DNA from: Squalus acanthias
Taxonomy: Eukaryota
Reading direction: 5' to 3'
NCBI GenBank assembly: GCA_030390025.1
Contig: CM059431.1
Coordinates: forward strand, 116,066,001-116,130,000
Length of the DNA: 64,000 nt
The notes under the pieces were generated by a model, which worked only from the letters and a program-made list of their open reading frames with translations, was not told the origin of the DNA and made no database searches. This document shows positions 1 to 64,000 of the stretch, piece by piece (position 1 is the stretch's first letter; each line of letters opens with the position of its first letter). The position numbers and the translations under genes were made by a program.

Positions 1-499
1 CGGCGTTCGCGGAGACTCGACTGCGACTCGGCAACATTGCCGGTTATTTGAGAGGAGTTTTCGGAGGATGATTTTTGCCGGTTAAGCGAGAATTCCGGAT
101 ATTTGGGTGCTGGATAAACAAAAGTTTCCTGTACAATGGATGCACTGTACTGTATTTACTGAAGACATGCTTCAGTACTGCTCTGTGCAGAATAATTGCA
201 GTCATAATACAATAATGAGTATTTCAGGTCAATGCACACAACTGTACATAACATATATACCAACACATATTGGGCATCAATGTTTCATAGTTTCCATGTT
301 TTAACTTGTTCTGTGTCAATGTTCTATTTAATATGTCATGCCATTGTATTGATTTAGCCTTCCAACAAACAAAACATTTAGGAATTGCTCTAAAATTCGA
401 CATTGCACATTTTCCTTGAAAATCTAGTAACTTCTTTCAATAAGTTGCTGTTTTAAAAATGTAAATGAAGACATAATTTAGGGATAAAATATTGGGGCT

Positions 500-1720
500 G
501 ATTTCCCTGACGTCTTCTGTGACCTTGGTGAACTATCCCTTTGCATCCTTCTTGAACTCTCTGCAATCTCTGACATGGTCGACGACACCGTCCTCCTCCA
601 ACACCTCTGTTCCATTATCGAGCTCAGTGGGACTACCCTTGCTTGGTTCCACTCTTACCTTTCCAAACATAGCTAGAGAATCTCCAGCAATAGCGTCTCA
701 TGCCCCCCCACACCATTACCTCTGGAGTCCCCCAAGGATCTATCCTTGCTCCTCTCCTGTTGCTCATCTACATGTTGCCGCTTGGCGACATCATCCAAAT
801 ACATGGTGTTAGGTTCCAAATGTACATTGACTACACCCAGCTCTACCTGTCCACCAACTCTGTCGAACTTTCTGCTGCGTCTGTATTGTCAGACTGTTTG
901 TCCAACATTCAGGCCTGGATGAGCGGCAATTTCCTCCAGCTAAACATTGGGAAGATCTAAGCCATTTGGCATCCACCACAAACTCTGGACCCTTGCCCAT
1001 GATTCCATTCCCTTCCCTGGTCATTGTCTCATGTTGAATCAGACTGTTCACAACCTCGATGTCTTATTTGACTCTGAACTGAGTTGCTGATGCCACATCT
1101 GCTCCATCACAAAGACCTACTTCCACCTCCATAACATCGCCTGTCTCTGCTTCTGCCTCAGCTCATCTGCTGTTGAAACCCTCAACCATGTCTTTGCCAC
1201 CTCAAGGCTCAACTATTCCAATGCTGACCTGGCCGGCCTCCCATCCTCCACCATCCATAAGCTTCAGCTCATCCAAAGCTCTGCTGTCTGTATGCTATCC
1301 TGCACCAAGTCCCACTCACCCACCACCCCCTATACTCCAGGTCTCCCAGTGCCTCAAATTTTAACCTCTCATCTTTGTGCTCAATTCCCTTATGGCCTTG
1401 TCCCTCTCTATTGCTATAAGCTTCTCCAGTCCTACATCCCCCTGAGAGCTCTGCATTTTTCCAACACTGACCTCTTGTGCATCCCGAAATCCCATCATTG
1501 GCAGCTATGCTTTGAACCGGCTAGGCCCTAAGCTCTGGAATTCCCTCTCTACATTTCTCCTCCTCTTTCTTTTACCTCACCTCCTTTAAGACCCTCTTTA
1601 AAACCTACCTCTTTGACCAAACCTTTTTTGGATCATTGTCAATTTTCATCTGATGATGCTTCAGTTCGAATGTTTGTCTATGTAAAATGCACTATATAAA
1701 TGCAAGGTGTTGCTGTTGTT
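500..1720 (+). mobile_element. L2-clade LINE, 5'-truncated, degenerate RT C-terminal half plus 3' UTR
   Basis: ORF 700-960 contains ITSGVPQGSILAPLL and YIDYTQLY (degenerate YADD), then NFLQLNIGK; ends in a TGTTG-type tail like the other L2 copies in the window. Confidence 0.85.
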
Positions 1721-2091
1721 CATTGAGCCCCCGGTACAGCTCCATCCTCTGACAGGGTCATACCATGGGAAACAGAGTGCAGCTGTAAGAGTCGCAGATC
1801 TGCAGTTGTAGATTTGGCTTCTGGCCTCATTGCTTTCTTGGTTCTATTGGAGAATGGTAGCCAGAAGGCCCCAAATCCTAAAGTGGTTACTGGAAAAAAA
1901 AAGTGAACTAACCTTTTGGATTCTTATTACCTTGCTGCCTCATCACCCTAGCCTCTCTGAGGGGTGTCCAGGTGCAAGGCTCACCATCAGCTTCTTGGGG
2001 CACCTACAAATGGGCCATAAGCACAAGAAATTGCAGCAGGAGGGCCATTGCTGGGGCTGTGCCTATTGCAGGCTCAGGCTCTGCCACCTCA

Positions 2092-2396
2092 CACAGAATC
2101 ACAGAATCACAGAATCCCCACAGTGCAGATAGAGGCCATTTCGGCTCATCGAGCCTGCACCGACACATATCCCACCCTATCCCCGTAACCCCACGTATTT
2201 AATCCCCCTAACACTAAGGGTCAATTTATCATAGCCAAATCAACCTAACCCGCACATCTTTGGACTGTGGGAGGAAACCGGAGCACCCGGAGGAAACCCA
2301 CGCAGACACGGGGAGAATGTGCAAACTCCACACAGACAGTCACCCGGGGCCGGATTCGAACCCAGGTCCCTGGCGCTGTGAGGCAACAGTGCTAAC
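2092..2396 (-). mobile_element. tRNA-derived V-SINE (HE1-like)
   Basis: Minus strand has B box GGTTCGAATCC, V-domain GTGTGGAGTTTGCACATTCTCCCCGTGTCTGCGTGGGTTTCCTCCGGGTGCTCCGG and an 8-bp repeated tail (ACAGAATC on +). Confidence 0.85.
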
Positions 2397-2520
2397 CTCC
2401 TCTCGGTGGAATCCCCAGAAATCCCAGGATACTGTAAAGGGGCAGATATCCCTGTCTGCCATTTTAAAAATGAGAAGTCTCACAACACCAGGTTATAGTC
2501 CAACAGTTTTATTTTAAAAT

Positions 2521-2555
2521 TACGAGCTTTCGGAGCTCTGCTCCTTCTTCAGGTA
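2521..2555 (-). ncRNA. Minimal type I hammerhead ribozyme (Penelope pseudo-LTR)
   Basis: Minus strand TAC-CTGAAGA-A-GGAGC-AGA-GCTCC-GAAA-GCTC-GTA. Confidence 0.8.
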
Positions 2556-2608
2556 CAGGCACAGTGAGGGAATACAAATCGATTACACAGTATATATATA
2601 TATATATA

Positions 2609-3019
2609 GAAACTAGGAGCAGGAGTAGGCCATTCGGCCCGTCGAGCCTGCTCCACCATTCAATATGATCATGGCTGATCATTCAAATCCAGTACCCTGT
2701 CCCTGCTTTAATCCCCACAGTACACATATCCCACCCTACCCCCGTAACCCCATGTATTTAATTCCCCCTAACATATCCCATCCTATCCCCATAACCCCAC
2801 ATATTTAATCCCCCCCTAACACTAAGGGTCAATTTATCATAGCCAAATCAACCTAACCCGCACATTTTTGGACTGTGGGAGGAAACCGGAGCACCCGGAG
2901 GAAACCCACGCAGACACGGGGAGAATGTGCAAACTCCACACAGACAGTCACCCGAGGTCAGATTCGAACCCAGGGTCCCTGGCGCTGTGAGGCACCAGTG
3001 CTAACCACTATGCCACCAT
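2609..3019 (-). mobile_element. CR1 3'-end fragment (2609-2709) plus V-SINE (2710-3019) inserted in the (TA)n tract of the Penelope pseudo-LTR
   Basis: GGAGCAGGAGTAGGCCATTCGGCCC is the CR1 3' UTR; V-domain nearly identical to 2092-2396; (TA)n tract is split on both sides. Confidence 0.8.
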
Positions 3020-3209
3020 GTATATACAGAGAACAATGTGTCTGCAGAGATACAATATGTTAGGGAGGCATTACATCAAAGACACATCAGAGTACAGCTA
3101 AGACAATGAGGTGGGGTCACAGGGGGTCCAACGTGTCAAATGCTGCCGTCTGCAGTTAAGCTTTTAACTTTTTTTTAATAAAAACTGGAAAACAGACAAC
3201 GATGTCGAG

Positions 3210-3650
3210 TCACATTCTGTAGCGTGACATGAACCCGAGATCCCTGTTGAGGCCGTCCTCATGGGTGCGGAACTTGGCTATCAGTTTCTGCTCGATGATT
3301 TTGCGTTGTTGTGTGTCTCGAAGGCCGCCTTGGAGAACGCTAACCCGCAGATCCGAGGCTGAATGTCCTTGACTGCTGAAGTGTTCCCTGACTGGGAGGT
3401 AACAATTCTGCCTGGCGATTGTTGCGCGGTGTCCGTTCATACGTTGTCTCAGTGTCTGCATGGTCTCGCTGATGTACCATGCCGCGGTGCATTCTTTCCT
3501 GCAACGTATGAGGTAGACAACGTTGGCCGAGTCACATGAGTATGTACCATGTACCTGGTGGGTAGTGTCCTCACGTGTGATGATGGTGTGATGATGGTAT
3601 CTGTGTTGATGATCTGTCATGTCTTGCAGAGGTTGCCGTGGCAGGGTTGA
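3210..3650 (-). pseudogene. Penelope-like GIY-YIG endonuclease fragment
   Basis: NVVYLIRCRKEC..WYISETMQTLRQRMNGHR...EHF...EQKLIAKFRTHEDGLNRD. Confidence 0.9.
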
Positions 3651-3860
3651 CCAGTTTTTATTAAAAAAAAGTTAAAAGCTTAACTGCAGACAGCAGCATT
3701 TGACACGTTGGACCCCCTGTGACCCACCTCATTGTCTTAGCTGCACTCTGATATGTCTTTGATGTAATGCCTCCCTAACAGATTGTATCTCTGCAGACAC
3801 ATTGTTCTCTGTATATATATATATACTGTGTAATCGATTTGTATTCCCTCACTATGCCTG

Positions 3861-3895
3861 TACCTGAAGAAGGAGCAGAGCTCCGAAAGCTCGTA
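3861..3895 (+). ncRNA. Minimal type I hammerhead ribozyme (Penelope pseudo-LTR)
   Basis: CTGAAGA core 3864-3870, stem II GGAGC/GCTCC, GAAA 3885-3888, palindromic AGCT in place of stem III, stem I TAC/GTA. Confidence 0.8.
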
Positions 3896-4061
3896 ATTTT
3901 AAATAAAACTGTTGGACTATAACCTGGTGTTGTGCGACTTCTCATTTTTGTCCACCCCAGTCCAACACCGGCATCTCCGCATCATGCCATTTTAAAGGCA
4001 GTGTTAAACAGAATGATGCCTCTATTAAAATAGTGGGCAAAGGAATGTCATAAATGTATAC

Positions 4062-4242
4062 AAAAGCAAAATACTGCAGGTGCTGGAAATCTGAAATAAA
4101 AACAAAAAATGCTGGAAACACTCAGCAGGTCAGGCAGCATCTGTGGAGAGAGAAACAGAGTTAATGTTTCAGGTTGATTACCTTTCGTCAGAACGTTCTA
4201 ACGATGCTGCCTGACCTGCTGAGTATTGCCAGCATTTTCTGT
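4062..4242. mobile_element. Short fold-back Penelope-derived element with hammerhead core (4160-4194, minus strand)
   Basis: AATGCTGG..CTCAGCAGGTCAGGCAGCATC is mirrored by GATGCTGCCTGACCTGCTGAG..CCAGCATT; minus strand reads CTGACGA-AAGGTA-ATC-AACCT-GAAA; same sequence as the terminus of the 50098-51826 element. Confidence 0.75.
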
Positions 4243-6051
4243 CAAGAATGCATAATTTGTTTGTGTGCACATATTGGTAACACTTATTTCTAGGCTGCAT
4301 TTACTTTTACCAAAACGATGAATGGAAACACAAGTTGGCTACCAGTATAATAAGTTATTAATATGTGCTATTTTTGGATCATTAAACTCAACTGTTCTAC
4401 AGATCTAAGTGGCAAGTCCACACCCAAATAAATTATTCACAAAAGCCTTAATTGACAAAAATGTATTCAATGGTCTGTACCTCTATATAGGCATCTATCT
4501 ATCTGCCTAACTATTGTTTAACAGCGTTTGAGAGTTCTTACAAGGGTTTGCCAAGATTTTGGGAACTAAGCATGTTTAATTCACATGTTGATCTACCATT
4601 TTGCCATCTGGAACAGATTTCAAATGCCAGATTCACTGTTTTCTGTTATATACCAATGTGACAGTCTCCAGATGTGAAATTATCCCTACACTCACCCAGG
4701 GAGGTGTTAATCTATCTACTGATGACTTTGTTAAGGTGTCTTCTGAGCCATACTCATGGTATGGTTGAAAACAATTCACCTTTGTCGATTACCTATTTAG
4801 TATGTGTTTTTGACTTAGAATCATAATAGAATCATAGAATGATACAGCACAGAAGGATGCCATTCGGCCCATCGTGCCCGAGCTGGCACTTTCATCAGTG
4901 TTTTTGCTAGTGCTAGTTCTACCTTTTTGAAGTTTGATCAGTGTTTCTGCTCTTTGCTTTTACTGTGGCTTGAATCTGGTTCTTTTTTCCTTAGCCATTG
5001 CTGTACCTGATCCAGTTGTAATGGAGCATAGCCCTCTGTATAGCCACATTCCTTTTTAAAGGGTAGTTGCCTGGAAAAAAAAGTGGCCCATCGCATTCTT
5101 TAAAACACATGTGATTATTGTTTTCTGATGTGACTTATTTCATTCCAATGTGAATTGTGTCATCGCATTACACGTTGGTAAGTGCTACTTAAAAGCAGTG
5201 CCAATGAGTTTCCAATGGTAATGATGGCTTTTTAAGTATTGTTAACCTGTCTTTTATAGCTGTGTAGCTTGATCTGTTTAATGGATACTTTGTAAGAGTT
5301 GAGAATTTATTGAGAATTTGCGTCCCCCGGACTTAGAGGTGAATGCATTAAATTAAGCCCTTGCTTAGTTTCAATACTATAATCTCCATCACAATCTGGG
5401 TCTGGATTTTTCCTTGATTTACCATCTCTTTGGGCAGTTTTGTGGCACAAAACTAAAATGGGTGGCAATGGTTATAGCCTCAACAATGCTGGTAATAACT
5501 TGAACAAGAGTCCCTTTGCTGACTGCTGGGGGGCTGTCCCACTGCCTTTAAATAGGGAAAGTAGGAGCGGCTAGCCACCCCGCTCGAATTTCTGCCCCAA
5601 CCCATCTCTAATTATTACTGCACTACATTAGTGGCAGTATGAACTGCAAAGAGGTGGATTTGCTTGTATGGAGCTGAAGGTTGGTGTTATTTTGCCTGAA
5701 TATCAATTTTCATTGTTTGGTGCTGTGGATGTTCTGTCGAGACTTTTACTGGCCTGTTTGGTCACTCTACAGAAAGTACAATGCGGACTGGGAACATAGA
5801 TTTCCCAATGGGAAACCCTCTATTTCTATGTTTTTAGGAGAAAGAGGCTGGGGCGATGGATGAGGCTAGATTGGAAGCAGTTAGAGTGAGGCATCACAAA
5901 AGATGTATGTTCTCTACATGCAGATACCCACTCACTGCATTCCAGTGTCTTTGAAGGCTGTGCCATGCCGAGAGGCAATTTAGGACATATACCAACTGCA
6001 TCCCACTTCCACCAGGAGAACAGCTGTCTATATCAGTCAAAGTATCCAGGA

Positions 6052-7517
6052 GATATCCAGGAATAATATTCCAATCCTCCATAGAAACGGGGGTGATGCC
6101 AGAGGACTGGAGAATTGCAAATGTTACACCATTGTTCAAAAAAGTGTGTAAAGATAAACCCAGCAACTACATGCCAGTCAGTTTAACCTCGGTAGTGGGG
6201 AAGCTTTTAGAAACAGTAATCAGGGACAACATTAACAGTCACTTGGATAGGTGTGGAATAATTAAGGAAAGCCAGCATGAATTTGTTAAAGGCAAATTGT
6301 GTTTAACCAACTTGATTGAGTTTTTTGATGAGGTAGCAGAGAGGGTTGATGAGGGTAATGCGGTTGCCGTAGTGTACATGGATTTCCAAAAGGCGTTCGA
6401 CAAAGTGTCACATAATAGGCTCGCTAGCAAAGTTGAAGCCAATGGAATAAAAGGGATAGTGGCAGCATGGATATGAAATTGGCTAAGTGACAGGAATCAG
6501 AGAGTAGTGGTGAATGGTTGTTTTTCGGACTGGAGGAACATATACAGTCGTGTTCCCCAGGGGTCGGTTCTAGGACCGCTGCTTTTCTTGATATATATTA
6601 ATGACTTGGACGTGGGTGTACAGGGCACAATTTCAAAATTTGCAGATGACACAAAACTTGGAAGTATAGTGAACAGTGAGGAGGAGAGTGATAGACTTCA
6701 GGAAGACATAAACAGGCTGGTGAAATGGGCGGACATGTGGCAGATGAAATTTAACGCAGAAAAGTGTGAAGTGATACACTTTGGGAGAAAGAATGAGGAG
6801 AGGACATATAAACTAAATGGTACAATCCTAAACGGGGTGCATGAACAGAGGGACCTGGGGGTATATGTGCACAAATCGTTGAAGGTGGCAGGGCAGGCTA
6901 AGAAAGCAGTTAAAAAGGTTTATGGAATCCTGGGCTTCATAAATAGAAGTATAGAGTACAAAAGTGTGGTAATTATGATGAACCTGTATAAAACACTGGT
7001 TCAGCCCAAACTGGAGTACTGTGTCCAATTCTGGGCACCACACTTTAGGAAGGATGTTAAAGCCTTAGAGAGGGTGCAGAAAAGATTTACGAGAATGATT
7101 CCAGGAATTCAGTTATGTGGATAGGCTGCAGAAGCTGGGGTTGTTCTCCTTGGAGCAGAGAAGATTGAGAGGAGATTTGGTAGAGCTGTTCAAAATCACG
7201 AGGGGTCTGGACAGAGTAGATAAAGAGAAACTGTTCCCATTGGCAGAAGGGTCGAGAACCAGAGGACACAGATTTAAGGTGATTGGCAAAAGAACTAAAG
7301 GCGACATAAAAAAAAACATTGTTACGTAGCGAGTCATTAAGATCTGGAATGCACTGCCTGAAAGAGTGGTGGAGGCAGACTCAATCTTATCTTTAAAAAA
7401 ATTGCAGGGCCACGGGGAAAGGGCAGGGGAGTGGGACAAGCTGAGAGTCGGCACGGGCTCGACGGGTCAAATGGCCTTCTTCCATGCTGTAACCATTCTA
7501 TGATTCTATGATTCTAA
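6052..7517 (+). mobile_element. CR1 LINE, 5'-truncated RT with stops/frameshifts
   Basis: DWRIANVTPLFKK, DFQKAFDKV, VPQGSVLGP, KFADDTK; (ATTCTATG)n tail. Confidence 0.95.
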
Positions 7518-7519
7518 TG

Positions 7520-8110
7520 TGCAGCGGATGGTGACTCAGATGTCACACCTATAGTGCCATGATGCAGGTCCGCACGAGTCTGCAACTGAGCCTGGAGCAA
7601 GTGACAGCTTCAGTACAAACTGCAACAGAGGGCTCAGAAGCAGAGCGTCAACAGGGAGTAGTTGCTGCAAGCATGGCAGCCGCAACTGCTGCTGTTGAGG
7701 CAAGGGTGCCAGATATGAGAAGATTATCTCTTGTAGTTTCCAATGGATTGCGGCTGGAATCCAGGCAGCTCTCTTTGAGGGCTTCAGAGATCCAATTGGA
7801 ATTATTCAGTCAGTTTTTCTGCTAATCAGTGACCTGTCGGAGACAGCAATGTCTGTATCTTCCCCTCAGCACCCCCACCCCACAAATGGCTGAACATGTT
7901 TGTCAAAGCAGCCAGGGCGAGGGTGACCTTGCCATGGCTGAGGACACATGGACTTCAGCAGGTCCCTCTGCTGTAGCCTTAGCAGTATGAGACCAAGGGC
8001 TATCTCAGGTCCCAAAGGTTTCTGATGCAAAGTACCAGACTTTCACCTTTGAACTTGCCTCTGAGGTGGCACTTACAAGAAGTAGGAGGTTGGGACTGAA
8101 GGGTGGGCAA
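7520..8110 (+). mobile_element. Possible relic of the low-complexity C-terminal part of a Harbinger Myb/SANT accessory gene
   Basis: Ala/Gln/Ser-rich ORF 7559-7825 similar in character to 14770-14910; no diagnostic motif. Confidence 0.3.
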
Positions 8111-8343
8111 AAATACCAAAATTCCTGTCAACTGGTGGAGTTTTGGCGCTAATCTTCTTTGCCACTTCTTCCTACTTTTAGTACTGAGATTGTATTAATA
8201 GCTTCAGCTGTTTCAAAAATAGGCTAAACCTTAAAAATACTAAAAAATGTGTTAATGAGAGTCCATGTTAGGATTGTTGTGGCTAATATGTGATGAAACC
8301 AAGGTAGAACAATGGGTAACTGAACTTAATAGTGTCATAGTCA

Positions 8344-8431
8344 CTTCACCTGACGAAGGAGCAGCGCTCCGAAAGCTTATGATTTCAAATAAAGCTGTTG
8401 GACTATAACCTGGTGTTGTGCGACTTTCACA
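8344..8431 (+). ncRNA. Isolated Penelope 3' terminus consisting almost only of a hammerhead ribozyme
   Basis: CTGACGA-A-GGAGC-AGC-GCTCC-GAAA-GCTT followed by the same tail as 3901-3940; flanked by ATAGTCA at 8337-8343 and 8432-8438. Confidence 0.8.
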
Positions 8432-10419
8432 ATAGTCAACAAGGGGGAATAGTACAATACTGCACTGAAAAACTGGGGATGGAGCATGTCACTTATTAAA
8501 TCTCAGTAAAAAAACACAGAATTTAGAATCGCCTCAACTTGGGGCTGAGAATCGGAAGCTGCATTTAAATGGTCTGCCTTGGATAAGGTTCTTTGCAATG
8601 GAAAATATTGATTTCTCATGCATTCACACATTCACCTGTAATGTATTAATAGTGAACCTAATAATAATGAACCTAACTCCTTTTGCTATCTCACTAACCT
8701 TTTGGGAGAAATATCTGTGGAATATGGTTGACTCATTTTACAAATATAATAAAAATTGATGTCATGCATTCATCTTAACTTTCTGAATTATGCTTATTTA
8801 TAATATATTTATGTATTGCTTTGATAGCTGGTCTTAAAAAAAATCAAAACTTCAGAAATCCATGTGTAGGTTGAATTAATATTTATTATACTGTCAGTGT
8901 TAAGACGAAAGGACTTTTTTAAAGGCAGTATCATTAATATAGCCATCAAGAAGATCAGTGATCATTGGCTACAGGCACCAACAATTGTCCTTATCAGGTA
9001 AGTCTGGTATTCAGCCTTAGTACATGCTCTAAACTTCATAATATAAAAGAACATGAAACAAGAACAACGCAGAAGATCATGAAAAATATCTCTCCCTTAG
9101 TTTCTGAATGACAGCCCTGTTTCAAGTCAAGGTGTACAACTCAGCTAGTGCTAAGGTAAAAAGATCATTTATAGCTTTTAACTCCAAAGCCAAAACAGCA
9201 ATTTCCTACAGGACTGTTAGACGGAGCCAAGAGGCAAAATACATCAATACTTGAACATGCCAGCACAAGTGATTAAAATAAGATTGAGTACCACTGTTGC
9301 GGCTGTATGCACAGAGACTGTATGAACGCACCCAAACCTCATTGATTTCTGGTCTGGCATTAGTAGAAGCTCCCTGCTGGATTCATTTATAATATAAATG
9401 AATCATATGTTACTTCTTCACAGCAGCTATTTAAAAGTGTCCTAGTCTTCTATTATTAAAGTCCAGTAACGCTAACCCACCTTCCTGACGTTCCGACTCA
9501 CAGCCCTCTTAGAAAATAAAATGCATAACCACATTACATCTGCTTTCTTTGATGCTTTTTTTTGTTAGGTGACCTTGCTGCTGGTTGGAGATTTTCAATG
9601 CCTTTTTTACGGCAGAAGCCAAACTGAGTTCTGATGATGCTGAAGCAATCAATTGAAAAAGATCAATAAAACAAAGTGAAGAAAAGGGAACAGAAATCTT
9701 AGCTGCAGTACATTATTATTGCAGAAGAAATCCTAAATCCCAGCTTGTCTTATGAAGGTTGTTTCATAAAATGTCTTTTCTTTTCATAGAATGTAAGGCT
9801 ATCCAACCATTGAAGATCTCTCAGCCAAGCTTGATCATGCCCCCCACCTAATATCGAGACATACACACTTACCAGCAAGCGACTGGGTACCATTAGAATT
9901 GGAATCCCGACTGATTTTTTTCCTCACCCTTGCCCAGGGGTGCTGAAACAAATTGAAGAGCCCCAGCTACAATCTTTCCCGAGATCAACAAACTCGGCAC
10001 AGAATGGGGTTGAATCAGAATGGCACAATGGGCGGTGTCTTCACCCACTGATGTAATGCAAATTCTCTTGTGCATGCAACTAAGTGAGAGTGACCCAGTA
10101 ACCTGAATAGCCAATTCTTATTTGTACCCTCTTGTGTTCAGTACAAGAGATCAACTGGACCACATGGACCACCCTGGCTCAATCAAAAAATGGGGTACTA
10201 GTTGATCTCCCATGGTATTGTTTAAAAACAGATTCTCTCTCTTCTTGTAAATCTTCCGCTGCTTGTCTACTGGTCTTTTATACTTTCTTTCCTCCTCTGT
10301 TTTTATGTTTGTCTTCCACGCCTTCTATCTCCTTCTTTCTCTGTCTCTCTCTCTCTGTATGACTCGTACACACTTTCATTGTCATCTCTGGATCTCTGTG
10401 CATCTCTGACTCTTTTTCT

Positions 10420-10830
10420 ATTTCCTTTGCACTCTCCCTGTACGAAGCATCTTCATTATCAAGATAGGCTAAAAGAGCTGGAACTCTACATTTTAGCGAA
10501 CCCAAGCCTCAGGGATGATCTGATCGAGGTTTATAAGATGATGAAGGGAATAGATTGTGTTTGAGTTTAGAGTTTGTTCCAATTAAATAGGTTAGGGAGG
10601 AGCAGAGGTCACAATTTTAAGTTGTGTAAGGCCAGATGTAGGTTAGATGTCAGGAAGTGGTTCTTTTTCCGAGAGAATAGTAGACCTGTGGAACAGGCTG
10701 CTGAATCGTGCAGTGCGATTCGCTGAATCCCTTAAAATTCGTCAATATCTGTTTCTGGCTGGGGCAGAGATAAACTCGTACAAAAGATAGGTACAGCATA
10801 AAATTACCAGGTCCAGAGTGATCTCCTGGA
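10420..10830 (+). mobile_element. CR1 3'-end fragment, older family
   Basis: YQDRLKELELY..LRDDLIEVYKMMKG; related to 55055-55775. Confidence 0.75.
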
Positions 10831-10954
10831 CATGTGAATATAAATGAAAGAAAATGTTATAATAGATATAAATATGAATGCCCGGGTGGCTGGTCAAGCC
10901 AGATGCATTAGGGTAGAGCTGAATGCAAGCCTCAGGCTGGAGGAGAACAAATGA

Positions 10955-11257
10955 ATGAACTTGCATTTATGTAGCGCCTTTTACAAATCCCAGGATGTCC
11001 CAAAGTGCTTTACAGTCAATGAAGTACTATTGAAGTGAATCACTCTTGTAATTTAGGAAATGTGACTGCCAATATGTGCACAGCAAGATCCCACAAACAG
11101 TAATGAAATAAATAACCAGATCATCTGTTTTAGGTATTAGTTGAGCGACAAATGTTGGCCAGGACACTGGGAGAATTCCCCTCCTCTTCTTAAAATAGTG
11201 CCGTGGGATCTTTTACGTCTACCTGATGGCAGACAGGGCCGCGGTTTAACGTCTCAT
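10955..11257 (-). mobile_element. Deu-domain SINE (SacSINE1-like)
   Basis: Minus strand GTAAAAGATCCCACGGCACTATTT..GGGGAATTCTCCCAGTGTCCTGGCCAACATTT (Deu domain, recognised from memory of consensus) and L2-like 3' tail. Confidence 0.7.
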
Positions 11258-11464
11258 ACAATAAAAAGAAGTTGGGGCTGAATTTCTAGGACGAGACTGA
11301 GGTTGTTAATGAGGCTTAGGCACTGAAACAGCTGATAAAAATGATGTAGGGAGTAGCAGTGGGCATGAATAGACAGGGAAAAATAATTTAAAATAATGCA
11401 AAGTAGGAGCAAAAACACAAAATGGGCACAAATTCCAGCAAATCCTTTTTGTTGTTTTCCTGAA

Positions 11465-12193
11465 TCCATAAAGTTCAGCTCATCCAAAACTCTGGTGCCT
11501 GTATCCTAATATGCGCTAAGTCCCAATCACCTATCACCCCTGTGCTCGCTGATCTACATTTGCTCCCAGTCCAGCAAAGCATCAAATTTAAAATTCTCAT
11601 ACTTGTGTTCAAATCCCTCCATGGCCTCGCCCTCCCATATTTTGAAAAATAGGAGAGTCAAGGGTTATGGGGAGCCAGCATGAAAGTAGAGTTGAAGCCA
11701 AGATCAGATGAGCCATGATCTTATTGAATGGCGGAGCAGGCTCGAGGGGCCGAATAGCCTACTCCTGCTCCTATTTCTTATGTTCTTATGTTCTATCTCT
11801 GAGGGAATTCCCCTATTCTTCTTCGAAATAGGGCCAAGGGATCTTTTACGTCCACCTGAGATGGCAGACTTGGTTTAACATGTTATCTGAAAGGCAGCAC
11901 TACCTCAGTACTGCAGTGGAGTGTCAGTCTAGATTATGGGCTCAAGTCATTGGTGGCCGTGCCTTCAGCTGTCTAGGCCCTAAGTTCTAGAATTCCCTCC
12001 CTAAACCTCTCCACCTCTCTCTCCTTCTTTAAGATGCTCCTTAAAACTTACCTCTTTTACCAAGCTTTTAGTCACCTGTCCTAGTATCTCCTCATGTGGC
12101 TTGTGTCATATTTTGCCCACCAATGCTCCTGTGAAGTGCCTTGGGATGTTTTACTACGTTAAAGGCGCTATCTAAATGTAGGTGCTTGTTGTT
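11465..12193 (+). mobile_element. L2 3' fragment interrupted by a CR1 3' end (11645-11793) and a Deu-SINE fragment (11800-11950)
   Basis: L2 motifs (GCTGATCTACATT, TTTAAAATTCTC, AAATCCCTCCATGGCCTCGCC) resume after the inserts; CR1 tail TTCTTATGTTCTTATG. Confidence 0.75.
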
Positions 12194-14769
12194 AATTGCT
12201 AGGATGTGATTGGTCTGTGGTAATCACATGACTCAATAATATCATGTGGTTGCATGAACCAACTGGCTAAGCCTTTGACAATCTACAAACACATCTATAT
12301 AATCTCTACATTGCTGCAGTAGATAGATGTATTGTCACAGAAACAATCTGGCAAGGATATCTTCATTCTAAATCTACAGATATCAAATTAAGAGCTAATC
12401 TTACTTCTGCTAGAGCACACAAAGGGTCTGGGCTCCCGATTCTCAAGAAGGAAGAACAATCAACAGAGAACAGATGGATCCAGATTTCCAACAAAGATTC
12501 ATTAATATCTAATAATTAGCACAGTAGCACTAAATAAATTACTTATTGGTGACAGCTGAAACAGAGTCCATGCATGCTGTTTTTCCTCACCCTATCCTCC
12601 TGTTCCACAAATTCAATCGTTAACACTTCATCCGCCCTTGCTTGTGTTTGTGTTTGTTGTGCTGGTGCATATAGCCTTTAAAAACCATTTGCTCAGTTCA
12701 GATACAGGTCTGAGCAGCTTTCAACTGTCTACAAAATTATCTGTGATCAACTTACTTGGAAACTATGCACGTGCAAGTAAGTGTGCTGTGTGGAGGGAAC
12801 TGATGACCCAGAATATCGTGTCTTTGCAGGAAGCACTGAGAAGAAATTTTAGCCATTTCACATTAGCTTTCAGTATTTTGACTTCAGACTCGAAAAGCCA
12901 AAGCACTCTGGATAAAATGGAAATCAAGGCTTAGATTATCTATTTCATGTTATCATTTGGGTGGATTTTGCACTGGCAGTTCCACAGCTTTTTTTGGTTG
13001 ATAAGTCACAGATGTCACATTTATTGGCAGTTTGGAGTTATTACTTAACGTTAATGACTGGCAGTATTGCTTACTGCTAGAGTGTTGAGAGCCAATGAAG
13101 CTCAGAATTAAGAGGCAAGGTGGTGGGACAAATGTGCAGTTGCAATTTTGAATGATAAATTTCATCATTATCCACTGTTGGATGATACTGGCACAGTACT
13201 ATTAAAATTGCCCATAGAGACATAATCCACTCCAATTTTGCATGTAGTAAGTGCTGAACACAAACAGTAATATGAAGGTAATTAACCCAAGAGAGGGAAG
13301 AAATTCAAGTTTACATAGTCCTGTGAAGTACCTGCTTGTTACTAAAGGATAGATCTTCCTTCCACTTTTCCCTGTCCTGACACTATACAGTGCATCCAAA
13401 GTATGTTGATGCTGTCTAGCCCCAGGAATGCTGGGATTTTTCCTCAGTAAAAAGGCCTGGGATTTCCCCTCATGTAGACATGCCTCTGATAGGGCCTAGT
13501 GCTGGCACACCAGGGCATCAAATGTGCTGGATGATTGGGACCTTCTGGTTGCCAATGCAGATTAGCAGCTAGTCCGATTGGACATAAAAATTCCAGGGTA
13601 ATTTGAAAAAGAAAAATAAGCCTACCTTGATTTCTTTCAACTGCCCCAGGAACCCTATTTATCCTCTGGGGCAAAAGGTCAAGAGAATTCACCCGAATGT
13701 CTAAGGTGCTTTGAGCTGATAAGACAATTCCTGAATGAAATATATAAGCAATTGCAAAGTGAATGGGTATTTGAGTATTGTTCAAACTGTTTTCCTAATA
13801 GCGATCGAGGCCAACCACTTTAATGCCATTGACTTATTCAACATATCTTTCATGGATTGAACAAGTTACAGTCAGTCTACATTCAGTTAGTTGAATTAAT
13901 TACATCAGTTAATTTAAGAACCTCTAATTAAAAAAGCACGTTATATGTTGACCTGAAGTGAAAGCTAAAGGTCTTTTCATACCATAGGGCACCTCACATC
14001 CTGGAACACAATAAATAATGAGACAATTTTCATTCCAAATAATTTTAACATATTTATGAAAAACAGCAAATACAGACTAGCATTCAAAAATGAAGATTTT
14101 TTGCATGAAATGTGGACAAATGTAAAGATGTGTTTTATTTCATGTGTCATCAGATTACTTCATCTAGATTTGTTCTTTAAAGATAGCAACAGCTCTGCGA
14201 TGTTTGTTATGGCACTAAGGGTGGAGGCTTCAGAATTAGGAAGCTGCCCGGAGTCATGTACTATACAAGACTGGCTCAACATTCTCAGCCATTGGACTGG
14301 TTGATGTCTCATCTGAGACTGGATTTGCAACATCACTAAGGTGCATGAAAGAAGGAATCTCAGAGAAAGTTGTGTCACCAGGCCGAACACTAAGCTGACC
14401 CTTCAGCCATGTCTACAGCTGGTTTGTAAAGTGGTATGCATGCGGTGGATGGTAGTCTCTATTATGGTGAGTCTAGTCTGGATTGGGCTCATTATTTTCC
14501 CCATAACCACATTGTTACCATTTGGGGCTTCTATAGAACTGTTTTCTCTTTCAATGGTCAAGCGTTGGTTCCTGTAAACTGACCTGGTCCACGACAATCT
14601 GGAAATTGCATTTTTTTCAATTTCTGCCCTTACAGAAATATGCAACTGAAGAATGAACAATTCCAATAATCTGTTCATTAGATTTAACGTAGCCTTGCCA
14701 CATAGGTTTATTTGAAATTGTGGTTATTACCACGCTGATCTGAAGTTTACAATAATTTTCTTTACAATT

Positions 14770-16735
14770 AGGTGGAGGGCAGTCTCCTCAATTGGAGGTC
14801 ATCAGCCTTCCACCGTCCATGCTGCAGCCATTGGGGAAGCATCTCGTAGTGAGCACTAGGAGAGGCAAAGGCATATAGAAGAGGCACTAAGGGAATGCAC
14901 AGTTGTAATTAGTTTACTTTTATATGCCTTATGTCATGATGGAATTTATAAATTTGGATTGGAATGTGCTTTTTCTGGTGGTTTTTATTTTTGTGTTGTC
15001 GGAAAAAGGACGATGTGATGGTCAGTGATAGAGGAAAGGTAAGGAGTTTGGGACTGTTGGTGAATGGGGAGGTGTGGTTGAGGTTACTGGTATCACTCAT
15101 TAATTATTTCATCACGTAGTGCCCGGCAGAAAGAGGCTGTCTGCGTTGTAGCCGCCCTTCCTCTTCCTGTTTCCCCACTTCCTGTTGCGCTCCCTCCTCT
15201 TCCTCGTGCTGCTGCTCCTCAGCTTCTCACCTGATAGGTGGTGGCAAGGGCTGTTCTCTCAAGATGGCCAGGTTGTGCAGCATGCACCATACTACCACAA
15301 ATCTTGATACCCGCTCAGCCGAGTACTGCAGGGCTCCTCCAGGGGGTCCAGGCAGCAGAAGCGTTGCTTGAGGACGCCAATGGTGTGCTCCATAATGTTC
15401 CTTGTGGCAGCATGGCTCTCATTGTAGGCTTGTTGTGCACATGTGCGAGAGTCCCGGACCAGAGTCATGAGCCATGTCATAAGTGGATTACCCTTGTCAC
15501 CCAGTATCCACCCTTTGTCTTGCCGTGGTGGGTCACATATAGGTGGCACAGAGGACTGCCACGGAATGAAGGAATTGTGACTACTGCCTGGATAAATGGC
15601 ATTCACCTGCATGATTCACTGCCTGTGGTCACATACCAGTTGCACATTGAGGAAGTGGGATCCCTTTCAGTTCATGAAAATAGCAGAGTTCACATGAGGT
15701 GCACACAAGACAATGTGCGTGTACTCAATGGCACCCTGCACCATAGGGAAGCCTGCAATCCATGCAAACCATCATGCTCGCTCCGCCTACTTGTCTCTGG
15801 TAAGAGGGGATTAGATGAAGCTGTCTCTCTGTGTATAGAGAGACTCAGTAACCTCCCTTATGCAGCAGTGTACTGCAAACTGTGAGATGTTGCTTATATC
15901 TCCAGCAGCAGTCTGGAAGGAGCCAGATTCATAAAAGTTAAGAGCCACAGTCACCTTGACAGCCACAGGCAATGCTATCCTTACCCTGCTTTGAGGTTGC
16001 AGTTGTGGCTGTAGCAGTTGGCAGATTTTAGTAATGGCCTCTTTAGTGAAGTGAAGATGTCTCAAGCATTGGTCCTCGCTGAAGTTGAGGTAAGAGAATT
16101 GCTCCCTAAAGACCCTCTGCAAATATGACCTCCCGCTGAGAGCCCTTCTCCCCCCCCCTCCTCCCTCTTCTAGCAGCTTGTCCTGCTCTGCGTGGCCTCT
16201 CTTCATTCTTCCAGTCATGCTCAATTACAAGAAGATGGCCTACCAGGTCACCCATGTCTTAAAGCAACTTGTTTCAGCACAAGCTTTTAAATGAACAATA
16301 CTTCAGCACCAGCCAGACCACTCCCTGTAGATTATTCAAACTTTAGGCAAGAATAGGAAAGCTCCAAAAACGTGTACTCTTGCACCAGCAGCCAGAAGAA
16401 ATAGTCCAAATCTAACCTGTAATTAGTTCATGACCCCTGGCAGGGGTCCTTCATGCCGTTTATTGTTATATTCAGCTGTGTGAGGTTAAAACAGGGTGTA
16501 GGCTGAAGTGTGGCATTTGAAAATGCCAACATTAGCATCAAATGAGCATTACACACTGACGTCATAATCTGCATGCTGCCAGCGGTCATTAGTTGCTCGC
16601 ATGTAAACCGCTTTATCAAGATGGCGTCCGGCCCACCTCCCGCGTGTGTGCACATCTCGGACGGCATCTTCACGCATTAGGAAGCCGGGGTAGCACCTAA
16701 AAAAACTGGTGCTACAGAGCCCAATTTCTCCCCCA
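14770..16735 (-). mobile_element. PIF/Harbinger DNA transposon, truncated on the left
   Basis: Transposase pseudogene on minus strand; right terminus ...CCCAATTTCTCCCC resembles the GGG..AATT/ATTT TIRs of local MITEs. Confidence 0.8.
15100..16255 (-). pseudogene. Harbinger (HARBI1-like) DDE transposase, disrupted
   Basis: LPVAVKVTVALNFYESGSFQ..GDISNISQ, YPGSSHNSFI, WILGDKG, YNESHAATRNIMEHTIGVLKQRF; several stops/frameshifts. Confidence 0.9.
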
Positions 16736-18409
16736 CTGTCCTTTCAAGAAGTCGGATGATAATGTTGTTAGAATTAATTGTCACTGTGGCAAAAAATGTC
16801 ACTTTCTGCTTTTAAGCTGTCTGTTATTTATTGCTTAAATTTGTGCTTTGGTTGTCCTATAAATGTTTCACAGAGCTTATGGAACATGCTAGTGAAGATT
16901 TTACAGGTGTTGTCAATATTTTCCTAAAGGTCATCGAGACTGTAACAGGTATCAGCATATTTTGGACAACATGGTAAGGGCTATCCAGTGGATATAGTTT
17001 ACTTGGTTTTTCAGATGGCATTTGATAAAAGTTCTGCACCTTAACATTTAAAGAAGACAGAGACCCATGGGATGAGTAACAAATTAGCCAGTTGAATAAA
17101 ATGAGCTTGGCAATGGAAAGCCGAAGAAGCTAGCAAATGGATAAAACTCTGCCTGGGGACAGTGATTAGAAGAGTTTACAAGAGTCTACTTTGGCTCCCT
17201 GTTCATAAATAACATGGAGAAAGGTACTTCTAGCAATACTATAAAACGATGTTGAAGGCACAAAGGTATTTGGCTAGCAGTTTAAACAGATAGTTTGAAG
17301 AATGGGCAAAGGAATGAAATGGTGGTTAAATGTAAGGTAAAGCACATGTGCACATGGCTGGATGTCAATTGTCAAAAGTAGAAAAACTATGTGGTTTGAG
17401 TGCAATTACCAACCATTCACTTGAAATATCTAGTGATATGATCCTATTATCATTAAGGATTTAATCTAACTATTTTGTTTCATTATGTGGATACAACTTA
17501 AATGAGAAAAGTACATCTTGGTCTATTTGGTCAGCTTGGCTTTGTCTTAATATCTCAGCATAAAGATGAAAGTGAGGTACAATACTTTAAAAACTGAAGT
17601 ACATTGTGCCACTCCAGAATTAGAATCTAGGTTAGAGTCTTTGATTCCCCAGTGGTGACTTCCCAATGGTAGCTCCGAGTAGAGAGCTACTTAATAGTTT
17701 TGTTAAAGGCCTGACACTGGGTCCACAGTCTGTCCTATTAGTTATTAAAGCTGTCTGGCGCAAAAAGACTTCAGGAAAAGAACAAAAGGAAAGATAATAA
17801 TCAACAAGCAGAAAAGAAAGTTTCTTACATTTTCTTTGAAAATGGCAAAACTGCAGATTTTCCATTTTCTAACCATGTTACTTCTACCCTGCCATGGACG
17901 AGAGGTCAGGAGTCTGTTCTATGAGGAAGGCTGTGAGATCTAGAAATGATGGGGAAAGGAAGTTAGTTAGAGAAATAATGATGGGGGATTGCCCAGTTAG
18001 GAAAACCATCTGAGGGTCATGTCAGTGCATCATTTTAGTGAGATGTTCACTTCGAGATGCCTTTGTGATGAAAGGGACTTGAAGAAATCCACTGGAATTA
18101 GTGATGGTGAGTGGTGCAATCAAATGAATTTGCTAAGTGGCTAGTAGAAAGGTGACCACTTTCGGAAGTCTGCAGACACATGGAAACTTAACAAGGAAAA
18201 CTATTTTGTCAGAAAACTTGCAGAATCATCAAAATGTCTTATTTGTTTACGCAGTGCTTCGACTGTCCGTACACTACACGAGGGAGTGATTTTCTGAGCT
18301 TGTGCTGCTTCATGAGGTCTGTACTTCAGGAAATTATGGGCATACTGCCACGATTTTCAGTCCATTAAGGTGAAATTGTTTATTATTCACTGCCCAGTTG
18401 ATCTGTCTC

Positions 18410-18960
18410 TGTAGATTTCTTTCAACAACATCCTGGTTCTCGGAATATCTTACCGTATAAATTTGTGTCATCCATTATAAAGTTAAACATTCCATCTACA
18501 ACATCTTTGCCAAGGCCATTAATAAATATGAATACCAGGGGTTACAGGGCCAATCCCTGCAAGACTTCACTGGTCACTCCTTTCCAATTAGAATTATTAC
18601 CATTCATAACTATCCTCTCTTTCATATTATCTAGTAATTAATGTTCCAATTCATATGCTGATATTGAATTACATGAACTTTCACATTACCAATATTTCTT
18701 GTACGGCAAAAAGAAATGCATTACCTTCACCTCATCCGCTGTTACATTCTAAAAGAATTCTATCAAATTATTCAGTGCAACCTGCTTTCACAATTTCACG
18801 TTGATTTGGAATTTTCACACTTTACTCAAGAATGTTACCAACACCTTTCATAATAAAAACTGTTGAGAAGGAGTCATTTAAAAATTCGCACTTTCCCTCC
18901 TTATCTCACTCCTCCAATCCTTAAAGAACCATACTTGTTCTTTAATACTTTTCTTGTTAT
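18410..18960 (-). mobile_element. Highly degenerate CR1 RT fragment
   Basis: AATTTGTGTCATCC (antisense of DDTN) and CAGGGCCAATCCCTGCAAGACTTCACTGGTCAC (antisense of VTS..QG..LG region). Confidence 0.55.
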
Positions 18961-19629
18961 GGAAACACACAAAGATTCTTTTTGATTTCCTCTTAAGTAA
19001 TTAACACTTGTTTTACCTTAAAACCTAGATTTAGGATACAAGACACTGATCCAAAGTTAGATGGCCAGTCCTATGGATTTTACAAATAGCTTGATAAGAA
19101 GAATTTGTGTTGAGCCTTGCAGTGTAAAATAATGCCTCAAAATTGATTTATTAGAGCGATTAAAAAAAAAAGACATTTCAAAGAGGTTAATTTTAAGAGG
19201 AAAAGGATTTTGGAAACAGAGTTGTAGATTCAAGTTAAAGACTTGAGTTGGTTTTGGTTCAAATGGAACTATGCTCGAATATTCCTTTCCTTCCCTATAT
19301 ACTTGCCATTAGGATATGCCTTTTAGGGATCACACATTATTAGCTAATAGCTCAAAAACAGGAATGAGTATGTTTAAAACAATGAAAGTGAGCCCATAAA
19401 CCCTATTCAATGTGTGCCTTGGTATCCTCTACATTCTAGAAGCAGCATTAATGTGCCAAGGTCTACCCAACAAAGGCGGAAGTTATGTCTCAATCATTGG
19501 GGGAGGGGAAGTGATGTTAAACTAGATTGTTAATTTCTGGATATATTAAACCAAGCTGGATATATTATTCACTCTAGCTCAAATGTAAGTATGTAGTTTG
19601 GCACACAAAAGAGCAATTTGTGAAAATGG

Positions 19630-19960
19630 ACGGCACAATGGGTTTGAATACTGATCTTTAACCTCTGGGACCTGAGTTTACTTCCAGCCCACACTGATTG
19701 AATAAAAGACTCTTCGGTTTGCTGCTTCTAAAGTTACTATGTGAAATCAGTATGGGGAGTGTCAATCTAGTTCTTAGTGGGCATAGTCTCTCAACACAGA
19801 AATGCCGCTAATTTAACATTATCGGCAACCTCATCTATAGTCCACAGCATGGCTGGTGTGGAAAAAATAATGCAATGTGTGCAGTAGGGTATGCTCGTCT
19901 AAGGTTGAGGTAAGTTGTTGGGGCAGAGCAGAGGGAGCTTTACTCTCCATTTAGGATTGC
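19630..19960 (+). mobile_element. Ancient LF-SINE-like element
   Basis: tRNA-like head (CCTCTGGGACCTGAGTTTACTTCCAGCCC), CTATGTGAAAT..TCAATCTAGTTCTTAGTGGGCA and AGGTTGAGG..GGGCAG..GGGAGCTTTACT blocks resemble the LF-SINE consensus as I recall it. Confidence 0.55.
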
Positions 19961-20104
19961 TTGATGAGCACCCTGCATGTATGAAATTCAAGTTTTCCAT
20001 TCCCTAGCACTATTATCCTTCACCATGAGGATGACTAAAAAATGTACATTTAAAATAAGTGAAACATGAGCGATCCAAGCACCAAGACACACATTTTGGG
20101 GGGA

Positions 20105-20322
20105 TTACATAGAATTTACAGCACAGAAACAGGCCATTTGGCCCAACTGGTCTATGCCGGTGTTTATGCTCCACATGGCCTCCTCCCACCCTACTTCATC
20201 TAACCCTACCAGCATAACCTTCAAATTGTTTCTCCCTCATGTACTTATCTAGCTTCCCTTAAATACATCTATGCTGTTTGCCTCAATTACTCCTTGAGGT
20301 AGCGAGTTCCACATTCTAACCA
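20105..20322 (-). mobile_element. CR1 3'-end fragment
   Basis: ACAGCACAGAAACAGGCCATT..; same family as 54286-54858. Confidence 0.75.
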
Positions 20323-21089
20323 TAAAGTTCAATACTTTTATATTTTAAACAATTATATGGTTCAGTATCAAAGGTACTTGAGCCATTCCTCTGGATGACA
20401 GACTTCTGCACTCACTTTGCCTCAGGTTAAATTTATTGGTCTAGAAAAATTTGATGGCGCCACGTCCAATTTTAAGGCGTGAAATGGGCAGCTAGTTGTC
20501 CAATATGGTGGGCAACGCACACGTGCCCTTTAAAATATGAAACAGTTGATACAAATAGTGCGACAAAAACATGATAACAGGAAGTCAAATTGTGTCGAGA
20601 GGATGCCCATTAGTCATAAACACCAGAAATTTCCTTGGGTGTTCTCCTGATTGGCTCCCGTAAGTTCTTTGGAAAATCGTCAAAAATCCCGGATAAACCG
20701 CGTAAATAAGGTTTCTGTGTCAAAGTTCCGTCGGCTGATCAGGAGAACCCTGAAGGAAAATCCAGGCAAAAAGTCCTAAAAGATATACATAGATATAGAT
20801 GTTTGCACAATATTTAGTTTTACTCACCAGCACAAACCGTTCTTTTTATTCCTAATTTCCTATTCTTTTACTTAATGGTCATCTACCCTTAGGATGATTG
20901 ACAGGTAAGTAAGTCATTTTAAGGGCACCGGAAAGCCAACAAAATTTATTTTTCTCCTCAATTGCCTCAGAGCTGCGAGCAGTTCTACTCCGTGTTCCTT
21001 ATTCCACAGTGACTGAGCTGCTGAAAAAATAAGGGGAGCGGACAGCTAGGTGGATTCTGTATCCAAGGAGTGAGTTATGGAAAAAAACT

Positions 21090-22173
21090 GGGGTAGATTT
21101 TCACCTTCACGGCTTGGGCATTAAGCGTTGGCTGGGTGGAGTACAGGAAGGAAAAACCGGTGGGGAGGATAACATGGGGCTGGATTTTGTGAATGGAGGT
21201 GCGTTGGGGACGGGACTGCTGGTTTTCGGGTTTTAGTCTCGCCCCCAACGACGTCTGGCCAACCCACGCTATTTTCCCTTGATTGACCTTGTTAAGCCCG
21301 CCTACCGGCCAATTAAGGGAAAGCCGGTGACAGAGGATGTCAGCGTATGACGTTTCATCTGTCAAAAAAATTTTGACAGATGAATTGTCAGCGTTTGACA
21401 GCTTTGAGAAGCTGTCAAACACTGACAATCTCTGTTCCAAGGTGAGCCCTTGCACAGAAGGCACACCAAAACCTCTCTCCTCAGCAGAAAGCAGATGGCT
21501 GCTGCATCTGAGAATGCAGCAGCCATTCTGTCATCTCTGCCGTTGAGAAGAGACACCTCCGGATCCCCAAGGGTTGAAGCCTGCAGGAAGAAGCAAAGGT
21601 AAGTAAACTTTTTCCAACACTTTACACTCACCTCTCATACTTACCTCTCCACACTTGCACCCATCACTCACCTCTACAGTGGACTTTTCGACCCGTCTCA
21701 CCCCCGCAGACCCACTGCTCACCTCGCTGACCCTGGTGAGGTTTGCAGCCATCGGGAAGCCCGCACTTGCAAGCATAAAATGGTGAAAAGCCTCAAAACT
21801 GCCTGTTCACTACCTGTTAACAAGCAGTTAATTGGCTCTAATCCCCTTCCCGCCTCGAGGAGACGGATCCCTGCGCGAGTCGGGGACCCGCCTCCCGGGA
21901 AGATGGCACGGAGGCAGGTTGGTGGGGTCAGTACCCGTTCCCAGTTTCTGCCATTTTCCCGGCAGTCCCGACTCCATACCTGCTTCCCCAGGCCTGGGAA
22001 AATGCCCCCCATGTTCTCCACAGAACTGGGCAGATTTTTCTTCCATTAATTAAATGGAAGGAAAATGAGATGGGTGCTGTTCCTAGCGTACTGTCCTCCC
22101 CGCTAGGTTTTCCTATCTGTGCTCCACCCAGGTGATACTTAACACCCAGGCAAAAAAGACAAAGATCTACCCC
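21090..22173. mobile_element. Harbinger-type MITE (outer)
   Basis: TIR GGGGTAGATTTT / AAAGATCTACCCC; 3-bp TSD ACT (21087-21089, 22174-22176). Confidence 0.8.
21176..22009. mobile_element. Harbinger-type non-autonomous element nested in the previous MITE
   Basis: Termini GGGGCTGGATTTT / AAAATGCCCCC; TSD CAT (21173-21175, 22010-22012). Confidence 0.75.
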
Positions 22174-22731
22174 ACTGATTTAAATAAGGAAATTATTTGA
22201 ATCACAGCTTCTTCCTTTCTGTTGCAACCAAAAGTCAGTCCAGGATTTTGATGCTCCAGTTAGCTGCTGAAAGAAAAATAGATGACTATAATCCCAGCCT
22301 TTTATGTAGCTTCTGTGGTGTAACAGTTTGAAATGCTTGAGTAGTTTGAGTTGAACTGCCTTACTTAATTGTGCATGGAATCTACCTAATTGCGTGTATT
22401 GTGGAGATTGCTTCCAGTATAGTGTTACCCTGTCTTCTAACATGACATATGGGCCTAGATGTGCATAGCAATAACCTGATCTTCTTTTAGCCAACTGTGT
22501 CCAGCAGTTCATTTCAATTTGGTATTAAGGGTTTTCAAATTGCATGCAAAAGAATATTAGCATAGAAGCTATTTTATTGCTGATGCCTTTGTTAAAGTCA
22601 CAGACAAAGGAGTTCCATCACACACTAATATTCTCACCGTGTAGTTTCATGACCAAAGAGGAGTTGGGGGCCTTCAGGACTCCTGTTGGACAAGCTTAGA
22701 CATTGGTTCAAAATATCTTAATAATTTCATT

Positions 22732-23387
22732 GGAGGGAATTTTGACCTAAAAAAAAAACAGGTGAGTTTGGAGCGTGGGGGTAGTTAAATTGTTAAAAAT
22801 CGGATTCCCGACCTGAACCCATCTCCAACCCGTCCACTTCTGGTTTTAACGGAGGTGGGATGGGGGCGGGGCGGAGGTAGCCAGCCAACCCGCTCCCAGG
22901 AGGCGGGATGTCAATTTAAATATTATAATGAGGCTGGAAGCCTTCTTTTATTTTTCAACCTCCATTTTGTTTTTAACTCTATCTGGACGGGTTTTACACA
23001 CTTCATAAAACCCGGCAGTTACAGCAAGGCGGGGACTATTGCATCCAGGAGGTAAGTGCCTTTATACCAACCTCCTGGATCCAGGGTCCCTGCCTAGCCC
23101 AGTCCCCATGATCGGAAACCCCCTCACGAGGCCTCCGATTGCCTTACCGGGCCCACCCTCCACGATAATCCTGAGGCCAGCCACGATCCTCTGGTGGCCG
23201 GCCCCAAAGTGTTCTTCCCTCCCTTCCCACCCCCCCCAACCCCCGTCAACCAGGTCCTGCGACGTGCTGTTAAAGTCGGCCGGGCCTGCGGGAAACCCGT
23301 TCTCCCGGGTTTCCCGCCTGCATCGGAGCACCCCCCACCCCACCCCACCCCACCCCCTAACTCGCAACCCCCATGAAAATCCAGGCC
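22732..23387. mobile_element. Harbinger-type MITE
   Basis: Imperfect termini GGAGGGAATTTT / AAAATCCAGGCC; TSD ATT on both sides. Confidence 0.7.
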
Positions 23388-23566
23388 ATTGTTTCTATAC
23401 TTTTCACGTGTCTGTACATATTGGAAAATATGCAGAAAAAGCACCACAGAAAATCAACAGCCTTGAATTGGAAAGAGAAGGGGTGGGCATAACCTATGCT
23501 AAGCACAAAATATAAATGATTGAGAATTTTTTGCACAACTCATTAAAACCTTGTTCTAAAAATAAC

Positions 23567-24163
23567 GGGGGAAAAATTCAGTTGCTTTGCGCCTCCCGTT
23601 AGCGCCCTAGGCGTTAACAGGGTGCAAAGCAACTTGCGCCCGGGCGCAGCGCCGCCAATGCCTCCCGCGAATTTCAGCGGAGGTTAGCGGCGGCGGTAAC
23701 CGTTAGCGCCCCATGGCGCTACGCTGCCGGCAATGACGTCATCGCCGTGCGCAGCGCCCCGCTCGCGCCCCAGCTGCGATCTTCGGTAGTGCCGCCTGAC
23801 TTACCGCCGGACACTATGTCTGACGGGGTCAGGGGGGCCTACCTGCGGTTGGGGTGGCGCTAATTAAAGGCAAGGTGCCGGGCGGCCATTTTTGTTGCTG
23901 GCCGCCTGCCAGCACCTGCCCCCGTTGCCGTCCCCGGCCTCTTCTGCAGCTCCCCCACAGAGTGCCGGCTGCGCTCCGTGAGCCCGGCACTTCTCTTGAG
24001 TGCCGGGCTCTTTTGTCATCACTCCGATCCCAGGTGGCCCAGCTGGGCCCCGGGTCATGCTGCGCAAGGCCCCTCCCCTTTAAGAAGGGGAAGAAGGACT
24101 GCAGTACCGTGGCCCCCCGGCGAAGTTAGTGCCCCAAAGGGGGCGCGACTCAATTTTTCCTCC
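23567..24163. mobile_element. CpG-rich Harbinger-type MITE
   Basis: TIR GGGGGAAAAATTCAGTTGC / GCGACTCAATTTTTCCTCC; sharp GC/CpG step against AT-rich flanks; TSD not clean. Confidence 0.7.
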
Positions 24164-25108
24164 AGAGACTTTTGCCGTAAACTACAAATGCTACATGGGC
24201 CATGGAACAGACGAACAATATTCACTTTGAGGTTTGGCAAATGTGCATTTTGCTTCATGTATTGTAGTTTGTAGATATCCCTTTAATAATGTTTTGTCAC
24301 AACGCCTAGTGCAAATATTTGATGTAAGATGTCCCAGTTGTGCAGCCGGCTGAAATGTGAATGGTGAGTTTTCCGTTTGAGCTGAGCCTTCTGTGGAAAA
24401 ACTCCAAGCAATAAAAAAGCACTGCTGAGTTAGCCCATCTTGCCCTCCTGCATTTCCTAGGGGTCAATTCAAAGTACAGTAGTACAGGTGGAAACCTGAG
24501 TTGCCTCTCCCAACTCTTCATTGAGGAATGAGTGTTTCGGAGAAGTAAACTAAATGGGTGTGAGAAAATGAACTAGAGTAAAAGAATAAAATGCCCATAT
24601 TTGATATGGGGTTGATTATAATCTTCACCAGGTCATTCAATGATCGCAATACCTTTAAAACCACTTTGAGAACTCACATGGAATAATTTTGAGGATTTGA
24701 CCAATTCTAGAATGAGCATTTGATGTGTGCTAGCAATACAGAGTACAAGTTAAAGGAAAAGAGTAACTGTTCTCATCACTATAGATCTATTTCTTTAATA
24801 TTTTGCTTTAGTGCCTTGATGTCAATCAATACTTTGATGTATTTCTTTTATCAATGTGAACTCCAGATTGGAAGTTGTTAAATTAAATGTTGTGGTAGCC
24901 CATAGCCCTTACTTTGTTTAATTTCAAGTTTGAAACTTTTCATTTTCATTGTGGCCTTGGGGAAATTATATTATTGGTGTAATATTGGCCAAGACAGCAA
25001 GGTTACTGTTGACTCTTTATGATTAATGCAGTGGGTGGTTTATATCATACAAAGGACAGTGCCTCCAGTGGTGCAGCATTTCCTTCACACTGCACTGAGG
25101 GTTACATT

Positions 25109-27319
25109 GGCCCGGATTTTGCAGTCAGCTGTGAACGAATGATGCCAGCAGTTCCTTACACTTACACTTGCACACGTAGGTCACGATTTTCCCTACCTCG
25201 GCGGGTCCGTGCTAGGCGGTGGCGGGTCCCAGCCCAGCTGTTGGCTCCAGCCCGCTGTCCAAAATTATCTTCCCCTGATTGGGCTTGTTAAGCCCCGCCC
25301 AGCGAGTTTCCCGGCCAATTGAAGGAAGTGAGTCTGATGATGTCCTTAAAGGGTCCATGCACAAATTTATTTGACATTTGTGCTGTCAGTGTTCTACAGC
25401 ATTGAAGTGCTGCAAACACTGACCAGCACTGCACAGAGGTGCATGGCTGCACCCAGGCTCTCCCATGACTCCCTCCATATGCTTATGGAGGGAGTCACAG
25501 CACGCAGGGAGGTCCTCTTCCCTTTCAATGGGTGGAAGAGACCTCCCCAGGACACCAACACAGCCTGGTTGCACGTTGCACAGGAGGACACAAGCAGGGA
25601 TGTCATCAGGAGGACCTGGCTGCAGTGGCGCAAACCTGTCAATAATCTCAGTAGATCACAAAACGTTACTGCAAAGCCACACTCAACCTCATACTGCTAT
25701 GCCACTCATCACATCCCCATCATTCTGCCTTCCCTACCCTACTCCTGCACATCCTTACTCACACCAACTTACCATTCACCTCCACCCATCCCTCTCTATC
25801 TATATTATCACATCCCCATCTCACTAGCCACCCCTCACACTCACCCTCATCCTTGTTCAATCATACCAACTAACAACACACAAGGGTAGGCAGTTGGGTG
25901 TTATCGCCAATGCTCATGTAAAGTTTCTGTTAATGTGGTGTCAAACATTGAAATCCTTAATTACAACACTTTCCATTCTTGGACAGATCTGGGTGCACCT
26001 TTGGAAGTGGCTTAGTGAGTTGCAGTGAATGGTGAGACATAACGGTACCCCCTGCAATGGTGATGAGTGTGAAAGGAATGGTGTGGGCATCGTAGGGATG
26101 CTTTATGTTGTTGGTGTGGGGTAGTGCCAACCTGGCGCATCATGTGGCACCCAGGGTGTACAGCATCAAGTGAAGTAAATCTGGCCATGATGAGGCCATC
26201 CCTGGTGTCCCGGGCAGCAATGTGGTTGGGTGTTGATGCCCTCTATCCTGTGCAGCATCAGATGATTGCGGAGAAGGTTGGTGTTGTTGTTGGTGTTGCT
26301 GGTGTGCCTGGTGATGCTGGTGTTGCGGCTGATTGTGGTCAGATTCTGAGGACCAAGGTGAAAGATTATTACCCATGCTGATGGAATAGATGGCAGGTGA
26401 ACTTGAGATGATAGAAGCGATCTGTCAGTGGTGAGAGATGTTGTTCCAATGAGGTGACACTGGATAGAGAGTTTGCTCCAAACACTTGCAACCTGCATAA
26501 AGCTCAATCTTTCTTCCAAATGCAGTAAGCAGTATCTTCTGAGCTTGGAAAGTGAACAGCTGTGAGATGGAAGCTTTTATAGCACATTTCAAGCTGTCAA
26601 GTAATGAGATGATCCCATGCTGATTCAACTCCCGACCAACTTACCAAATGTGATCACCGAGCAGCGTAGACCCCCATGGGCAACCTGGTAAATTTTGAAG
26701 GTGAGCTCAAAATTGTTGTTAATCCTCTGTTAATAAGGTCATAATGACCTGAATTGCCTCCCCGCCGCTGCGTGTCAGGTCTTCTCAGCGCTGACAGACT
26801 TGACATTTAGTAAAGTTGTGTGTCGGTGGGTTGACAGCGGGGTCCTGACCCGCTGGGGAATAAAAACACTTTCCCACCCGACCTGCCACCGATCGCGCCC
26901 GCTGACCCCCTGGAATATTTCTCCCAAACTTTCTATGGGCTTTTGCACTGGAACATGCAGTGATTAGAAATCCATTTGGCGTAGCACCCTCTAAAGCGGA
27001 TCTGGGACCTGTGTGAACAGGGCAAGCAACTGTGTGTCTTCTTAACCAATCAGATTGAAGAATTCTTACTGCGGCACGGAGAGTCTGAACCAGGAAGTGT
27101 AAGTTAGAATCTAACTTTTTCTGGTGAATTTACTGTGAATCTATCCCATAAGTATTACAACTTCACGCCCTTTCATGTGTTTCAATGCCAAATCTCTCGG
27201 CGAGATATCCATATAGCACAGCTTCTGGAGGAGCAGGGTGACTCGGACAGCAACCTCCTGATTTCTGCATTTAACTGCGCTGATTGCATCACCGTTATTT
27301 GTACTGCAAAATCTGGGGC
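25109..27319. mobile_element. Harbinger-type MITE split by a nested element
   Basis: Termini GGCCCGGATTTTGCAGT / ACTGCAAAATCTGGGGC. Confidence 0.65.
25179..26925 (+). mobile_element. Internally deleted Harbinger element with Myb/SANT-like first exon (~25440-25665)
   Basis: APRLSHDSLHMLMEGVTARREVLFP..AWLHVAQE..RTWLQWRKPVNNL (trihelix Myb/SANT pattern); Q/H-rich leader on the opposite strand; second copy at 48194-49985. Confidence 0.75.
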
Positions 27320-27324
27320 AATTC

Positions 27325-30160
27325 TTCCCTTCTTCGGCAGTCCCTCGGAACCGAGGATGACTTGCTTCCACACTAAAAATGAGTTCTCAGGTGACTGATG
27401 AGTCCAATGCGGGACCTACAGTCTCTGTCACAGGTGGGGCAGACGATGGTTGAAGGGGCAGGTGGGTGGGGTGCTTGGGTTGACGTGTGCTCCTTCCGCT
27501 GTTTGTGCTTGGCTTCCGCTTGCTCCCGGCGAAGAGACTCGAGGTGTTCGGCGCCTTCCCGGATGCTTCTCCTTCACTTTGTGCGGTCTTGGGCCAGGGA
27601 TTCCCAGGTGTCGGTGGGGATGTTGCACTTTTTCAAGGAGGCTTTGAGGGTGTCCTTGAAGCGTTTCCTCTGCCCACCTGGGGATCTGTTGCCGTGCCGG
27701 AGCTCCGAGTAGAGCGCTTGTTTTGGGAGTCTCGTATCGGGCAAGGGGACGATGTGGCCCGTCCATTGGAGCTGATCGAGCGTGGTCAAAGCTTCGATGC
27801 TGGGGATGTTGGCCTGAGCGAGAACACCAACGTTGGTGCACCTATCCTGCCAATGGATTTTCAGGATCTTGCGGAAGGAAGCGTTGGTGGTACCTCTCCA
27901 GTGCTTTGAGGAGCCTGCTGTACATGGTCCATGTCTCTGAAGCATACAGGAGGGCAGGTATCACTACTGCTCTGTACACCATGAGCTTGGTGCTGGGTTT
28001 GAGGTCCTGGTCTTCAAACACTCTCTTCCTCAGGTGACCGAAGGCTGCACTGGCACACTGAAGGCGGTGTTGGACTTCGTCATTGACGTCTGCCCTTGTT
28101 GACAGTAGGCTCCCGAGGTATGGAAAGTGGTCCACGTTGTCCAAGGCCTCGTCGTGGATTTTGATAATCGGGGGGCAGTACTGTGTGGTGGGGGCGGGTT
28201 GGTAGAGGACCATTGTCTTACGGATTTTTAGTGTACGGCTCTCGTACGCTTCGATGAAGGTGTTGACGATGGTTTGGAGTTCGGTCTCAGAGTGTCCGCA
28301 GACGCAAGCGTCGTCTGCATACTGTAATTCGATGATGGGACGAGGATGGGATGACCTTGGATCTGGACTGGATGCGATGGAGGTTGAACAGTTTCCCGTT
28401 TGTTCTGTAGATTAGCTCCACTCCAGCGGGGAGCTTACTGAGGGTGAGATGGAGCATTGCAGCCAGGAAGATCAAGAAGAGCGTTGGTGCGATGACACAG
28501 CCTTACTTGACCCCGGTCCGTACATGAATTGGGTCCGTGGTGGATCCATTGGTCAGGATCATGGCTTGCATGTCGTCGTGAAGCAGGCGGAGGATGGTGA
28601 CAAACTTTTGAGGGCAGCCGAATTTGCGGAGGACACTCCATAATCCCTCACGGTTGATGGTGTTGAAGGATTTTGTGAGGTCAAAGAAGGCCATGCACAG
28701 CAGTTGGTGCTGTTCCCTGCATTTCTCTTGTAGTTGACGCGCGGTGAAGATCATGTCCATTGTGCCCCTTAGTGGCCGGAATCCGCATTGCGACTCTGGG
28801 AGGAGCTCTTCAGCCACTGGGAGAAGGTAATTGAGGAGGATTCTTGCGATGACTTTCCCTGTGGCAGACAGCAGGGCGACTCCTCTGTAATTACCACAAT
28901 TGGACTTGTCACCTTGCTTGAAAATGGTTACGATTACAGCATCTCTGAGATCCCCTGGCATGCTCTCCTCCTTTCAAATAAGAGAAATTAGTTAATGTAT
29001 TCGCGCCAATAGTGCTTCTCCGCCATGTTTTAGTGCCTCGGCGGGGATTCCATCTGCTCCTGTTGTTCTTCAGTTGTCGGATGGCCTTTTCAACCTCATG
29101 CCGGGCTGGGGTTGTGCTGAGGTGGGGGTGGGTAGCATGCTGCGGGATGGAGTTGAGGACAGTCACGTCGAAGACAGAGTCTCAGTTAAGGAGATCTTCG
29201 AAGTGCTCCTTCCAGCGGGCACTGACTGCCTCTCTGTCCTTGATGAGTCCCTCTCCGTTCTTGGCCCGCAGTGGGGTAGGACCTTGGGTGCTTGGGCCGT
29301 AGCTGGTCTTGACTGCACTAAGGAACCCATGTACGTCGTGGTTGTCGGCTAGCTCTTGACAGATGAAATGTCAATCTGTGACGTCACCTGTTGCCGGGTG
29401 GCCCTTAATTGGCCTGCTGAGCCCGCTGGGCGGGCTCAACAAGGTCAATGAAGTGAAAATACAGTGGGTTGGCCACAAGTCGATAGAGGCGGGACTACAA
29501 CCCAAAACGTGGGAGTCCCGCCTCCATCACGTCTCCAGTATCAAATTCTAGCCCTCTGTGTCTCTGAGTCACTGGGAGTCGTCAGGTTGGTTGTGAGGCG
29601 CAGGCGGAGTAGGGCTTTCTTAGCAGAGTCTTTGAGTGCTTCAGCGTTGATTTTCCTGCGGCATTGCTTCTGTTGCTGCTGCTGTTTTGGGGCTATGTTG
29701 ATGGAGATGACATGGCGCGGGTGATGCGGACATCCTTGCCGTCCCTCGCTCGGACGATGACGTAGTCCAGCAGATGCCAGTGCTTGGAGCGAGGGTGTTG
29801 CCATGAAGCCTTGTACTTGTCTCTTTGATGGAACAAGTGTTGGTTATGACAAGGCCATGTTCTAAGCATTTCGTCAGGAGGAGGGTACTGCTGGAGTTGG
29901 CTTTCCCTACCCCCTCTCTGCCGATCACACCTCCCCAGAGGTCTGTGTCCTTTCCAACACTGGCGCTAAAGTCGCCAAGGAGGATCAGCTTGTCGCCCGT
30001 TGGGACTCGGGACAGGGATTGTTCGAGGCTGGAGTAGAATTCCTCTTTGGTCTCATCTGTGGCTTCCAGTGTTGGGGCATATGCACTGATGACCGTAGCG
30101 CACTGGTTCCGGGCTAGGGTGAGCCGTAGTCATGAAGCGTCCGTTTAATCCACAAGGGGG
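27325..30160 (-). mobile_element. RTE-clade LINE, 5'-truncated within the endonuclease, frameshifted
   Basis: LLPESQCGFRPLRGTMDMIFTARQLQEKCREQ, FFDLTKSF, FPYLGSLLS, RLPKQALYSEL, C-terminal C2H2 CDRDCRSRIGLISHLRTHF; EN motif LGDFSA at the 5' end. Confidence 0.95.
29353..29554. mobile_element. Right end of a Harbinger-type element inside the RTE
   Basis: GGAGTCCCGCCTCCATCACGTC..CAGTATCAAATTCTAGCCC matches the end of MITE 53364-53536. Confidence 0.7.
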
Positions 30161-31724
30161 CCAATTATGTCCTATGAGTAAGACTAAAGATCACTGTCTT
30201 CATAACGAAAAGTCTTTGGCAAATCTGTTTACTAATACTCTGCAATGACATAAAGTACGTTGAAACAAATCATTATGTCACTTGGATATGATGCCATGAT
30301 GAAAATGAAACAAGAGTCTTCTGAATCTGCTCTCTCTTCAGATAAAAGGCGTGCCCCTTTAAAGTCTGCAAAAATGATGAACAGTATTTGTCTGAAAATA
30401 TTATTGCAACTATAAAATTAAATACCATCTGCTCCACTGTAAAATGTAACTTTTTTGAAAACCAAAGTGTTTCTATATTCATTTCTATGGAAACCTAACC
30501 ATTATTAAATATACTGTCATCCATACCCTCATTTCTTAGCCACCGCAAATGGCAATTGACTAGTTGTTGATCTACCTACCAGAGTAGAACCATTGCAAAT
30601 AACAGATGTCACAAAATGTCAAATTGCTCCTGAACCATGACAGGAGAGTTTTTTTTGGAGATCCTTTAAATGCACAGAAGGCTGTCTGGAACATTTATTC
30701 TTAACCAGAGAGCATCTGTTTCCATGGAAACTCTCATTAGATTCTAATGCTTCAGAAAATGTTGTAAAAATTATTCTTTTTCATTTGAGTTTTATTGTGA
30801 TGTTTGGTGTTTGAGTGCTGAACTTCAATCATTTTAAGCACAGTTGTTTCAGATTGTTTATGCAATATTTATTGCTTATAATACATTAGCACCTTGCCCT
30901 TCTAAATGTGGTAAGATATCCTCAGAAGGCACTCTCAATACAAGGTTATTGCCTCTGTATTGTTATAAAAATATACTAAGGATGTTCACATAGTCCTAGT
31001 TTTGTAAATACAAAACAATAATTTTGGCCAATAAATTGGTTTCCATAGCAGAATTTATACAGTCTATACAAACTGTGGAGAATCAGTCATACACTCAGCA
31101 GGGTACATTGTTTACACTAATAACTGGTTTCTCGTGTGCGGTTACAGCTCAAATGAAAAGTCAGATTACATTACAAACTTGAAATTAAATTGAATCCTTT
31201 AAACTTTTTCTAAGGTGACTGTGCACCAGCATTTATTTGCATTTTGAAGGACTATGTGCTTCTAAATGGTATGCCCGTGGGAACCAATTCCAAGGCTGAT
31301 TAAACACCTCCACTGAACTCAAGGTTAGCATCTCTACTTTTCTGTGAATTGAGCAGTGGTTTATAGCCACATTGAAGAAACTTTAATTGCTTGTCAAAAA
31401 TTCTTACTGTGATAATTAGAAGAAGTCTAAATAACTATTAAAATGTATTTATTTACTTATTATGCTGGGGACATTTTAGCTGAGCTATACAGTGCAGGAA
31501 GGTCTTATAACAATATTGGTATAATTGGAAAGTAGACAGACTGTCACCTGGGGAACTAAATGTACTCTTGTAGTTGTTGGAGCTAAGTAGTTGGAATGTA
31601 AAATGTCCAGTCACATACTTTGTTAAATTAACGGCAGAGAGTCAGGGGCTGCAGGTCCTTGATTTCCTAACCTGCACCACTTGTGAGCACTGCTCCTCAG
31701 TGGTGCCTGATCAGAGAATCAGTT

Positions 31725-32510
31725 CTCAGAAGAGAGTCAGGAGGGGGGAAAAGGCACAATCAAAGAAGAGGGTCTTAAGGAAAGTTTTGAAGGTAGTGAG
31801 GAAGTTGGCAATGTGGAAATGTTGCAGAAAGGAGATCCAGAGGGTGGGAGCAAGTTGCCTTAAGGAGTGGCCGCTGACGGTGGACTGGAGGGAGTGGGGA
31901 ACAATAAGTATGCAAGTGTTGGAGGGCCAGAGGGTGCATACAGGGAGAGAAGGATGGTGGAGATCGTGGAGCTCGAGAGAACTAAGGCTGTAGAAGCTTT
32001 TGAAGATGGCAACGAGAATTTTATGGTCAATTCTATAAGACGAGGGAAACCGGTGGACATGGTTGAGGATTGACGTAATAGGGACGCAGGCCTTAGTGTG
32101 AGTCAAGACATGGGCTGTGACATTTTCAATATAGTTTATGAATTGTGGAAGTGGGAAAGCCAGCAGGAGGAGTCCAACTGTAATAAAAAGTCAAGTAGAG
32201 TTTCCACAGCAGAGCGGAACAGGTATGGGCAACAGCAAGTGATGTTGCAGAAGTGAAAAAGCATTTTTTGTTGTTGATGGGATCAGATGTGGAGGAGGTA
32301 CCTGAGCTCAGAACTGAGCAGTACCCCAAAGTTCTGTATGTCTGGTTTAGCCTGAGGTCGCATTTAGGGTGGTAGATGGAATCAAGGCTGGTGTTTCTGG
32401 AAGCCAAAGAGGATGGCTTTAGTTTTGCCAGTATTTTGCTAGAGGATGTTTTGGCTTTTCCACGATTCAATGTTGAATAGATAATTGGAAACAGTGGCAA
32501 TAGACAATGA
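31725..32510 (-). mobile_element. Old L2 3' fragment
   Basis: Minus-strand ORF PITSILNHVHRFP..RIDHKILVAIFKSF..APTLWIS..FKTFLKTLFF. Confidence 0.8.
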
Positions 32511-33359
32511 TTGTTAAATAAAACATTTATACAGTGATTATTATTAACCTGGTTAGGATTTGCATTATTCTTACAAAATTGGGAAGAGAATGTTATAAAT
32601 TTACATCTACAAGCAAAATAAACAGGGAGCAGGAACCCTGGCTAGATCATTTCTCCTCAGTCAGTGCAGGGGTTCAACTATAAAACATCAATTGCAGTTC
32701 CAGATAAAATCAGCAAATCAGCATGGAGCAGGGTTCAAATCTGTGACTATCCTGGCCAAAATGTTTTGTCAAGTATGTGGGAGGACAAAATGTAATCCAA
32801 ATATGTGTGGCAATCAAAAAAGTTTCTAGTTTTGTTTGTAAAAGTGTGTCTGCATCTGCAAACCATGCAGTTTTCCTTAACATGGGTCGCTTTCAAAACT
32901 GCAGCCTGACATCCTCTTTAATTGTGCAGCAATTGAATTAACCTTTAAACCCAAGTGCGGCTATTTAGATTGCTGTACCTGCGCAGGAAATCTGTTCTCC
33001 ACCTCCCCAAAATGTAGGCTCAGGTGACGCTGCAGTTGGGTCTTAATAGAATGTGTTTATCCAGGTCATCACAAATCACACACTGCACTCTGACCTGCTG
33101 CATCTGTAACCGTGGTGGAAATCCCACCCAATAATTATTTTTCTTCTTTATTGCTACTTTTACTTATTTTCTCTTTCATGGTTTCTTTAACGTAATGGAA
33201 TTTTAAAAATGTGGAAAGGGAATGACTAATGACAAATGAGAGGAAGGCTGTTCATAAGCTGAAGATAGACACAAATCCCTTTCTTGTCTCTTTGTCTACT
33301 TTGTGGATTACATTGAAATCAAAGCCTTGTCCTGTTTTCCTTTTCCTGTTTTTCTCAGG

Positions 33360-34195
33360 ATTAGGAAGACTATTCAGCCCATCTTAGTTCATCTGTCCAG
33401 AAAGACTTCATTTTCCTCCCATTGCAGCATCTAACTTGTTCGGAAATGATTCCAGGATTATCGCCTCCACTACTCTACCTGGAGTTCCATTCCGTGTGTT
33501 TATCGTTCATTGTGCAAAGAATAACTTCCTGATAACAGGCTTAAATTTACCTATTACTAGTTTCCCCTTTTTCTACTCTTGCAATTTAATTTAAAGTAAT
33601 ATTCTGGATTTACCGTTTCCATACCTTTTACTATCTTGTATCCTCTATTAGGTCACCTCTCAGATGCCTCCTTTCAAGGCTGAAGAACCAAGTTTCTCCA
33701 GTCTTTCATTGTAACTCAGACCTTTTATACTAAGGATTAACCTCATGGCTCTCTGCTGCACTGCCTCCAGCATTTCAATACCTGCCTTGTTGTTCAGTGA
33801 CAGAACTAGATGCAGTATTCATGGTGCAGTCTGAGCACTGTACAGTTTGATTCTGTCCTTCTGTGACTTTTGTATTCGATTGTTTTGGTTATGTAGTTCA
33901 ACATTCTCTTGACTTTATTGATTCCTCCTCTGCATTGGTTGGACATGCTGAGTGTTAATCTACTAGGACTCCTAGGTCTCTTTCTACTTCATCTGTAGCT
34001 ATTTCAAGACCATTCACAGAGTACAGGTGTCACACATTTTCTTCCTATGTGCAGTACTTTACTCTTGTATGCATTAAATTTCATCACTCACATTCTCTCC
34101 ACATACACCCTTTATCCAACACCTTCAATAATTTCTGAGCTGCCTCCTTGAATTCCATTGCCCTTTCTGTTTGGTATCATCCGCAAATTTGACTA
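33360..34195 (-). mobile_element. Old CR1 3' fragment
   Basis: Antisense of KFADDT (GTATCATCCGCAAATTTG) at ~34173-34191 and of LEKLG/LERRHLRGDLIE. Confidence 0.75.
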
Positions 34196-34324
34196 GAGTC
34201 AATTCTCTAGGTTGTGTTTTCTCTCTCTTCCCTGCATCCATCTCTCCTTCTCTACGTGTATCACAGACCACTTTACTGCTCCACTGAATTCCTGCTGCTA
34301 TCGAAGTGCCACACAGATCCGGCA

Positions 34325-35231
34325 GTGCAAGGGAAATGGTCGGAAAACGACACCCAGCTCTACCTCACCACCCCCTATCTTGACCCCTCCACTGTCTCTA
34401 AATTGTCTGACATCCAGTACTGGATGAGCAGAAATTTCCTCCAACTAAATATTTGGAAGACCGAAGCCAATGTCGTTCATCCCCGCCACAAACTCCGTTC
34501 CCTAGCCATCGGCTCCATCCCTCTCCCTGGCAACTGGCTGAATGAACCAGACTTTTCGCAACCTAGATTTTTGACCCTGAGATGACTTTCTGACCACATT
34601 GCCACGCCATCACCGAGTAAACGCCGTAGCATCACCCGACTCCACCCCTGCCTCAGCTCATCTGCTGCTGAAACCCTCATCCATGCCTTTGTTGCCTTTA
34701 GACTCGACTATTCAAACAGATGCCTGGCCAGACTCCCACGTTCTATCCTCCTTAAACTTGGGATCATCCAAAACTCTGCTGCCTACGTACTAACTTGCAC
34801 CAAATCCTGTTCAACCATCACTCCTGTGCTCGTTGACCTACATTGCATCCTGGTTAAGCAACGCCTCGATTTTAAAATTCTCATCCTTGTTTTCAAATCC
34901 CTCCATGGCCTCGCCCCTCCCTGTCACTGTAATCTCCTCCAGCCCTACAACCCTCCGAGATCTCTGTGCTCCTCCAATTCTGGCCTCTTGCGCATCCCCG
35001 AGGCCCTAAGCTTTGGAATTCCCTGCCTAACCCTCTCCGCCTCTCTACCCCTCTTTCCTCCTTTAAGATGCTTCTTAAAACCTACCTCTTTGACCAAGCT
35101 TTTGGTCATCTGCCCTAATATCTCCTTATGTGGCTCGATGTCAAATTTTGTTTGATAACGCTCTTGTGAAACGCCTTGGGACGTTTTACTTCATTAAAGG
35201 CGCTATATAAATACAAGTTGCTGTTGCTGTT
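34325..35231 (+). mobile_element. L2 3' fragment
   Basis: DTQLYL..WMSRNFLQLNI, RLDFKILILVFKSLHGLAP; GTTGCTGTTG tail. Confidence 0.9.
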
Positions 35232-36149
35232 ACCAAGGAAACAAAGCTTCACTACCAAATCTTTCTTGTTGCTTACATTTTTTGGAACCCACACAAAAAG
35301 AAGAACAGAAATCGACAAGACCTGAAGCAAACATAAATCTTTCCTGGGAAGTAAAAATCATCCACAAAACTGCTGATGGCATAGTACTAAAATTGGTCCA
35401 CGTGTATCTGGTATTCTAAATCTATCGTAACGCTGATTTAACATAACAGCAATAATAAACTGCCTGTGACTTTACACTTGTTCTGCAATTCTGATTTTTG
35501 TGTAACAAATTTATATTTTCATTAAGCTTCATTGGTTCCTTTTCTGAGTTTAGTATAGGCTTCAAAATCAAAAAGCCTTTTCCTGTTCTTCTTTTGTCCC
35601 CTTCATCTGGGACAGCTGTTACAAAAAGTAAAATTGGAAATGGTGCGGTCGCAAAGGTTGCCCAGTTTCCCAGTACGAATCATTCCAAATAGTCAGTCTT
35701 AATCCAATGATTCCGACTTTTTGATTGCAGCTGATTTGGTGCAATTCTTTGTACTTTAAGCCATGCCTTGTACCAGTGGATAAAACGTGGAAGAAGAAGC
35801 ACATTTAAAGTATGTACAATCTACACTCAAATTCCACTATGAATGCTAAAATCATAAGGGTAGATCTTGACTTGGTGTGATAGTGTAAAATGGGTGATAG
35901 CAAGTCGACAGCCCGTTTTAGATCACTCCCAATTTTTATTTCCATTGACTTCAATGTTTTTTCTTGCTTCAAATTTAATAATTGCAACATTCTCTGGAAA
36001 TAGAAGAAATTTGAAATTACTTCCAATGTCTACGTATCACCTCACAGACAATCTGTGGCCAATCCCTTGCTCCTAAAGGACTTCATTAATAATATTGAAT
36101 TTTACCTTCCTCTTCTGGGGAGAGATTGGGAAAAATCTTTGATATCTCT

Positions 36150-36650
36150 AAACTGCAGTTCTCAAGTCTTTGTTTTATCTTGAGTTATTTATAGTTTATG
36201 TATTAACATTCACAAGCATTTTGAATCTGCCAGGCATGGTCAGACAGCACATTGAGCTTTCTATATTTCCAGTGTTTCCTGATTCTGGTATTTACAGTAG
36301 TTGAGACGTAATCTTCTGCAGGTCTGCCTACCATGAGTCCCTCCGGAACCCTTCTTATTTTTAGATTGTTTGTAGATCTAGGTTATCTTTTCAGCTCCGC
36401 GCTCGTTTTTAAAGCTTCTGTCAGTTTATCTCCATCTGGTTTTTGAGGCTCTCACTCTGCAATTTTTCCTGCAGCATCCTTTATCTCTTGTCCAAGATTT
36501 CCAGCTGCTCTGTACATGTTTGCACTCTCTTAGATATACCATTAGTATTCATGAGATCCGTCATTATCATTTTCCAACCTGAGCAGTTCAGGGCTGCTGC
36601 TCCTTGCCACTGAGTGGAAGGTGGAAATTGTCTCTCTTTTTAAATCTGTT
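36150..36650 (-). pseudogene. Degenerate L1-type ORF1 relic
   Basis: Minus strand ~36340-36380 translates RSTNNLKIRRVPEG, resembling the RRNNLRIxGVPE motif of L1 ORF1; the rest is disrupted. Confidence 0.45.
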
Positions 36651-37961
36651 TTTTTTCTTCATTCTGTGACAGAATGTTTCCAGTCATTATTTACACTTTT
36701 GTTAAGTGAAGGCTCTACTTAGGAGTCCAAGTATTACCAGACAAACAGGAATATCGCTGAAGGTTCAGAATGTTTCACTGAAGCTCAGCCACAGGCAGCC
36801 ATCTCACTCCAATGTATCATGTAACTCCTGGATATCCAGCATTTTAGTGTTGGGGTCACTTGCGTAGCATCCGACAAGTTCTCATAGTGATGAGTCAATA
36901 GCATTTGAAATCAATTAGACTCTAATTGAGAATGCTTTCCCCTTTAGTCAATCAAAGTCTGCAGTGCTTAGTGTCTGTGGTATTGTGAACAGTTAGTTTT
37001 CACTGATATAACTGATTTAGTGAGCTAACCGATTTATCTGGGATGTAATTACCTTCTGGGCAGACCAGTAACTGGGACGAAGGCTTGAGAACATGAGAGA
37101 GTGGGGATACCAGCTCGAGTGTTACAGCAAACATGTGATTTAACTGTCGATTTATGAAGTGGAAGATAATGTGCACTGTGCAGTGGAAGAATATGTAGTC
37201 ACCAAGGTACAATGGCACTGTTCTATTTGGTAATCTTCCTGGCTGGGAGTAGATGTGAATAGCAGGAGCTTTATGAGAGATGCTCATATTTACTAAAAGC
37301 CAATGAGTATAACCCTCCAATCCAACTGTGCAAACTATAAGCCACTTAATGTTATAACATGGGAGGCTTCACAGGGAAAAGTGGGGGGAAATGGATCATA
37401 GAAATTTTAGCATATTATTATATCTGGGACGTAATTACCTTCTGGGCAGACCAGTGCATAACTCAATGCAGAAAACTTCATTTTCAAAACTGAACAAGAG
37501 ATGTTGCATAAATATCAGCTTATCATGCCTAGCTTTTCAAGTGGAGCTATTTAATCCATTTTATCTGCTCTTTCCCTATACCCTTTTATATTCTTCCCTT
37601 TCAAATTATTAACCATTCCCTCTTGAATGATCTTTTAGTCTCTGTTTCAATAGTCACTCATAGCAAAGTATTTCATATTCTAATAACCTGTGTGGGGGAA
37701 AAAAAACTTTTAACTTCTGCTTCATTCTTCTAGTGATATTCCTGAGTTTATAATTCACCAACCTTGGAAATGTTCTTTCACTATTTGTTCTCTCAAAATC
37801 TTTCATAATTTTGAAAACCTTTATTAGGTCTACCTTAACCTTCTCTGTCCCAGTGAAAAAAGAGTCACTTTCTGAGCCTCTGCAGGTACAGCAAGCAATT
37901 AAGAAAGCAAATAGAATGTTGGCCTTTATTACAAGAGGATTTGAGTACAAGAGTAAAGATG

Positions 37962-39339
37962 TGTAAGATTCTCAAAATTCACAGATCCCCCAAAAACTCG
38001 AAGACAAACCCTAAGGAAAAAGACTTTGGACTCTTTTCTAACTATTTCAGGGTGGTGAAATGCATTGGGCCTAACCGAAGGACATTTTAGAGCAAAAAAC
38101 AAGATTTGGTATTTTAAAAGACATGTCTGGACTTGTAAGGGAGAAAAGGCTGTAAAGGAAGGTGGGTCAACCTCTGTAAAGACAGTTTGGATATTGGAGT
38201 TAATGCAAACTGTCTGGGGAACTGCATGACCCTGCTTGGAGTTAAATCGGCCCCTTTCAGACATTAACATCCTAAAAATAAACCGTAGGAAGAACAGTCT
38301 CCACCCAAATTACAGGACCCATCAAAACATGCATAAAACAGATCAATTAGACCCACTCTATAGAAATCCCAGGCTCAGTCAAGAAACTCACAACGTGAGA
38401 ACAATCAGCTACAATCAAGCAAGCAGATCGACAGGATGGAGCCATCCTGAAACCACTTCACACATTTACAAACAGGTTACTATTAACGAGCCCGCCAAAA
38501 TCTTACAATAAACCGGGACTGATTGGGAGGCCCCAATTAGTATAATTGGGGGCCTGTTTTCTCAAGAAGTCAGTTCAGCAGTTACAACAAGTTCTCTACA
38601 AGTTCAAGGGTGGAGCAGTTACACAGTTACAACAGAAAGGAGTTCTCGAGTACAACCGTACACAGTTCAACAGAAACAAGTTCAACAAGCAAGCAGCAAG
38701 GAGTTCAGCAAGCAGCAAGGAAGCAGCTCTCCAGTACAACCGTTCAGCAGTTACGTGTCCAGCCAGGAGGTCGACAGCTCGAAAACAAGACCGTTCAACA
38801 AAGGAGGCCAACAGCTCCAGAAGTAGGCCGACACACAAGAAGAGACCAGAGCGACCGCCTCAGTGACCATCGGACACCTCGCGGCAACAAGGGCCTTACA
38901 AAACTTTTTACTTAAAAAGACTCTAAACCCTACCTCTAACCAAAGAAAAGTGGGTACTCACCCGATAAATCCAATCCAGCGAACCCCGAAACCGCGAACC
39001 AGCTCAACTGCCAAGGATTCGTTTGGTGAGCATTATCACTGGTTCTCTAGAGCCCAACTTAGCTAGTAAAGTGGGATTGGGAGGGGTGAGGTATTCTTCT
39101 AATGTGATTTCCCTCATTTGTACCGAAGTGATCCCCACTTTATTAGAGTGTTAAGAGTGTTTGTGTTGTGTTTTACTCTCTTGAATAAAGATCAAAAGTT
39201 CTTGCGCCAAACCAGTTGTCTGCTGCACTTTTGTCACAACCCCCAAATAAGTCCAAGGTCTAGAACCAAGGGAGTGGGAGCGATTCGAAATGCTCAGAAG
39301 TCAGAGCTGAAGCTGACACACACACCACCACCCCCTACA
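37962..39339 (+). mobile_element. Solo LTR (1378 bp)
   Basis: TGTA...TACA termini; 4-bp TSD GATG (37958-37961, 39340-39343); TATA-like TATAAT at 38541; AATAAA at 39184. Confidence 0.85.
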
Positions 39340-39343
39340 GATG

Positions 39344-39830
39344 TCCTAACTCGCACCAAGTCCCCTTCGCCCATCTCTCCTCTGCTCGCTGACCTACATT
39401 GGCTCCTGGTTAAGCAGCGCCTGATTTTCAAAATTCTCATCCTTGTTTTCAAATCCCTCCATGGCCTCGCCCCGTCCCATCTCTGTAATCTCCTTCAGCC
39501 CCACAACCCCCCGAGATATCTGCGCTCCTCTAATTCTGCCCTCTTGAGCATCCCTGATTATAATCGCTCAACCTTTGGTGGCCGTGCCTTCTGTTGCCTC
39601 GGCCCTAAGCTCTGGAATTTCCTGCCTAAACCTTTCCACCTTGCTACCTCTCTTTCCTCCTTTCAGATGCTCCTTAACACCTACCTCTCTGACCAAGCTT
39701 TTGGTCACCTGCCCTAATTTCTCCTTATGTGGTTCGCTGTCAAATTTTTTGTCTTAAAATACTCCTGTGCAGAGCCTTGGGACGTTTTACTACGTTAAAG
39801 GCACTATATAAATACAAGTTGTTGTTGTTG
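39344..39830 (+). mobile_element. L2 3' fragment
   Basis: LADLHWLLVKQRLIFKILILVFKSLHGLAP; (TTG)n tail. Confidence 0.9.
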
Positions 39831-40283
39831 CAATTATATAGGGCCCTGGTGAGACCACACCTGGAGTATTGTGTACAATTTTGGTCTCCTTACCTAAGGA
39901 AGGATATACTTGCCATAGAGGGAGTGCAACGAATGTTCACCAGACTGATTGCTGGGATGGGGGGATTGTCCAATGAGGGGAGATTGAGTAGACTCGGCCT
40001 ATATTCTCTGGAGTTTAGAAGAATGAGAGGTGATCGCATTGAAACATACAAAATTCTTACAGGACTTGACAGGGTAGATGCAGGGAGGATGTTTCCCCTG
40101 GCTGGGGAGTCTAGAACCAGGGGGTCACAGTCTCAGAATAAGGGGTTGGCCATTTAGGACTGAGATGGGGAGAAATTTCTTCACTCGGAGGGTGGTGAAT
40201 CTTTGGAATTCTCTACCCCAGAGGGCTGTGGATGCTCAGTCGTTGAGTATATTCAAGACAGAGATTGCTAGATTTTTGGATAT

Positions 40284-42812
40284 GTGCATGTAACAAGGGC
40301 AATACGGTAATCATGGGGGACTTTAATCTACATATTGACTGGGCAAATCAAATTACCACTAATGGTGTGGAGGACGAATTGTTGGAATGCATGCGAGATG
40401 GTTTCCTGGATCAGTATGTGGAGGAACCAACCAGGGAATGGGCTATTCTGGATCTGGTACTGTGTAATGAGAAAGGGCTAATCAATAATCTTGTGGTAAA
40501 GGGGCCTTTAGGGACAAGTGACCATAATATGATTGAATTTTATATTAAGTTTGAGAGTGATGTAGTCCAATCTGAAACTAAGGTCTTCAATCTAAACAGA
40601 GGAAACTACAAGGGTATGAGGGGCAAGTTGGCCATGGTAGATTGGGAGACTACACTACAAGGTATGAAGGTGGACATACAATGGCTAACATTCAAGGAAA
40701 TAATGCATAATTTGCAACAAACATATATTCCTCTAGGGCATAAAAACCCAAAAGGAAAAGTGATACAACCATAGCTAACAAAAGAAATTAAAGCTGGTAT
40801 TAAGTCAAAGGAGGAAGCTTATAAAGTTGCCAGAAAAAGTGGTCAGGCTGAGGATTGGGATCTTTTTAGAAATCAGCAAAGGGGGACCAAGAAATTGATA
40901 AAGAAAGGAAAAATGGAATATGAGCACAAACTAGCGAAAAATATTAAAACGGATTGTAAAAGCTTCCATAGGTATGTGAAAAGGAAAAGACTGGCAAAGG
41001 TAAATGTAGGTCCTTTACAGTCAGAGATGGGAGAATTTATAATGGGGAATGAGGAAATGGCCGAGAAATTAAATAAATACTTTGTTTCTGTCTTCACGGA
41101 GGAAGACACAAAAAACCTCCCAGAAATACGAGAAAACCAAGGGTGTGGCGAGAATGAGGAACTTAAAGAAATTATTATTAGTTAAAAAACAGTACTAGCA
41201 AAATTAACGGGACTAAAAGTCGATAAATCGCAAGGACCGGATGACCTACATCCTAGGGTTTTGAAAGAGGTGGCCATTGGGATAGTGGACGCATTGGTTG
41301 TCATCTTCCAAAATTCTATAGATTCTGGAATGGTTCCTGCAGATTGGAGGATAGCAAATGTAACACTGCTATTTAAGAAAGGAGGGAGAGAGAAAATGGG
41401 GAACTACAGACCTGTTAGCCTCACATCAATAGTTGGGAAAATGCTGGAATCTATTATAAAGGATGCAATAACTGGGCACTTCGAAACTAATAGTAAGATT
41501 GGGCAGAGTCAACATGGATTTATGACAGGGAAATCCTGTTTGACAAACCTATTGGAGTTCTTTGAGGATGTAACTAGTGGAGTAGACAAAGGGGAACCGG
41601 TAGATGTGGTGCATTTGGATTTTCAGAAGGCCTTCGATAAGATCCCACACAAGAGGTTGGTGAACAAAATTAGGGCACATGGAATTTGGGGGTAATATAC
41701 TAGCATGGATTGAGAATTGGTTAACAGACAGAAAACAAAAGGTAGGGATAAACGGGTCTTTTTCAGGATGGCAGGCTGTGACTAGTGGGGTACCACAAGG
41801 ATCGGTGTTTGGGCCCCAGCTATTCACAATTTATATCAATGATTTGGATGAGGTGACTAAATGTAAGATTTCCAAATTTGCTGATGATACAAAGCTAGGT
41901 GGCAGTGTCATTTGCGAAGAGGATGTGAAGAGGCTTCAAGGGGATCTCGACAGGCTCAGTGAGTGGGCGAGAACATGGCAGATGGAATATAATGTGGATA
42001 AATATGAAGTTATCCACTTTGGTAGAAAAAACAGAAAGGCAGGGTATTTCCTAAATGGTGAAAGATTGAGGAATGCAGATGCTCAAAGGGACCTGGGTGT
42101 CCTTGTACATGAGTCACTGAAAGTGAATGTGGAGGTGCAGCAAGCTATTAGGAAGGCAAATGGTATGCTGGCCTTCATTACAAGAGGATTTGAGTACAGG
42201 AGTAAAGAAGTTTTACTCCAATTATATAGGGCCTTGGTGAGACCACACCTGGAGTACTGTGTACAATTTTGGTCTCCTTACCTAAGGAAGGATATACTTG
42301 CCATAGAGGGAGTGCAAAGAAGGTTCATGAGATTGATTCCTGGGATGGCGGGACTGTCGTATGAGAAGAGATTGAGTAAACTAGGCCTGTATTCCCTTGA
42401 ATTCAGAAGAATGAGGGGGGATCTCATTGAAGCATACAAAATTATTACAGGGCTTGATAGGGTGGAGGCTGAGAGAATGTTTCCCTTGGCTGGGGAGTCC
42501 AGAACCAGGGGCCACAGCCTCAGGATAAAGGGTAGGCCATTCAGGACTGAGATGAGAAGAAATTTCTTCACACAGAGGGTGGTGAATCTTTGGAATTCTC
42601 TACCCCAGAGGGCTGTGGAGGCTCAGTCATTGGGTATATTCAAAACAGAAGTCGATAGATTTCTGACTAGTAAGGGCATCAAGGGATATGGCGATAGGGC
42701 CGGTGAATGGAATTGAGGCAGAAGAGCAGCCCTGATCTCATTGAATGGCGGAGCAGGCTCGAAGGGCCAAATGGCCTACTCCTGCTCCTATTTCTTATGT
42801 TCTTATGTTCTT
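40284..42812 (+). mobile_element. CR1 LINE, EN C-terminus plus RT, few disruptions
   Basis: IMGDFN, SDHNMI, DFQKAFDK, VPQGSVFGP, KFADDTK; (TTCTTATG)n tail. Confidence 0.95.
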
Positions 42813-43214
42813 ATTGATTTACAGTATAACCTCATTCCTAGTAGGATTCCAGTGAATCTTTGCTGTAACCTTTCCCTGGCTTCAATATTGGATGCAATAC
42901 TTCAACTGTGTAATTACCAATTGTCTTGTACAAATTCAACTTAATTTCCTTGCTTTTGTGTTCAATGTATAAAACCTCGAATCTCATTTGTTTTTTTATG
43001 CGGCCTTTTCTATCTGCACTCCCACCTTTTAGATTTATGGGTGTAATTTTCAACTTCACCACATGGTCAGAATCTGACAGAGCAGAGTGCCCGTTCATTG
43101 TAGAACCCATCCTGTTGAAATCAAAATCTACAATGGGCGGGTGATACACTCCGCCAGGTTACCACCCATATGGCAAAGTTAAAAATTACCTCCTATGTAT
43201 CTGTACCCCAAGAT

Positions 43215-43628
43215 CTTTCTGGTCCCCATTCAGAATCTGACCTACATTGGTTCCTAGTCTGACAACATCTCGATTTTAACCTCATGTTGAAACCCCTACA
43301 TGGCCTCGCTCCTGCCTATCTCTGTAGCCACCTCCAGCCCTATAATCCTCTGAAAACTCTGGCCTCTTTTGCATCCCCGATTTCCTTCACCCCACCATTG
43401 GTGACGATGCCATCAGCCGTCTAGGCCTGAAACTGTGCAATTCCCTTCCTAAACCTCTCCACCTCTCTCTCCTCCTTTAAGACAGTCTTTCAAACCTACC
43501 TTTTTGACCACCTGTCCTAATGTCTCCATCTTTGACTCGGTGTCAATTTTAATCTGATGACGCTCCTATGAACCGCCTTGGAATGTTTTACTACGTTAAA
43601 GGCACTATATAAAAGCACGTTGTTATTA
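43215..43628 (+). mobile_element. L2 3' fragment
   Basis: CTGACCTACATTGG..ACCCCTACATGGCCTCGC..TACTACGTTAAAGGCACTATATAAA. Confidence 0.8.
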
Positions 43629-43629
43629 T

Positions 43630-46600
43630 TTATGATATGCTTCCTACCACTGTTCTTTTTCTGAGAAGGTACCACTTCACCTTTTTCTGGGTGAAATGCA
43701 TTTGCCATCTGTTTGCCAAATCTGCTAACCTGCCGATCTGACCCTTCAATTTTTCCAACTTCTTCCTCACAATTTGCGATCATGAGTCAACTTCAATATC
43801 ATTCCTCTCGTGCCTATGTCCGAATCACTTATATAAATGTAAAACAAAAGAACTGAACGGCTGCAGGGCATTCTGAAGGGGGAGGGCGAACAGTCAGAGG
43901 TTGTGGTTCACATTGGTACCAACGACATGGGTAGAAAGAGGGATGAGGTCCTGCAACAAGAATTTAGGGAGCTAGGTAACAGATAAAAAAACAGGACCTC
44001 AAAGGTTGTAATCTCTGGATTACTCCCAGAACTACGTGCTAGCGAGTATAGGAATAGGAGGATAGAGCAGATGAATGCATGGCTAAAGAGTTGGTGCAGG
44101 AGGGAGGGCTTTAATTTCCTGGATCACTTGTTCTGCTTCTGGGGAAGGTGGGACCTGTACAAGTCGGACGGGTTGCACCTGAACCGGAACGGGACCAACA
44201 TCCTTGCGGGGAGGTTTGCTAGTACTGTTGGGGGGTGGGTTTAAACTAACTTGGCAGGGGGATGGGATACGGAGTGGAGCTATAGTAGGGAGTGATGCAC
44301 AGCCAAATATAGAGGAAAAAACAAGTCAGCCTGGACGGCAGAGCAAATATGTAACGGCACAAGGGAGTATGGCAAGGCTGGTTGGCATTTATTTTAATGC
44401 AAGGAGTCTTGCGAGTAAGGCAGATGAATTGAAGGTGTTGATGAACACATGGGAGTATGATATTGTTGCTATCACAGAGACATGGTTGAGGGGGGGGCAG
44501 GACTGGCAGCTCAATATTCCGGGGTATAGAATCTTCAGGCGAGACAGAGGGAGGTGTAAAAGAGGAGGGCGTGTCACAATATTAATCAAGGAGTCAATTA
44601 CTGCAATAAGGAGGGATGATATCTTAGCAGGTTCCTTTAATGAGGCCATATGGGTAGAACTTAAAAACAAAAAGGGGGCAAGCACTTTGCTGGGAGTGTA
44701 CTATAGGCTCCCAAACAGTCAGGGGGAGATAGAGGAACAGATATGTAGGCAAATCTCAGAGAAGTGTAGAAATAATAGGGTAATAATAGTAAGGGATTTC
44801 AACTTCCCCAATATTAACTGGGATAGTCAGAGTGTGAAAGGCTTAGAGGGTGCGGAATTCTTAAAGGGCATCCAGGAGAGCTTTTTGAGTCAGCATGTAG
44901 AAAGTCCTACAAGAGAGGGGGCGGTACTGGACCTAATTCGAGGGAATGTAGCCTGGGCAAGTGGTAGAAGGGTCAGTAGGAGAGCATTTTGGTGACATGA
45001 CGATAATTCAGTGAGATTTAAGGTAGTCATGGAAAAGGACAAAGATGGTTCTAAATTGGGGGAAGATTGTTTTTAATATGATAAGGCAGGATCTGGCCAA
45101 AGTGGACTGGGATCAGCTACTTGTAGGAAAATCCACATTAGAGCATTGGGCGTCTTTCAGAAAGGAAATAGAGAGAGTACAACGCCAACATGTTCCCGTA
45201 AAGGTCAAGGGTGGGATCAACAAGCCCAGGAAGCCCTGGATGTCAAGGGATATACAAGAATGGATTAGGAAATAAAGGGAGGCTTTTGGCAGATACAAAG
45301 GACTAAAAACAGTGGAAGCCCTAGAGGAGTATAGAAAGTGCAGGGGGTACTTAAAAAAGAAATTAGGAGAGCGAAGAGGGGGCATGAAAAAACACTGGCG
45401 GGCAAAATAAAGGAAAATCCCAAGGTGTTTTATGAGTATATTAAGGGCAAGAGGATAACCAGGGAAAGAGTAGGGCCCATTAGGGACCAAAGTGGCAATC
45501 TGTGTGTAGAGCCAGAAGATGTGGGTGAGGTTTTAAATGAATATTTTGCCTCTGTGTTCACTATGGAGAAGGATGATGTAGGCATAGAAATCAGGCAGGG
45601 GGATTGTGATATACTTGAACAAATTAGTATTGAGAGGGAGGAGGTACTAGCGGTTTTAGCGGGCTTAAAAGTGGATAAATCCACAGGCCCAGACGAGATG
45701 TATCCCAGGCTGCTGTGTGAGGCAAGGGGGGAGATTGCAGGGGCTCTGACACAAATTTTCAGAACCTCTCTGGCCACAGGGGAGGTGCTAGAGGACTGGA
45801 GAACAGCTAATGTAGTACCATTATTCAAGAAGAGTAGTAGGGATAAACCAGGGAATTACAGGCCAGTGAGCCTAACATCAGTGGTAGGGAAATTATTGGA
45901 AAAAGTTCTGAGGGACAGAATTACTTGGAGAGGCAAGGATTAATCAAGGATAGTCAGCATGGCTTTGTCAGGGGGAGATCATGTCTGACCAATTTGATTG
46001 AATTTTTCGAGAGGGTGACTAGGTGTGTGGATGAGGGTAGTGCAGTTGATGTAGTCTACATAGACTTCAGTAAGGCTTTTGACAAAGTCCCGCATGGGAG
46101 ACTGGTCAAGAAGGTAAGAGCCCATGGGATCCAGGGCAATTTGGCACATTGGATCCAAAATTGGCTTAGTGGCAGGAGGCAGAGGTTGATGGTCGAAGGT
46201 TGTTTTTGTGACTGTAAGCCTGTGTCCAGTGGTGTACCGCAGGGATCGGTGCTGGGTCCTTTGCTGTTTGTAGTGTACATTAATGATTTAGATATGAATG
46301 TAGGAGGTATAATCAGTAAGTTCGCAGATGACACAAAATTCGTGTAGTGGTACATAGCGAGGAGGGAAGCCTCAGGCTAAAGGATGATATAGATGGGTTG
46401 GTCAGATGGGCAGAACAGTGGCAAATGGAATTTAACCCTGAAAAGTGTGAGGTGATGCATTTTGGGAGGACTAACAAGGCAAGGGAATACACCATGAATG
46501 GTAGGACCCTTGGAAGGACAGAGGATCAGAGGGACCTTGGTGTGCATGTACATAGATCCCTGCAGGCAGCAGGACAGGTAGATAAGGTGGTTAAAAAGGC

Positions 46601-48080
46601 ATATGGGATACCTGCCTTCGTTAGCCGAGGCATAGAATATAAGAGCAGGGAGGTTATGATGTAGCTGTACAAAACACTAGTTAGGCCACAGCTGGAATAC
46701 TGTGTGCAGTTCTGGTCGCCACACTATAGGAAGGATCTGACTGCATTGGAGAATGTGCAGAAGAGATTCACCAGGATGTTACCTGGGCTGGAGCGCTTCA
46801 GCTATGAAGAGAGACTGGACAGGCTGGGGTTGTTTTCCTTAGAGCAGAGAAGACTGAGGGGGACCTGATTGAGGTGTACAAAATTATGTGGGCATAGATA
46901 GGGTAGATAGAAAGGAACTTTCCCCCTTAGTAGAGGGGTCAATAACCAGGGGGCAGAGTTTCATGATAAGGGGCAGGAGGTTTAGAGGGGATTTGAGGAA
47001 AAACTTTTTCACCCAGAGGGTGGTTGGAATCTGGAACTCACTGCCTGAAAGGGTGGTAGAGGCAGGAACCCTCACAACATTCAAGAAGCATTTAGATGAG
47101 CACTTGAAACGCCATAGCATACAAGGCTACGGACCAAGTGCTGGAAAATGGGATTAGAATAGACAGGGCTTGATAGCCGGTGTGGACACGATGGGCCGAA
47201 GGGCCTCTTTATGTGCTGTATAACTCTATGACTCTATGACTAACTCCCAGCACAGCTCCCTGAGCACATCACTATCCAAATCCCGCCAGTCGGGCAAACG
47301 TTCATTTACTCCTACTCTCTGTTTATAACAAGTATCTTACAACGCTTCTAAATCCATATAGGCAACATCCACTGCATTCCCTTTACCTGTACATCCTGTG
47401 ACTTCCTTGAAAAGTGCCATTAAATTAATGAAGCCTAAACTACCCTTCACAGATCCATGCAGTCACCCCAATTAGCCCATGCCTTTTTAAGTGTTCATTA
47501 GTTTAATCTCATATTATGTATTCGAGTATATGGATTTTCCGAATTTGTACTCCTAGTGCAAAGCTTTGCAAGCTGGGAGCACATATCAAGAACTTAAATG
47601 TGGAGGTCAGTAGGTCCTGGAAGATATTCCACCCATTATTTCATAAAATGTGTCCGTAGGCATTTATCTGCCACCGACTCAAGACTAATGAGCCTTTAGT
47701 TCCTAACTACTTCCTTCTCTCTTTATTGAACAGTGGTATAACAGTTGCCATTCTTCAGTCCTTTGGCATAATTACCATTTTCAAAGGTTTCAAAAAAGGA
47801 GGGATTTGAGTGATGTGGTGGCACATTCCCTCCTGGGAGAAAAGGTTCGCAAAATAAAAGGAGCTTGTGCCAATGTTTGGGTGAATAAATTGACGCATGA
47901 TGCATTTGACGCATGACATTCCTATAGTTTTTCAAAAGTTCATCTTCTGACTGACTGCAAGATTTATTCATCATGATTCATCTCAGATTTAATTGACAAT
48001 GGTCTCAGTCTCAGAAAAAATGATTAAGAAATCTTTTATAGGCTCCTGCTGATTTTTCTACCATGGTAAAATTAAAAAGC
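43630..48080 (-). mobile_element. Old antisense CR1 fragment (43630-43854 and 47242-~48080) interrupted by a younger CR1
   Basis: Antisense RT motifs (WQMHF, LRELCWE region, WRMATVIPLF) continue across the insertion. Confidence 0.6.
43855..47241 (+). mobile_element. Long CR1 LINE: ORF1 SGNH-esterase remnant, APE endonuclease and RT
   Basis: VVVHIGTND and DGLHLN (ORF1); FNARSL, AITETWL, DFNFP; KFADDTK; (ACTCTATG)n tail; apparent TSD AACT (43851-43854, 47242-47245). Confidence 0.95.
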
Positions 48081-48193
48081 AGGCATTTATATAATGTGAA
48101 GGAGTTAAATCTCATTAACAAAGGAGACATAGATGCACAGTAGGGATGAGAACTGCAGTATCCCACATGGGCTAACATCAGACTGGAATACAA

Positions 48194-49985
48194 GGGCCAC
48201 AATATCGCTGGCCAAGGTTGGTCTGGGGCAGCCGGGGTCGGTGTCGCAGTCCCAGCCCGCTGCCTGCTCCAGCCCGCAGCCTGCTCCAGCCCGCAGCCTG
48301 CTCCAGCCCGCAGCCTGCTCCAGCCCGCACTCTCCAAGAGATTTTACGTTGATTGGGCTTGTTAAGCCCATCCAGCCCATTTCCCGGCCAATTAAAAGGA
48401 AGCGGGTCTGATGACATCATTTGATGATGCATCATCAGCCGGTTTCCTTAAAGGGGCCATGTCCAAATGGATTTTGACAGTTGTGCTGTCAGTATTCTAC
48501 AGCATTGAGGTGCTGCAAACACTGACAAGAACTGCACAAGGTGCAGGGCTGCACCCAGGCTCTCCCATGACTCCCTCCATATGCTTATGGAGGGAGTCAC
48601 AGCATGCATTGAGGTTCTTTTCCCTACCAATGGACAGAAGACACCTCCCCAGGAGACCAACACAGCCTGATTGCATTGTACAGGAGGTCACAAGCAGGGA
48701 TGTCATCAGGAGGACTAGGCTGCAGTGCCGCAAACCTTTTAATGATCTCAGTAGATCACAAAACGTTATTGCAAAGCCACACTCAACCTCATCCTGCTGT
48801 GCCACTCATCACATCCCCATCACTCTGCCTTTCCTACCCTACTCCTGCACATCCTTACTCACACCAACTTACCTTGTACCTCCACCCATCCCTCTCTATC
48901 TACATTATCACTTCCCCATCTCACTAGCCACCCCTCACACTCACCCTCATCCTGGTCCAACCATACCAAATAACAACACACAAGGGTAGGCACTTGGGTG
49001 TGTTATGCAATGCTCATGTGAAGTTTCTGTTATTGTGCTGTCATACATTGAAATCTTTATTTTCAACACATTGCGTTCTTGGACAGATTTGTGTGCACCT
49101 TTGGAAATGGCTTAGTGAGTTGCAGTGAATGGTGATGAGTGTGAAAGGAATGGCTTGGAAATTGTTGGGATGCTTTATGGTGTTGGTGTGGGGTGGTGCT
49201 AACCTGGTGCATCATGTGTCAGCCAGGGTGTACAGCGTCAAGTGAAGTAAATCTGGCCATGGTGAGGCCATCCCTGGCAGCAATGTGGTCAGGTGCCGAT
49301 GTTCTCTGTCCTGTGCAGCATCAGTTGATTGCGGAGAAGGTTGGTGTTGTTGTTGGTGCTGCTGGTGTGCCTGGTGCTGCTGGTGTTGTGGCTGATCGTG
49401 GTGGGATTCTGAGGACCAAGGCGAGATTTTTTCAAGGGCACCAATGCTGATGGAATAGTTGGCTGGTGAGGTTGAGATGACAGAAGCGATCTGTCAATGG
49501 TGAAAGAGGTCGTTCCAATGAGATGACACTGGATAGAGAGTTAGCTGCAAACACTTGCAAGCTGCATAAAGCTCAATCTGTCTTCCAAATGCAGCAAGTA
49601 ACAGTTTCTAAGCTTGCAAAGTGAAGACCTATGAAATGGTAGCTTTTATAGACCATTGGCAGCTGTCAAGTTAGCAAATCACCCCTTGCAGACACAACAC
49701 CTGACCTCTTTACCTGACGTGATCCCCGAGCAGCGGGGAAGCTGTTGGTGAACTCTAAAAATCTAAAGGTGAGCTTAAAAAAAGAATTAATTGCCTCTTA
49801 ACAATCCATTTAATGATCTCAATTGTCTTCCCCGCCGCTTGGTGTCTTGGGTCTGTTCAGCGCTGACAGACCCGACACCTGGGAGGCTCTCGTAGGCGGC
49901 TTTACAGCGGGTTCCTGGCCGGCTGTCAATCTTTTCTATTTTAACAGCCGGTCTGCCTCCCATCCCGCCCTGAGTGGCGATCAAG
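48194..49985 (+). mobile_element. Second copy of the internally deleted Harbinger Myb/SANT element
   Basis: Colinear with 25179-26925 (e.g. QEVTSRDVIRRTRLQCRKPFNDLSRS); right TIR not seen. Confidence 0.8.
48253..48328 (+). repeat. 17-bp minisatellite (CAGCCCGCAGCCTGCTC), about 4.5 copies
   Basis: Direct reading of tandem units. Confidence 0.95.
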
Positions 49986-50097
49986 GATATAGAATAAGAA
50001 AAGGCCACTTCATCCATCCAGCTGTTCCTGTTATGTGTGTTTTCTGCGCTCTGATTTGATCTGTCGTGTTTTCCAACTAGAACTTTGCAATCCTCTA

Positions 50098-51826
50098 ATA
50101 AAAACAGAAAATGCTGGAAATGCTCAGCAGGTCAGGCAGCTTCTGTGGAGAGAGAAACAGAGTTAACGTTTCAGGTCGATGACCCTTCGTCAGAACTGGA
50201 AAAAGCTGGAGATGGAACAGGTTTTTAAGCAAGTGCAGGGGCAGGGAAAGAGGGGAGGGGAGGAAAGAACAAAAGGGAAGGTCTGTGATAGGATGGAAGG
50301 GTGAGGGAAGGGTGGAAATTGGAAGTAAAGTAAATGAAATTTTCTAGTTCAGGGCGAGAGCAGGAAACAGCACCGATACAGTCATCAATGTACCGGAAAA
50401 AGAGGTGAGGGAGGGGACCTGAGTAGGACTGGAACAAAGAATGTTCTACATATCCCATGAAAAGGTGAAAAACGGAACATATCTCTTCCTATTTTTTCTC
50501 CCCTTGTCCAGTCTCTTCCCACCTACATCTGCGACTCTTCCACCCTTCCCTCACCTTTACATGGTCCATCTCCGACTCTTCCCTTCCCTTCCTCGACTTC
50601 TCTGTCTCCATCTCTGGGGATACGCTATTGACAAACATTTATAACAAGCCCACTGATTCCCACAGCTACCTGGACTACACTTCCTCCCACCCCGCTCCCT
50701 GTAAGGACTCTATTCCATTCTCCCAGTTTCTCCATCTCCGCCACATCTGCTCTGACGATGCCACCTTCCATACTAGTGCTTCCGACACTGTGGTTGACAC
50801 GGCCCTTGATCGTGTCCGTTCTATTTCCCGCACTTCTGCCCTCACCCCTTCCCCTCCCTCCCGGAACTACGATCAGGTTCCCCTTGTCCTCACCTTTTAC
50901 CCCACCAGCCTTCACATTCAACGGATCATCCTTCACCATTTCTGCCACCTCCAGCGTGATCCCACCACCAAACACATCTTCCCCTCACCTCCGCTTTCAG
51001 CATTCCGAAGGGACCGCTCCCTCAGCGACACCCTGGTCCACTCCTCTATCACCCCCAACACCCCTTCCCCTTCACCCGGCACCTTCCCATGCAAGCGCAG
51101 GAGATGCAATACATGCCCTTTTACCTCCTCCCTTCCCACTGTCCAGGGCCCCAAACACTCCTTCCAGGTGAAACAGCGATTTACTTGTACTTCTTGCAAT
51201 TAAGTATACTGTATTCGCTGCTCACGATGCGGTCTCCTCTACATTGGGGAGACCAAATGCAGATTGGGTGACCGCTTCGCGAAACACCTTCGTTCAGTCC
51301 ATAAGGGTGACCCCAAGCTTCCGGTCGCTTGTCACTTTAACACTCTGCTCCAATCCCACTCAGACCTCACCGTCCTCGGCCTCTTACACTGTTCCAATGA
51401 AGCTCAACGTAAGCTCGAGGAACAGCACCTCATCTTTTGATTAGGCACTTTACAATCTTCTGGACTCAACATCGAGTTCAACAATTTCAGACCATAACCT
51501 CTGCCCCTACCTTTTTTTCCATTTTTTTTCTCTCTCCCACATGGCAGCTGTCTTTTATTCTGCCAATGCCATTTACACTTCATCTAGAGCCATCTTTTGT
51601 TTCTTAACTTGTCCCATTACCATCTCCTTTTGCCTTGCACCATCATCCCTTTTGTCTCTTAATCTCTCCTGCCTTCCATCCTATCACAGACCTACCCTTT
51701 TGTTCTTTCCTCCCCTCCCCCCTTTCCCTGCCCCTGCACTTGCTTAAAAACCTGTTCCATCTCCAGCTTTTTCCAGTTCTGATGAAGGGTCAGATTTCCA
51801 GCATCCGCAGTATTTTGCTTTTTTAT
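50098..51826 (+). mobile_element. Penelope-like element (second family) with inverted 5' pseudo-LTR and inverted RT segment
   Basis: Minus 50300-50455 FFRYIDDCIG; plus strand LPFLD..YNKPTDSHSYLDY..VYCIRCSRCGLLYIGETKCRLGDRF (GIY-YIG); 50190-50300 mirrors 51670-51792; TSD AATCCTCTA (50089-50097, 51827-51835). Confidence 0.9.
50161..50198 (-). ncRNA. Minimal type I hammerhead ribozyme
   Basis: AGTT-CTGACGA-A-GGGTC-ATC-GACCT-GAAA-CGTT-AACT; ACGT palindrome; stem I AGTT/AACT. Confidence 0.8.
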
Positions 51827-52753
51827 AATCCTCTACTTGCTTCTGTCTGCTCAGATTTCTTATGACTTTTTCAATGAGTCGATATAGACTGTTCTATGTG
51901 GGACACCATTTTGTAAGTTAATAAGTCATAGTGTGGTGTCTAACTTCAGGATTCTTTATCTTTCAATCTTTTATCCTGTCTCTTTACCCAGTTTTACAAC
52001 AAGGTTAATAGTACTAGACATACAAAGAAACAACACAAACATGCCAGCACAGGCACGATGGGCCGAATGTCCTCCTTCTGTGCTGTATCACTTTATGACT
52101 CTATACTGAACATAAAAATGGGATAATATGGTAGAATTTGTAAGATTTTTGTGTTTGGAAACTGTATACTGCGTATAAAAATGGTGTTCAGTTTCCACAA
52201 AGGAGCATAAATACAAAAACAAATGACATCATTATAGAATTCTAAGTACACTGCCGGCAAAATATTCATGCTGAACATAATTAACCCATGGGTCCATAAA
52301 CCAAAGCAAGAATTCAAAAAGGGCATATTTAATTAAGAAACCTGTTAAAACGGATTAAATATGTTGCTGAAAACGATTAATCTTTGTCAGCAACAGCCAA
52401 ATGCAGCAAAGAGTAACAAAGATCAAAAAGCTATTCAAATCGCCTGAATTTAAAAATGACAATATTGCATAGATAACAGAACTATGTAGTCCATTTTAAA
52501 TTCTGTCCAACACGTACCTGACGTTAAACTATGTAAATCACTGCTAATTCAGTACAGTGAGAGGTAAAGATCGATATTGTTGTCTCAGTCTTCAAAGCCT
52601 CAGTGACCTGCTATAAATTCCATTGCTAGAATTTTAGGATAAAATTTAGATCACTGCAGGTACATGACCAGTGTAGAGAAGTTGCAGCTAAAGCTAACAG
52701 GGTGGTATTAATACCACCCTTTCAGTATAAATCAAACAACACCCTAGAATATC

Positions 52754-54255
52754 TGTGAAGGAATAATCAATATACCTATTCAGAAAAATACACCATTCTA
52801 TGAAAGAATTCTGGCTTTATTAAAACATGACAAACTAGGTCTGGAAATCTGGAAGCCTCAACAATCTAAAACTGTTACAGCATTCTGGTAATAGAGATAA
52901 GATAGGTTGTTGATACTGAATCAATAACCTTCTTGAAACAGAAGTTTGGAGGTTCCCGACGGTCTGAATCTTTGGAAAGAAGACAATGGTGCATCCTGGT
53001 TAAGGTGTTCGAAATTACACTTCGGAAAGAAACACATAAAATTAAGAAACGTATGCCTTCGTAAAAATGACATCAAGTAAAAGAAACACCTGCCGTCACA
53101 TCGTTTTTATGTTAAACTTAGAAGACCTACGGAGGAGAGACACGAGTCTGTGTTACAACAGAGCTGAGGTGACTTAAGAATTGCATAGATCACCCTGGTT
53201 GAGGTGTTCTAATTTACACTTCATAAAGAGACACAAACAGAAGGCCTTGGTAGAGATGACATCAAATGAAATGCACCTGCTGTTACACCGTTTTATATGG
53301 TGGGCTTGAGACACCTGGGGTACAGACATAATTCTGCATTGCTACCAGCTGAACTGACTGATAGGGCTGGATTTTCATTGACCCGTGGAGGTGGGTTTGG
53401 AGGCTTGTGGGGGGTTAAAGTTGCAGATTCGGGGGTCCCGAACCCATCCCGCCCCCAACCCGCCTTCATGCCAGTTTTGCTGGAGGCGGGTATGGAGTCC
53501 CGCCTCCATCACGTCCCCAGTATCAAAATCCAGCCCTAAGAATAGCAGGGGTCAGCAGAAAAATGACTAGAGATAATTAGCTTACATCAGCAGAAAACTT
53601 CAAAGGAAATACCACTGAAAAAGGATATAAATATTGAACTTTCAAATGGGATGATAGTCTCGCTGTAAAGGGGCAAAGCGATTCTCGGCTTCAGAGGCAG
53701 GCTCTGTAAGTCTACAACTCTTTGTATCTCGGGGATCAACGGTACTGTATTTGATTTTGGTGGATATCCTGGAATAAGACTAAGAACTGTAAAACTGTAG
53801 AGAAGTTAAGATCTGATAATAAGAATTGTAAGCTTACTCTTTTTTGGAACTGTTAATGTTGTGATTGAAACACCTACTGTAATTACATGTCGGTTCTTTA
53901 ATAAATCTATATATTTTTAGAATTGTCTCACATAATACTTCTGTATCAAACTTGCAAACTCAATCTCTGTACGCTCTTTGGTGAGGAGTTGCAGAATTCT
54001 GAGGGAGTTTTCCGGACCCTCATAATATCCGGAACATTACAGTCTAGCTAAACTTATTAAAAGTGCTATCTGGAGGACGGTAACATCTTCAGGTTGTTCC
54101 TTTCCTTTAGGGAGAGATAGTCTGGACCTTTAGACCCAATTAAGCGTCTTTAGGATTCAGCTACCTCAAACTTTAGTTGAAAGTGAACGTCTGAGGAATA
54201 CGCTTGATCCAGGGTAGCCCTAAAAGGGGCTAGGACTAGTAATTATCCCTTCACA
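52754..54255 (+). mobile_element. Probable solo LTR (~1.5 kb including a MITE insert)
   Basis: Termini TGTGAAGGAATAAT / ATTATCCCTTCACA (13/14 inverted match); duplicated ~110-bp block 52992-53110 / 53191-53298; TATAAAT at 53626; AATAAA at 53900; TSD not clean. Confidence 0.7.
53364..53536. mobile_element. Short Harbinger-type MITE
   Basis: TIR GGGCTGGATTTT / AAAATCCAGCCC; ends shared with 62231-62941. Confidence 0.8.
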
Positions 54256-54285
54256 TCAAGGAGGAGTCTTGCCTTGTTTGCCAAC

Positions 54286-54858
54286 ATCAAAAGCACAGAA
54301 ACAGGCCATTCGGCCAACAGGTCAATGCCGGTGTTTCTGCTCCACACGAGCCTCCTCCCACCCCTCCACATCTAACCACATCAACATACCTTTCATTCCT
54401 TTCTTTCGTGTGATTATCTAGCTTCCCCTTAAATGCATCTATGCTATTCACCTCAACTACTCCCTGTGGTAGTGAGTTCCACATTCTCACCACTCTCTGG
54501 GGAAAGAAGTCTTTCCTGAATTCCCTGTTGGATTTATTAGTGACTCTCTTATATTTATGGTCCCTAGTTCTGTTCGCGCCCACAAGTGGAAACATCTTCT
54601 CTAGGTCTGCCCTATCAAACTCTTTCATAATCATAAAGACCTCGCTCAGGGTACCCCTCAGTCTTCTCCTTTTGTAAAGAAAAGAGCCCAAGCCTGTTCA
54701 ATGTTTCCTGATAGGTATAACCTCTCATTTGTGGTATCACTGTGTAATTTTTTTTTGCACCTTCTCCAGTGCCTCTGTTCTTTTTATAATATGGCGACCA
54801 GAACTGCTCACAGTACTCAAAGTGTGGTCTAACCAAGGTTCTATACAATCTTAACATA
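54286..54858 (-). mobile_element. CR1 3' fragment
   Basis: LYRTLVRPHFEYCEQFWSP, FFPQRVVRMWNSLP. Confidence 0.9.
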
Positions 54859-54902
54859 AAACCTGTCCAAAATCACTGACCGTTTTTTCTGTCACTCAAC
54901 AG

Positions 54903-54994
54903 GGGCACCTTCTTCCAGGGGTATCGCTGCAACAAGTGCAAGTCTGCAGCTCACAAGGATTGTTTAGGAAGGGTTCCTCTATGTGGCAAGCAAG
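54903..54994 (+). CDS. VAV1: Internal coding exon of VAV1 (VAV-family Rho/Rac GEF), C-terminal half of the C1 zinc-finger domain
   Basis: (R)[30 protein letters not shown] matches VAV1 GTFYQGYRC..C...AHKECLGRVPPCG better than VAV2/VAV3; branch point CACTGAC at 54874, pyrimidine tract, CAG acceptor, G/GTAAGA donor. Confidence 0.9.
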
Positions 54995-55054
54995 GTAAGA
55001 CTCCTGCTTGTATTCCACACACTGGCACACACCTGTGCAGATAACCTCATTTGT

Positions 55055-55775
55055 AGCTATATAGGTCGCTGGTCAGGCCGCACCTGAACCACTGTGCCCA
55101 GTTTTGGCCCCCCCACATGGTGGGTGAAATAGTGGCCTTCAAAATGGTCCAGAGGAGAGCACTGAGAATGACTCTTAGCTTAAAGAACCCCAGCTACTTA
55201 GATAGGCTTAAAGACCTTGGTCTATTTACTTTAGAGCAGTGTAGACTTAGAGGTGACATGATAGAGGTCTCTAAAATAATTAAAGGGCTGGATAGCATGC
55301 CTATTGAGAGATTATTTCAGTTTAACACAATGGGAAGGACCAGGGGACATGAGTTCAAACTATGTAAGAGTAGGAATAGACTGGAGGTTAGGCGGTTCTT
55401 TTTCCCTCAGAGAGTAGTGAGCCTCTGGAATACATTGCTGGCTGGTGTGATGGGTGCTGACTCTTTGTATGCCTTCAAGAGAGAGCTGGACCGGGACAAC
55501 AATCACATAATATAGAAAGTGTCTGTTGATAACGCCTGGTCCAGGTGATCTCCTGGACTGGTTTTGATCACCAGAGGGGGTCGGAGAGGAATGTTCCAAA
55601 ATATTTTTTTCCCTTATTGGCCCTGGGTTTTTTCTGTTTGCTGCCTCTCCCAGGAGATTACATGACTGCAGGGGGGACGGGGGTGAATGGGGTGGGAAGT
55701 GTCAAGTCATGATGCTCCAGCCATCATGATGTGTGGTGCAGCTTGATGGACCACCTGGTATTTTTCATTTGTTCG
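55055..55775 (+). mobile_element. CR1 3' fragment
   Basis: VQRRALRM..YLDRLKDLGLFTLE..LRGDMIEV..FFFPQRVVSLWNTL. Confidence 0.85.
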
Positions 55776-56999
55776 TATGCTCGTAATTATATTCTTCGGT
55801 ATTGTGTTGACAACCATTCTAATATTCTATGCCTTAACTGTTTAGCTTATTTTATATCATGCCACCAGATAACTATGTATCTGGCAGTCATTAAATACAT
55901 CCAGCAAAATTTCACATCACTGTACGGTAATTTCCTTTTGGGTGGGAGGGGAGGACCAATTGAAGGGAAAATGGTCCGATATAACTTATTACAAATTTAT
56001 AACTGATGTCCTCCCTGAGATAAAGGGCGATATACTAAAATTATTTTGCATAACTGCATGTTAAATTTACATCACTTTCTGAGTTCCTCAAATAATCCTC
56101 TTCTCTGTGGAATGCCATGCAGCACAGTAATTAAAATAGTGGTAATGATGTCTTGCAGTGTTAATGTTGCCTCAAGGGATGCCTTCTTAGGACACTTCTG
56201 GGGGTAATTTTTATGAGGCTGCAATCCCATCGGAAGCCTTGTCAGCAGTGCAAGCCTGTAAAATGACTCCCTGTATCTTAATGTGATGTAGAAAATGGAG
56301 GAGAATCAATTCAATTATGCATTACAAAGTACACAGTAAAAGATGATTGTCTGCAATAATGTGCATTCAATAAAATTTTCATCAAATCAGCAGAATAAGA
56401 ATAATTAGGTAACCTATATTTAAATTGGAACTGCCATTTATTTTAGAAAAGGAGTATTTTGACAGTTTTCAAATCTCTAGGGAATCAGGATAGCTCTGAT
56501 TAAAATTTTCCCCATGGTGTATGGTGTAATAGTTTAGAAACCAGATGAGAGAACCATTTTCGCTAATTCAAAAAAAGGAACTGTGAGCAATTTGTTTGGC
56601 TTTAAACACCTAATTCTTTTCTGCACAATGAAAGAATAACAAACTTGCAATACGTATTAAAGATAAATTAATTTTATTAAGTTTTCACTGCTAGTGTGTG
56701 CGCTTAATGTATTTTGTCCCTTGTGTGTCATGAACGTCTCCATTTTGATTGTCCCATGTGCTGTATTACTAAGTGAGGGAGTAGCACTGTTGATTGGCTG
56801 CACAGCCAACTGGTAAGCTGCAGGAATATAGTAGGCACGTGATAGACCTGCATCAGTGCTGGGTGTCTCTTCAGCTGGAGTTACTGTGGGCTCATTGCTT
56901 TCCGCGGCAGCCCTTGCTGTCACTTGTGCAGGGCTATGTGATGGAACAGAAATGCTGCTGTCATGCATGCAACCTGTGCTACGACATGCACGTCACTGT

Positions 57000-58586
57000 T
57001 GGATACTATTCCAGGGGGTACATTACGCGGTGGCTTCGGTGATTCTAAATCTCACCGAAGTGCGGTTACCAGAGTGGTGCCCCAAAGAGACGGAACAATT
57101 GTACCAGATCCTGTTGACAAACATGTTCAGACAATTTTACGAGTTTGATTTTGCAGAGATTGACAAGACAAGCTTGTACACCACACCACACGAAGTTTTG
57201 GGTCAGGTGGGGAGACAAAGAAGGGGTATTGTGACCGATATGTTCACCGCCTTTAATACAGGAACATCTGTGGTCAATGCTCTAGACAACGTGGAGCTGC
57301 AGACCCAGATCAATGGTTTAAAAACACAATTATAAAGCATCCTCACAAGCGAAAACAAGGTAGTAGGGTCTGAGTTACATGAGGACCAGGCCATGACGCT
57401 ACACTTAAAAGAGATTATAGCAGAACTGGAGAAGCATGCGAGAACGGTAAATGCCCTGATCAGGGAAGATCGGAACGCATCCGATCAAGCTGCGCAGAAC
57501 GAGGTGTGCGTACTATACGGGGCGTGGTTACTGGGCGAGGGCCGCAGTAATTTGGAGGATTTAAAACAAGGTTTGGTCCCGTCCTGGATAAGTAACAAAC
57601 ACCTGCAGGTGCTCCACCCTTTTCAGAACGCATTAAGCCCGTGCCAGCTCAGGCTAGCCTCAGAGGCATACCCAGTCCCCGTGGACTGCGGACGGTCAAA
57701 TCATACCATCATGGGTATAGTACTACGTATGCCGGTCTTGGGTGACACAGCAAAGCCCGCCCCGGTGTATCGGGTAGAGAACATTGGTGTCATTCAGGGG
57801 GGAGCCCACATTTGCTACACAGCGGTCCCACCTTACGTCATCCGTTGGGAGCAAATGATGACAGGTACCGATCTCTCGGGTTGTCGTGGCCAGGGAGCAC
57901 ACATAATCCTGTGTCCCCAGCACTTGAATGCCTTTTTAACACCACAATGCGGGTTCAGAACGGCTGGCGTGAAGCCCATGAATTGCACCATGGGTGCAAT
58001 GACACAAGATCATGTGCCTCCGCAGGTGGCATACATAGGGGGTGGAACATATTGCGTTACCACTGCAGCGCAACACTATCAGCATGGAAACCGCAGCCGG
58101 TGTCTGGTGAGTGACAGCAGTTTCTGTTTTAAACCCAGGGCTGAAGTTCAAGTGGCACAGCAGCGAATTGTCCCGATCCCTGAACCATCCACTGTTGATC
58201 TAACAGTGAAAGAGAATTTCACCGACTTGCAGCGATTCGTCGCGCATTTCGGATACATCATTCCCCCTCTCCCTGAACACCTCACCAAGCTTTTGAAAGC
58301 CGTCGCGGTATCGCAAAAACATTTCTACACCCTAGAACAAAAGACTGTCGAGATAGGGACAGAAATTCTAGACATTGTAATCCCACCGTGGTGGGACCTG
58401 TTCACCAATATTGAAGTGCCTTCATGGATCAGAATAGCCTCCCACATTTTAGTTGTGTGCCAAGTAATAATTGTAGTGTACCTATTGGTCGTGCACTGCA
58501 AGAGAGGCAAGCGCCTCACAAAGCAGGAGAACACAGGAGAGTGGAGAGAACGTTACGTGCACGTGCACGAGGAAAGCGCTGCGTAA
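57000..58586 (+). pseudogene. Endogenous viral envelope gene, F-type class I fusion glycoprotein, 5'-truncated, one in-frame stop (57333-57335)
   Basis: ORFs 56856-57335 and 57393-58586 are in the same frame; furin site RQRR (57213-57224), fusion-peptide-like GIVTDMFTAFNTGTSVVNAL, heptad region, Cys-rich domain, six N-X-S/T sequons, PPWW, TM IRIASHILVVCQVIIVVYLLVV, short charged tail. Confidence 0.85.
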
Positions 58587-59004
58587 ACGGCCAGGATGAC
58601 GCCGCTCCATTTTACCATGTGTATTCTTGTAATTGATTGTGAAACTTATGAATGGAAGATGGTGTGCTGCCATTGGCTCTAACTGAGTCACGTGATCCCA
58701 CAGCTCGCACGAATTCACTACGCCGCTGGGATACGCAAGCCCAGCACAGCTGATGTCTGGAACATCAAGTTCGTGCGAGCTGGATCTGAAAAAGCACAAG
58801 CGAGGTGAGAGATCGCGGGGAAGCCTTACCCCCGCGGGAACAGAGCGAGATCAATTTCTGGGCCATTGTAATTTTCCCTGGGAAATGAGGATGGCATGGA
58901 GACCCTAGATAGTTTAAGTTAAGGGAGTGTTTGGATGTGGAGAATCGGGATAATTTTGCTCACCACCACTTTTAATTGATACGATAAGCGGAGTTATTCG
59001 CATC

Positions 59005-59211
59005 AACAGGAGGGACTGTAAAATTCGCAATTATCACAAGCACGTACGAACCGAAACCCCTTACAGTAGCTGATGCCATTGTTCAAAGGTAGATTACAAA
59101 TCTCCATTACTCATGTGAGAGATGGCTGTGAATATCTGGATGTTTGAATAGCTATGCTATTCCTACTTCTACTTTACTTCATACATACTTAATAAAATTT
59201 TGCTGTGTGCA
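59005..59211 (+). mobile_element. Polypurine tract and short 3' LTR-like segment of the env-bearing element
   Basis: AACAGGAGGGA-C immediately before TGTAAAA (59017); AATAAA 59191-59196; ends in CA at 59211 where L2 sequence begins. Confidence 0.6.
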
Positions 59212-59998
59212 TACTTCGGTAACATCACTCGCCTCTGTTCTTACCTCAACCCATCAGGCACTGAAACCCTCAAAAATGCCTTTCTCACCTCCATTATTCA
59301 AATCAAAACAGAAAATGCTGGAAATACTCAGCAGGTCAGGCAGCATCTGTGGAGTGAATCAGAGTTAACGTTTCAGATCGATGACCTTTCATCAGACAAA
59401 ATGTTAACTCTGTTTCTCTCTCCACAGATGCTGGCTGACCTGCTGAGCATTTCCAGCATTTCTGTTTTTATTTCTGATTTCCAGCATCTGTGCTATTTTG
59501 CTTTTGCTTTCTATTATTCCAATGTTCTCTTGGCTGTCCTTTCATCTTCTACCCTCCATAAACTAAAACTCATCCAGAAACTCTGCTACCCATATCCATA
59601 TTTCACCCCAAGTTCCACTTGCCCATCACTCCCATCCTTTATATTGGCTCCTGGACGCTCAAAAATGCCTCAAATGTAATTCTTATCTTTGTGTTTAAAT
59701 CCCTCCTTGGCCTTGCCCTTCCCTATCTCTGGATCCTCCTCCATCCCTACAACTCTCCCCCACCTTCTCTCCATACCTCCTGCCTTCAGTCTCTAGTGCA
59801 TCCCTGGCTCCCTTTGTCTGTAATTCCTTCTCTAAACCCTCAGTCCCTCTCCTCCTTTAAGACTGTTCAAACAATTTTTTGGTCATCCCTCCTAATCTAT
59901 CCTTCCTTGCTCGGGATCAATATATTCCTCACTTCTTTGTGGAGTGCCTTGGGAAGTTTTGTACATTAAAGATATTATATAAATACAAGTTTTTGTTA
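59212..59998 (+). mobile_element. Diverged L2 3' fragment containing a fold-back Penelope-derived insert (59300-59512) with hammerhead core (59364-59396, minus strand)
   Basis: L2 motifs on both sides; insert flanked by ATTATTC (59293-59299, 59513-59519); minus strand CTGATGA-AAGGTC-ATC-GATCT-GAAA-CGTT. Confidence 0.8.
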
Positions 59999-60149
59999 TA
60001 CTTGATTTTTGGAGATATCTTTAACAGTTCAATAATCAGAGGTAGTCTAAGTAGGTTTAGCAACTTTGGCACCAATAAAATGAAAGGTTTACATAGATAA
60101 AAAGTGTTCAAAACAAATTAATCTCTAGTGATTGATGGTCTATATCCTT

Positions 60150-61080
60150 GGATAGAGAGTCAAATCATGAAATTGATGAGGTAATGACAGCCATCATGAG
60201 GGAGTCAGTAAATATGAGGAAGGTCTCACTAGACTGTAAAAATGCTAATGTGGTGTCTTTTTGCAAAAAAGGTGACTCGTCAACTTTAGACCCAATTGCA
60301 TCACATTTATACCAGAATCAATGATCAAGAGTAAACTTGATAACTTTTATGATAATAGCCTAGTAAATAACAGAGAACATGGATTCAGAAGGGAATATCC
60401 CTAACCAAAGTCTTTACATTTTTTGAGGAAGCGACAGAGCAAGTGAGCAGCTGAACATCCTGAAGTGTGATGTTCTAGTCATGCACTACACTTTGACAAA
60501 GTTCCGGACAAAATGTTGCTACCTAAGCTTAAAATGGGTGGGGATTCAAGGTAAACTATGGAACGGTAAGAAATTGGCTGAAGGATAGGAAGCAGTGGGT
60601 ACATGTTAGCGGAGCAATGTTGGAGTGGGTGGACATGTTGAGTGGCATACCCCACCGATTAGTGTTAGGGTCTCTACTGTTCCTATTTACAGTAACAACT
60701 TGGATTCAGAAAGTCAGTGCAAACTGGTTAGTTTTGCAGATGATATCAAATGGGAGACGTGAGCAGTTGAATCTGAAGGGGCGGCAAGGAACCTACAACA
60801 TGAGTTAGATAAAATAGATAAGTGAGTGAACCAGTGGCAGCAATCAACAATGCAAATTGAATTCTGAACTATGAAGTCAAAACAATAGATTGCAAATTGG
60901 AAGAATCATGCTAGAAGTGCACATTTTTTCTGATTAGAGTGGACCTTGAGTAATGTATCCAGTTTGGTTCACAAAAAGACGAGAGACATTCAAGGCCTAG
61001 ATGGGTGCAGTGATGAGCCATGATGCTGATCTCTACTGACAGAGCTCTGAGTTATGAGAAAAGGCTGGAGAAACTTGGGT
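60150..61080 (+). mobile_element. Highly degenerate CR1 RT fragment
   Basis: ANVV..KKG, FDKVP, SGIP..LVLG, FADD-like TTTGCAGATGATA. Confidence 0.65.
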
Positions 61081-62029
61081 CCTGAAGATTTTGTAGGGCT
61101 GCTCCACCGACGGAAGACTGGTGGAGTGGAGTCTGCCTAAATAGACAGGCCTATATCCTGTCCGAAATTACAGGGACAGGGTTATGCAGGGTGTGTGTGC
61201 ATCTTGCCACTGAGGATGCATCATCAGTGCCTGCCTGAATCAACTACCAAGAAAATCAGAATAGCATGGTGCTGCTCCAAGAATGGAGGAGAGGCCAAGG
61301 GAAGGTCCAACAATACACAGGGCAAGGAACTCTTCAGCTGGATAAAAGCCAACGGGACCATATTCAAGATTGATTGATCCCCTCTGCCACAGGATGTTCA
61401 GTCCTTTTGTGAGGCCTCAGTGGGACTCATGCTAGCTCTCAGCCCCTTGAGGTGGGGATGTGGGGGAGGGGCAGGCAAATGATCCACCCAAGGCTCCCCT
61501 CCGGGAAATGACAGAACAGAAAACACAGAGTGGAGTCCTGGCAAAACCGATTTTCCACCCGATTTTTCTGGTTCCCTCGTGGGGTAATCTATCCGAGTTC
61601 CCCCAAGACCTGGCATTTTCGGGCCCTAGGTCTTTTTAGCAATGATGGTGAAGGGATCTTGTAAAGGTATGTTATATAATAAGTGGCTTCGGAAGATAAA
61701 TCTAGAACATAAACTATGGCAGTAGAACAGCACAAGTTCAAACTAGTAAAAGAAAAACATACGGTTTTTGTCAGGAAGTTTATCTTCACATAAATCAACA
61801 CATTGAATGGACTTTTTCAGAAAGTAGTAAAGGCAAAATCTCAGGAATCCCTTAAACAGCTGGATGGTGTGATTCAGTAGTTGCTTTTGGTCAATATGAT
61901 TTGGGATGGAATTGAATATCTTTCTCCATCTGTGTCCATCTTGTGAATTACTACTTTCTTTCATATCTATAGATTACCTGTGCTGCTGCATTACAGTAAT
62001 GTTCGTGCCTTACGTTTCTTCTGTTTCTC

Positions 62030-63750
62030 CTCTACATGCTGCCCCTTGGAGACATCATCTGAAAACACAGCGTCAGTTTCCACATGTACGCTGACGGCAC
62101 CCAGCTCTACCTCACTACCTCTTCTCTCGACCCTTCCACAGTCTCTAAATTGTCAGACTGCTTGTCCGACATCCAGTTCTGGATGAGCGGAAATTTTCTC
62201 CAGTTAAATATTGGGAAGACCGAAGCCATTGGGCAGAATTTTCATTGACCCGTGGAGGTGGGTTTGGAGGCGTGTGGGGGGTTAAAATTGAGAAAACTGG
62301 CAGGCGGGCACAAGCCTGCCTCCATGCAATTTTCATTAAATCGTGTCTGCTGGTCCCGACTCCGTCCCGCCTCTAAGAGGCGGGATAGGCTGTTAAGGCC
62401 CTTAACAAGCACTAAATTGCCTCTATAATGCCATTTTGAAAGGCCTTTGTGATTTTAACCCTTTTTCTACGTGAAGCACGCCTGTTCTGAACCACAAATG
62501 TGAAACCTGGCGGGAGCACATTTCAATAGCTGACGATCAGGTCCACTATGATGATGATGGATGATGGAGGAGGAAATGGAGGAGATGGAGGAGGAGGAGG
62601 AGGAGGAGGAGAAGAAGAAGAAGAAATATCTGGGAGTGGTGGTGGTACAAAAATATCTGGGAGCAGACTTAGGGCTGCTGCTGCTCATTTTGCCTTCAGG
62701 CCCTCTCACAGCAAAGGCCAGGCAGTCTTTGCAGACCTTCAATGCAGCAGCAATGATGACATCATCAGAGGCGACTTTCAGACTGAAAACACTAATTGGG
62801 TCATGGGTTCCCACATGCTGGAACTCAATTGCCCAATTAGGTGAAAATCGCATCAATCTCCCACATCCAATTGCAGTCGGGTGGATAACACGAAAAGTGG
62901 ATAACACGACCCCAGCCTGCCCCAGTATCAAAATCCAGCCCATTGTTTTTGGTCCCCGCCACAAACTCCGTTCCCTAGCCACTGATTCCATCCCTCTCCC
63001 TAACATCTGTCTGAGGCTGAACCACACTGTTCGCAACCATGGTGTCATATTTGACCCTGAAATGAGCTTCCAACCACATATCCGCAGGATGACATCGCCC
63101 GTCTCCGCCCTTGCCTCAGCTCATCTACTGTTGAAACCCTCATCCATGCCTTTGTTACCTCTAGACTCGACTATTCCAACGCACACCTGGCTGGCCTCCC
63201 ACATTCTACCCTATGTAAACTTGAGGTCATCCAAAACTCGGCTGCCCGTGTCCTAACTCGCATCAAGTCCTGTTCTCCCATCACCCCTGTGCTCGCTGAC
63301 CTACATTGGCTCCCGGTGAAGCAATGCCTCTATTTCAAAATTCTCATCCTTGTTTTCAAATCCCTCCATGGCCTCTCCTCTCCCTATCTCTGTAATCTCC
63401 TCCAGCTCCACAACCCCTCGGGATATCTGCGCTCCTCTAATTCTGCCCTCTTGAGTATCCCTGATTATAATCGTTCAACTTTGGTGGCCGTGCCTTCTGT
63501 TGCCTAGGCCCTAAGCTCTGGAATTCCCTGCCTAAACCTCTCCACCTCTCCACCTCTCTCTCCTCCTTCAAGACACTCCTTAAAACCTACCTCTTTGACC
63601 AAGCTTTTGGTCACCTGCCCTAATTTTCTCCTTATGTGGCTCGGTGTCAAATTTTTTGTTTTGTCTTGTAATACTCCTGTGAAGGGCCTTGGGACGTGTT
63701 ACTACATTAAAGGTGCTATATAAATACAAGTTATTGTTGTTGTTGTTGTT
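62030..63750 (+). mobile_element. L2 3' fragment interrupted by a MITE
   Basis: YADGTQLY, WMSGNFLQLNIGKTEAI resuming as VFGPRHKLRSL; (TTG)n tail. Confidence 0.9.
62231..62941. mobile_element. Harbinger-type MITE with internal (GAT)(GGA)(GAA) compound microsatellite (~62548-62625)
   Basis: Termini GGGCAGAATTTT / AAAATCCAGCCC; TSD ATT; removing it restores the L2 reading frame. Confidence 0.85.
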
Positions 63751-64000
63751 ACGTTTGATCTCTTCTTGAACTTGAACCAACATCTTCTGGAACTCCAGCC
63801 AACTGGTGCGAACAGCTGACACTGTGTCCACTCTTTCAGTGATGTAATTGCCACACAAGTCTGGCTCCTTTGCATATTTGAGGACTGTACCCACTACTCT
63901 CCCCTCAATATCCGTTTCAATCTGCGGTTCATGGTTTATTTTAAAATAGGGTTCTGGAATGGCCTTTTCTCAGAGATTGCTTCGATATCACCTGGGATGA

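Follow-up and report, generated by a model that had tools for sequence, protein, structure and literature searches.

The env-derived frame at the locus

A 64,000-nt stretch of the Squalus acanthias genome (the window) carries a long reading frame that an initial annotation described as a near-intact endogenous envelope gene with the architecture of a paramyxovirus or pneumovirus fusion (F) protein, and attributed to a lokiretrovirus-like or enveloped Gypsy-like element. The frame raises the questions of which element it came from, what its product resembled and whether it acts where it lies. The analysis makes it very probable that it is a dead env fragment of a very abundant, relatively young endogenous retrovirus (ERV) family whose Env is an F-type class I fusion glycoprotein.

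The frame extends over 584 codons on the forward strand (56835-58586, +) and is open save for one TAA at 57333-57335 (+); its 416-codon open run has an expectation of about 4e-6 in the window from base composition. The env-derived part covers 527 codons (57003-58583, +), in agreement with the frame of about 530 codons and one stop read earlier, and together with its stop codon (57003-58586, +) it is a 5'-truncated fragment corresponding to residues 257-783 of the family Env, which is 783 aa long. Similarity to the family by tblastn and blastn begins sharply at 57002-57003 (residue 249 of P0003), and because it exists only from 57003 on, about 256 N-terminal codons of the 783 are absent. To the left of this boundary neither search gave any match to family members, including at the ATG at 56952, a fortuitous start codon in the in-frame open stretch (56835-57002, +) outside the retroviral gene. 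The DNA at 56300-57001 is an unrelated old repeat with matches of 66-89% identity elsewhere, and Logan contigs of other copies carry env further upstream of 57003.

On the right, the provirus 3' untranslated region (58587-59035, +) continues until about 20 nt into the 3' LTR: positions 58864-59035 match positions 10651-10822 of the C6 element, whose LTR begins at about 10803, and beyond 59035 contigs of other copies diverge from the window. The premature TAA is private to the window copy, a sense codon occupying its place in 5 of 5 compared copies; the Logan contigs covering this position all came from paralogous copies, with the allele of the window copy not among them. CpGs are retained, as had been noted, the observed/expected ratio being 0.73 across 57003-58586, whereas the two flanks have 0.36 and 0.33. 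No pol, LTR or promoter was found with the window copy, nor a signal peptide. Truncated at its 5' end and lacking pol and LTRs, the copy is not near-intact. Positions 57003-59035 are a dead internal provirus fragment comprising the last two thirds of env and the 3' untranslated region, and since signal peptide, promoter and LTR are all missing, the copy most likely has no function at this locus.

Proviruses of the family

The search for full-length copies that the initial annotation had proposed was successful, as proviruses of about 12.4 kb with 1.65-kb LTRs and a 783-aa env were found elsewhere in the genome. Their order is LTR-gag-pol-env-LTR with env downstream of the integrase, and the Pfam domains CCHC, RVT_1, RT_RNaseH, RNase_H, Integrase_H2C2 and rve were detected in them. 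The pro-pol part contains PR, RT, tether, RNase H and IN, and in all six copies compared it shares one frame with gag, with a single TGA between the two. This layout is common to the family and WDSV, in which gag and pol lie in one frame behind a stop. About 390 nt separate env from the LTR, and there are no accessory ORFs. In the C6 copy, the two 1.65-kb LTRs are 96.8% alike and 12.4 kb apart, and an 18-mer starting with TGG lies 5 nt past the 5' LTR as a candidate primer-binding site.

The window copy is 92.5% identical to the C6 copy at the nucleotide level, and it shares 96-97% identity with each of the 39 other scored DNA matches. First-look searches gave 12,735 candidates with the Env N-terminus, 27,172 with Pol and 4,093 with the window DNA, numbers that are not copy numbers. 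Of the 83 scored env places, 20 sit within a 789-codon open frame, and 18 of the 40 scored pol places lie within open frames of at least 1496 codons; both intact fractions are biased upward because the best places were scored. The LTR pairs were 98.4-99.0% alike in 5 of 10 copies examined; in four others no pair was found where expected, and one further copy gave an 82-bp match only. Pairwise env dN/dS was 0.09-0.26 in 15 of 15 pairs from six env copies. Env is under purifying selection between copies, which indicates that the gene was under selection while the family spread. Of 20 listed runs, four were compared with the window; the two presumed to be RNA, of about 102 and 137 million letters, contained family contigs without flanks, a pattern that low-pass DNA of a high-copy repeat also produces. 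Taken together, the family is a very abundant and relatively young ERV of a cartilaginous fish, its relative youth following from the CpG ratio and from the similarity of the LTR pairs given above.

Architecture and predicted fold of the Env

In the full-length Env, the furin-type site RQRR lies at residues 327-330 of 783; a signal peptide and then an additional domain of about 220 aa come before it. The earlier reading of a retroviral env of F type rather than of the gamma-type SU-TM kind is supported, but its early-cleavage F2/F1 layout is not; the short 'F2' and the early cleavage are an artefact of the truncation of the window copy.

The elements retained in the window follow one another in the order expected of an F protein. 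The F2-like segment, which is the C-terminal part of the surface subunit (57003-57212, +), was modelled by AlphaFold2 (AF2) as strands (residues 249-272) followed by a helix (284-306) at pLDDT 85-90, and includes the motif YAVASVILNLTEVRLPEWC (57024-57080, +), an NLT sequon at 57048 (+) and a Cys at 57078 (+). The cleavage motif RQRR (57213-57224, +) occupies a column in which shark, skate and frog homologues have R-x-[KR]-R, and aligns with RKKR of the walleye-type epsilonretrovirus Env. Immediately after it comes a small-residue segment (57225-57284, +), a putative fusion peptide judging by its sequence, at the position where F1 starts in the fold matches. A long helical heptad region resembling HRA (57285-57566, +; helices 331-373 and 383-444) is supported by the AF2 helices and by column conservation; it contains the premature TAA and ends after the conserved NEVC...YGAWLL, with NEVC at 57498 (+). 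Beta-rich, Cys-containing central domains (57663-58169, +), comparable to F domains I/II, were predicted as strands over residues 477-645 (block pLDDT 60-92, mostly 76-92), were aligned to F and foamy Env, and carry IVLRMPVLG at 57717, VYRVENIG at 57765, GTDLSGC at 57864 and IILCP at 57903 (all +). A second, HRB-like helix (AF2 helix 681-712) and the membrane-proximal PPWW at about 58380 (58275-58394, +) precede the transmembrane anchor (58434-58493, +), which contains the top Kyte-Doolittle 19-mer of the fragment (2.6); the gene ends in a short cytoplasmic tail of basic character, with TAA as its natural stop (58494-58586, +). Every motif named in the initial annotation was found, in the order given there, and the CX6CC motif is indeed absent from the window env fragment, which has no CC whatever.

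The AF2 model of the full Env has a mean pLDDT of 57, with values mostly of 76-92 in 10-residue blocks over residues 240-300 and 420-640. A Foldseek search of the PDB, the structural check suggested beforehand, returned paramyxovirus or pneumovirus F proteins as all of the best 50 matches (E 1.4e-12 for 1ztm to 7e-8). Global TM-scores to F, normalised by query length, were only 0.18-0.30 (rmsd 20-36 A); the low values stem from setting a monomer model, its helices extended, against trimers that adopt two different conformations. In a VIA search of 48,161 chains, NDV F scored Z 11.1 (363 residues aligned, rmsd 17.6), PIV5 F Z 10.0, and measles, hMPV and RSV F Z 8.3-9.2, with 282-363 residues aligned over the F matches; foamy Env scored Z 8.4 and 7.7, and values of 8-11 exceed only modestly what unrelated helical models reach. 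The F alignments begin at model residue 243-245, and in 8 of 10 such rows at F residues 23-38. The fold matches in BFVD were mononegaviral glycoproteins, baculovirus F and F0, with the predicted structures of WEHV-1 Env at E 3.4e-8 and WDSV Env at E 3.2e-6, and feline foamy Env at 1e-4. As in F proteins, the basic site is followed at once by the putative fusion peptide of small residues and then by the long heptad helix, and another helix lies ahead of the anchor. In summary, the body of the Env ectodomain is predicted to have the fold of a paramyxovirus/pneumovirus F-type class I fusion protein, and this reading holds because the model matches to F and foamy Env are joined by profile similarity to epsilonretrovirus and foamy Env.

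The N-terminal domain, which the window copy lacks, was modelled at pLDDT <40 in the full Env and at 36 alone, as an all-beta but unreliable structure. Within residues of about 80-175, Ig_3 (E 0.0027) was matched in P0006 and V-set (E 0.045) in P0036, both below the cut-off and each in one protein among the six scanned; one homologue bears the UniRef title 'Ig-like domain-containing'. From these hints, and partly from a motif read by eye, the domain is possibly Ig-like. It is presumably receptor-binding, which would presumably make the Env its own attachment protein.

F proteins (PF00523) have the same element order (F2-like part, furin-type site, fusion peptide, HRA, beta domains, HRB and anchor) and are the best structural matches of the model, yet no sequence similarity to them is detectable; they also lack the N-terminal domain of about 220 aa, and the family Env is encoded by a retrovirus. 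The family Env most probably functions in the manner of F. Behind its signal peptide and N-terminal domain, the protein would present the F2-like segment, RQRR, fusion peptide, HRA, beta domains, HRB and anchor in this order; furin would cleave it at RQRR, and the cleaved trimer would then refold, HRA extending and HRB packing onto it as in F. Receptor binding and fusion would both be carried by one protein, and the family would have spread by reinfection.

Sequence relatives of the Env

The window env fragment is homologous to skate, shark and frog proteins, and Env homologues occur in Chiloscyllium punctatum and Scyliorhinus torazame. The best Env profile match was to L029, a 12,708-nt IMG/VR retrovirus with gag-CCHC, pol, a 1229-aa env and a cyclin-like ORF, which we take, partly from that ORF, to be a walleye-type epsilonretrovirus. 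In hhalign, the family Env alignment A1 matched the L029 Env at 95.1% (E 3.1e-8) over 451 columns, running from a CP..P..G motif ahead of the F2-like segment to the anchor and thus taking in the HRB-like and PPWW region; an HMM match of the family Env to the walleye-virus-type Env reached 23 bits. By these profile comparisons, the family Env is homologous to that of walleye epsilonretroviruses. The two are colinear in the R-x-K-R site, HRA, central domains, HRB, W-rich membrane-proximal motif and anchor, and in each of them a large additional region precedes the F-like body; they differ in length (783 aa against 1229 aa), and the family is without accessory ORFs. Gamma-type hallmarks are absent from the family Env as from the walleye-type Env, for which this is stated in the available text of PMC9967133. 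Against 15 foamy Envs, A1 gave 76.9% (E 2.1e-5) over 222 columns of the TM core, which points to a more distant and weaker similarity.

Pfam searches with the window fragment (E up to 10) and with the full Env matched no family and gave only sub-threshold noise. PF00523 was matched by none of 21 family members (E up to 1) and not by the window fragment (E up to 10), PF03408 by neither the window fragment nor the family members, and PF00429 (TLV_coat) not by the family, while gamma-type controls do match the latter. Sequence searches of the PDB with the single sequence and with the profile gave coiled-coil noise only, and a word-indexed profile search with A1 added no further distant relatives. 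A literature search stopping short of most subscription journals found no published F-like reading of an epsilonretrovirus or shark ERV Env.

Placement of the Pol and alternative origins

The RH-IN ORF contains PF17917/PF17919 at residues 4-108 and PF00075 at residues 156-298, which constitutes a dual RNase H. In a quick LG+G4 tree of RT and IN (700 columns; Gypsy rows set as outgroup beforehand; class II retroviruses, the Xen1-size L028 with its split pol, and 13 fragmentary or chimeric proteins omitted), 55 retroviral rows were split from 10 Gypsy rows with an SH-aLRT of 100. The family Pol branches below the epsilon-/gamma-type clade (starred branches 97 and 99), and L029, L022 and L027 make up one clade, nested among gamma-type genomes. 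The tree of linked pol genes separated the family from Gypsy elements and did not recover a clustering with epsilonretroviruses, the family lying near the base of the retroviral rows. Its Pol relatives are found in frogs, coelacanth and turtles, a close one coming from Pyxicephalus adspersus. These results identify the Pol as retroviral and put it between the foamy and the epsilon/gamma viruses, within a deep grade from fish and amphibians. As it is not grouped with L029, the source of the best Env profile match, either env and pol have different histories or the Env type of the family is ancestral.

A possible, if doubtful, alternative is that the family is a foamy-like ERV of the shark/frog FLERV group known from pol only, and that its Env is of foamy type but has diverged strongly; this would account for the F-like fold. 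Among solved structures, the family RT and IN do score best to foamy proteins: the RT ORF gave 177 and 162 bits to foamy PR-RT, 153-157 to MLV/XMRV, 116 to Ty3 and 66 to HIV, and IN gave 116 bits to PFV integrase, close to the 113 of Ty3, and 41 to the next best. Uniting the foamy viruses and the family lineage in one clade was not rejected by the AU test (p 0.29), and the profile and VIA matches to foamy Env (77% in hhalign, Z 7.7-8.4) also fit; so do the Xenopus relatives of both Pol and Env, as shark and Xenopus FLERVs cluster together, with only pol detectable, in the available text of PMC5512871 (Aiewsakun and Katzourakis 2017). However, in the free Pol tree, a quick search without FLERV references, the 11 foamy viruses were separated from every other retroviral row (SH-aLRT 96), and in whole-Pol phmmer searches gamma/epsilon-type genomes scored 319-457 bits against 280-312 for foamy viruses. 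Foamy viruses express Pol independently of Gag. In the family, unlike in foamy viruses, pol would be read through the in-frame stop behind a gag with zf-CCHC rather than from a start of its own; that gag has no spumavirus Gag domain, and control foamy genomes match both spumavirus Gag and PF03408, the latter unmatched by the family. Foamy Env (Spumaretrovirinae; PDB 8rm0/8rm1; PF03408) has an F-type fold within a retroviral Env, as predicted for the family, but its extra domain is inserted between the subunits according to the available text of PMC11468914, whereas that of the family precedes the F2-like segment; the foamy-type leader-peptide architecture was not seen in the family Env either.

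It is improbable that the family belongs to the lokiretroviruses, a sister lineage of all retroviruses with an Env resembling F of Mononegavirales, as the initial annotation had proposed. The accessible text of PMC7947760 describes a plan of gag, pol with tether and RNase H, and env with R-X-K/R-R, fusion peptide, coiled coil and TM, so that by description the general plan and an F-type Env with such a site are common to both. Lokiretrovirus hosts include fish and amphibians, Pol relatives of the family come from listed host groups (frogs, coelacanth and turtles), and its Pol takes a near-basal place among the retroviral rows of the tree. Against this, the lokiretrovirus Env is reported to match PF00523 at E 2.2e-7 by CD-search (PMC7947760), a method different from ours, by which none of the 21 family members did. 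In the supplement of that paper, as searched by species and order names only, lokiretroviruses were present in none of six chondrichthyan genomes, among them C. punctatum and S. torazame, which hold Env homologues of the family, and Pyxicephalus adspersus, the source of the close Pol relative, is scored negative. No smc gene was seen in the family, though only some lokiretroviruses carry one. The comparison with lokiretroviruses was made by their published description.

An enveloped, errantivirus-like Ty3/Gypsy element with a baculovirus-F-type gene, the other earlier proposal, is very unlikely. It could draw on a sub-cut-off Baculo_F match in 1 of 21 members (E 0.0011), on baculovirus F among the BFVD matches, and on the second ESM Atlas cluster (0.75, Baculo_F on 19% of members, after a best cluster of 0.84 that is chordate), both cluster scores being below the level for more than a lead; since baculovirus F has the same general fold class, matches to it do not discriminate. 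The Pol has an RNase_H (PF00075) besides the RT_RNaseH tether, which is the retroviral arrangement, the 10 Gypsy Pols fall outside with full support, and the RT matches retroviral RTs with higher scores than it does Ty3. An envelope gene domesticated by the host, whether syncytin-like or acting as a restriction factor, is equally remote, and so is an endogenous element of paramyxovirus-like, non-retroviral origin. Although the frame is long with retained CpGs and some homologues are annotated within host genes (Niban 1-like, cadherin-related 5-like, fbxo15), the signal peptide and N-terminal third are missing, a premature stop is present, the copy is one of very many at 96-97% identity, env lies between pol and LTR in full copies, and the annotated host fusions look like gene-model chimeras.

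Implications for retroviral envelopes

The window locus itself is an unremarkable dead fragment; the wider interest lies in the family and its predicted F-type Env. It is conceivable, though we would propose it only tentatively, that the Envs of the family, walleye viruses, foamy viruses and lokiretroviruses form one F-type superfamily, the ancestral retroviral envelope, and that the gamma-type Env is a later replacement. If so, a receptor-binding module would have been added N-terminally in the family and in walleye viruses, and internally in foamy viruses. Spread of the family by reinfection would be in keeping with this reading because strong purifying selection acts on env even though the copies compared are a mere 3% apart, and an exogenous infectious counterpart may therefore persist in cartilaginous fish.

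Earlier surveys of retroviral fossils in sharks found pol and did not recognise the envelope gene. By its title, a 2023 paper in J Virol is said to concern a cartilaginous fish endogenous foamy virus, and it may describe the family. The shark ERVs in print, namely CmiERV lineages I-III (PMC4422223), CmiFLERV (PMC5512871, in its available text) and the catshark ERV-Spuma (PMC10699275), were described from pol only, with 'no Gag or Env domains', or with an Env homologue lacking a structural reading. The earlier comment on the scant documentation of such elements in cartilaginous fish is fair, in that the published shark foamy-like ERVs were reported, in the text available, either by their pol only or with no Env domain that could be recognised. 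Like the family, these ERVs are chondrichthyan and related to fish and amphibian retroviruses, with a shark-frog link in pol; judged by their descriptions the family differs from them, but it may be identical with one of them.

An abundant and well-preserved chondrichthyan family is now tied to an Env with the predicted fold of paramyxovirus F. It brings a deep-branching lineage with intact env to bear on the origin of retroviral envelopes, and its many naturally intact env genes could serve structural work and studies of fusion.

Env fragment within the window

A 584-codon open frame was found on the forward strand between positions 56835 and 58586, broken by one TAA at 57333-57335. All of the motifs listed in the initial annotation were found in the order given there: the RQRR motif (57213-57224, +) is followed directly by a small-residue-rich segment (+), the central part contains cysteines, and PPWW and a hydrophobic anchor (58434-58493, +) come after it. 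Neither CX6CC nor even a CC dipeptide was detected in the env fragment. The CpG observed/expected ratio was 0.73 within 57003-58586 versus 0.36 and 0.33 in the flanks, and a 416-codon open run would be expected approximately 4e-6 times in the window from base composition. The frame, motifs, CpG content, and chance expectation thus confirm the observation made in the initial annotation, which had reported a frame with a single TAA, these motifs in this order, the absence of CX6CC, and retained CpGs.

The env had also been described as near-intact, which did not hold. Public homologous proteins possess approximately 250 extra N-terminal residues compared with the window fragment, and the match to the window begins abruptly at 57002-57003 both in tblastn of these proteins and in blastn of a full same-genome element. 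The sequence to the left of 57003, including the ATG at 56952, is part of an old repeat with no relation to the element and with matches elsewhere at 66-89%. The rightward match extends past the env stop codon, continues along the 3' untranslated region, and stops at 59035, approximately 20 nt into the 3' LTR as placed in the complete element, and blastn of the full element detected no further part of it within the window. In contigs of other copies aligned on the window, env sequence carried on to the left of 57002, and the sequence to the right of 59035 was unlike the window. The premature TAA was private to the window copy, with a sense codon in all five compared copies. Because the family match is confined to 57003-59035, the locus has no signal peptide, pol, promoter, or LTR and is short of approximately 256 codons; it is a dead, truncated fragment.

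In run X5, from a second DNA sample of the same organism, a 1421-nt contig covered the left flank (56600-57003) and continued for 116 letters beyond 57003 that found no place on the window when 95% likeness was required. The continuation may reflect either a structural difference at this junction or a jump of the assembly graph to another copy. The surroundings of the fragment are repeat-rich, with two stop-broken LINE ORF2 remnants containing endonuclease and RVT_1 (40247-42716 and 44183-46664, +) and smaller LINE-tail-like ORFs matching no Pfam family (54287-54872, -; 55057-55515, +).

Abundance and organization of the family

The 3.7-Gb genome was searched with several queries, the numbers below being candidate counts and not copy numbers, and the scored places best-first samples. 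With a skate homologue as query there were 12,735 first-look candidates, and a 789-codon stop-free open frame was present at 20 of the 83 scored env places; the Pol query gave 27,172 candidates, with open frames of at least 1496 codons at 18 of 40 scored places. When the window's own 1.6 kb served as query, 4,093 candidates were obtained, and all the other scored matches (39/39) were full length at 96-97% identity.

A fuller provirus elsewhere in the genome (the C6 copy) has LTRs of 1.65 kb each, 12.4 kb apart and 96.8% alike, a gag-like ORF with a CCHC knuckle, pol domains in the order PR-RT, RT_RNaseH tether and RNase_H, Integrase_H2C2, and rve, and a 783-aa env approximately 390 nt upstream of the 3' LTR; both gag and pol are disrupted in this copy. 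In six of six other copies (L049-L054), gag and pro-pol lie in one frame with a single TGA between them, and this TGA is conserved and followed by CTA(A/G), an arrangement that suggests stop-codon readthrough. UGA-CUAG is a known leaky stop context. LTR pairs with 98.4-99.0% identity were recovered in 5 of 10 copies picked for an open env N-terminus; one of the remaining copies had just an 82-bp match, and four had none at the expected place.

On another contig (C3, approximately 64,287,000-64,314,400), five copies follow one another at intervals of approximately 6.4 kb; their env is a variant whose 498-codon frame is without the central beta-rich domains, and an annotated skate protein (P0003, 516 aa) has a comparable internal deletion.

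Selection on env and sequencing depth

The env dN/dS was 0.09-0.26 in 15 of 15 pairs (524 codons; the window copy and five others), including pairs just 2.8-3.5% apart, indicating that most inter-copy differences arose under purifying selection on env. Such a pattern would be predicted by spread through reinfection, not by decay after insertion, a reading inferred from other ERV families in which the pattern is known.

In Logan contigs of two DNA runs, flank depth was approximately 17-30 and the summed depth of the retroviral part was 1e4-9e5; the contigs at the TAA (57333-57335) all came from paralogous copies. Two runs guessed to be RNA contained family contigs and no flanks, although low-pass DNA would look alike. 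Within the proviral 3' untranslated region, positions 58601-58861 reached a summed depth of 2-9e5 in two DNA runs, compared with mostly 1e4-3e5 over env and approximately 17-30 in unique flanks. This stretch has no alignment to the C6 copy and may be confined to a subfamily or have been amplified separately.

Predicted fold of Env

Sequence searches with Env matched no Pfam family and no PDB sequence, and an exhaustive HMMER search gave 39 relatives, the named hosts among the 15 looked up being sharks, a skate, and frogs. Pieces of Env also occur in public gene models (P0005, P0010, and P0026) annotated as Niban 1-like, cadherin-related family member 5-like, and fbxo15 isoform X3, which are probably annotation chimeras with ERV fragments.

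A natural full-length Env was modelled by AlphaFold2 with 21 aligned sequences. The mean pLDDT was 57, with 10-residue blocks mostly at 76-92 over residues 240-300 and 420-640, and the N-terminal 234 residues were unmodelled. In the Foldseek search against PDB, listed ranks 1-50 were all paramyxo-/pneumovirus F, with E-values between 1.4e-12 (hPIV3 F) and 7e-8. The comparison set a monomer whose helices are extended against trimers, which accounts for the low global TM-scores (0.18-0.30 by query length). In an independent all-against-representatives alignment, NDV F ranked top (Z 11.1, 363 residues, rmsd 17.6), followed by PIV5, henipavirus, measles, hMPV, and RSV F at Z 8.3-10.0; foamy-virus Env then scored Z 8.4 (postfusion) and 7.7 (prefusion), and unrelated coiled coils 5.5. 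Among predicted viral structures, the model matched mononegaviral glycoproteins, baculovirus F, F0, WEHV-1 and WDSV Env, and feline foamy Env, so that the predicted matches cover the whole F-like class.

Alignments to F start at model residue 243-245, and residues 1-244 are therefore an addition ahead of a body the size of F. Within the 783-aa Env, the basic cleavage motif occupies residues 327-330; hence the early-cleavage F2/F1 layout previously read from the window copy is an artefact of its truncation. Residues approximately 80-175 of full copies (L006:1474-2235) show a Cys...Trp...D-x-G-x-Y-x-C pattern resembling an Ig domain, and the domain with this pattern is lost from the window copy. 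Env homologues gave weak Ig_3 and V-set matches, and the AlphaFold2 model of the N-terminal domain is poor.

Relatives of Env and placement of Pol

Retroviral comparison genomes from IMG/VR were assigned by Pfam matches. Fifteen were taken as foamy, of which three were Pfam-checked (Foamy_virus_ENV, and spumavirus Gag in the single gag examined) and the others shared 44-91% Env identity with these; gamma-type genomes were recognised by TLV_coat. One genome of 12,708 nt (L029) is taken to be a walleye epsilonretrovirus; it has a CCHC gag and a cyclin-like ORF, and its 1229-aa env matched no Pfam family. The family Env profile aligned with its Env over 451 colinear columns (hhalign 95.1%, E 3.1e-8), which begin at a conserved CP..P..G motif before the F2-like strands, include the R-x-K-R site, the helices, and the central domains, and end at the anchor. 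With the 15 foamy Envs, the aligned part was 222 columns in the TM core (76.9%, E 2.1e-5). A plain HMM search was consistent with both results. Taken with the structural matches, this profile homology to other F-like retroviral Envs supports the F-like reading of Env proposed in the initial annotation. By predicted structure (L029 and the BFVD entries of WDSV and WEHV-1), the non-gamma Env of the walleye epsilonretroviruses itself appears to be F-like too; the part of the literature that was searched gave no statement of an F-like Env in an epsilonretrovirus or a shark ERV.

A foamy-like affinity of the family is possible. Among solved structures, the RT ORF scored best against foamy PR-RT (177 bits; MLV/XMRV 153-157, Ty3 116, HIV 66), and the integrase against PFV IN (116, with Ty3 nearly level at 113). 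In whole-Pol phmmer, however, gamma/epsilon-type genomes outscored foamy viruses. The closest Pol proteins were those of frogs, a caecilian, coelacanth, turtles, and teleosts. In a quick maximum-likelihood tree of RT and IN (65 rows and 700 columns after removal of the RNase H columns and of 13 rows that were fragmentary or chimeric), 11 foamy viruses formed a long-stemmed clade (SH-aLRT 100) apart from all other retroviral rows, which grouped together (96). The family Pol did not fall within the starred branches of the epsilon- and gamma-type genomes and joined the frog, coelacanth, and turtle sequences in a basal grade that the tree left unresolved; a clade of foamy viruses and the family lineage was not rejected by the AU test (p 0.29). 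By these Pol scores and this tree, the sequences place the family as a retrovirus of a deep fish/amphibian lineage.

Lokiretrovirus membership, which had been suggested, is not supported. The lokiretrovirus survey describes an F-like Env matching PF00523, whereas the family Env matches no Pfam family, and reports lampreys, bony fishes, amphibians, and turtles as hosts, with none of six chondrichthyan genomes positive (PMC7947760); homologues of the family Env occur in two of those six species. The alternative suggestion of a Gypsy-like element fails, as the family is retroviral and 10 Gypsy Pols split from all other rows at SH-aLRT 100.

The family Env is best filed as a known kind, a retroviral Env of paramyxovirus-F type. 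Foamy Env is structurally F-like, and F has been proposed as a minimal scaffold to which receptor-binding modules were added N-terminally or internally (PMC11468914), and walleye virus Env is distinct from gamma-type Env (PMC9967133). Shark and Xenopus foamy-like ERVs are reported to cluster together with just pol detectable (PMC5512871), and elephant-shark epsilonretrovirus-related ERVs are defined by Pol with a downstream Env homologue (PMC4422223). The family, notable for its abundance and preservation, gives an env to a chondrichthyan lineage in which earlier surveys saw just pol.
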